Of a stretch of DNA of 37,127 nt, positions 1-37,127 are shown in pieces. Position numbers and translations under genes: made by a program. The DNA is from Desulfomonilia bacterium. GTDB taxonomy: Bacteria; Desulfobacterota; Desulfomonilia; UBA1062. The notes under the pieces are model-generated. The model did not search any database, was not told the origin of the DNA, and worked only from the letters and a program-made list of their open reading frames with translations. The DNA lies in assembly GCA_049275795.1 (NCBI GenBank), contig JBASVF010000098.1:1-37127 (forward strand). Direction: 5' to 3'. Numbering within the stretch: position 1 is the stretch's first letter; each line of letters starts with the position of its first letter.

Positions 1-1341
1 GCCTCGCCCAGGGTTCTGCTCGTGCACGAGGATTTCTCGGACCTGGTCAGGAAGACCGGCAGCGCCCTCGAGAAGGTTGAGCACCTAGTGATCATCCGCG
101 ATTCCGATGGACAGGCCGGGCGCAGCGGCAACGGGACCGTCGAGTACGAAGACATCCTCGGCAGGGCTCCGGAGACTTATACCTTTTCCGACTTCGACGA
201 GAACACCCCTGCGGCCCTGTACTACACGGCCGGTACGACCGGACTTCCCAAGGGCGTTACGTTCACTCACCGCCAGATCGTTCTCCAGACGCTTACCCTG
301 GCCCTCTCACTCGGCTCGTATTCCTCGAAGATCAGGTTCACCTCCAGGGACGTGTTCATACCCCTGGTGCCCATGTGGAACGAACACGGCTGGGGTCTGC
401 CCTTCCTAGCGACCATTATCGGTGCGCAGCAGATCTACTCGGGCAAGTACAACACGGAAAATCTCCTCCACCTATTCGGCAGGTACAAGATCACCTTCTC
501 GGTGTGCTATCCCACGGCCCTGCACCTGATCCTCGAGCACCCCCTTTCGAAAGACCTGGACTTCTCGTCCTGCAAGGTCATCGTGACCGGGGCCAGCATC
601 ACGGAAAAGCTCGCAGCAGCCGCCCTGGCCCGCGGCATCAGCGTCACCTCGGCATTCTGCCTGGCCGAAGGGGGAGCGCTCGTGTCCATGTCACACCTCA
701 AGGGGGGCCTCGACCGGGGCATGGCTGGGAAAAAGGCGGGGATCATCTGCAGCGCCGGCATACCCGCGCCGCTGGTCGAGGTAGGCATCGTGGACTCTGC
801 CGGAGAGCTCAGAAAGAGCAGCGACTCCACCCCCGGTGAGGTGGTCATCCGTTCACCCTGGCTGACCCGGGCGTACCACCGCGACTCTGAGAAGACCCGC
901 AACCTCTGGAAAAAGGGATGGCTCTACAGCGGGGATGTCGGCTTCATCGACAAGCACGGATATCTCCGCATCACGGAGCGGGTCAAGAGGCTGACCAAGA
1001 GCGGAGGCGAGTGGATCTCGCATCTGAAGATCGAGAACCTGGTCAGGCGGATCAAGGGCGTCAACGATGCCGCGGTGGTGTCCGTGCCCGACGATGTGTG
1101 GGGCGAGAGGCCGGCGGTCATCGTGGTGATCGACAAATCCTGCAAAGGCACGGTGGACCCCGGGCAGATCGAGCGCGCCATGCAGTCGTTCGCCGAAACG
1201 GGCGAATTGCCCCGGTATGCGCTCCCGGACAGGTACGTGATCGTGGATGAGATTCCCAGGACCGGTGTCCACAAGATCGACGTGCGCATGATCAGGGAGC
1301 GCTACGGCCATCTCCTCGCACCGGCCGAGGGGAAACCCTGA
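1..1341 (+). CDS. AMP-dependent acyl-CoA synthetase/ligase (ANL family), 5'-truncated by the window edge
   Basis: ORF 22..1341 stays open in the same frame back to nt 1 (ASPRVLLVHEDF...). It carries the AMP-binding signature YYTAGTTGLPKGVTFTHRQ, the hinge region GWLYSGDVGFIDKHGYLRITERVKRLTKSGGEWIS, and the C-terminal PRTGVHKID lysine motif. Confidence 0.9.
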   Translation, partial: ASPRVLLVHEDFSDLVRKTGSALEKVEHLVIIRDSDGQAGRSGNGTVEYEDILGRAPETYTFSDFDENTPAALYYTAGTTGLPKGVTFTHRQIVLQTLTLALSLGSYSSKIRFTSRDVFIPLVPMWNEHGWGLPFLATIIGAQQIYSGKYNTENLLHLFGRYKITFSVCYPTALHLILEHPLSKDLDFSSCKVIVTGASITEKLAAAALARGISVTSAFCLAEGGALVSMSHLKGGLDRGMAGKKAGIICSAGIPAPLVEVGIVDSAGELRKSSDSTPGEVVIRSPWLTRAYHRDSEKTRNLWKKGWLYSGDVGFIDKHGYLRITERVKRLTKSGGEWISHLKIENLVRRIKGVNDAAVVSVPDDVWGERPAVIVVIDKSCKGTVDPGQIERAMQSFAETGELPRYALPDRYVIVDEIPRTGVHKIDVRMIRERYGHLLAPAEGKP

Positions 1342-1354
1342 CCGGCCCGGGCAC

Positions 1355-3100
1355 TTAAGTACCGCCGCCCAGGTCGAAGACGCCGCTTTCCAGCAGGGCT
1401 TCGGTCAGGGAGATCCGGGAGGAGAGCTCTCCACCGATGCTCTCCAGTGCGGATACCCGGGCCTGGAGCGATTCGAGCGGCTCCTTTGCCTCCTGCTCCA
1501 GCCTGGCTTTCAGCTGGGCTTCGAATCGTGCCGCCTGGTCTCTGACAAAAGACTCGGCAACCCCGCGGAACACCTGGTCGAGGCTCGACGACAGGCTCAG
1601 ATCGTAATCGCCGGGCGCACCCGAGACGCTGGCGCCAAAGGTAAAGGAGCGTATCCGCGAGAATGCCTCTGCGAAAGCGGACTGCAGTTCCGTGGCCTGC
1701 CCGCTCCCGCTCACCAGGAAATCGACCGCCCGGGCCGCCCCGTCGAGCTCTGCGCGCAGGGAGCCCGGCGAGATCGATGCCTTGATGCCGGTATCCAGGA
1801 CCCCTTCCTTGAGCGTCACCCCGAGGATCTCCGGTCCCAGGGCCTTCTCCTGGAGGCGATATCCCTTCAGTGACAGCTGAACCGTATCCATGGGAGCCCG
1901 CGGGTCGATGTGGTCGAATGAGCCTTCGAACCGTATGCCGTCCAGGATCCCGAGGTTTTCTCCAGAGAAGAGAAACGTCAGGGGGATCTTGAGGATATCC
2001 TGGTCCGGGGTGATGTTGCTGATCGTTCCCGTGAGCGCCCTCCCCCTCGTGGTGATCGAAGCTGCTGCTGTGCGGATGAGGAAATCGGGCATGGGGGCAT
2101 GCTCGGGGAACCTCACGTCGATCCCCTCGGTGCGGGGCGGCCTGCGCTCCTGCTGCTGCTTTTCTAAGGAGGTTCTCTCGATCAGGGGGCTGATCCTCTG
2201 GTGCCACTTGAGCGACCGTTCCACCCAGGCCCCCACCTGCTCGCCGAACAGAATCGCACTGGCCGAGCCGATGTTCTCGGGGCTGGGGGCAAACTTCCGC
2301 GCGATCCTCTGCGCATCCTGCGCCGGCAGCCCGGTCATCCTGCCCAGCTGCGTACCGAGAGCCCGGTAGTCTTCCTGGAACCGCTGGTAGCTGTCTTTCA
2401 GCAGCCCGAGGTCGGAGTTGATGTCGGAATACAGCTCCCTGACCTGTGCGCCCCTCTCCAGGTAACCCCGGATATCCCGCCCGCGGGCCTGCCTGAGGGC
2501 CTCGATCCGCTCCCGGTATCCATCGATCCGATCCTTGTTCGGGAGTTCGTCGATCCTCGTCTGCCAGAACCTGTTCTTCTCGTCGGCGTCCCGGTGCAGA
2601 TCCTGGATCGATTTCAGGGTCTCGAGATTCGCCGCCTCGATGGCGCGACGGATGTCTTCCCGGGAGATGTCCGGGATCGTGAACCACAGCAGTTTCCGGC
2701 CGCCCTCTCCGGGAACCTCTTCCGCCCTCTGCCGGTACACGAGCCCCGGTCTTTCCCTGGGGGTGCCGAGCGCAACCCCTTCGAGCTTCATTTCGTCGAT
2801 GATGATCTTGCGCAGGAACAGGTGCACCGTATCGAGGGTGAAGGCCGCCCTCTGGATCTCGACCGCGTTCGTCGCCGGGTGTTCCGGATTGGTCACCTGG
2901 ATGCGCGCGACAATGAATCCCAGGGGCGAGAGCATGAGGTCGACCTCGTCCACGTTCACCTCCGCCCCGACCGCAAAGGCGACCGTCCTCTCGATGCCCC
3001 TGCGAACGTAACCGTCGAGGAGCGCCACCCAGAAGATGACCGCCAGCCCGATGACCGCGATGAAGGCCAGTATTCCTTCCCACCGTATCCACTTCTTCAC
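1355..3100 (-). CDS. TIGR03545-like / AsmA-like membrane-anchored periplasmic protein of unknown function
   Basis: 581-aa ORF with a GTG start at 3100. It has one N-terminal TM helix (WEGILAFIAVIGLAVIFWVALL) followed by a long soluble region. It starts 3 nt after the stop of the small membrane gene upstream. By recollection this matches the conserved TIGR03546-TIGR03545 two-gene pair. Confidence 0.7.
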   Translation of the reverse strand: MKKWIRWEGILAFIAVIGLAVIFWVALLDGYVRRGIERTVAFAVGAEVNVDEVDLMLSPLGFIVARIQVTNPEHPATNAVEIQRAAFTLDTVHLFLRKIIIDEMKLEGVALGTPRERPGLVYRQRAEEVPGEGGRKLLWFTIPDISREDIRRAIEAANLETLKSIQDLHRDADEKNRFWQTRIDELPNKDRIDGYRERIEALRQARGRDIRGYLERGAQVRELYSDINSDLGLLKDSYQRFQEDYRALGTQLGRMTGLPAQDAQRIARKFAPSPENIGSASAILFGEQVGAWVERSLKWHQRISPLIERTSLEKQQQERRPPRTEGIDVRFPEHAPMPDFLIRTAAASITTRGRALTGTISNITPDQDILKIPLTFLFSGENLGILDGIRFEGSFDHIDPRAPMDTVQLSLKGYRLQEKALGPEILGVTLKEGVLDTGIKASISPGSLRAELDGAARAVDFLVSGSGQATELQSAFAEAFSRIRSFTFGASVSGAPGDYDLSLSSSLDQVFRGVAESFVRDQAARFEAQLKARLEQEAKEPLESLQARVSALESIGGELSSRISLTEALLESGVFDLGGGT

Positions 3101-3103
3101 GGC

Positions 3104-3625
3104 TCAACCCTTGAACGGAAGCGAGGTATAGACCTTGTAGAAGGTGCTCGCCTTTATTGCCTGTGCCAGCCTGGTCCGGGTCATCCAGTCCAGGAAGCGG
3201 GCGCGGTACCTGAGTATGCCGGCCTTCGAGAGGAAGAAGACCGGCACGAAAAGAACCAGTGAAACCACCAGGCTGCCCATGACGATCGTGTTGTTGAACC
3301 GTGCAATCCGGAAAACCGGCACGTTATACATCCACGTCCACAGGCCTTTCAGCGGCTCGGCCGAGAGGATCGCGAGCCCGAGGATATGAAAGAGCGGGTC
3401 GAAGAGGTAGGCTATGGCTGAAAACATCGCCAGCCCCACAAAGAACGCGCTCAAGTTCACGCGCAGGAAGAGCACGAGAAACACTACCACGAGGTTGTGC
3501 AGGCTCATGAGCGGGGTGAGACCCGCGATCATGGACAGGCTGAAGGCAAGGCTCACCTGTGAGGGGTCGTTTTCCGCGTTCAGCACGTTCAGGATCCTGG
3601 CAAGGAGATACAGCACGGCCGCCAT
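3104..3625 (-). CDS. TIGR03546/DUF2062-like small polytopic membrane protein
   Basis: The track ORF is 3104..3739. I prefer the internal ATG at 3625 (MAAVLYLLARIL...), which is preceded by GGAGGA. The protein has about 4 hydrophobic helices. It forms an operon with the downstream TIGR03545-like gene. Confidence 0.65.
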   Translation of the reverse strand: MAAVLYLLARILNVLNAENDPSQVSLAFSLSMIAGLTPLMSLHNLVVVFLVLFLRVNLSAFFVGLAMFSAIAYLFDPLFHILGLAILSAEPLKGLWTWMYNVPVFRIARFNNTIVMGSLVVSLVLFVPVFFLSKAGILRYRARFLDWMTRTRLAQAIKASTFYKVYTSLPFKG

Positions 3626-3819
3626 TCCTCCATAGCATCGGGGGACAGGCCAGCCGGCAGATGCTCTTCGAACGGCCCGATCCCCTGCATCCGCTAAGTA
3701 TAGTATCCCTTCTCGCTGGGTAATCAAGAGGAAACACAAAAGATCCGGGTCTGCAAGCCTTTCTCAAAGGAAAAAATTGAGCATCGATCACAGGTTCCCG
3801 TGGTCCCGTGCGATTTTTT

Positions 3820-3848
3820 TTGACGCATTATCAGTATTATGGTAATAT
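3820..3848 (+). promoter_or_regulatory. sigma70-type promoter candidate TTGACG-N17-TAATAT for the TSP3 lipoprotein gene
   Basis: TTGACG lies at 3820-3825 and TAATAT at 3843-3848 with an exact 17-nt spacer, inside an AT-rich island. The inverted repeat GTATTA-N11-TAATAC (3834-3856) overlaps the -10. Confidence 0.4.
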
Positions 3849-4023
3849 TGTAATACTTTAGTCACACCGTTACTTTAATAAACAGTGCTCAGCTCCTCTT
3901 TGAGCGTTCGTTTTGGGGTCCTCATGCTTTTTCCGACAAGAACCGGTTTCTCTTGCCGTTTCACCTCGACTTTGTTCGAAGAAACGGGCGGGCAACCAGG
4001 GAAGCAGTGATATGGAGGACGCT

Positions 4024-5457
4024 ATGACAGGCAACCGTGTGAAGGCAGCAATTCTTTTCTTGGGGGCGCTGATCCTTTTTGTTCTCGGCGGGTGCGAAAG
4101 CCGCTCGTCATCGACCTTGAGCGAACCCCTCGCGTCTCATTGTCTGGACCACCTGGAAGGGGACACCCACGGGGACGCCGACCATGACGGGCTTCCCGAT
4201 GCCTGGGAAGAGGACAATTTCGGCAATCTCGACCAGGGGCCGGACGATGACCCGGACGGAGACGGGCTTAGCAACCTCGATGAGTTCGAAAACGGCACCG
4301 ACCCGAACGATCCGGACACGGATGATGACGGCCTCTCCGACTCCGAGGAGATCGGCGACCACAACACCGATCCCCTCAACCCGGATACCGACGGCGACGG
4401 GCTCTCAGACTTCGATGAGGCCAATCATCCTTGCCTCGACCCTCTCGACCCGGACACGGACGACGACGGGTTCTCCGACAAGGTAGAAGCCGACCTTGGG
4501 TCGGATCCGTGCGATCCTGCCTCGATTCCTGAAGACTCCGACGATGATGGGCTTCCCGATGAGTGGGAGATGGACAACTTCGGCAATCTCGACCAGGGGC
4601 CGGGCGACGACCCGGATGGTGATGGTCTGACCAACCTCGAGGAGCTCAGCCACGGCACCGACCCGAACGACTCGGATACCGACGATGATGGGTTCTCGGA
4701 CAAGACGGAAGTAGACTATGGGTCGGATCCGCTCGACGAGTCATCCTATCCGTGCCAAAGCTCGCACGGCTCTGCGTACGGGATCAGGGCAGACCTGCGA
4801 CTCGTACCCCTCCTGGGAGGCGGGATCACTATTCCGCTCGCCCCTACCCCGCAGGTATCCGGCAGCGCCCGTCCGGACTATGACGAGCGCAGAGGGCTGA
4901 CCTCGGCCGGCCTCGGCACCCTTCTCACCGGGACCATTCTCAGCACGGGCGCCCTAGAGGTGAGTACGCAGTCGGGAATCGACGGCCCTGTGGCAACAAC
5001 AGAGTACAGCAGTTCACATGCCATAGTGGCAAACCCCTCGATATCGATAACCGGGCTGCTACCGCTCGTCCGGATCTCGGCCGATGCTCTGGGATCCACG
5101 GCATCTATCAGGAGGAACCTGGACGACGGCACCATTGCCGTCGATGCATCCTCTGATCTCGCTGACCTCAGGATCAGAATCGGCGTCATCGACATTAACA
5201 TCCCGCTCAATCCCCCTCCGAATTACCAGGTGCCGCTGGTCGGAACCCTGCTCCAGTACGTTGCAGGGGCAAAGATCGTGCTGAACGAGCAGATCGACAC
5301 CGTGGTGGCGAACGTCGACGGCACCCGGACGCGAAGACTCGAGGTCAATGCGCTCCATGTCTACCTTGGCCAGGGGCAGGGGCTTTCCCTCACCGGGATA
5401 GGATTGCTCTCCGGGGATCTGGTCATTGCGCATTCCGCAACCGAGCTCTCGTACTAG
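4024..5457 (+). CDS. secreted lipoprotein with thrombospondin type-3 (Ca-binding DxDxDG) repeats and a C-terminal beta-rich domain of unknown function
   Basis: The track ORF starts at 3913. I prefer the ATG at 4024, which lies 5 nt after GGAGG (4014-4018). It gives [24 protein letters not shown], a lipobox signal. There are many DPDGDG/DTDDDG repeats. The last ~230 aa are Ser/Thr/Gly/Leu-rich with no family I recognise. Confidence 0.8.
4180..4701 (+). repeat. intragenic duplication: two 162-nt copies (4180-4341 and 4540-4701), period 360 nt
   Basis: Copy 1 is [54 protein letters not shown]. Copy 2 is [54 protein letters not shown]. Hand alignment gives 43/54 identical residues. The DNA copies are also clearly alignable. 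Confidence 0.85.
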
Positions 5458-5475
5458 CGACAGGGAGAAGATGCG

Positions 5476-6327
5476 ATGAAGACAAGAACGGCTTTCCTCA
5501 CGGCAACGATCTGCCTGCTCTTTTGCTGCCCTGCAAACGCCGGTTCCCTTTCGGAGTGGAATGCGGCGCAGGGCTTGTACGACTCCACGAACGAGAATGT
5601 CCTGAGCATCGGTCCGACCTTTCATACCCTCCTGTACGACAGCGAATACCACCCTTCCGTGAGAATCCTCATGGTCGGGGCCGTCCTCAGCTACGTTCAC
5701 CAGGGGATCACCGGCTTGTACGCCGGCGTCGATCTCGAGTATGCGGCCGGTGACCACGACGGAAACGAGGACGGGGTGAGGTTCACTACCGATCTCCGCA
5801 CCGCCGGGGCACAGGCGAGGATCGGGTATCGCGACATATACGGTGAACGCATTGCCGTTACCCCTCATATCGGCCTGGGGTACCGATGGATGGATCAGGA
5901 GATGGAAGAGAAGGCGGGAGCCGCCCTCATGGATGCCACCCATGACCTGGTATTTGCATCGGTCGGGGTAAATATCGCCCCTCCAGCCGAGTACAGCCAC
6001 GGCTGGGCGTGGACGGCGCGGGCAGAGGCAAGAATCGGCCTGAGCGGGAGCACCGACGCCCGGATGCCCCGGGTCGTCACCTATCCTACGAAGTATGAAG
6101 CAGATTACGGCCTTGCCGACCGGTACGGGCTCAAGGCCGACATCGGGGTCCGGAAAAAGGTGCACTCGGCTGTTGCCGTACGGGGCGATGTGTTCGGAAG
6201 CTGGTGGAGGGCGCGAGAGGTCGATGCCGACTTTCTCCAGTTTGGAACGTGGGTCCCGGGCAGGATCGCTGCGTTCGACGAATTCACCTACGGCATCCTG
6301 ATCAGTGTCGAGTTCCTCGCCTTTTAA
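5476..6327 (+). CDS. outer-membrane beta-barrel protein
   Basis: The Sec signal is MKTRTAFLTATICLLFCCPANA|GS. Alternating hydrophobic/aromatic beta-strand patterning runs through the protein. The C-terminus ends in SVEFLAF, an aromatic OMP signature. The SD AGGGAGAAG lies upstream. Confidence 0.75.
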   Translation: MKTRTAFLTATICLLFCCPANAGSLSEWNAAQGLYDSTNENVLSIGPTFHTLLYDSEYHPSVRILMVGAVLSYVHQGITGLYAGVDLEYAAGDHDGNEDGVRFTTDLRTAGAQARIGYRDIYGERIAVTPHIGLGYRWMDQEMEEKAGAALMDATHDLVFASVGVNIAPPAEYSHGWAWTARAEARIGLSGSTDARMPRVVTYPTKYEADYGLADRYGLKADIGVRKKVHSAVAVRGDVFGSWWRAREVDADFLQFGTWVPGRIAAFDEFTYGILISVEFLAF

Positions 6328-6371
6328 CCGCGAGGCTTCAAATACCCATGCTCGATAGAGGAGGAATGGCC

Positions 6372-7616
6372 ATGGCAAGGGTGCATGGAAAAACAGCGGG
6401 GATTCTCCTGACAGCCGTACTCCTGGCCGGGTGCGCGCAGCTCTCCGGGAACGTCTCCCCGAAGACGGGTTTCACTGTCGTCGATCTGGGCTCGTACGTG
6501 GAATCGGGCCAATATGCAAAGAAGGCGGATGCCTTCGAGATCCTGCTGGACACCTCGTATTCGATGAACGAGTCCTTGAACGGCTCCAGCAGGATCGATA
6601 CGGCAAAGGATCTCATCCTGGCTGTCAACGAATCGGTCTCCGGACTTACGTACGATGCCGGCTTGCGGGTATTCGGGCAGCGGTTCTGGAATACCGGTCC
6701 CGTAAGCGTGCTCGTCTACACCGCCCGGCCGCACTCGGCCAGGCAGCTTTCGGATGCCGTGGAAGCGCTCAAGTCCCCCTGCGGAAAAGCGTCCCTTTCG
6801 CTTGCACTGGACGATGCCGGGAGGAACGCCCAGCGCCTCGGAAAAGACACGGCCTTCATCCTGATCACCGACGGCAAACATGAGAGAGACGATCTCAACC
6901 GGTCCCTGGAAGAGGTCAAGAAGCGATTCGGCCGGAGCGCGGTGCTCCACGCAGTATGCATAGGAGGAGATACCGAGGCGGTCGAATCGATGAAGAGGCT
7001 GGCCCGGACCTGCGGAGGCGTCACGGTTACCGCCGAGCAGCTCACGAACCCCGGAGACATGGAAGAGTTTCTGAAAACCGTGTTTCTGACCGCCCGGGTG
7101 ATCGACAGCGACGGCGATGGCGTGCCCGACTCGAAGGACCGGTGTCCCGACACACCGCACGGTGTGCCGGTCGATGCCGCCGGCTGCCCTCTCGATACGG
7201 ACGGGGACGGTGTTGCCGATTATCTCGATGAATGCCCCGATACACCGCGGGGCGCCCAGGTAAACGAACGGGGCTGCTGGGTAGTCGACTTCAACAACGT
7301 GCTGTTCGATACCGACAGCAGTGAAATCAAGCCGGGAGGATACGCTGCCCTGGACAAGGTGGTCGACATACTCCTGGGTGATCCGTGGCTGACCGTGGAG
7401 ATCCAGGGCCATACGGACAGTGTCGGCCCGGAGAGCTATAACGACCGGCTTTCGAGGGCACGGGCACAGGCCGTAAAGGACTACCTCGTCAGGAAGGGCA
7501 TCGCCGGGTACAGGCTTTCAGCGGTCGGCTATGGCGAGTCCATGCCCATCGCCTCGAACGATACCGACGAAGGCAGGGCAAAGAACCGCAGGGTTGAGCT
7601 CAGGCCGATGCGCTAA
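6372..7616 (+). CDS. lipoprotein with vWA domain, TSP3 repeats and a C-terminal OmpA-like peptidoglycan-binding domain
   Basis: The track ORF starts at 6204 and overlaps the previous gene. I prefer the ATG at 6372 after GAGGAGG. It gives MARVHGKTAGILLTAVLLAGC, a lipobox. A vWA-like core runs ILLDTSYSM...ILITDG. TSP3 repeats include DSDGDGVPDSKDRCPDTP and DTDGDGVADYLDECPDTP. The OmpA_C region reads GHTDSVGPESYNDRLSRARAQAVKDYL...NRRVEL. Confidence 0.85.
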   Translation: MARVHGKTAGILLTAVLLAGCAQLSGNVSPKTGFTVVDLGSYVESGQYAKKADAFEILLDTSYSMNESLNGSSRIDTAKDLILAVNESVSGLTYDAGLRVFGQRFWNTGPVSVLVYTARPHSARQLSDAVEALKSPCGKASLSLALDDAGRNAQRLGKDTAFILITDGKHERDDLNRSLEEVKKRFGRSAVLHAVCIGGDTEAVESMKRLARTCGGVTVTAEQLTNPGDMEEFLKTVFLTARVIDSDGDGVPDSKDRCPDTPHGVPVDAAGCPLDTDGDGVADYLDECPDTPRGAQVNERGCWVVDFNNVLFDTDSSEIKPGGYAALDKVVDILLGDPWLTVEIQGHTDSVGPESYNDRLSRARAQAVKDYLVRKGIAGYRLSAVGYGESMPIASNDTDEGRAKNRRVELRPMR

Positions 7617-7721
7617 TGCCGCAGCGGCGGGCTGCCGTGAAACGAATCGGCGGCAGGTCGCTCATGCCGGGAGACGAACGGGCGCTAAGACCCCTTCGGT
7701 CTCGTCGATTGCCGTCGCAGC

Positions 7722-7761
7722 TTAAAAGCAGGCCCCGGCTCTCGAAGCCTGATGGGCCTGC
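7722..7761 (-). terminator. hairpin terminator candidate downstream of azlD
   Basis: On the minus strand it reads GCAGGCCC-(18 nt with inner GGCT/AGCC pairing)-GGGCCTGC followed by TTTTAA. It lies about 80 nt after the azlD stop. Confidence 0.4.
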
Positions 7762-7840
7762 CATGGAAAGCGCCCGGGCGTGCAAGCCGGAATGGAGGAT
7801 AGCTTTATCCGCTCCAGCCTGCAGGCTTTTTGCCCCGGCA

Positions 7841-8167
7841 TCATCCAAGCATCCAGCGCAGCAGGGCCATGACGGCCACCCCGCCCAGGACCGTTGCGAT
7901 CAGGCTGCGCGTGTATACTGCTATGGCAAGCACCGGGATGATCGCGATCATAGCCAGGTTCTCCGGCGGCCAGGAGATATGCCCTTCCGGCATGAAGACC
8001 GCCTGGGCCAGCAGGGCCGCCAGCACGGCGATGGGGACGAATCCGAGCCATCGCACCGCCCGCTCGGGCAGGGTGATGCGGCTGAGCAGGACCAGGGGCG
8101 CCACTCGAGGGACGATCGTCACGATCGCGGCGCCCAGGATGATCAGAACTATCGGTTCCCGGATCAT
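7841..8167 (-). CDS. azlD: AzlD-family branched-chain amino acid transport protein
   Basis: 108-aa hydrophobic protein (MIREPIVLIILGAAIVTIVPRVAPLVLL...). It has a 4-nt ATGA overlap with the azlC stop at 8164-8167. Confidence 0.8.
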   Translation of the reverse strand: MIREPIVLIILGAAIVTIVPRVAPLVLLSRITLPERAVRWLGFVPIAVLAALLAQAVFMPEGHISWPPENLAMIAIIPVLAIAVYTRSLIATVLGGVAVMALLRWMLG

Positions 8168-8913
8168 GCAGATCCCGTCCTTTCTTCAACCACCATGCCC
8201 AAGGTGGCGGCAATGATCGTTGCTGCTATGATCGCCCAGCTGCCGGGGACCACCAGCGACCCCGTGAGTGCGACCAGCGCGCCGGCCGAGGCCGCGACGA
8301 CGGCGGGAAGCCTCGTCTGCCTGCCTGCGATCTGCAGTACCAGGAGCGCCGCGAACATGGCGCCCAGCGCGAAGTCGAAGCCCAACGCCCGTATGTCCGT
8401 GATCGCGCTCCCGGCGATCGCACCGGCGGTCGTGCACACGAGCCACGTGAGGTGCGAGGCGTTGTTGAGCCCGAAGAACCACCCGGCGCGCTCCGGGGCC
8501 GGGCCCCGGCCGAGCCTTCCCGACGCGACCGCAAAGGTCTCGTCCGTGAGCTCGGCGCCGATGAACGCATTCTGCCAGGGCTTCAAGTGCTGCAGGTAGG
8601 GCGAGACAGCTGCGCTGTAGAGAACGTGTCGGACATTCACGAGGAAGATGGTGGCCACGATGGCCGATGCCAGCATGCCCGCGGCGCTGAGCCCCCCCAG
8701 GACGAACTGGGCCGAGCCCGCGTACAGGACGAGCGACATGAGCGCCACCTCGCAAACGGTAATGCCCGCCGTTCGTGCCACCACCCCGAAGGCAAGCCCG
8801 ATGGCCGTGTATCCCAGGATCACGGGCCCGGCGTCTCTGACGCCTGCGAGGTATCCTTCCTGGCTGTCTTTGGCCGGCCCGTTTCCGGCCGAGTAGTGTG
8901 CGATCTCCCTCAT
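8164..8913 (-). CDS. azlC: AzlC-family branched-chain amino acid permease subunit
   Basis: Family motifs are GYTAIGLAFGVVA and LVLYAGSAQFVLGG...FLVNVRHVLYS. I prefer the start at 8913 (MREIAHY...) over the track start at 8946. Confidence 0.8.
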   Translation of the reverse strand: MREIAHYSAGNGPAKDSQEGYLAGVRDAGPVILGYTAIGLAFGVVARTAGITVCEVALMSLVLYAGSAQFVLGGLSAAGMLASAIVATIFLVNVRHVLYSAAVSPYLQHLKPWQNAFIGAELTDETFAVASGRLGRGPAPERAGWFFGLNNASHLTWLVCTTAGAIAGSAITDIRALGFDFALGAMFAALLVLQIAGRQTRLPAVVAASAGALVALTGSLVVPGSWAIIAATIIAATLGMVVEERTGSA

Positions 8914-9087
8914 GCGGCCCAGCATAAGGCAATGCCTATAGCACAAAAAGTCAGGGCAGGTCAGGGGTATTTCCGCGGGCTGTGCCCATCCGGCAGGACC
9001 GGGATGCCGGAGGTGGTCAGGAAAGCGGCCGGTTTTTTACGATCCCCGGCTTGAAAGAGAGGATGCCGCCGTCCGCTTTCGAGCGGC

Positions 9088-10044
9088 TCAGAAGGGCAAG
9101 CAGCGGGGTCCTGGAGCGCCCGATCCCTCAATGCTCCTCATCTCACCCGAGGCCGCCGATGACTCGATCGACAGGCAGAGCCGGTTGAGCGCCCGGTTGA
9201 GAAAAGGGACGAACTCCCTCGCGGCCTGCGCGTTTCCCTCGGCATTCGGATGGCACTCTTTCCCTGCAGCCGAGGGATATCTCAACCAGTTGGAGATGCC
9301 GTTGGCCGTGAGCACGTCGTAGTAATCGAAGACGGCCACGTTGTTAAGCGGGTAGTCGCACAGCCACCCGGAGTGAATGTTCTTGAGCCAGTTGTTGAAC
9401 GCGCGGATCCGCTTCCCCATGCCGTCGATGTCCATGTCGGCCTGCCTGCCGAGGATGCGTCCGAAAAACCCCTGCTCGGGCTCGGGCTTCTTGAGCGGAG
9501 CCGCGGTGAGGACGATGAACAGGGTCCGGGGCTCCTGCTGGAAATGCCCCAGGAGGGCCCGGTACGCGGCCTTGTAGTTCAGGTCGGTCTTTTCCGGTGA
9601 GTCCGGATTGCCGCGTCCGGTACCGTCGGCATGGATCCGGCTGGCCTCGGGTCCTGACTGGAACATGACCACCCGGTTCCTGGTTCCATCGGCAAAAACC
9701 GTGTCCTGGTGCCTGGTGGCCAGGATGCGCCTCATCTGGCTGCGGAATATCCGGTGCCAGTGGCACACGTCGGTGTGCGTGCCTATGGCCGAGCCGATGG
9801 ATGCCTCGTGGACCACGTAGTTGCTCTGCGTCAGCAGCGTCCTGAGCCCCCCGCCATTGGGGTGCGCGCGGTAAATGCCCGATTCCCCGCTCAACCTGCC
9901 GGGGTTTGCCATGAACTCCCCGTCTGCAGGGTGATGGATGAAGAGCAGGTGAACCGGCCGGTCGGGCCCGCGATCGGAATATCCTGAGAAGTCGGGTTCT
10001 CTGATGTCCATGATCGGTTCTTCTGCAAGATCGTTGCCTGTCAT
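9088..10044 (-). CDS. hypothetical protein, possibly a divergent SGNH/GDSL-like hydrolase
   Basis: The only recognisable element is a block-V-like CHPNAEGNAQAAREFVPFL near the C-terminus. No clear GDS block I is present. The start is uncertain (10044 versus 10146). Confidence 0.45.
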   Translation of the reverse strand: MTGNDLAEEPIMDIREPDFSGYSDRGPDRPVHLLFIHHPADGEFMANPGRLSGESGIYRAHPNGGGLRTLLTQSNYVVHEASIGSAIGTHTDVCHWHRIFRSQMRRILATRHQDTVFADGTRNRVVMFQSGPEASRIHADGTGRGNPDSPEKTDLNYKAAYRALLGHFQQEPRTLFIVLTAAPLKKPEPEQGFFGRILGRQADMDIDGMGKRIRAFNNWLKNIHSGWLCDYPLNNVAVFDYYDVLTANGISNWLRYPSAAGKECHPNAEGNAQAAREFVPFLNRALNRLCLSIESSAASGEMRSIEGSGAPGPRCLPF

Positions 10045-10418
10045 GATGTCAAAAATACAGCATCCGGCACTCTGATGAGGGTCAAATAAGAGGATGACCC
10101 CGATCTTCCCGCAGAAAGGCGGTTTGCCCGGGGATGGCACGCCCATCCGCTCATGCCTACGCCAGGTCCCCGGCTTCTTTTTACTTGCACGATGGTGTGT
10201 GCCGGCTGTCGGGACACGAGACGAATCCCCTTTTCGTTACCGGGAGAATCGTAACCGGTTACGGAGAGAGTTACACCGGCCCGGGGATCAGACCGGACCG
10301 AAAGCCCGGGCCTGTTGACGGATTCATGGGGTTTGATTGGTCAATATCCACCACCCGGTGGTGTTCTGCGCCCCCGCGCCGCCCTGCCCTCTCCCGGTCC
10401 GATGCAGCACCTTTGGCC

Positions 10419-11867
10419 TCACGCCCTGTCGAACTCGGCCTCCCACTGGTTCTCGATCAGGGCCAGCCGGTTGATCTGGTTGGTGCCCTCGTAGATCTGG
10501 GTCAGCCGCGAGTCGCGCCACAGGCGCTCGGCCGAGTTGGCGTGCAGGTAGCCGTGGTCGCCCATGAGCTCCATCGCCTGGCTCGCAACCTTGAAAGCGG
10601 TATCCGATGCCACCACCTTGGCCGCGGCCGAGGCTGACTGGCTGCACCGGAAGTTCCCGCAGCTGTGCCAGATCATGGTGCGCGCCGACCACAGGCTCAT
10701 GTGCATGTCCGCCAGGGTGAGCTGTACGTCCTGGTAGTCGATCAGGCGCTTGTTGCCCAGCCTGGTGCGGCGGCAGAACTCGAGGGCCCGCTCGAAGGCT
10801 CCCCTTCCGTGGCCGAGGGCCATGGCCCCCACCACGGGCCGGGAGTAGTTGAGCACGTTGCGGTTGTTCGCCCAGCCGCTCCTGAGCTTACCCACCACGT
10901 TCTTTTCCGGTACGAAGACATCCTCGAGGACCAGCTCCGAGGCATCAGCAGCCCGCTGGCCGAGCTTGTGCTCGCGCCTGCCCACCGAGAAGCCGGGCAT
11001 GCCCTTTTCCACGACAAAGCAGGTCCACGACTCGATGCCCTCGCCCTCGAGCCTGGCGTAGAGCGTCACCTTGTCCGCTATTGCCCCGTTCGAGATAAAG
11101 CACTTGCGCCCGTTGATCACATAGCCGCCCCTGGCCCGTCTGGCGGTCGTAACCAGACGGGCCTTGGCGCCGCCCACGGTTTCCTCCACGTCCGAGCCCG
11201 CCCCGGGTTCGGTGATGGCAAAGGCCATTGCCTCGCTCGCGCCCATACGCAGGCGCAGGTACAGGGGCAGGAGATGGCGCAAGATCGAAGGAACGTGCCC
11301 GGAGAGCACCAGCGGGGCGCAGCCCAGGTGGTGGGCCATGAGCAGCAGGCACAGCCCGCCGCACTCCGCGGCGAACTCCTCGGCTGCCACTGCAATCTGC
11401 ATAACCGTGGACCGCAGGTAGGAAAACGGCCAGGCGGTGCCGACCGGGAATGGAAGCAGCAGGGTCTGGAAGCCCGCCCGCGCTGCAGCTGCCATCAGGG
11501 GCTTGTGATCGAAGGAATAGGGGTCCTGGTCCGCGCTCAAGGCCAGGGGCCGGATGTGCTCACGGGCAAAGGCACGCGCCTTTCGCCGCCAGTAGCGGGC
11601 GCCCAGGGGCAGGCTGGCGGTGTCGCGCTCCCAGATGGTCTTTTCTCCGCAGTCGACCAGCAGGCCGCCCAGGATGTTCATGGTCCGGCTCGCGCCGGGC
11701 ATGCCCAGCCGGGCGATACGCTCTCTGAGCTCAGGATCGGGCGCCCCGGGGAGCCCGTATCCCGGGCAGGACGACATCCCGGCTGCAGGCGCTGACCCGG
11801 CTTGACCGGCGCCGGTCCGGGAAGGGCTCCCGCCCTGCCTCACGACGGTCGACTTGAATTCCTTCAT
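10419..11867 (-). CDS. acyl-CoA dehydrogenase, catalytically competent subunit
   Basis: It carries the FAD/substrate motif AFAITEPGAGSD and the catalytic-base motif TQIYEGTNQINRL. The ATG at 11867 overlaps the upstream stop (ATGA). A ~60-aa G/A/P/S-rich N-terminal extension is present; the alternative start is the ATG at 11681 (MNILGG). The 802-aa track ORF is a read-through artefact. Confidence 0.85.
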   Translation of the reverse strand: MKEFKSTVVRQGGSPSRTGAGQAGSAPAAGMSSCPGYGLPGAPDPELRERIARLGMPGASRTMNILGGLLVDCGEKTIWERDTASLPLGARYWRRKARAFAREHIRPLALSADQDPYSFDHKPLMAAAARAGFQTLLLPFPVGTAWPFSYLRSTVMQIAVAAEEFAAECGGLCLLLMAHHLGCAPLVLSGHVPSILRHLLPLYLRLRMGASEAMAFAITEPGAGSDVEETVGGAKARLVTTARRARGGYVINGRKCFISNGAIADKVTLYARLEGEGIESWTCFVVEKGMPGFSVGRREHKLGQRAADASELVLEDVFVPEKNVVGKLRSGWANNRNVLNYSRPVVGAMALGHGRGAFERALEFCRRTRLGNKRLIDYQDVQLTLADMHMSLWSARTMIWHSCGNFRCSQSASAAAKVVASDTAFKVASQAMELMGDHGYLHANSAERLWRDSRLTQIYEGTNQINRLALIENQWEAEFDRA

Positions 11868-13024
11868 ACGAGCACCTCCGCGGATTCGAAGATAAACTGT
11901 TTGAGATACTGCGGGGTTCCGGCCATGCACTTCAGGGTGGCTATGTCCCGCAGCCTCTTCTCCATCCCGTAGTCCTCCATGTAACCGTAACCGCCCAAGA
12001 CCTGCAGAGAGTCGGTAACAGCATCGGCGGCAAGCCGCAGGCCGGCCAGCCGGGCCATGGCACAGGACCTCATGAGGATGGGGTCGCCTTGCTCGATGGC
12101 CGAGGCCTGCCGCACCAGGGCAAGGGCCGCTTCCGTGTTGGCCTCTGCACCGGCTATCAGCATGCGCACCGCGGGAAGGTTCTCGAGGATGGTCCCGCCC
12201 TGGTAGCGCTCCGCGGCATACTTTCGTGCCGCGCGCACGGCGCCCCGGGCAATGCCGGACCCGATCGCCGCCATCCCCAGCCAGTTCAGGCTCAGGGCAT
12301 GCCTCAGGAGCGGAAGGGCGTCGCCGTCGTCGAGCCTGGCCCCGGCGCCAACCGCAACGTCGCTGAAACTCACGTGGTTCAGCTGGGCTGCGCGCAGGCC
12401 CGTGCGCATCCCCACCGGGGTGCAGTTCACGCCGTTGCTCGCGAGAGGGACCAGGAAACACGCCCACCTGTCGTCCACCCGGCAGAACACCACCATCGCC
12501 TCTGCGCCGGGAATGGAGTACACGAAGGGCTTGAACCCCCTGATGCGGTAGCCCCCGTTCTCCTGCCTGGCCTCGCTCAATACGCGGGCCGGCGCATCCA
12601 GTCCCGGATCGCCGAGCGTGCCCCACCCCGGCAGGCCGAATTCCTCCTGGATGGCGGGCGCTACCCGCACGGGCATGGGATCCTGCCTCGCCCCGGACTT
12701 GATGACAATGCTCGACGCCAATCCCTGCGAGTGCAGATTCATGGCCACCCCGCCGCAGGCCTCGGCTACGGCGGAGAGCATCGAGGCGGAGGGGAAGAGG
12801 CCAGTCTCCTCGAGGGCGGCTCCCCATATCCCATAGTCATATCCCGGCTGGCTGGGGTCGGGCGATGCGGCCAGGCCGACGTCGAAGGCCGTGTTCAGGG
12901 CATCGTCTATCCTTTCGGGAAGACCATCCGCATGAACGCCGTCAAAGATCGCGCTCAAGGTCTTGGTTGTATAGGCATGCGTGGTATCGATGAAGCTCTT
13001 CATTTCCAGAGAACTTATGGACAT
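11864..13024 (-). CDS. acyl-CoA dehydrogenase-fold protein lacking the catalytic Glu and the TEPxxGSD motif (putative non-catalytic partner subunit)
   Basis: Its length and C-terminal helical region follow the ACAD pattern (GGYGYMEDYGMEKRLRDIATLKCMAGTPQYLKQFI). CMAGT replaces YEGT at the catalytic base. No TEPxxGSD motif is present. The SD AAGGAGG lies 5 nt upstream of the ATG at 13024. Confidence 0.8.
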   Translation of the reverse strand: MSISSLEMKSFIDTTHAYTTKTLSAIFDGVHADGLPERIDDALNTAFDVGLAASPDPSQPGYDYGIWGAALEETGLFPSASMLSAVAEACGGVAMNLHSQGLASSIVIKSGARQDPMPVRVAPAIQEEFGLPGWGTLGDPGLDAPARVLSEARQENGGYRIRGFKPFVYSIPGAEAMVVFCRVDDRWACFLVPLASNGVNCTPVGMRTGLRAAQLNHVSFSDVAVGAGARLDDGDALPLLRHALSLNWLGMAAIGSGIARGAVRAARKYAAERYQGGTILENLPAVRMLIAGAEANTEAALALVRQASAIEQGDPILMRSCAMARLAGLRLAADAVTDSLQVLGGYGYMEDYGMEKRLRDIATLKCMAGTPQYLKQFIFESAEVLV

Positions 13025-13055
13025 GGCATCCTCCTTGATTTCACAATAAAATTTC

Positions 13056-14294
13056 TTACATCTTTTCCAGTATATGGATGGTCATGGAGGCCTCCTCCAC
13101 CCCCAGGTTGCCGCCGCCGTTCTCGGTCAGGCCAATGCGAGCCCCTTCGACCTGACGCTTGCCCGCCTCTGACCTCAGCTGGGTGACGACCTCGTGAATC
13201 TGGGCCAGTCCCGAGGCCCCGATGGGGTGGCCGCGGCACTCGAGCCCGCCGCTGGTGTTGACGGGGATTTTGCCGCCCAGGGCAGTGGCTCCGCTCATGG
13301 CAAAGGGGCCGCCCTCGCCTGGTGGGCAGAAGCCCATGGCCTCTGTCTGGTGCAGCTCTCCGTACGCGGTGGCGTCGTGGAGCTCGGCCACGTCGATGTC
13401 GTCCGGCCCCAGTCCGGCAGCTTCATAGGCCTGCCTCGACAGGCGCTCGCCGATGTCTTCGCCGTCCATGTCGCGCTCTCTCCCCGATCCGAGCACCGAG
13501 GCCAGGATGCGTACGGGCCGGGCGTTTTTGAGCTTCTTGAGGTAGCTTTCCGAGCACAGGATCACGGCTGCGGCTCCGTCTCCCACCGGCGCGCACATGG
13601 GCCGGGTGAGCGGGTAGGATACCGGACGGTCGGAGAGCACCTCTTCGATCGTCATGTTCTTCTGGTACTGGGCAAGGGGGTTGAGCGAGCCGTGAAAATG
13701 GTTCTTGGCGCAGATTGCCGCCAGTTGCCTCTGGGTGCTGCCGTACTTCGACATGTGCCAGCGAGCCGCCATGGCATAGGCGTCCATGAACACGCTGCGG
13801 TCCGAGCCGGGGGGGGTCTCGTCCGGGGGTATCTCGATGGTGACCCTCCGGTTGAGCTCCATGAACAGATTGAGCGCCTTGTCGAGGTTCTCCACGTCCA
13901 TACACGAAATGTAGGCCCCGAGCGACATGGCCTTGTTGGGGTGCGTGATCTTCTCGACACCGAGCGCCAGGACCACGTCCTGCATCCCGCACTTCACGGC
14001 CATGTACCCCAGGTGCATGGCCGTTGACGCGCCCGCGCACGCATTCTCGCAATTCACGATCGGGATGGAGTCTATGCCCATGTCACGGAGCATGACTTGG
14101 CCGCGGATGGAGTGCTGCCCCGAGAACATTCCCCAGAAGGTGTTCGAGACATAGGCTGCCTGCAGGTCACGTTTTTCGAGCCCTGCATCTTTCAGCACGA
14201 GGTCCACCGCCTCGACGGCCATTCCCCGCACGGTCTTTTCCGGGTACTTGTTGAAGCGTATCATGCCCACGCCGATGACAAATACATCACTCAT
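13056..14294 (-). CDS. SCPx/Ltp-type thiolase (nonspecific lipid-transfer-protein-like)
   Basis: The N-terminus MSDVFVIGVGMIRFNKY is typical. The nucleophile region is NCENACAGAS. ELHDATAYGEL is a variant of the HDCF motif of SCP2 thiolases. The C-terminal region is GGLECRGHPIGASGL. There is an ATGA overlap with the ligase stop. Confidence 0.9.
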   Translation of the reverse strand: MSDVFVIGVGMIRFNKYPEKTVRGMAVEAVDLVLKDAGLEKRDLQAAYVSNTFWGMFSGQHSIRGQVMLRDMGIDSIPIVNCENACAGASTAMHLGYMAVKCGMQDVVLALGVEKITHPNKAMSLGAYISCMDVENLDKALNLFMELNRRVTIEIPPDETPPGSDRSVFMDAYAMAARWHMSKYGSTQRQLAAICAKNHFHGSLNPLAQYQKNMTIEEVLSDRPVSYPLTRPMCAPVGDGAAAVILCSESYLKKLKNARPVRILASVLGSGRERDMDGEDIGERLSRQAYEAAGLGPDDIDVAELHDATAYGELHQTEAMGFCPPGEGGPFAMSGATALGGKIPVNTSGGLECRGHPIGASGLAQIHEVVTQLRSEAGKRQVEGARIGLTENGGGNLGVEEASMTIHILEKM

Positions 14295-15958
14295 CGCTCC
14301 TCCTTTGCCTGGTGCTCTTGAACGTATTCAGGCTGTCTTGCCGTCCTGCCGGCCCCTGACAGGGCATAAACGTTGGCCGCGCCCGGGTCGAAGGCATCCC
14401 TCAGCAGGCGCTCGAGGTTCTTCTCCGAGGCGCTCTTGGGGATCTCCTGGACCACCTGGAGGTACGAGGGTATCGAGTTGGGCTCGAGGCTGGCCTTGAG
14501 CGCCGCCAGTACGCGCCCGGGATCGATGTGCGATCCCCCGGCCAGAACCACGGCCGCCACCAGGTCGCTCTCGCCCGGGGCCCCGGTCTTGGACGGGATG
14601 CCGTAGACACACACGTCGCTGATCTCGGGCAGCTCAGCCAGGGCCTTTTCCACGTACTCCGGCTGGATGAAGTCGCCGTGGCGCCTCAGGCCCCCGCCCT
14701 TGCGGAAGTCGAAGTAAAACCAGCCCTGTTCGTCCCTGTGGCACATGTCTCCGGAACGCAGCCACCCGCCCCGGGTCTTTGCTTCCGAGGCCTCCTTCTT
14801 CCCGTGGTACTCAACGTCTCCCCTGGCGTCGCTGCCCGCCATCCTGCTGATGAGCTCGCCGATCTCGCCCGGTTCGCACTCCGTGTCGTCCTCGCGCACG
14901 ACCTTCATCTCCATGATGCCCTCGAGCGGCTTGCCGAACGAGCCGACCGGGCCCACCCCGACGGGGTTGTGCGCAAAGCCCCCTTCCACAGCCGCGTACC
15001 ACTCGTGGATCTTCACCCCGAAGCGTTCTTCGAAGGCCTTCCAGATGGCGACTGGTGTCCCGGCGCTGATCACAGTGTGCACCGGGTTGTCGGCGTCATC
15101 GGGTCTCCTGGGCTCGCTGTAGATGCCCATCATCATGCCCCCGAGGAGCGAGAAGGTGGTGGCCCCGTACCGGCGGCAGATGTCCCAGAGGCGGCTCTTG
15201 GTGAAGGACCGGCTGACCACGCTCCTGATTCCCAACATCAGGGACGGGGCGACCGTGACCGCCTGGGCGTTGCCGTGGCTCAATGACAACCCGGTGTACA
15301 GGACGTCATCGGGTGCGTACTGCCAGACGATCTGGCCCAGGACCTTGTACATGAGCATGCGGTCGGCCTTGAGCACCACACCCTTGGGGTCTCCCGTGGT
15401 TCCCGAGGTGTAGATGATCTGCATGGGGCTCTTCAGATCGAGGTTGCGCCCGTCCGGAGGCGGCACCTGCGGCCCTTCGAGGACCTCGGCCAGGTCGGGG
15501 CAGCCCTCGAGCCTGATCTGATCGAACCCGGGCTTATAGACGACCCCCAGGATCGCGATGTCCTTGAGCCCCTCGAGGGCCTGCATCACCTCGCCCGAGT
15601 ACTCGTTGGTGAAGATCACACCCTTTGCGCCCGAGTCCGTAAGCTGGTAGCTGAGCTTGCCGCCCTTGGAGCGCGGGTCGATGGGCACGACAACCGAGCC
15701 GGTAAGGGATGCGGCCTGCATGGCGTAGAGAAACTCGGGGTGGTTCCTCATGACCAGGCAGAAGCGGTCGCCCTTGCCGATGCCTGCACGCTTCAGGGCC
15801 GCCGCCAGCTTGCATCCTTTCAGGAAGATGTCGGCGTAGGTGATCTGCTCGGCGGGGTGTTCACCATTCTCGAAGGTGATGATCGGGAAGTCGGGTCGCT
15901 TCTCGTACCACTCTTCGATCTCACAGGAAAACAATCCGGGTACGAAGGAATCCGGCAT
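14291..15958 (-). CDS. FATP/very-long-chain or bile-acid type acyl-CoA synthetase
   Basis: Motifs are IYTSGTTGDPKGV and GWLRSGDMCHRDEQGWFYFDFRKGGGLRRHGDFIQPEYVE (FATP-like). I prefer the ATG at 15958 (MPDSFVPG...), which follows GAGGAGG, over the track start at 16033. Confidence 0.9.
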   Translation of the reverse strand: MPDSFVPGLFSCEIEEWYEKRPDFPIITFENGEHPAEQITYADIFLKGCKLAAALKRAGIGKGDRFCLVMRNHPEFLYAMQAASLTGSVVVPIDPRSKGGKLSYQLTDSGAKGVIFTNEYSGEVMQALEGLKDIAILGVVYKPGFDQIRLEGCPDLAEVLEGPQVPPPDGRNLDLKSPMQIIYTSGTTGDPKGVVLKADRMLMYKVLGQIVWQYAPDDVLYTGLSLSHGNAQAVTVAPSLMLGIRSVVSRSFTKSRLWDICRRYGATTFSLLGGMMMGIYSEPRRPDDADNPVHTVISAGTPVAIWKAFEERFGVKIHEWYAAVEGGFAHNPVGVGPVGSFGKPLEGIMEMKVVREDDTECEPGEIGELISRMAGSDARGDVEYHGKKEASEAKTRGGWLRSGDMCHRDEQGWFYFDFRKGGGLRRHGDFIQPEYVEKALAELPEISDVCVYGIPSKTGAPGESDLVAAVVLAGGSHIDPGRVLAALKASLEPNSIPSYLQVVQEIPKSASEKNLERLLRDAFDPGAANVYALSGAGRTARQPEYVQEHQAKEER

Positions 15959-16110
15959 ACACACCTCCTCGTCTTTGATTTCAATCAATCGTACGGGGCC
16001 CAAGACAATGCCCTGGAAACAATTCCGCCTCAAGCGGCGGGGAACATGACCCGTTCTTCCACGTCCTCATGAAAGCAGACGCAAAGGACGGTTCAATAGA
16101 ACCCACGGTC

Positions 16111-16126
16111 AGCAATGCGTATGCCA
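16111..16126 (-). promoter_or_regulatory. sigma54 (-24/-12) promoter TTGGCAT-ACGCA-TTGC for the ligase-thiolase-ACAD operon
   Basis: The minus strand reads CTCAT-TGGCAT-ACGCA-TTGCT-GACC, with exact GG-N10-GC spacing. It lies ~150 nt upstream of the ligase ATG and directly downstream of a sigma54 activator gene. Confidence 0.6.
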
Positions 16127-16353
16127 ATGAGCGGCGTAACAGCACATATCTACGTATTTCAGCACCTTGGGCGCTTTCCCCGAGCCTGGACGCCTCCCTC
16201 CTGGTTCGCACCTGCACCAAAGGGGTGCTCCTCGGCGGCAGCCTCGATCCCCGGCCCGAGCTGAAAGGTAAGACCATGCTCCTCCGTGCGCTACGGGTTA
16301 TCCGTGAACTCGGGCTGGGTGCCGGCAGGGTGTTTGGCTCGATTGCAAAAGTT

Positions 16354-16369
16354 TTGGCGCGCGCGCCAA
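16354..16369. promoter_or_regulatory. perfect 16-bp palindrome TTGGCGCGCGCGCCAA (candidate enhancer/UAS or regulator-gene hairpin)
   Basis: It is perfectly self-complementary. It lies ~230 bp upstream of the sigma54 -24 element and ~70 nt after the regulator stop. An adjacent CAAAAgTTTTG mini-palindrome lies at 16344-16354. Confidence 0.3.
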
Positions 16370-16438
16370 TGCACACTGCCCGCCGTTCCAGCGCCGGGCC
16401 GGCCTCCTGGCCCGGGATTCCGGCGCCCGGCAGAGCTC

Positions 16439-17800
16439 TTAAGCCCCCTTGAGGAAGTACTTCTTCTTGCGGTACAGGGTCGAGAGATCGAGACCCGAGA
16501 TCCGCGCCGCCTGCTTGATGTCGCCCCCGGTCTCCTCGAAGAGCGCCTCCACGAAACCACGCTCGAAGGCGTACCTGGCGTCCTCGTAGTTCAGCCGCCT
16601 GAAGGAGTTCCCCGTGCGCACGGAGGCCTTCAGCTCGGGCGGCAGGCTCTCCATGCCCACGACCTTCGAGGGGCTGATCACCAGCAGGTACTCCACCAGG
16701 TTCTCGAGCTCGCGCACATTGCCCTCCCACTTGAGCCCGCTCAAGTGGGAAACCAGCTCGGGAGAGAGCTTCCGCCCCTTGAGCCCGTTCTTTGCGCTCA
16801 GCTTCTCCAGGAAGTGCTGCACGAGCACCGGGATGTCCTCGGGCCTCTTGCGCAGCGGCGGCACCTCGATCCTGACCACGTTGATGCGATAGAAGAGGTC
16901 CTTGCGGAACAGCCCCTCCTTCACCAGGGAAGTCAGGTCCTTGCTGGTAGCCGAGATCACCCGGTTGTCGACCTTGATGACCCTGCTGCCTCCGACCCGC
17001 ATGATCTCGCCTTCCTGGAGCACCCTTAAGAGCTTGATCTGGAAGGAGGGGGGAGTCTCCCCGATCTCGTCGAGGAAGATCGTGCCGCCGTGAGCGGTCT
17101 CGAAATAGCCCGCGGTGGTCTTGTGCGCCCCGGTGAAGGCGCCCTTCTCGTAGCCGAAGAGCGTGGGTTCGAGCAGGGTCTCCGGGACGGCCCCGCAGTT
17201 GACGGCGAGGAAGGGGCGGTCCTTGCGCGCCCCCTGCCGGTGGATGAAGCGGGCGATCAGCTCCTTGCCCGTGCCCGACTCTCCATGGATCAGGACCGGG
17301 CTGTCGAACTGGGCCGCCCGGCGGGCCGTCTCTATGACATTGGCCATTGCCCTGCTTGCATAAACGATCTCGTGGGAGTTATCGCAGAGGTCGATCCGCG
17401 CCTTTAACGACTTGTTTTCCTGCTTCAGCCGCAGGCGCTCCAGGCAGTTGTCGATGTCGAGCCGGATCTTGTCGACGCTCGTGAACGGCTTGGCGAAAAA
17501 GTCGTTCGCCCCCAGGCGCATGGCCTCGATCACGGAATCCATGTCGCCGTAGGCCGAGATCATGATGATCATGGTGCGGTCGTCGGCGGATCTTATTCGC
17601 CTGAGCACCTCCATGCCCGAGAGGCGGGGCATACGGATGTCCATGATGATGAGGTCGAACTCTTCGCGCGACCAGAGGTCCAGCGTCTCCTGCCCGTCGC
17701 TGGCGAGTCTCAGGCGGTAGCTCTCGGGCTTGAGTATCCCCCGGAAAAAGGCCCGTACGTACTCCTCGTCATCCGCTACTAGAATCCTCGGGACGGTCAT
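16439..17800 (-). CDS. sigma54-dependent response regulator (NtrC/Fis family enhancer-binding protein)
   Basis: The receiver domain is ILVADDEE...IIMDIRMP. The AAA+ domain has GESGTGKE and the GAFTGA loop (EKGAFTGAHK). The C-terminal Fis-type HTH is AARISGLDLSTLYRKKK. I prefer the ATG at 17800 (GAGGGGG is 8 nt upstream); the track start is 17806. Confidence 0.9.
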   Translation of the reverse strand: MTVPRILVADDEEYVRAFFRGILKPESYRLRLASDGQETLDLWSREEFDLIIMDIRMPRLSGMEVLRRIRSADDRTMIIMISAYGDMDSVIEAMRLGANDFFAKPFTSVDKIRLDIDNCLERLRLKQENKSLKARIDLCDNSHEIVYASRAMANVIETARRAAQFDSPVLIHGESGTGKELIARFIHRQGARKDRPFLAVNCGAVPETLLEPTLFGYEKGAFTGAHKTTAGYFETAHGGTIFLDEIGETPPSFQIKLLRVLQEGEIMRVGGSRVIKVDNRVISATSKDLTSLVKEGLFRKDLFYRINVVRIEVPPLRKRPEDIPVLVQHFLEKLSAKNGLKGRKLSPELVSHLSGLKWEGNVRELENLVEYLLVISPSKVVGMESLPPELKASVRTGNSFRRLNYEDARYAFERGFVEALFEETGGDIKQAARISGLDLSTLYRKKKYFLKGA

Positions 17801-17824
17801 ACCCATACCCCCTCAATGCTTTTT

Positions 17825-19714
17825 TCAGCCTGCCGGCAGATGCACGTGCACGCTCGTGCCGCAACCGGGCCGGCTCTCGACCGTGATCCGGCCGAGGTGC
17901 TCTCTGACGATCCAGTATGCCAGGCTCAAGCCCAGGCCGGTTCCCCCATCCGCGTCCTTGGTCGTGAAGAAGGGATCTAAGACCTTGGCGATATGCTCCT
18001 CGGGAATTCCGCAGCCCGTATCGCTTATCGTCACCTCGACCTCCCGCACGGGCGCGGGGTGAAAGGCGGTCTCGACCGTGATGGAGCCGCCAGGTGCGAC
18101 CGCCTGGGCCGCATTCCACAGGATATTGATGAACACCTGCTGGAGCAGGACCGGCTCTCCGTGAACCTGCAGAGCAGGCTGAAAGCGCGTCTTGAGTCTC
18201 ACCGCCTCGAAGAGCTCGTGCCGGCACACCAGGTCGAGGGCCGCATTCAGGACCTCGCCCACGTCGAAGGCCTGCGTTTGGTTCCCGCTGCTTCGGCGCG
18301 AGAACCTCAGAAGCCGCGATATCACCTCGCGACAGGTTTCTCCCGCCGACCTGATCATCCGGATGGACTCGTAGCTCGGGTCGTTGGCATCGAGCGAATC
18401 GAGGAGCATGTCTGCGATGTTCACCACCCCGACCAGGGGGTTGTTGAGCTGGTGCGCCAGGCCCCCCATCATCTGGCCCAGGAAGCTCATCTTCTGCGAC
18501 TGGATGAGGTTGGCCTTAAGCTTTTTGGTCTCCTCGATATCGGTGGCCAGAAGCAGGGTCGCGATCTCCCGGCCCGAGCGCTCGTTCCTTACCTTGGTTG
18601 CGGTCAGCTCGGTAAGGAAGGTCGATCCGTCCCGTCTCACCAGGTGGAAGGTGCCGCACCACCGGTCGGGTGAGGCCACCGCCTCGAGCAGGACGGGCAG
18701 CTCGTCGGCCGGGAAGAATCGGTCCACCGGGTTGTGCAGGACCTCTCGGGCCGGGTAGCCGAGCGAGAGCTCGGCAGTGCGGTTGATGCTCATCACCCTG
18801 CGGCGGGAGTCTATCGAGAGGACCAGGTTCGGCGAGGCATCCAGGATCGCGCTCAGGAACCGGCGCGATCGCCTGAGCTCCCTGCTTCGCTTCTCGACCT
18901 TGCGCATCTCGTGGAAGAGGTCCTGCTCGATCTCGCAGAATATTGCGGTGCCGAAGTCCTGGCCCACATCGAGCAGGCTGATGCGGAAGGTCATCTCCTG
19001 GTCATAGAACTGGGGCCGGTAGTGATCGAACCTGATCCATTCGAGCCTGGATAGGCCGGACCTGGAATCCCTGCTCATCCTGATGACAGGGTTCTTCTGG
19101 GGTGCGTTCGAGAAGACCTCCCCGAGCTTCCTGCCCATGACATTCTCCCTCGCCACGTGGGAGTTGAGCTCCTGCTGCCTGTTGAAGCAGCAGATCCTTT
19201 CCTGCCTGTCCACCACGATGATCCCGATCGGGGCCTTGTCGATGAGCTTCTCGAGAAAGGTATTCCGTCGCCTGAGTCTCTCGAGCTCGTCTTGGGCCGC
19301 GTCCTGTTCGAGGAATTCGAAGCACAGGAAGTCTCCGGCGGCGATGACCCGCACCCTGCGCCCGTTCGGGCCCACGGGCAGGCAGTCGGCCCCTGAGCGC
19401 ACGACCTCGGGGGTGATGAGGTCCGACAGCCCGGCGACATGATCGAGAAGCGACTCGCCGACGGGCATCGTCCCTTCCGGGGACGATGCCAGCACGCTCA
19501 ACCTCCTGTCGGTGATCACGTTCATACCCGCTTTCAGACCTCGCCCCTCAATGGTTGCGGGCTCTACAGCCGGCATAACCCTCACGATCCTGCACAGGGT
19601 CCCGGGGCCCCCGATCTCATGCTGCAGACGTGAATCAGCCTCGCCGAGGGCGGCAGGTCCCGGTGCCCGGCAAGTATCGACCTGCGATGGGAACCACGTG
19701 CGCTGATGCGGCAA
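17825..19714 (-). CDS. cytoplasmic PAS-domain sensor histidine kinase
   Basis: There are two PAS-like segments. The H-box is GGLAHQLNNPL, the N-box NILWNAAQA, the G1 box DTGCGIP and the G2 box GGTGLGLSL. No TM helices are seen. The start is uncertain: TTG at 19714 or internal ATGs (MPAVEP, MNVITD). Confidence 0.85.
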   Translation of the reverse strand: MPHQRTWFPSQVDTCRAPGPAALGEADSRLQHEIGGPGTLCRIVRVMPAVEPATIEGRGLKAGMNVITDRRLSVLASSPEGTMPVGESLLDHVAGLSDLITPEVVRSGADCLPVGPNGRRVRVIAAGDFLCFEFLEQDAAQDELERLRRRNTFLEKLIDKAPIGIIVVDRQERICCFNRQQELNSHVARENVMGRKLGEVFSNAPQKNPVIRMSRDSRSGLSRLEWIRFDHYRPQFYDQEMTFRISLLDVGQDFGTAIFCEIEQDLFHEMRKVEKRSRELRRSRRFLSAILDASPNLVLSIDSRRRVMSINRTAELSLGYPAREVLHNPVDRFFPADELPVLLEAVASPDRWCGTFHLVRRDGSTFLTELTATKVRNERSGREIATLLLATDIEETKKLKANLIQSQKMSFLGQMMGGLAHQLNNPLVGVVNIADMLLDSLDANDPSYESIRMIRSAGETCREVISRLLRFSRRSSGNQTQAFDVGEVLNAALDLVCRHELFEAVRLKTRFQPALQVHGEPVLLQQVFINILWNAAQAVAPGGSITVETAFHPAPVREVEVTISDTGCGIPEEHIAKVLDPFFTTKDADGGTGLGLSLAYWIVREHLGRITVESRPGCGTSVHVHLPAG

Positions 19715-19834
19715 GACGCCCCGGGGAGGGACTCATGCAGAGGTCTTGCCATGGCCTTGCACCTCCAAGTTATTCCATTCACGACGAATGGATCGAAAAC
19801 CGGTGTCATAACAAAGTGTGATGCGTATCTTTCA

Positions 19835-19863
19835 CTTGTATCAAAGGCAGATCAGGGTGTCAA
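19835..19863 (-). promoter_or_regulatory. sigma70-type promoter candidate TTGACA-N17-TACAAG upstream of the kinase gene
   Basis: On the minus strand TTGACA lies at 19863-19858, followed by a 17-nt spacer and TACAAG at 19840-19835. The local stretch is AT-rich. Confidence 0.3.
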
Positions 19864-20138
19864 TTACCGTTCGACCCGGGGCGGTTCTGAGCGGCCTTGC
19901 GGGGATGGAATCGGGCCGTGCTTTCGGAGCGGTCCACCCGGGCGCGGCGTGGGGCAGGCATCGCTCCAGGCCGATCTTCCTGCGTAAGACACTGCCTCCC
20001 CGGGCTTGGCGGGATTGCGATTCGGCTCGAGCTCGAGATCCATGGCGCCATACCGGATTATCGAGCCGGTACATCCGGCCGCAACAAGGAATCTTTCACA
20101 GGGTGGACCGGGCTGGAGACCCGGTCGCGGACGGTGGC

Positions 20139-20930
20139 CTAGGATCGCGATCCGAGGATATCCTCGAGCTTGATCTCGGGATGGCGGTACCTACGGTACT
20201 TCCGTGTTCTTCGACCGTACTGGATCGCTTCCTGCGGACACCACTGCAGGCAGGAAAAGCACTGCTCGCACCTGTGGAGCCATACGGGCCTGCCTTCGAC
20301 GAGCTCGATGTTGTCCGCCGGGCACACCCGTTTGCAGACGCCGCACGAGTTGCAGCCCGCATCGGCCAGGAACGGCCTGTCCATAGCCGGCACCCGGCTC
20401 AATGTCATCCGATAGACGGCCGTGAAAAGCAGCCTCTGCCAGAGCGGCCCCTTTTCCACGGGCAGGCTCTCCTGCCTGCCCACGATCGATGCGATCTCAC
20501 CTATCCTGTGCTCAGCCCTTGAGAAGAGCCTTTGCTGCTTCTCCACCGGGCCCGGCCCTCCCAGGGGTATGTAGTTCGACGGCATTCTCACGTCAAAGCC
20601 TGCCGAGAGCTTCACACCCCTTTCAGCAAGGATGCGTTCGAGCTGAATCAGGGTGTTGGAGACCTGGCCCCCGTTTACCGCAACGGAAAAGGCATAGGCC
20701 CCCGGCATTACGCTCAATTCCTTGGAAAACCGCACCACCCGGCCTGGCACCCCCCAGATGTGCACCGGGAACACCAGACCCACGATCGAGGAGCCTGCGG
20801 CCTTCTCCAAGCTCCCGCGGCCTGACATGGACGCCGTGCCGGCGTCTTCGAGCCTGCCTGCAAGCAGGCGCGCCACCCACAGCGAGTTGCCGGTTCCGGT
20901 ATAGTAGAAGATCGTTGCGCTCACAGCCAT
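20139..20930 (-). CDS. EFR1-family ferredoxin (flavodoxin-like domain fused to a 2x[4Fe-4S] ferredoxin domain)
   Basis: From the ATG at 20930 (preceded by AAGGGGGGG) the N-terminus reads MAVSATIFYYTGTGNSLWVA. The C-terminal region has CNSCGVCKRVCP and CEQCFSCLQWCP. The track ORF start at 21152 is rejected. Confidence 0.85.
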   Translation of the reverse strand: MAVSATIFYYTGTGNSLWVARLLAGRLEDAGTASMSGRGSLEKAAGSSIVGLVFPVHIWGVPGRVVRFSKELSVMPGAYAFSVAVNGGQVSNTLIQLERILAERGVKLSAGFDVRMPSNYIPLGGPGPVEKQQRLFSRAEHRIGEIASIVGRQESLPVEKGPLWQRLLFTAVYRMTLSRVPAMDRPFLADAGCNSCGVCKRVCPADNIELVEGRPVWLHRCEQCFSCLQWCPQEAIQYGRRTRKYRRYRHPEIKLEDILGSRS

Positions 20931-20987
20931 CCCCCCCTTTCCCTTAAAAAGTCGTTTTCGGGTTCCCCGGGCACTGCATACCCTGCC

Positions 20988-21011
20988 ATGATGCGGCACC
21001 AGATGCATCAT
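20988..21011. promoter_or_regulatory. inverted repeat ATGATGC-N10-GCATCAT upstream of the EFR1 ferredoxin gene
   Basis: It has perfect 7-bp arms. It lies 58-81 nt upstream of the ferredoxin ATG, in the divergent intergenic region shared with the TetR gene. Confidence 0.3.
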
Positions 21012-21161
21012 ATCACGCAGTGAACTCCCGGAACACAGGCAAAGGGGCAGGCCCCGGCCCCAGTTCCATCCGTCACGGCAGGGAAACCCGTCGATCGAGA
21101 TGGACCTGCTGTGGCACCGGCCCGCCTCATCCGGGCCTGCATAAAAAATCATACACGTATA

Positions 21162-21190
21162 TTGACTCTACTAGACGACTGGTCTACTAT
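21162..21190 (+). promoter_or_regulatory. sigma70 promoter TTGACT-N17-TACTAT with an embedded operator-like repeat (TAGAC-N5-GTCTA; direct TCTACTA x2)
   Basis: TTGACT lies at 21162-21167 and TACTAT at 21185-21190 with an exact 17-nt spacer. The inverted repeat spans 21172-21186. TCTACTA occurs at 21167-21173 and 21183-21189. The element lies ~20 nt upstream of the TetR ATG. Confidence 0.5.
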
Positions 21191-21212
21191 TCAGCGGTAC
21201 GAGGACAGAGGC

Positions 21213-21797
21213 ATGGGAAAATCCACGGCAAAGGAAAGCATTCTTCTGAGCGGGGCGAGGCTCATCCACGAGAAGGGCTACAACAACACCGGCCTCAAGG
21301 AGATCCTCGACGCGGCCGGAATCCCCAAGGGGTCGTTCTACTTTCACTTCAGGAGCAAGGAGGACTTCGGGCTCCAGGTCGTGGATACCTATGCGTCCTT
21401 CATCCGCCGGGTCGCCATGAAGTACCTCGGCGACACCTCCCTGCCCCCGCTCTCGCGCATCGAGGGCTTCCTCGATTTTTACATCGAGCACTTCAAGCGC
21501 ATGGATCTCCGCTACGGCTGCCCGATCGGCAAGCTCATGCAAGAGATGAGCGACCTGAGCGAGCCCTTCCGCGAAAAGATCGGCTCGGTTTACGACGAGG
21601 TGTGCTCCCTGATACGGCAGTGCCTGGAAGACGCCCGGCAGGCGGGCGTGCTGCGCGAAAACCTCGACACCCGGGAGACCGCCCAGTTCATCTTCGACAG
21701 CTGGGAGGGGGCCATCATGCACATGAAGCTGGCCAGGAGCGCCGAGCCGCTCCTGAATTGCAAGAAGATGCTCCTTTCCACGCTGTTCAGATCTTGA
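21213..21797 (+). CDS. TetR/AcrR-family transcriptional regulator
   Basis: From the ATG at 21213 the N-terminal HTH region reads ILLSGARLIHEKGYNNTGLKEILDAAGIPKGSFYFHFRSKEDF. The track start at 21111 is rejected because it would cover the promoter. Confidence 0.9.
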   Translation: MGKSTAKESILLSGARLIHEKGYNNTGLKEILDAAGIPKGSFYFHFRSKEDFGLQVVDTYASFIRRVAMKYLGDTSLPPLSRIEGFLDFYIEHFKRMDLRYGCPIGKLMQEMSDLSEPFREKIGSVYDEVCSLIRQCLEDARQAGVLRENLDTRETAQFIFDSWEGAIMHMKLARSAEPLLNCKKMLLSTLFRS

Positions 21798-21949
21798 GGG
21801 GCAAAGACGGCCTGGGCCGGGGTGTACGCAGCACGGCTCCCGGCACGGGCGGATGCAGCGCCCGTACCGGGCGGGTTAGATTCTTCCCGGCATAAGAAGC
21901 CGGGATCGCAATAATGAACGGGCAAACCGTTCAAAGGAGGGAGAGAGCT

Positions 21950-24190
21950 ATGGGGCAGTGGCACAAGACCGGGTGCGTGCTCTGCGCGCAGAACTGCGGC
22001 CTGGAGGTCCTGGTCGAGGACAACCGCATCGTCAAGGTCAGGGGGGACCGTGACAATCCCAGGAGCAGGGGCTATATCTGCCGCAAGGGCATGCACGTGG
22101 CCTTCTACCAGCACCACGCCGATCGGCTTACAACCCCGCTCAAGAAAGTGGGGGGATCCTTCGAGCGGATATCCTGGGACCAGGCTGCAACCGAGATAGC
22201 CGAGAAGCTCGCCTCGATCGTGGAGGCTTACGGCCCCAAGTCCTTCGCCTACATGGGTGGAGGCGGACAGGGCTGCCATTTCGAGGCCGCCTTCGGGGTG
22301 CGGCTGCTGCGCGCCATGGGCTCGCGATACCACTACAGCGCCCTCGGGCAGGAGCTCACCGGCATCTTCTGGGCGTTCGGACGGGTTACGGGCAAGCAGT
22401 ACCTCTTCACCATCCCGGACGAGGAGAGGACGGACATGCTCCTGGCCATAGGCTGGAACGGCATGCAATCGCACCAGATGCCCAGGGCTCCGATCGTGCT
22501 CAAGGAGATCGCTAGAGACCCGGACAAGCTGCTCGTTGTCATCGACCCGCGCAAGTCCGAAACGGCCGCCATCGCCGACATCCACCTGCCGCTCAGGCCC
22601 GGGACCGACGCGCTCCTGGCACGGGCCATGATCGCCATCATACTTAAGGAAGGATGGCATGACCGTGAGTACATCGAGCAGCACGCCGCCGGGTTCGACG
22701 AGATCGAACCCTGGTTCGAAGGCTTCGACGTTGCGGAAGCGATACGGGTGTGCGGCCTTGATTACGGCATGGTCAAAGAGGTGTGCCGCGAACTCGGGCG
22801 TCGCTCGTGGTGCATGCACCCCGACCTGGGCGTGTACATGAACCGCCACAGCACGGCCGCGAGCTACCTGTACCTGGTGCTTGCCGGCATCTGCGGGCGG
22901 ATCTGCACGCCCGGCGGCAACGTCATCCCCGGCCGGCTCATGCCGCTCGGCGCCCATACGGACGAGCGCGATCCCAGGACCTGGCGCACCGTTTCAACCG
23001 GCTTCCCGGCCCTCATGGGGGTCTTCCCGCCCAACGTTCTGCCCGAGGAGATCCTGAGCGGCCACCCTGAAAGGATCAGGGCGGTCCTGTGCAGCCAGTC
23101 GAACCCGCTCCGCTCCTATGCGGACACCGCAGCCTACGAGGAGGCGTTCGGAAAGCTCGACCTCCTGGTCACCTGTGAGCTTGCCATGACCGAGACCGCG
23201 GCGCTCTCGCACTACGTGCTGCCGGCGCGCTCGGGGTACGAGTCATGGGACGGCACCTTCTTTCCCTGGACCTTCCCCGATATCTACTTCCAGATGCGCC
23301 GCCCCATCGTGGAGCCGGCAGGCGAACCGCTGGAGGTGAGCCAGATCATGACCCTCATCGCGGAGAAGCTGGGGATCATTCCCCGGATCCCCGAGACGCT
23401 CCACAGGGCCGCCTTCACCGACCGCGCGGCCTTCGGGATGGAGCTGATGACCTTTGCGGCCCAGGAGCCGTCGGCCCTCAAGAACATGCCCTTCATCCTC
23501 GCCAAGACCCTCGGAGAGAAGATGGACTCGGCCAACCTTGCGGCCCTGTGGGGCCTGCTCCAGGTGGCGCCCGGAGATTTCCGCAGGGATGCAGAGCGGG
23601 CGGGGTTCACGCCGGGACCGGACCTCGGCGAGCAGCTCTTTAAAGCCATCTGCGATCACCCCGAGGGGCTCATCATCGGGCGGTGCGACAAGGACGACAA
23701 CTTCGGAAAGCTCCGCACGAAAGACGGGAGGGTGAACCTCTGCATCCCGGAGATGGAGCAGTGGGTGAAGAGCATCGACGCCCGCTCAGAGGAGCTCGCG
23801 CTCGCGCCCGACCCCGACTACCCGCTCATCCTGAACGCGGGGCGGCACATGAGCACGAACGCCAACACCCTCATGCGCGACCCATCCTGGAACGACGGCC
23901 GCAGGGCATGCACGCTCGCCATGAACCCATCGGACGCGGAAGATCTCGGCCTTTCGGACGGCCAGCTGGTGCGGGTCATCACCGAGGCGGGCGAGGCAAC
24001 GATCGAGCTCGAGGTGACCGAGAGGGCGCGCAAGGGCCAGGTAATCATCCCGCACGGGTTCGGGCTCGTGTACCAGGGCAAGATCTACGGGGTGAACGTA
24101 AACCGCCTCACCAAGAACACGCACCGCGACAGGTTCGCTGCGACCCCGCTGCACCGGTACGTGCCGTGCCGGGTCGAACCGGCGTCATAA
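21950..24190 (+). CDS. cytoplasmic molybdopterin (bis-MGD) oxidoreductase, MopB superfamily, substrate unknown
   Basis: From the ATG at 21950, after AAAGGAGGGAG, the N-terminal 4Fe-4S motif is CVLCAQNCGL...GYICRKG. There is no twin-arginine signal. The ~746-aa length and the C-terminal barrel region (LVRVITEAGEATIELEVTERARKGQVIIPHGFG) are typical of the superfamily. Confidence 0.9.
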   Translation: MGQWHKTGCVLCAQNCGLEVLVEDNRIVKVRGDRDNPRSRGYICRKGMHVAFYQHHADRLTTPLKKVGGSFERISWDQAATEIAEKLASIVEAYGPKSFAYMGGGGQGCHFEAAFGVRLLRAMGSRYHYSALGQELTGIFWAFGRVTGKQYLFTIPDEERTDMLLAIGWNGMQSHQMPRAPIVLKEIARDPDKLLVVIDPRKSETAAIADIHLPLRPGTDALLARAMIAIILKEGWHDREYIEQHAAGFDEIEPWFEGFDVAEAIRVCGLDYGMVKEVCRELGRRSWCMHPDLGVYMNRHSTAASYLYLVLAGICGRICTPGGNVIPGRLMPLGAHTDERDPRTWRTVSTGFPALMGVFPPNVLPEEILSGHPERIRAVLCSQSNPLRSYADTAAYEEAFGKLDLLVTCELAMTETAALSHYVLPARSGYESWDGTFFPWTFPDIYFQMRRPIVEPAGEPLEVSQIMTLIAEKLGIIPRIPETLHRAAFTDRAAFGMELMTFAAQEPSALKNMPFILAKTLGEKMDSANLAALWGLLQVAPGDFRRDAERAGFTPGPDLGEQLFKAICDHPEGLIIGRCDKDDNFGKLRTKDGRVNLCIPEMEQWVKSIDARSEELALAPDPDYPLILNAGRHMSTNANTLMRDPSWNDGRRACTLAMNPSDAEDLGLSDGQLVRVITEAGEATIELEVTERARKGQVIIPHGFGLVYQGKIYGVNVNRLTKNTHRDRFAATPLHRYVPCRVEPAS

Positions 24191-24257
24191 CGGCGGGCAT
24201 CGGCGGCCGAAGGGTCAAGCGCCCGGTACCTTACGCGTCGCGAGGCCCTTGAGTCCC

Positions 24258-25085
24258 TCACTCCTTGTGGATGATGGTGCCGACGTGCTCGCCGGCCAAG
24301 GCGCGGGTGATGTTGCCCTCTTCCAGCCCGTTGACGATCTGGATGCGGTCGATCACCTCGCTCAACTGGAGGATCTCGATGCAGGGCCGCTCGATGATCA
24401 TATCGACCAGGTCGCGCTCCATGAGCTCGCGGGCCCCGATCTCGTCGATGAACGAGGCGTCCGGGTTCTTCTTCGGGTCGTCGGTGTAGAGGCCCTTCTC
24501 GTCCTTGACGAAGATGCACGACTTCGCGCCGATCAGGTCGGCCAGAATGATCGTGCCCACGTCGGTGCGGTGCAATGGGATACGCCCCTTGACCGGCATG
24601 GCGAAGTAGTCGTAGGGAGGCATGCCATGCATGATGGGAATGCAGCCCGTGTTGAAGTAGGTGTGCAGCTTTACCACGTCGTCGTGCCCGATCTTCACCC
24701 CGCCCCAGGGAGAAAGCAGGGTCGCCAGCAGCAGGGCGTTCTGCTCGGAGATGGTGCTGCCGAATTTGGCGATGATGCCGGTGGGCATGCCGAGCTCGAG
24801 CCCGATGGTGTAGACGTGCCGGCTCCTCGTACCGCCGCCGGTGGTGAGGAGGAGCTTGTGCTCCTCCTTGTTGACGGCGATCTCCTTCACGATGGCGGGC
24901 AGGGCCTTGGTGCCCCGGTCGCAGATGGACTGGCCGCCGATCTTGAGGATATTCACATCGGGGAAGAGCCGGGTCTGGGGAGCCAGCCTCATCTCTTCAA
25001 GCAGGTCCTTGCTCACCAGGCTCTCGCCCATGAGCCTGCTCTTGATGTGCAGCCTCTTGCTGTCCTTCTCTCGTATGAGCGCCAT
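24258..25085 (-). CDS. amino-acid-kinase-fold protein resembling molybdenum storage protein subunits MosA/MosB
   Basis: Four motifs match my recollection of Azotobacter MosA/B: ILKIGGQSICDRG, TTGGGTRSRH, MPPY...RTDVG and FVKDEKGLYTDDPKKNPDASFI...VNGLEEGNITRALAGEHVGTIIH. AAGGAG lies 5 nt upstream of the ATG at 25085. Confidence 0.75.
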   Translation of the reverse strand: MALIREKDSKRLHIKSRLMGESLVSKDLLEEMRLAPQTRLFPDVNILKIGGQSICDRGTKALPAIVKEIAVNKEEHKLLLTTGGGTRSRHVYTIGLELGMPTGIIAKFGSTISEQNALLLATLLSPWGGVKIGHDDVVKLHTYFNTGCIPIMHGMPPYDYFAMPVKGRIPLHRTDVGTIILADLIGAKSCIFVKDEKGLYTDDPKKNPDASFIDEIGARELMERDLVDMIIERPCIEILQLSEVIDRIQIVNGLEEGNITRALAGEHVGTIIHKE

Positions 25086-25230
25086 ATGCTCTCCTTTGGA
25101 ATCCTCCTTCCCGGTCCGCTGCTTCGAGAGCCTGGGAAGATATGTGACCTTCCCCCGCCGCCTGCGGCGGACCCGGGTTCAAGGCTTGCTTTCCATGCGA
25201 TTCATTGGTCGTGCGGAATTCCGCGGCAGC

Positions 25231-25443
25231 CTAGACTTCTACATCTTCATCCTTCTTTTCGCCCTGCCTGAGCTGGATCAGCTCCGCCCCGAGTTCGGAG
25301 GCGATGTGCTCGAGCTCGCTCTTCCGGAGGTGCTTGGCGAAGATGCGCAGGTCGACCCCTGCCACCGCTACCAGGATGAATCGAGGCTTCTTTTCGTCCT
25401 CTTTCACCTTCAGACGTTCCCTGAAAAAGATCTTGCCTGCCAT
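25231..25443 (-). CDS. small charged protein (70 aa), paralog A, unknown family
   Basis: The sequence is MAGKIFFRERLKVKEDEKKPRFILVAVAGVDLRIFAKHLRKSELEHIASELGAELIQLRQGEKKDEDVEV. AAGGAGG lies 7 nt upstream. It is ~59% identical (38/64 by hand) to the ORF at 25731..25931, and that conservation supports coding. Confidence 0.65.
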   Translation of the reverse strand: MAGKIFFRERLKVKEDEKKPRFILVAVAGVDLRIFAKHLRKSELEHIASELGAELIQLRQGEKKDEDVEV

Positions 25444-25526
25444 GTCATGCCTCCTTGGATCACCGTGTTACGGGTTTGTGAGCCGCGTTTACAGAAGCAC
25501 GGGGATGTTAAGAGGCTCCATTGATT

Positions 25527-25554
25527 CATATAATCTCCATGGCTGCCAAGTCAA
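25527..25554 (-). promoter_or_regulatory. sigma70-type promoter candidate TTGACT-N16-TATATG for small protein A
   Basis: On the minus strand TTGACT lies at 25554-25549 and TATATG at 25532-25527. The element lies ~85 nt upstream of the ATG at 25443 and just downstream of a strong terminator. Confidence 0.35.
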
Positions 25555-25660
25555 ACGATCACATAACGGGCGGTTGGTCTTGGACCTCTTGCCATCCGGC
25601 CGGGAAATTCATCCCGGTCCGGGGGGAGGTGCGGGCCACCCGGGCTCATACCCCGACAAT

Positions 25661-25697
25661 AAAAAAGCCCCCGCTAGGTCCGTACCCAAGCGGGGGC
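25661..25697 (-). terminator. rho-independent terminator after small protein B
   Basis: The minus strand reads GCCCCCGCT-(13-nt loop)-AGCGGGGGC followed by TTTTTTATTG. The 9-bp stem is perfect and GC-rich. It lies 34 nt after the stop at 25731. Confidence 0.75.
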
Positions 25698-25730
25698 CTG
25701 ATTTATCGAAGCTCGAACAGATCGAGCCGG

Positions 25731-25931
25731 TTACTTCATCTTCTTTTCGCCTCCAGTGAGCTCTACGAGCTCGGCGCCTGTCTTCTGGGCCATCTGCTCA
25801 AGCTCGCTCTTGCGAACGTGCCTGGCATGAACCTTCAGGTCGGCGCCCGACGAGGCTACCAGGTGGTACCGGGGCTTCTTCTCGCCCTCGTCCACCTTTC
25901 TGCGTTGACGGTAAAAAATCACTCCTGACAT
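25731..25931 (-). CDS. small charged protein (66 aa), paralog B, unknown family
   Basis: From the ATG at 25931 the sequence is MSGVIFYRQRRKVDEGEKKPRYHLVASSGADLKVHARHVRKSELEQMAQKTGAELVELTGGEKKMK. The SD GAAGGAGAA sits inside the last codons of the upstream gene, only 2 nt separate that gene's stop from this start. Confidence 0.65.
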   Translation of the reverse strand: MSGVIFYRQRRKVDEGEKKPRYHLVASSGADLKVHARHVRKSELEQMAQKTGAELVELTGGEKKMK

Positions 25932-25933
25932 GG

Positions 25934-26662
25934 CTAATTCTCCTTCTTCCTGTTTTTTCCGGCCAGGAGGGGTTTCCATCCCTGCCCGTCGTTCCTGCGG
26001 ACCGGCAGCAGGGCTCCGCCGTCCCACAGCCTTGGCCTGAGCCATCCCTGGGTATCGATCATGTCGTGAGGCCCCAACGCCGTGGCGTCCCTGTCTACCG
26101 AGATCACCATGATGCCTTTTGCCTCCAGCTCGGAGACGCTCACCACCGAAGGAATGTCACGCAGCCTGCCGTACTCGATGAACCGGCCGCTCCTTCCGTA
26201 TGCGCACAGGCCTGCCGCGGCGGCCGCACCGATGATGCCGTCGTTGGTTCCGCCGTGCCCAGAGAGATGGATCCCGCGGCAGGCTTCCATCGCCTCCTTC
26301 TGGGTCACCACCCGCTGCGAGCACCTGAGGCCGAAGTCGATGAGCCGGGCTATAGCCGGATCGTCTTCGCATGCCACGCACACCCCGGGATCGCTCCCGG
26401 GCGCTGCATGCTTCACCACGTGGTCCACGGCCCGGGATACGATCTCGGAGAGAATCGTGCGGTCCGGGACCTCGATGACGGCACACGCGGAAGAGTTGTG
26501 CGAGGTGTACGGGATCTCCTTGAGGACGGGCAGCTGGTGCCGCACCACGCCCCACAGGGAGCATCCCTTGGGAAGCTCGTTTTCGAACCAGCGGGTCAGT
26601 TTCCCGGTCCCGAAGTCGGAGTCGATGTTGTCGGTGTCATCGAAGGCTGCGAATATCTTCAT
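25934..26662 (-). CDS. stand-alone protein resembling the N-terminal kinase (TCKD) domain of archaeal tRNA(Ile2) agmatidine synthetase TiaS; function unknown
   Basis: The ATG at 26662 gives MKIFAAFDDTDNIDSDFGTGKL. The collinear motifs DDTDN, IPYTSHNSSA, DPGVCVA and NDGIIGAAAAAG parallel TiaS GIDDTDS, IPYKTRGNGA, NPGAVF and GRGLIGALAAVG as I recall them. No ferredoxin-like, OB or zinc-ribbon domain follows. Confidence 0.5.
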   Translation of the reverse strand: MKIFAAFDDTDNIDSDFGTGKLTRWFENELPKGCSLWGVVRHQLPVLKEIPYTSHNSSACAVIEVPDRTILSEIVSRAVDHVVKHAAPGSDPGVCVACEDDPAIARLIDFGLRCSQRVVTQKEAMEACRGIHLSGHGGTNDGIIGAAAAAGLCAYGRSGRFIEYGRLRDIPSVVSVSELEAKGIMVISVDRDATALGPHDMIDTQGWLRPRLWDGGALLPVRRNDGQGWKPLLAGKNRKKEN

Positions 26663-26684
26663 GGTGCTCGGTTTCCTCTCGGGT

Positions 26685-26725
26685 GTATTGTTCTCTCGTG
26701 CCGCAGGAACACGATGGAACAATAC
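26685..26725. promoter_or_regulatory. 41-nt inverted repeat (9-bp perfect outer arms GTATTGTTC/GAACAATAC plus inner TCGTG/CACGA) abutting the SD of the TiaS-like gene
   Basis: GTATTGTTC lies at 26685-26693 and GAACAATAC at 26717-26725. The inner pair lies at 26696-26700 and 26710-26714. The element lies 23-63 nt upstream of the ATG at 26662. Confidence 0.4.
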
Positions 26726-27037
26726 TACACCATCATATTAGGTGTGCTGGTGTCAATACTCATCGGCCTTGCGGAAGACATCCGCTCCTGCCCGGTGCGA
26801 TCCTCCTCCAGAGTTCGGAACCCGGGAGCTGACGTGCCTCAGCCGGGCAAGCGCCCGGGCGCTTCACTGCATGGAGAGCCTCACCCGGGACCTCGGCATC
26901 CTGCACCACGAGGGGAGCTCATGGGAGGGATGACGCCGGCCTTTCACGCCGGTGTCCCCGGCATGGGGTTTCCCGCTCGAGGCCGACGGCCCGTCTGCAG
27001 GCAGGCATGCTTGGAGGGGCGGGCCCCGGCGGCCCGC

Positions 27038-28282
27038 TCACCCCTGCTCGAGCCTGCGGGGTGCGGGCTCGCCCGCCCCGGGATCCGCGGCGAGGCGGGT
27101 ATGATCAATCGAGAAGTCATGTGAGCGAGTACCCCTCGAGGCATAGGTGAGCACCGCCGCAAAAGCCAGGGAAACGAGCGTTGCGAAGAACATGCCCCGG
27201 TAGCCGATGAGCTCCGCGACGAAGCCCCAGAGGATCGTTCCCAGGCCGATGCCCAGGTCCAAGGCAATGAAGAAGGTCCCGGTGGCTGCACCTCGCCTTT
27301 TGGCCGGCACTCCCCGCACGGCCATGGCCTGCAGTGTGGGGATGCAGAAGCCCAACCCCAGGCCCAGGAAACCTCCTGCCACCGTGAAATGCATGGCCTT
27401 GGTGGAAAGCCCCAGGGCCGTGATACCCATGAGCATGGCGATGTGGGCGACGATCAGGATCTTGTTCGTTCCTCCCCTGTCGGCCAGCCTTCCCGAGTAG
27501 ACCCGGGTGACCAGCATGGTCAAGGCAATGGCCGTGAAGAACGGGCCGATGTTTGCCACGCCCTGCTCGGCTGCGAACAGCGCCACATACGAGAGCACGG
27601 CCCCGTAGATGACGTTGACGAAGAACATGATCCCTGCCGCAGGCAGGGCCCTTTTCTCCAGGAATCCCGACCAGGCGGGTTTGAGGGGAGGATCGCGCTT
27701 TGCGATGAGGTGGTCGGTGCTCTGTACCGCGAGGCTCAGGCCGAAGGCGAGCAGGGTCGCCAGGACCACTGCGTTGAACAGCACAGGGAAGCCTGCCGCG
27801 GTCACCAGCCAGAAGCCAACCATGGGGGTGATCGCCATGGAGAGCGAGGCCATGACTCCGAAGTACCCCATGCCCTCGCTGAAGCGCTCGGTCGGGAGCA
27901 GATCGGCCGCAATGGTTCTCAAGGCCGTTCCGACCACGCCGAACGCCACGCCGTGCAGCCCGCGGATCACCAGCATCATGCCCTCGTGGGTGGCATACCG
28001 GTAAAAGACGGAGATGACCGCAGCCGCCAGGAGGGCTGCCAGTACGATCTTCTTGCGGCCCATGCTGTCGAGGAGCTTCCCGGCAATGGGACGCGTAACC
28101 AGGGCGCCGATCGTGTAGGCCCCCATCACGTACCCCACGTCCCGGCTGCCCCCGCCGATCTGCTGCAGGTACAGCGGAAGGGTGGGCGTGATCATGTGCG
28201 TGCTCATGAAAAACAGGAGGTTTGCAAAGCACAGCGAGGTGAAATTCCTGGTCCAGATGGCTGCGGGTGCTCGAGTTGTCAT
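27038..28282 (-). CDS. MFS transporter (12-TM type)
   Basis: From the ATG at 28282 the N-terminus reads MTTRAPAAIWTRNFTSLCFANLLFFMSTHMITPTLPLYL. The MFS loop motif is GKLLDSMGRKK, and the protein is hydrophobic throughout. The extended track start at 28549 is non-coding-like (Arg-rich). Confidence 0.9.
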   Translation of the reverse strand: MTTRAPAAIWTRNFTSLCFANLLFFMSTHMITPTLPLYLQQIGGGSRDVGYVMGAYTIGALVTRPIAGKLLDSMGRKKIVLAALLAAAVISVFYRYATHEGMMLVIRGLHGVAFGVVGTALRTIAADLLPTERFSEGMGYFGVMASLSMAITPMVGFWLVTAAGFPVLFNAVVLATLLAFGLSLAVQSTDHLIAKRDPPLKPAWSGFLEKRALPAAGIMFFVNVIYGAVLSYVALFAAEQGVANIGPFFTAIALTMLVTRVYSGRLADRGGTNKILIVAHIAMLMGITALGLSTKAMHFTVAGGFLGLGLGFCIPTLQAMAVRGVPAKRRGAATGTFFIALDLGIGLGTILWGFVAELIGYRGMFFATLVSLAFAAVLTYASRGTRSHDFSIDHTRLAADPGAGEPAPRRLEQG

Positions 28283-28806
28283 GTTGTCTTCTTTCTGCCC
28301 GGTGTATGCGTGGCCCGATCGCGGTGCAACCCCGCCCTCCTGAAGCGCGAAGGCTCCTGGACGGACCTCCTCGCCCGATGCATGGATCATGGGCCTGCGC
28401 CTGGCCAGGCTTACGATGCGACAGGCGGCATGTGCGGGGTTCCGCTTCCTGGCTCTCCGGAGCCGGCCGGCAAGCAGGTTCTGCCTGCCGCGAAGATCGA
28501 GGTGCGCCTCTCCCGCGGGCACATCCTGATGCTTGCACCGTGAGCTCAAGCGCCACCTTGCTCCAACTGGAAGGAGCTGTCAACCGCCTGGATAAATCTT
28601 TGCACGCCTTTGGAACCAGCCTTGAAACCTGCCGGGGTCGAACCGCGGGCAAGAGTGGATTCCCCGGATTGCCTGTTTTTTTATTGATCAGTGTTTTCAT
28701 AGCGTTGTAGCCATCCTGCCAGCAGCCCCACCCCACCGACCTCGATTGATTTACCCCGTCCTGCTTTCATTATTCATTATGGAAGCCACCGATCAGACAG
28801 TGCACG

Positions 28807-29253
28807 ATGACAGCGGTAAAGGGTTGTACCATTCGAAAAGCACATGCCGGGGACGCACCTGCCGTTTCCTCGCTCTTCTCGCAGCTGGGGTACCCCGCCA
28901 CGGCCGAGGAGATGGCGGGGAGGATCAGGACCCTGTCCTCGAAGCAGGAATACCTGGTCTTCGTCGCGGAGGTCGGCAGCGAAATCGTGGGTCTCATCTG
29001 CGCGTACATCGGCTACTCTCTCGAATTCACGGGAAAATACGGAAGACTGACAGCCCTAGTGGTTGACGAGAAGTGGCGCGGCCGCGGTATCGGGAAGATG
29101 CTGATGGAAAAGGTCGAATCCTCGCTGGCAAACCATGGGGCCTCGCTGGTTGTTCTCACCAGCAGCAGCTTTCGCAAGGAATCTCACGAGTTCTACCGGC
29201 ACATCGGCTACCTCGATACGGGCATCCGCTTCACCAAGAAGCTGCAAGTCTAA
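28807..29253 (+). CDS. GNAT-family N-acetyltransferase
   Basis: 148-aa protein. The acetyl-CoA motif A is LVVDEKWRGRGIGKMLM. The C-terminal region is FYRHIGY. Confidence 0.9.
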   Translation: MTAVKGCTIRKAHAGDAPAVSSLFSQLGYPATAEEMAGRIRTLSSKQEYLVFVAEVGSEIVGLICAYIGYSLEFTGKYGRLTALVVDEKWRGRGIGKMLMEKVESSLANHGASLVVLTSSSFRKESHEFYRHIGYLDTGIRFTKKLQV

Positions 29254-29649
29254 GTCTCGGCATTGCTGTTAGAAGCCGGGCGGATCGAGGCGGCAAGGGG
29301 CGCGATGCAGCCGCCGGCCTCCTCTGCACGGTGTCCTTTCATTGCCCATGGAGCGGGCAGCTCCAGATCATCTATCCACACATCCGGTTCCCTGGACCGG
29401 CCTTTGCGATGTCCGTGCGCATTAGCCTGCCGGGGGGCGGCGGCTCCCCAGGGGCGATCGTGATCAGCGGTGTACGTTGCAGGCCTGCCGGTCAGAAAAA
29501 GCACGATAATCAGAGACACCCGTACGGCACCCATACGCGCGAGCCCGCCCGTACACGGTTACTGTAGCCTCCCCTTCCCTGCCCCCAGGCCCTCCCGGTT
29601 CATCCCGGCAGATGCAGGCCGTATCCGCCCGATTTCACCGGTAATGAGT

Positions 29650-29665
29650 TTGACCTTCAGGTCAA
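29650..29665. promoter_or_regulatory. perfect palindrome TTGACC-TTCA-GGTCAA overlapping a possible -35 upstream of the acyl-CoA synthetase gene
   Basis: It has 6-bp perfect arms. TTGACC could serve as a -35, with TATGTA 18 nt downstream (29674-29679). It lies 50-65 nt upstream of the TTG start at 29715. Confidence 0.35.
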
Positions 29666-29714
29666 CCTTCTGCTATGTAACCGATAGTATTGAATTTCAT
29701 GATGGGAGGCATCG

Positions 29715-31835
29715 TTGAAGGCACAGGACGTCTATGCATTGAACGAGTACGAGGGTGCTCTCCTGCTCAAGGAGTGGGGGATTCCGGTGGTGGACCAGGA
29801 ACTTGCCCGTGACGCCGAAGAGGCCAGGGAGGCGGCCCTCAGGCTCGGGTTCCCGGTCGCGCTCAAGGTATGCTCTGAGAAGGTGCTCCACAAGACCGAC
29901 CTGCGGGGGGTGGTGCTCGGCATCGCTGATGAGAATTCGCTGTACGAGGCGGCACGCGATATCCTGGAGCGCTTCCGGGACGTCAACCCGGGCCTCCTCG
30001 TGCAGAAGATGGCGGCCCCAGGCGTGGAGATCATCCTGGGCTCCAGGCGGGACCCGGTCTTCGGGCCCGTGGTGCTGGCCGGCATCGGGGGAATCTTTAC
30101 CGAGATCTTCCGCGACTCGGTCACCGAGATCGCTCCGGTAGGCCTCAAGACGGCCCGCGACATGCTCATGCGGCTCAAGGGGGCCGCTCTCCTGCGCGGC
30201 TATCGGTCGAGCCCGCCCGTTGACATCGACACGCTCGCCAGGGCGATACGCGCCCTCTCGAAGCTCATCGCCGGGCGCCCGGACATCCTCGAGATCGACA
30301 TCAACCCGATGATCGCCCTTCCTGACGGCGCGCTCGCCGTGGACGCGCTCATCAGGTGCACGGGAAAGCGGAGGGCCCGCAAGATCAGGGCTTTCTCATC
30401 GGAGACCATCGACCCGTTCTTCAACCCCGGCTCCTTTGCCCTGATCGGGGCATCGAAGAGCCCGGGCAAGGGGGGCAACATCATCCTCAGAAACCTGCTC
30501 AAGGCCGGATACCAGGGAACGATCCACCCCATCAATCCCTCTGCCGGCGAGATTCTCGGGATGAAGGCCTATCCAAAGGTGACCGATGTGCCCGGGCCGG
30601 TGGACCTCGCCATGGTCGTGATTCCCAAGTCGGGTGTGCCCGGCGCCATTGCCGACTGCGCGGCCAAGGGGGTAAAAAGCGTCATCCTGAGCACGGGGGG
30701 CTACTCCGACGCGGGTGAATCCGGCCTGGCCGAGCAGAACGAGCTGGCCGCGATGTCCCGTAAGGCCGGGATGAGGCTCATGGGGCCCAACAGCATCGGC
30801 ACCATCAATCCCGTCTCGGGCCTGGCCACCTCGATCGTGGGGCTCGAACAGATCCGTACGGGCGGGGTTTCGCTGATCGGACAGTCCGGGGTGTTCTCAT
30901 CCGGCTGGGGCAGGTGGATCGCGGACCACCAGCCTTTCGGGATCGCCAAGATCGCCTGCATCGGCAACAAGGCGGACGTCAACGAGAGCGACCTCCTGGA
31001 GTACCTTGCCGACGATCCCCAGACGACCACGATCGGCATGTACCTCGAGGGGATCTCGGACGGCGAGCGCTTCATCCGTGCAGCGGCCCGTGCCTGCTCG
31101 AAGAAGCCCGTCGTCGTGGTGAAATCGGGCAGGAGCGAGGCCGGGGCCGCGGCGATCGCCTCCCATACCGGCTCGCTGGCAGGCTCGGACACCGTGTTCG
31201 AGGCCGTTTGCCGCAGAACCGGGCTGGTGCGGGTGCACGACTCCGAGGCGTTCTTCGATACGCTCTCGGCCTTCGAGACACTGCCCCTGCCCCGCGGCAA
31301 CTGCCTGGCCGCGCTCTCGATCACGGGCATGGGATGCGTGGTGACCACCGACGCTGCCGAGGAACTGGGCATCGAGCTGCCGGCCCTGAAGCCATCCACC
31401 CTCAGGAAGCTCCGCGAGGTAGTGCCTGCCTGGGCCCCGGTGAGAAACCCGGTGGATATCTGGTCTGCCGTGGAGCAGCACGGATCGAAGAAGACCATGA
31501 GCCACATCGCCGCGAGCATGCTCGCGCAGAAGGACATCGACGCGCTCCTGATGATCTTCGTGCTCATGCCCGAGTCGATCTTCGACATCAACGAGGCCTT
31601 TGCCGGGATCATCCGCGCGTACCCTGACAAGCCGGTGTTCGTCAGCTATTACGGCGGCACGAAAAAGGAGATGGCGCACATCCACGAGGGTTTTCTCCCG
31701 CTCGGTGTCCCTACCTACCCTACCCCGGAACGGGCGCTGTACGCCTTCAGCCGGATGGTGGAATACGCCCGCATGCACAGGGCCGGGCAGAGGGCGCGAA
31801 ACAAGGCCCTTGATTCGCCGGCGGCTTCCGGCTAG
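29715..31835 (+). CDS. NDP-forming acyl-CoA synthetase (acetate--CoA ligase [ADP-forming] family), fused in beta-alpha order
   Basis: The TTG start lies 6 nt after GGGAGG. The N-terminal ATP-grasp region reads LNEYEGALLLKEWGIPVV...FPVALKV. It is followed by the CoA-binding domain (FNPGSFALIGASKSPGKGGN) and the phosphohistidine loop AIASHTGSLAGS. Confidence 0.9.
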   Translation: MKAQDVYALNEYEGALLLKEWGIPVVDQELARDAEEAREAALRLGFPVALKVCSEKVLHKTDLRGVVLGIADENSLYEAARDILERFRDVNPGLLVQKMAAPGVEIILGSRRDPVFGPVVLAGIGGIFTEIFRDSVTEIAPVGLKTARDMLMRLKGAALLRGYRSSPPVDIDTLARAIRALSKLIAGRPDILEIDINPMIALPDGALAVDALIRCTGKRRARKIRAFSSETIDPFFNPGSFALIGASKSPGKGGNIILRNLLKAGYQGTIHPINPSAGEILGMKAYPKVTDVPGPVDLAMVVIPKSGVPGAIADCAAKGVKSVILSTGGYSDAGESGLAEQNELAAMSRKAGMRLMGPNSIGTINPVSGLATSIVGLEQIRTGGVSLIGQSGVFSSGWGRWIADHQPFGIAKIACIGNKADVNESDLLEYLADDPQTTTIGMYLEGISDGERFIRAAARACSKKPVVVVKSGRSEAGAAAIASHTGSLAGSDTVFEAVCRRTGLVRVHDSEAFFDTLSAFETLPLPRGNCLAALSITGMGCVVTTDAAEELGIELPALKPSTLRKLREVVPAWAPVRNPVDIWSAVEQHGSKKTMSHIAASMLAQKDIDALLMIFVLMPESIFDINEAFAGIIRAYPDKPVFVSYYGGTKKEMAHIHEGFLPLGVPTYPTPERALYAFSRMVEYARMHRAGQRARNKALDSPAASG

Positions 31836-31990
31836 TTTCCCTTTTATATGGGTCGCAGGCTGGGACGGGCCTGCGATCCTGGCGTCGCACATCTCCAGGG
31901 CCTGCGGGCCCGGCCTTGATTTCCTGCGCCGGGATGCCGGGTTCTGGAATGCGAACCAGGCTGAACCCTTTAAAACTCACGAGGTGGTGC

Positions 31991-33337
31991 ATGAAGATCT
32001 GCATGATTGGAACGGGTTATGTCGGGCTGGTGACTGGGGCGTGCTTTGCCGAGATGGGCAACGACGTGATCTGCGTCGACGAGAACACTGAGAAGATCCG
32101 CCTGCTGAACGAGGGCGTGGTGCCCATCTACGAGCCTGGGCTCAAGGAGGTCATCGACCGTAACGTAGAGGGCGGCCGCCTGTCCTTCACCACCGACCTC
32201 GGCGCGGGCGTGGGCGCGTGCCAGATCTGCTTCATCGCGGTGGGCACCCCGCAGGACAAGGACGGCTCGGCCGACCTTCGCTCCGTGCTCCAGGTGGCCC
32301 GCCAGATCGGCTCGATCATGGAGGGCTACAAGATCATCGTGGACAAGTCCACCGTGCCGGTGGGCACCGCGGACAAGGTGCGCGAGGCGGTCCAGGAGGA
32401 GCTCGACAAGCGGGGACTGGGCAGCCTGGAGTTCGACGTGGTCTCGAACCCCGAGTTCCTCAAGGAAGGCAACGCCCTGCAGGACTTCATGCGCCCCGAG
32501 CGCGTCATCGTGGGCACTGACAACGTGCGCACGGCAGCGCTCTTCCGCGAGCTCTACGACCCCTTCGTGCGCACGACCAACAACCCCATCCTCATCATGG
32601 ACATCCGCAGCGCAGAGCTCACCAAGTACGCGTCGAACGCCTTCCTGGCTGCCAAGGTCACCTTCATGAACGAGCTGGCAATCCTGTGCGACAAGGTGGG
32701 CGCAGACATCTCGCAGGTGAGAGAGGGCATGGGCACCGACTCGCGCATCGGCCCCCGCTTCCTGCTGGCAGGCCCGGGATACGGCGGCTCGTGCTTCCCC
32801 AAGGACGTGCGGGCACTCATCCACACGGCCGAGAGCCTGGGCCACACGCTCGAGATCTGCCGGGCCACCGACAAGGCAAACCAGCGCCAGAAGAGCTACT
32901 TCGCCCGGAAGATCATCGACTACTACCTCAAGCTCAAGGCTGATCTCTCGCAGATCACGATCGCGGTGTGGGGCCTGACCTTCAAGCCCAAGACCGACGA
33001 TATCCGCGAGGCCCCTGCTCTGGACATCATCGGCCTGCTCCTCGAGCAGGGCATGAAGGTGCGGGTCTTCGACCCGGTGGGCATGAACAACGCCCGCGCC
33101 GTGCTGGGCGACAAGGTGTTTTATGCCGGCGACAACTACGAGGTGCTCGAGGGCGCCGACAGCCTTGCCGTTATCACGGAATGGAACCTTTTCAAGAGCC
33201 CGGACTTCGACCGGATGAAAGAGCTCATGAGAAGGCCCGTGGTCTTCGACGGCAGGAACATCCTGAACACGGCGGACCTCGAGTCGAGGGGCTTCGTATA
33301 CTTCGGCATCGGCAGGAACTCCGGCGCCAAGGACTGA
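31991..33337 (+). CDS. ugd: UDP-glucose 6-dehydrogenase
   Basis: From the ATG at 31991, after GAGGTGG, the N-terminus MKICMIGTGYVGLVTGACFAEMGNDVICVD is a Rossmann motif. The catalytic region is GYGGSCFPKD. Confidence 0.95.
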   Translation: MKICMIGTGYVGLVTGACFAEMGNDVICVDENTEKIRLLNEGVVPIYEPGLKEVIDRNVEGGRLSFTTDLGAGVGACQICFIAVGTPQDKDGSADLRSVLQVARQIGSIMEGYKIIVDKSTVPVGTADKVREAVQEELDKRGLGSLEFDVVSNPEFLKEGNALQDFMRPERVIVGTDNVRTAALFRELYDPFVRTTNNPILIMDIRSAELTKYASNAFLAAKVTFMNELAILCDKVGADISQVREGMGTDSRIGPRFLLAGPGYGGSCFPKDVRALIHTAESLGHTLEICRATDKANQRQKSYFARKIIDYYLKLKADLSQITIAVWGLTFKPKTDDIREAPALDIIGLLLEQGMKVRVFDPVGMNNARAVLGDKVFYAGDNYEVLEGADSLAVITEWNLFKSPDFDRMKELMRRPVVFDGRNILNTADLESRGFVYFGIGRNSGAKD

Positions 33338-33479
33338 AAAGCCCGGACGAACAGCCCGGCAACGAGCTTCGAACGCCCCCGTTGCCGGGCCCGGCCTCAC
33401 CCCAAGAAAGGCGCCGTCAACTCCATCGACACCCCCCAAGAGACCGGCACCGGACCTCCTGCAGCAGGAAGGGCCGAGG

Positions 33480-33507
33480 TTGTTAACATAACTATTTGAT
33501 ATATAAT
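33480..33507 (+). promoter_or_regulatory. sigma70-type promoter candidate TTGTTA-N16-TATAAT in an AT-rich island
   Basis: TTGTTA lies at 33480-33485 and a perfect TATAAT at 33502-33507. An IHF-like match (TATCAAATAGTTA on the minus strand, 33489-33501) overlaps it. Confidence 0.3.
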
Positions 33508-33668
33508 TTTATTTTCCCTGATCCCCGGAAGTCTGTCCTGGTCCACGTCGATCAGGGCTTCTCAGGGCCGCTGCTTCAGCCTCACAACTGTCGAGAATAT
33601 TTACTAAATCTTGTCCCAACCTCATAGATCGCCTTCTATGCCATTGTTATTATTTGCTGTTTGTCGCA

Positions 33669-33684
33669 TGGCAAGGTTGATGCA
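33669..33684 (+). promoter_or_regulatory. sigma54-type promoter TGGCAA-GGTTG-ATGCA upstream of the PEP-CTERM gene
   Basis: The GG-N10-GC spacing is exact (GG at 33670-33671, GC at 33682-33683). It lies ~42 nt upstream of the ATG at 33726. The SD AAGGAG lies at 33715-33720. Confidence 0.5.
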
Positions 33685-33725
33685 TTACATCGGGTCACAA
33701 CAGAACATCAAGGCAAGGAGCGGCA

Positions 33726-34343
33726 ATGAAAAAGAATCTGCTGGCAACGATAGTGTTTTTCCTGGTCCTCGGGCTCTCGGCCACGGCGGGCGCAGCCACC
33801 ATCACGATCGACAACCTCAACAGCTGGACGCAGGTGAAATTCAGCCTCGGCAACACCATCTATAATGTCTACGCTGGAGAGTTCCAGATCACCATCGACG
33901 GTGTTCAGACCGCCGGCTACTGCGTCGACCTGTTCAGTGAAACCTACATCGGCACAGGGTTCACCGACGTAACCTTCAACCCCGTGAGCTACATCAATAA
34001 CGGCGCACAGGCGGCATGGCTGATGGACAGGTACAGCGGCAGGTCGGCCATCGAAAACGCTGCCCTGCAGCTGGCGATCTGGAGTGTGGAATACAGCGAC
34101 GGCCGGTTCACCTACCTCGGGAGCACGGCAAAAGGCACGGTCGGCTGGTACCTCAATCAATACCTCTCAGACCTGGGAGAGAACTTCTACACCGGGTATG
34201 ACTACCAGATTGCGATGCTCTCACCCTACGCGCAGAACCTCCTGGTAAAGAACCCGGCCCCGGTGCCCGAGCCCGCCACCCTGCTGCTCCTGGGTTCAGG
34301 GCTGGTCGGCCTTGCCGGATTCAGGGCGAGGAAGAGCCGCTAG
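33726..34343 (+). CDS. PEP-CTERM sorting-domain surface protein with a thioester-domain-like Cys/QxAIW motif pair
   Basis: The signal peptide is MKKNLLATIVFFLVLGLSATAGA. The C-terminus PVPEPATLLLLGSGLVGLAGFRARKSR has the PEP motif, a TM helix and a basic tail. Internal motifs are GYCVDLF (Cys66) and ALQLAIW (Gln115). Confidence 0.9.
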   Translation: MKKNLLATIVFFLVLGLSATAGAATITIDNLNSWTQVKFSLGNTIYNVYAGEFQITIDGVQTAGYCVDLFSETYIGTGFTDVTFNPVSYINNGAQAAWLMDRYSGRSAIENAALQLAIWSVEYSDGRFTYLGSTAKGTVGWYLNQYLSDLGENFYTGYDYQIAMLSPYAQNLLVKNPAPVPEPATLLLLGSGLVGLAGFRARKSR

Positions 34344-34361
34344 CACGAACTTCCTGGAACG

Positions 34362-34397
34362 AAAAAAGGCGGGGTGGCAAGCACCCCGCCTTTTTTT
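34362..34397. terminator. bidirectional rho-independent terminator between convergent genes
   Basis: It reads AAAAAA-GGCGGGGTG-gcaag-CACCCCGCC-TTTTTTT, so a U-tract follows the stem on both strands. It lies 19 nt after the PEP-CTERM gene stop and 23 nt after the GT2 stop. Confidence 0.8.
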
Positions 34398-34419
34398 CAT
34401 GCCCGGACAGCAGGATTGT

Positions 34420-35682
34420 TCAGCCCGACAGCTCCGATACCGCTCGGGGATTCGCCGCACCCGGCCGGTACAAGCCTCCTGGGACCACCTCCGCCTGCCC
34501 CCTTGCCGCTTCCGGTACCGCAAACGGCTCGATCCGCGGCACCCGGTCCTGCCGGGCGGGCAGCCAGGTGGTGTCGGAGTAGCCCGCAAGCAAGCGGACC
34601 CAGGCAACACCCTGGGCCGCAAGGGTGACGAAGAGCGTCCTGCAGAGCACCACAGCCGGGTGTTCAGACCTTCCAGCAACTCCCGAAAGAGCGCCTGCCA
34701 GGAACAGGCTCTGGCACAGGAGCACGGCCTTCGGCAGCAGGCCCTTGCCGCCTGCCAGGGACAGGTTTGCGGCATACATGGCCGCGAAGAAGTAGGGGCA
34801 CATGAACCTCAGCACCTTGTGCGAGACGAGAAAGAACGAGAAGAGCCCATAGCGTAACGGGTTGAGCATCTCCCGGTTGCGGCGGATGGCATTGAGCGTC
34901 CTGGTGGTGATCCTGATCTGCCTGCGGAACTCGTCCTCTGCCGCCCCGGCGGCATCCTCGATGCAGAATACCTCGGGGTCGAGCACCACCCGCAGCTCCT
35001 GCCTGACGATATCGAGCGGGATGACGAAATCGTTGATGTCGTCGTCTTTGAGCTGCCTGTACAGCGATTTCCTGATCGCGAAGATGGCGCCGTCAGCCCC
35101 CACGCAGGAACCGCTCGCGCTCTCCATGAGCTTCAGGGCCTTCTCGAACCGAGCGTAGCTCCCGGCCGGAGCCTCGCCGCCCGACAGGCTGCGGTACCTG
35201 GTCCAGCCGGTCACCAGCCCTACCCCGGGGTCGGCGAAGTTCCTCACGATGCTTCGGATCACGCCGCGGGGCAGGATCGAGTTCGCATCCGTGAACACCA
35301 CGATCTCGCCCTTGGACCTGGGCACGATCCGGTTCAGGCAGGCGGTCTTGCCGATGCGACGCGGAAAGCGGACGAGCTTCACGCGCCTGTCGGATATGCT
35401 CGATACCAGCTCGTCGGTGGCGTCGGTCGAGCCGTCCGAGGCCACCACGACCTTGAGCTTGTTCTGGGGGTAGTCGAGGTCCAGGGTGTTGAGCACCTTC
35501 TCCACGATAACCCCCTCCTCGTTGTACGCGGAGATGACGACCGTTACATGGGGTTCGAAGTCCTTTTGCCGCCACGGCTTACGGTACACCCTGCTCAGGA
35601 CGAACAGGACCGCCGGATATATCACATAGGAGTACAGGAGCAACAACGTGAATGAAAGAGAGGTTCTTCGCATGAGATCCAT
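34420..35682 (-). CDS. family-2 glycosyltransferase (membrane-integrated, polysaccharide synthase-like)
   Basis: Motifs are VTVVISAYNEEGVI, ASDGSTDAT, VFTDANS and the RQIRITTR region. TM helices are present at both ends. I prefer the ATG at 35682, which follows GGAGG; the track TTG start is at 35715. Confidence 0.85.
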   Translation of the reverse strand: MDLMRRTSLSFTLLLLYSYVIYPAVLFVLSRVYRKPWRQKDFEPHVTVVISAYNEEGVIVEKVLNTLDLDYPQNKLKVVVASDGSTDATDELVSSISDRRVKLVRFPRRIGKTACLNRIVPRSKGEIVVFTDANSILPRGVIRSIVRNFADPGVGLVTGWTRYRSLSGGEAPAGSYARFEKALKLMESASGSCVGADGAIFAIRKSLYRQLKDDDINDFVIPLDIVRQELRVVLDPEVFCIEDAAGAAEDEFRRQIRITTRTLNAIRRNREMLNPLRYGLFSFFLVSHKVLRFMCPYFFAAMYAANLSLAGGKGLLPKAVLLCQSLFLAGALSGVAGRSEHPAVVLCRTLFVTLAAQGVAWVRLLAGYSDTTWLPARQDRVPRIEPFAVPEAARGQAEVVPGGLYRPGAANPRAVSELSG

Positions 35683-35803
35683 AACGCCTCCAGGGTTTGG
35701 GTAATCGCCCCCCAAGAGACCACCGCAGGAATCGATTCAACTGAGCATCAGAGATCTTCACCTCATGTTCAGCAGCAAGGAAAAGCAAAGCCGGATGGAC
35801 AAC

Positions 35804-37127
35804 TCATACGGACAGTGGAGCCTTTCGCTTGCCCGGGGCCTGCTCCAAGGCCGCGCTCCTCTCGATATACATCCCGTACCAGGCCTGGAAGATGAGCAGC
35901 GACCAGATCAGGGTGTCGTGGATCTCCCTGCCCGAGTAATGCTCGTCGAGCGCCCGGCGCACCGTCGGGTAGTGCAGCAGGCCGTGCCTGCGAAGGCTCT
36001 TCTCGCTGAGGACCGCCTCGGTGTAGGGCCTCAAGTCCCTTTTGAGCCACTGGGTCATGGGGCCCACGAACCCCTGCTTGCGGTGGTCCAGGACCTCGTG
36101 AGGCAGCAGGCCCCTCACAGCCTTCCGGAACAGGTGCTTCTTGCGGAGCCACTTCATCTTGAGCTCCACAGGGATCCGGGCGCAGAATTCGAAGAGCCGG
36201 TGGTCGAGAAACGGCACCCTCGCCTCCAGCGAATGGTGCATGCTCAGCCGGTCGGTAACGCACAGGATGTCATCCGGCAGGTAGGTCTTGGCGTCGCAGT
36301 AGAACACCCGCTCCATGGCATCAGGCGGGCCTTCGATATCAGGATTGTTGAAGTGGTCGAGGATGAGATGTCTGCAGAGCTCCCGGTAGCGGTCATAGCC
36401 CCTGCCGGCCGTGAACAGCGATTCGCCGATGTTCGGGTTCATGGTAGTGAGGAATCCGTAGTAGGCCATATCCGGGCTCGACGAGGCGAACCGGATGAAG
36501 CGCTTCATGTGGTTTACCGTGTAATGCCCGTCCGAGCGCTCCGGCAGCACATCTACCAGTCTGCGGATGAGCTTTTCCCGGAAAAGGGCCGGCAGGCGCG
36601 TGTACCATCCCCTGAGCAGAAAGCCCACGTAGCGCTCGTAGCCCCCCATGGCCTCGTCCCCACCCAGGCCGGAGAGCGCAACGGCTACGTGTCGCCTGGC
36701 CTGCCTGCAGACGAAGTAGGTGGGTATGGTCGAGTCGTCGGCAAATGGCTCGTCGAAAGAGCTTACGATCTTCTCCACGAGCCCCTCCGGGTCCGGTCGC
36801 ACCTCGTACTCGCAATGGTTCGTGCGGCAGCGCTCGGCCACCATGACCGCGTATCTCCGCTCGTCGAGGTATCCTCCCACCTCGCCCCCGAAGCCGATGG
36901 TGAAGGTATTTACCTTCTCCCTGCTCGTCCTTGCCATCATGGCCACGATCGCGCTCGAGTCGACACCCCCGCTCAGGAACGCACCCAGGGGAACGTCGCT
37001 CACCAGGTGCATGCCCACGGCCTCCTCGAGCAGGCCCAGGAACCCGTCGATGTAGTACCTCTTGGGCCTGCCCCTTTCCGGGTTCACGACGAGGTCCCAG
37101 TACTTGCGCATGCGGACCTCGTCCGCC
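35804..37127 (-). CDS. asparagine synthase (glutamine-hydrolysing)-type amidotransferase, synthetase domain; N-terminus lies beyond the window
   Basis: The PP-loop is LGAFLSGGVDSSAIVAMM, with typical downstream asparagine-synthase blocks. The frame stays open upstream of the M at 37111 to the window edge (ADEVRMRKYW). The N-terminal glutaminase domain is absent from the window. Confidence 0.9.
   Translation of the reverse strand, partial: ADEVRMRKYWDLVVNPERGRPKRYYIDGFLGLLEEAVGMHLVSDVPLGAFLSGGVDSSAIVAMMARTSREKVNTFTIGFGGEVGGYLDERRYAVMVAERCRTNHCEYEVRPDPEGLVEKIVSSFDEPFADDSTIPTYFVCRQARRHVAVALSGLGGDEAMGGYERYVGFLLRGWYTRLPALFREKLIRRLVDVLPERSDGHYTVNHMKRFIRFASSSPDMAYYGFLTTMNPNIGESLFTAGRGYDRYRELCRHLILDHFNNPDIEGPPDAMERVFYCDAKTYLPDDILCVTDRLSMHHSLEARVPFLDHRLFEFCARIPVELKMKWLRKKHLFRKAVRGLLPHEVLDHRKQGFVGPMTQWLKRDLRPYTEAVLSEKSLRRHGLLHYPTVRRALDEHYSGREIHDTLIWSLLIFQAWYGMYIERSAALEQAPGKRKAPLSV

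Follow-up and report, generated by a model that had tools for sequence, protein, structure and literature searches.

A TiaS-kinase-like protein encoded with a one-subunit MoSto homolog: a candidate tungstate/molybdate handling and storage module in Thermodesulfobacteriota

We identified a gene for a 242-aa protein resembling the kinase domain of archaeal TiaS in the window analysed here, a stretch of 37,127 nucleotides from a Desulfomonilia bacterium. It lies with genes for a small basic protein, S, present in two copies (S1 and S2), and for a single subunit similar to those of the molybdenum storage protein, MoSto (Table 1). The triad of enzyme, S and MoSto-like protein, together with the tungstate importers found beside it in other genomes, points to an as yet undescribed route for the handling or storage of tungsten and molybdenum. 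We consider the chances roughly even that the 242-aa protein is no tRNA enzyme but serves, using ATP, as an accessory enzyme in a three-gene module, conserved in Thermodesulfobacteriota, that handles and stores tungstate/molybdate. The second small paralog, the MoSto-beta-like gene and the tungsten/molybdenum uptake genes seen across genomes were absent from the original prediction, which had proposed an ATP-dependent enzyme with a new substrate; the larger unit with MoSto-like and uptake genes narrows the question of that substrate towards tungsten/molybdenum handling.

Table 1. Features of the module and its surroundings in the window
Feature	Position	Strand	Basis or remark
TCKD-like gene, 242 aa	25934..26662	(-)	ORF list, homolog alignments, profile and structure searches
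Small protein S1 gene, 66 aa	25731..25931	(-)	2-nt gap after TCKD-like gene
Small protein S2 gene, 70 aa	25231..25443	(-)	S1 paralog, acidic tail DEDVEV
MoSto-like single subunit gene, 275 aa, amino acid kinase family	24258..25085	(-)	PDB and Pfam matches
41-nt inverted repeat, 5' leader hairpin	26685..26725	(-)	Abuts the SD of the TCKD-like gene
Intrinsic terminator after S1	~25657..25699	(-)	GC-rich stem, then UUUUUUAUU
MFS transporter gene directly upstream of leader and TCKD-like gene	27038..28276	(-)	Pfam MFS_1, E = 7e-47

The 242-aa protein, here called TCKD-like after the Thr18-Cyt34 kinase domain (TCKD) of TiaS, has the N-terminus MKIFAAFDDTDN. A 262-aa version of the ORF started at TTG is unsupported, as the homologs in the alignments all begin MKIF or MRIY. 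The four collinear motifs from which the enzyme had been predicted, DDTDN (residues 8-12), IPYTSHNSSA (50-59), DPGV (91-94) and NDGIIGAAAAAG (140-151), fall in alignment columns of the family that are invariant or nearly so. Across 113 family members sharing 29-54% identity, D8, D9, T10 and D11 are conserved at 95-96%, T19, the equivalent of TiaS T18, at 97% and R41 at 94%. G142, I144, G145 and A146 are also conserved and align to TiaS residues, and the PG is kept as well. Clustering of the family gives 2453 clusters at a 90% identity threshold and 955 representatives at a 50% threshold, and the enzyme is present in at least 248 species-level (GTDB) genomes.

Single-sequence searches of PDB, Pfam and NCBIfam with the enzyme returned sub-threshold matches only, and a family profile was required. 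Against the PDB, this profile matched TiaS (3au7, 4rvz and 3amt; E = 1.1-1.3e-5) over residues 1-159. When the AlphaFold2 model (pLDDT 86, pTM 0.86) was searched with Foldseek, the top nine matches were all TiaS chains, the best being 5xob (E = 4.4e-8, probability 1.00), with 161-164 aligned columns and an rmsd of ~3 Å. No characterised family other than TiaS rivaled this match in the profile and structure searches. The predicted resemblance to TCKD is thus borne out at both levels, and profile and model support the view that the motif similarity exceeds what chance would be expected to produce. The Pfam model PF22641 (TiaS_TCKD) scored the window protein at 14 bits (E = 0.052), below its gathering threshold of 27 bits, and gave sub-threshold matches in 22 of 29 relatives (best E = 4.3e-4), so that the TCKD-like family is distantly related to the curated domain family, as a sister group, and lies outside it as presently defined. 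In NCBIfam, methanogenesis marker protein 11 is a further weak match (E = 0.072).

To our knowledge, the TCKD fold was previously known from one archaeal tRNA enzyme alone. TiaS autophosphorylates at Thr18, binds tRNA(Ile2) through a ferredoxin-like domain, an OB fold and a C-terminal zinc ribbon, and joins agmatine to C34. For comparison we used the Archaeoglobus fulgidus enzyme, tRNA(Ile2) 2-agmatinylcytidine synthetase (PDB 3AMT, 3AMU, 3AU7, 4RVZ and 5XOB), and its N-terminal TCKD. The TCKD-like protein shares with it the fold of the first ~160 residues and, in the same order, G-x-DDTD, the Thr18 equivalent, R41, IPY.T, (D/N)PG and G.G.IGA.AAVG, and binding of Mg-ATP is therefore presumed. 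However, the two are only 17-24% identical, and the bacterial protein is much shorter (242 aa, against 402-440 residues in the crystallised TiaS chains and 420 in the native protein). Its TiaS-type kinase domain is followed by an unrelated, beta-rich domain of ~80 residues and a basic tail. The ferredoxin-like, OB and zinc-ribbon domains are missing, as had been proposed; the structural alignments span ~160 columns only. A profile of the C-terminal ~80 residues found nothing in the PDB, and neither an RNA-binding domain nor any Pfam domain above threshold was detectable with Pfam, Foldseek or this profile. The absence of the tRNA-binding domains argues that the 242-aa protein is no TiaS. In addition, the family has residues of its own where TiaS differs, namely N56, S57, D91, C95 and G159-R160, joined in the close family by H55, C60 and H132. 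TiaS is archaeal and linked to translation, whereas the TCKD-like proteins are bacterial and occur in a context of tungsten/molybdenum uptake and storage, a setting that speaks against agmatine conjugation to C34 of tRNA(Ile2).

The coupling claimed for the enzyme and the 66-aa ORF holds: the TAG stop (25936..25934) is followed after 2 nt by the ATG of S1 (25931..25929), whose AAGGAG falls inside the last codons of the enzyme gene. The S2 gene starts ~290 nt downstream of S1, with the MoSto-like gene beyond. The strong terminator expected after S1 consists of the hairpin GGCCCCCGCU...AGCGGGGGC and UUUUUUAUU (-48.6 kcal/mol for the 96-nt context, z = -4.6); with a loop of more than 8 nt, it escaped a simple terminator scan. 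The inverted repeat reported next to the SD of the enzyme gene was likewise recovered, and this leader folds at -29.8 kcal/mol (z = -4.75), with none of 200 shuffles folding as well. In single folds, most of six close relatives have a loosely similar hairpin, GUUC(C)...(G)GAAC around an inner stem that varies, in the same place and without statistical support there. RNAalifold on seven close relatives gave neither a consensus structure nor compensatory pairs for the leader hairpin, so a conserved riboswitch is unsupported. Near the module, Rfam searches at gathering and permissive thresholds detected no Moco/Wco riboswitch or other RNA family, and a sigma-70 pattern scan found no promoter. The MFS transporter gene upstream of the leader is also found in identical-sequence contigs, and relatives carry other genes upstream; that it belongs functionally with the module is possible, though unproven. 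PADLOC and PHROGs gave zero matches, and a defence-system or phage origin therefore lacks support.

Azotobacter vinelandii MoSto, built from MosA and MosB, is an ATP-dependent (alpha-beta)3 cage that holds the metal as polyoxometalate clusters. Among PDB chains, the 275-aa protein of the window is matched by MosB (2ogx_B) at E = 1.3e-64, by MosA at E = 1.5e-45 and by UMP kinases at 1e-8 or weaker; the Pfam family is AA_kinase (E = 1.4e-25). It is 44% identical to MosB over the full length, retains KIGGQS, GGGTRxRH, RTD and KDExGL, and is, as judged from these comparisons, nearer to subunit beta than to alpha. Public annotation calls the MoSto-like protein 'molybdenum storage protein (subunit beta)'. 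MoSto stores tungsten as well as molybdenum (PMC4504029, PMC6448029), with His156 and Glu129 of its alpha subunit serving as cluster ligands (PMC4504029). Each triad locus has one MoSto-like gene, which is beta-like in both of the gene-order variants described below. In contrast, the subunit genes come as a tandem pair in 56 of 80 canonical MoSto loci (82-91% identity to MosB), and none of the 80 has a TCKD-like gene or S. The triad loci thus differ from canonical MoSto in having a single subunit gene in place of the adjacent mosA and mosB of the heterohexamer, and in the almost constant presence of S and nearly constant presence of the TCKD-like enzyme beside it. The settings also differ, as the one-subunit homologs belong to strict anaerobes and lie beside tungstate transporters, whereas canonical MoSto is found in aerobic diazotrophs.

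The S proteins have an extremely conserved basic core of ~58 residues, with an invariant His38, basic residues and a GEKKPR loop, and zero cysteines. The C-terminal tail differs among S proteins in its length, sequence and charge; it is often acidic and is missing in S1-type copies, which end in GGEKKMK or similar and start 7-13 nt past the enzyme gene in six close relatives. S1 and S2 are 59% identical. S is duplicated in the lineage of the window, S1 being coupled to the enzyme and S2 accompanying the MoSto-like gene, and S2 is the copy of ancestral type, the one found ahead of the MoSto-like gene elsewhere. This division of the two copies suggests that S contacts both partners. AlphaFold2 predicts a beta-beta-beta-alpha-beta topology (pLDDT 75) and a charged, disordered tail. 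Searches with Foldseek, a PDB profile and Pfam (26 S proteins) matched S to no fold or family and gave no link to any metal-binding protein. S resembles the Mop/Tub molbindins, ~70-aa TOBE-domain stores of molybdate/tungstate such as Tub of Eubacterium limosum (PMC11980592), in its similar size, its stand-alone form and its W/Mo genomic context. It differs from them in its predicted beta3-alpha-beta topology and tail, and no sequence or structure relation was detected. A divergent Mop/TOBE molbindin, suggested by a strand pattern read by eye, was accordingly rejected: none of 26 S proteins matched TOBE (PF03459) at E up to 10, and no Mop, ModE or ModG chain was among the matches in the PDB profile search or Foldseek.

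The triad was surveyed in the best 80 of 248 GTDB species matches to the enzyme, including 63 unique species-level loci whose downstream flank is at least 2.5 kb long. Neighbors were counted by tblastn; greedy ORF calls are noisy in GC-rich loci. Among these best 80 of 248, S is present in 52 of the 63 well-flanked loci, confirming that the adjacency of enzyme and small ORF is conserved in related genomes, and 50 of the 63 have both S and the MoSto-like gene; S starts at most 60 nt from the enzyme stop in 40 of the 80 unique loci. S directly adjoins the MoSto-like gene in every locus holding both. The MoSto-like gene is co-directional with the enzyme gene in 44 loci, most in the order TCKD-S-MoSto, and convergent in 18, where a PadR-like gene mostly separates the enzyme gene from S, indicating that the triad neighborhood survives rearrangement. 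A reverse look-up from three independently chosen MoSto-like proteins found a TCKD-like gene and S directly upstream in 5 of 5 places. The carriers are Thermodesulfobacteriota (Desulfomonilia, Syntrophales, Syntrophobacterales, Desulfobacterales and Syntrophorhabdus). S is absent from 11 of the 63 well-flanked loci (best 80 of 248). Several of these, and distant family members (29-37% identity), sit in TonB/ECF-type uptake loci without S or MoSto, and the proteins encoded there keep the family-specific residues; because the contigs of the distant members are short, little weight attaches to the lack of S and MoSto on them. The presence of S follows that of the MoSto-like gene more closely than that of the enzyme: where S or the MoSto-like gene is found, the other almost always is too. 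On co-occurrence, a partnership of the small protein with the MoSto-like protein seems likelier than a role as universal substrate of the enzyme.

Tungsten enzymes, including formate dehydrogenases, aldehyde oxidoreductases and class II benzoyl-CoA reductase, hold a central place in the turnover of carbon by syntrophs and under anaerobic conditions. The genes neighboring the triad in relatives encode TupA-like, TupB-like and WtpC-like proteins, WtpA, an HTH_17+PBP_like (TunR-like) regulator and MFS_MOT1. At least one of TupA-like, WtpA, TupB-like, MOT1 and the TunR-like regulator occurs in 38 of the 80 loci (best 80 of 248), and the enzyme gene directly follows a transporter ATPase gene in 17 of 65. 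WtpA reaches 437 bits, over the NCBIfam cutoff of 355; the TupA-, TupB- and WtpC-like neighbors score under the equivalog cutoffs, and these scores do not separate tungstate from molybdate specificity. Porin_O_P is present in some loci. Neither tRNA/RNA-metabolism genes nor further biosynthetic genes recur near the triad, where W/Mo transport and regulator genes do. In the window itself, tblastn with representatives from relatives found no Tup, Wtp, TunR or MOT1 gene, nor other recurrent neighbor families. A convergent gene for a Mo/W oxidoreductase of the formate-dehydrogenase type adjoins the triad, and similar genes lie beside the triad in relatives. The tungsten/molybdenum link of the window thus rests on the MoSto-like gene, this oxidoreductase and the relatives. 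A literature search found no characterised bacterial system of such architecture, as the original prediction had supposed, and nothing relevant on MoSto together with TiaS, MoSto in syntrophs or bacterial TiaS-like proteins.

From these observations a sequence of steps may be proposed. Tup/Wtp-type ABC transporters or MOT1 would import tungstate or molybdate, a task that in some genomes could fall to a TonB-receptor/ECF-like system; TunR-like or PadR-like regulators would control the uptake genes. The beta-type MoSto homolog, present as a single subunit, may form a homo-oligomeric cage that deposits polyoxometalate at the cost of ATP, as A. vinelandii MoSto does, and the ~58-residue basic core of S could be a dedicated small subunit or chaperone of this one-subunit cage lacking alpha. 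The TCKD-like enzyme would bind Mg-ATP via its DDTD/Thr/Arg/GxIGAxA core and, in a pocket formed by T53, N56, S57, D91, C95 and G159-R160 (plus H55, C60 and H132 in the close family), might process the imported oxyanion or its carrier, a step placed between uptake and storage or cofactor supply. By analogy with TiaS, which activates a carbonyl oxygen, this could be a phosphoryl or adenylyl activation. We tentatively extend this proposal, at a level of confidence well short of even, to a first member of the TiaS-kinase fold with a non-RNA substrate: tungstate, molybdate or an imported chelate would be activated with ATP and passed via S to a homomeric MoSto-type cage, giving syntrophic and sulfate-reducing anaerobes a three-component tungsten store distinct from both the MosAB cage and Mop/Tub.

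Alternatively, the enzyme may be a protein kinase or ligase acting on S, for example at the invariant His38 or the GEKKPR loop, and so switch S to gate loading or release of the MoSto-like protein. The tight pairing of the enzyme and S genes (2 nt apart in the window and at most 60 nt in half of the loci surveyed), the copy of S kept with the enzyme after duplication and closed by its own terminator, the autophosphorylation of TiaS at a threonine whose equivalent is so highly conserved here, and the extreme conservation of the S core with its invariant histidine and basic residues all favor such a role. We nevertheless regard it as unlikely. Orthologs of 53-57% identity, and distant members with the same family residues, lie in uptake loci with no S within 5 kb, and the retention of these residues where S is missing argues that the substrate of the enzyme is not S itself; moreover, S follows the MoSto-like gene more strictly than the enzyme, and its variable tail offers no conserved acceptor.

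The components are also formally like those of the LysW/LysX/LysZ pathway, in that an amino acid kinase family protein occurs with a ~70-aa, often acidic-tailed protein and an ATP-dependent activating enzyme. By this reading the enzyme would load a substrate on S and the kinase-family protein would phosphorylate the tethered substrate, yielding a small molecule, for instance a metal chelator or the precursor of a cofactor. The details make this very improbable. LysW is a zinc ribbon with a strictly conserved acidic C-terminal acceptor, whereas the core of S has no zinc-ribbon cysteines and its tail is unconserved in sequence and terminus and missing in S1-type copies; the activating enzyme has the TCKD fold and not the ATP-grasp fold of LysX; and the kinase-family member is specifically a MoSto homolog, like an ortholog of MoSto (E = 1e-64 to MosB, against 1e-8 or weaker for true kinases) and unlike the N-acetylglutamate-kinase-like LysZ. 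The genes that recur nearby are for W/Mo transport and regulation, not for further biosynthetic steps. A bacterial RNA-modifying enzyme, a minimal analog of TiaS acting on tRNA or another RNA with S as an RNA-binding cofactor in place of the OB fold and zinc ribbon, is suggested by the fact that the sole characterised TCKD proteins modify tRNA and that both the C-terminal tail of the enzyme and the core of S are basic; some JGI records also label relatives 'TiaS'. Bacteria already decode AUA with lysidine made by TilS, however, and the undetectable RNA-binding domain, the W/Mo transport, storage and regulator genes found in place of recurring RNA-metabolism genes, and the narrow phyletic spread tied to tungsten-using anaerobes lead us to consider an RNA substrate extremely improbable.

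The reading that we prefer, of an accessory enzyme in a tungstate/molybdate module, can be tested directly, since the triad proteins are all small and soluble. The module is a widespread and concrete candidate for a second, ATP-dependent tungsten/molybdenum route, its enzyme being found in at least 248 species-level genomes and ~2450 clusters (90% identity). If the proposal is correct, the MoSto cage would exist in a one-subunit form with two previously uncharacterised partners, and the TCKD fold would extend to a large bacterial family (955 representatives at 50% identity) whose members, of ~245 residues, serve another function.

The catalytic core of the 242-aa protein is that of the Thr18-Cyt34 kinase domain (TCKD) of archaeal TiaS. 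A single-sequence Pfam search gave TiaS_TCKD at 14 bits (cutoff 27), and a single-sequence PDB search returned no match. A profile of 29 homologs matched all three TiaS sequences in the PDB (E = 1.1-1.3e-5), with profile positions 1-159 corresponding to TiaS residues 1-158, exactly the TCKD; TiaS_TCKD matches below threshold occur in 22 of the 29 relatives. Foldseek comparison of the enzyme's AlphaFold2 model (pLDDT 86, pTM 0.86) with the PDB placed only TiaS chains in the top nine, the best with E = 4.4e-8, probability 1.00 and rmsd ~3 Å over ~163 aligned columns; the next matches were at E ~1e-2. Alignment of the window enzyme and the TiaS TCKD with 112 diverse family representatives (29-54% identity to the window enzyme) revealed shared residues D8-D9-T10-D11, T19, R41, P92-G93 and G142/I144/G145/A146/A148, with T19 aligned to TiaS Thr18, the autophosphorylated residue. 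The original prediction had likened four motifs to TCKD elements and proposed profile and Foldseek comparisons with TiaS; both retrieved TiaS and, with the 113-sequence residue alignment, identify the motifs as a real TCKD core. Judged by profile and model, the enzyme is clearly TiaS-kinase-like.

The enzyme is, however, not a TiaS. It lacks, as originally described, the ferredoxin-like, OB and zinc-ribbon domains, and the ~80 C-terminal residues make up a beta-rich domain, for which Foldseek and PDB profile searches detected no relatives. TiaS also differs at residues near-invariant in the enzyme family (T53, N56, S57, D91, C95 and G159-R160) or among the enzyme's close relatives (H55, C60 and H132). 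The family comprises 2453 clusters at 90% identity; clustering at 50% gave 955 representatives (E <= 1e-3), almost every one ~245 aa in length. Public records name the proteins as hypothetical protein or, occasionally, ‘TiaS’. An NCBIfam scan gave a weak match of enzyme residues 21-153 to positions 152-283 of methanogenesis marker protein 11 (TIGR03280, E = 0.072), and this archaeal protein may also hold a TCKD-like domain.

The elements first described around the enzyme gene (ORFs, coupling, terminator hairpin and 41-nt repeat) are all present. AAGGAG lies within the gene's final codons, ahead of the gene for S1, a member of the small-protein family S. Homolog alignments fix both starts and give no support to longer alternatives of 262 and 104 aa from a mechanical ORF list. 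The enzyme leader folds at -29.8 kcal/mol (z = -4.75), far better than shuffles. The earlier account ended at the S1 terminator; further genes lie past it, including those for the paralog S2 and a homolog of molybdenum storage protein (MoSto). The nearby oxidoreductase matches Fdh-alpha (E = 3e-73) under the equivalog cutoff, and no tungstate transporter genes were found in the window itself.

Features of the module and its surroundings in the window
Feature	Position	Strand	Basis or remarks
TCKD-like enzyme ORF, 242 aa, start MKIFAAFDDTDN..., stop TAG	26662..25934	-	ORF and homolog alignments
S1 ORF, 66 aa, ATG 2 nt past enzyme TAG	25931..25731	-	ORF and homolog alignments
GC-rich hairpin, then UUUUUUAUU	3' of S1	-	
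41-nt inverted repeat	26725..26685	-	ends just 5' of enzyme SD
S2 ORF, 70 aa	25443..25231	-	~290 nt downstream; 59% identity to S1
Spacer of 145 nt, S2 to MoSto-like gene	25086-25230	-	GC-rich inverted repeat CCGCCGCAGGCGGCGG, no U-tract
MoSto-like protein, 275 aa, amino-acid-kinase family	25085..24258	-	~145 nt past S2; PDB match to MoSto
Mo/W bis-pterin oxidoreductase, formate dehydrogenase alpha type, 758 aa	21914..24190	+	convergent with MoSto-like gene; Fe4S4, Molybdopterin, Molydop_binding domains
4Fe-4S protein gene	20139-21152	-	near oxidoreductase gene
MFS transporter gene	upstream of enzyme gene		
Box GTATTGACAC(A/C)	26700-26740	-	~75-85 nt 5' of enzyme ATG

The spacer repeat could set the S2:MoSto ratio, acting as an attenuator or a site of processing. 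The GTATTGACAC(A/C) box is kept in the equivalent regions of all close relatives (L001, L005-L009 and L011), several of which have a good TTGACA-N17-TATxxT promoter farther 5'; the box could be an oddly spaced -35 element or an operator. In the closest relatives (L005, L006, L008, L009 and L011), a gene for a DDE_5 transposase (407 aa, E = 8e-48) lies on the opposite strand immediately 5' of the enzyme gene, where the window has the MFS transporter gene instead; this junction is apparently prone to rearrangement.

The MoSto-like protein is a MoSto homolog, with best PDB matches to the beta subunit at E = 1.3e-64 and the alpha subunit at E = 1.5e-45, whereas true kinases of the amino-acid-kinase family match at 1e-8 or weaker. 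In 80 canonical metagenomic MoSto loci (82-91% identity to A. vinelandii MosB), a tandem pair of subunit genes occurs in 56, and neither a TCKD-like gene nor S occurs in any. In contrast to this A. vinelandii type, the window system has one subunit and two new partners. A 2019 paper still presented MoSto as a protein without known homologs (PMC6448029).

The triad of TCKD-like, S and MoSto-like genes is conserved. Scanning one genome per GTDB species yielded 248 species with an enzyme relative, nearly all MAGs; the best 80 loci of these, almost all from Desulfomonilia, Syntrophales, Syntrophobacterales, Desulfobacterales and Syntrophorhabdus, were fetched and their neighbourhoods counted by tblastn. 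The adjacency of enzyme gene and small ORF, which the original prediction had proposed to check, recurs: 63 unique loci have 2.5 kb or more of downstream sequence, and 52 of these encode S, 50 together with the MoSto-like gene (of the other two, one has a frameshifted gene and one meets the end of its contig); S starts <=60 nt from the enzyme stop in 40/80 unique loci. The MoSto-like gene runs in the same direction as the enzyme gene in 44 loci, most as TCKD-S-MoSto, and convergent in 18, mostly Syntrophobacteraceae; the association therefore survives rearrangement. Most convergent loci carry an opposite-strand PadR-like gene between the enzyme gene and S (L013, 5747-6148, -; L014, L017, L020, L022, L028 and others). 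In this arrangement the MoSto-like gene is convergent with S, and the PadR-family protein is a candidate for a regulator dedicated to the module. Conversely, for three MoSto-like proteins picked solely by similarity to that of the window, TCKD-like and S genes lay directly 5' in 5/5 places.

The orphan family of S1 and S2 has an extremely conserved core of ~58 residues (M-A-G-K-I-F-Y-R-E-R-x-K-V-x-E-G-E-K-K-P-R-F-x-L-V-A-V-A-G-...-K-H-L-R-K-S-E-L-E-Q-I-A) and a charged, variable tail, frequently ending (D/E)(D/E)VEV. The predicted fold is beta-beta-beta-alpha-beta at moderate confidence (pLDDT 75). Foldseek, PDB profile and Pfam searches gave no significant match, including none to TOBE/Mop proteins, a kinship we had considered. 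Six close relatives share the S duplication with the window's lineage; in these relatives, S1-type copies lack the acidic tail and lie 7-13 nt past the enzyme gene, and S2-type copies precede the MoSto-like gene.

The module recurs among tungstate and molybdate transport and regulatory genes. Neighbours include TupA-like binding proteins, TupB-like permeases, WtpC-like ATPases, a WtpA (437 bits; NCBIfam cutoff 355), Porin_O_P, PadR-like regulators, MFS_MOT1 molybdate transporters and HTH_17+PBP_like regulators, whose architecture is that of the TunR family, which responds to tungstate. Genes for TupA-like, WtpA, TupB-like, MOT1 or TunR-like proteins, one or more per locus, are present in 38/80 loci. 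The enzyme gene directly follows a transporter ATPase gene in 17/65 loci, in operons arranged as regulator-tupA-tupB-ATPase-TCKD-S-MoSto. The neighbours lean, tentatively, to tungstate (Tup/Wtp rather than ModA), most of them scoring below equivalog cutoffs. Formate dehydrogenase genes adjoin some triads (L176-L179), as in the window. A YqeC-family gene ~1.5 kb 5' of one triad (L175, 680-1486) hints at a cofactor-maturation context, YqeC being an accessory protein tied to maturation of selenium-dependent molybdenum hydroxylases.

A minority of orthologs (L029, L032, L035, L044, L068, L080) and distant family members (29-37% identity; L085, L167, L169) instead adjoin genes for a TonB-dependent receptor, an ECF-type ATPase, an EcfT/CbiQ-like T component and a ~190-aa multi-pass membrane protein (cluster c21) with no Pfam match, weakly related to a 196-aa protein beside a Bacteroidota-like distant enzyme homolog. 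Together these may make up an uptake system of the ECF type, so far unrecognised. A TunR-like gene lies in one such locus (L035); S and MoSto were seen in none save L080, where tup genes, S and MoSto lie farther along, the distant homologs' contigs being short.

We favour a small molecule or oxyanion over S as the enzyme's substrate, because the family-specific residues persist in orthologs from loci without S and in distant homologs, and because the presence of S follows that of the MoSto-like gene more closely than that of the enzyme. That S is instead substrate or regulated partner is a live alternative, given the tight coupling of the two genes and the S copy that stayed beside the enzyme gene when S was duplicated. 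Support is poor both for a LysW-like carrier pathway and for RNA modification by the enzyme.

Literature searches turned up no paper that connects a TCKD-like protein to MoSto, and none on a family of stand-alone TCKD proteins in bacteria, in agreement with the earlier statement, which knew of no characterised bacterial system with this architecture. We suggest that tungstate/molybdate is handled or stored by the module: S may serve a one-subunit cage of the MoSto type as a small subunit or as a chaperone, and the TCKD-like enzyme would catalyse an ATP-dependent step that links uptake of the oxyanion to its storage or supply. What is new here is that a system of the MoSto type has a single subunit and two new partners, and it is a real possibility that the enzyme's chemistry is new as well.
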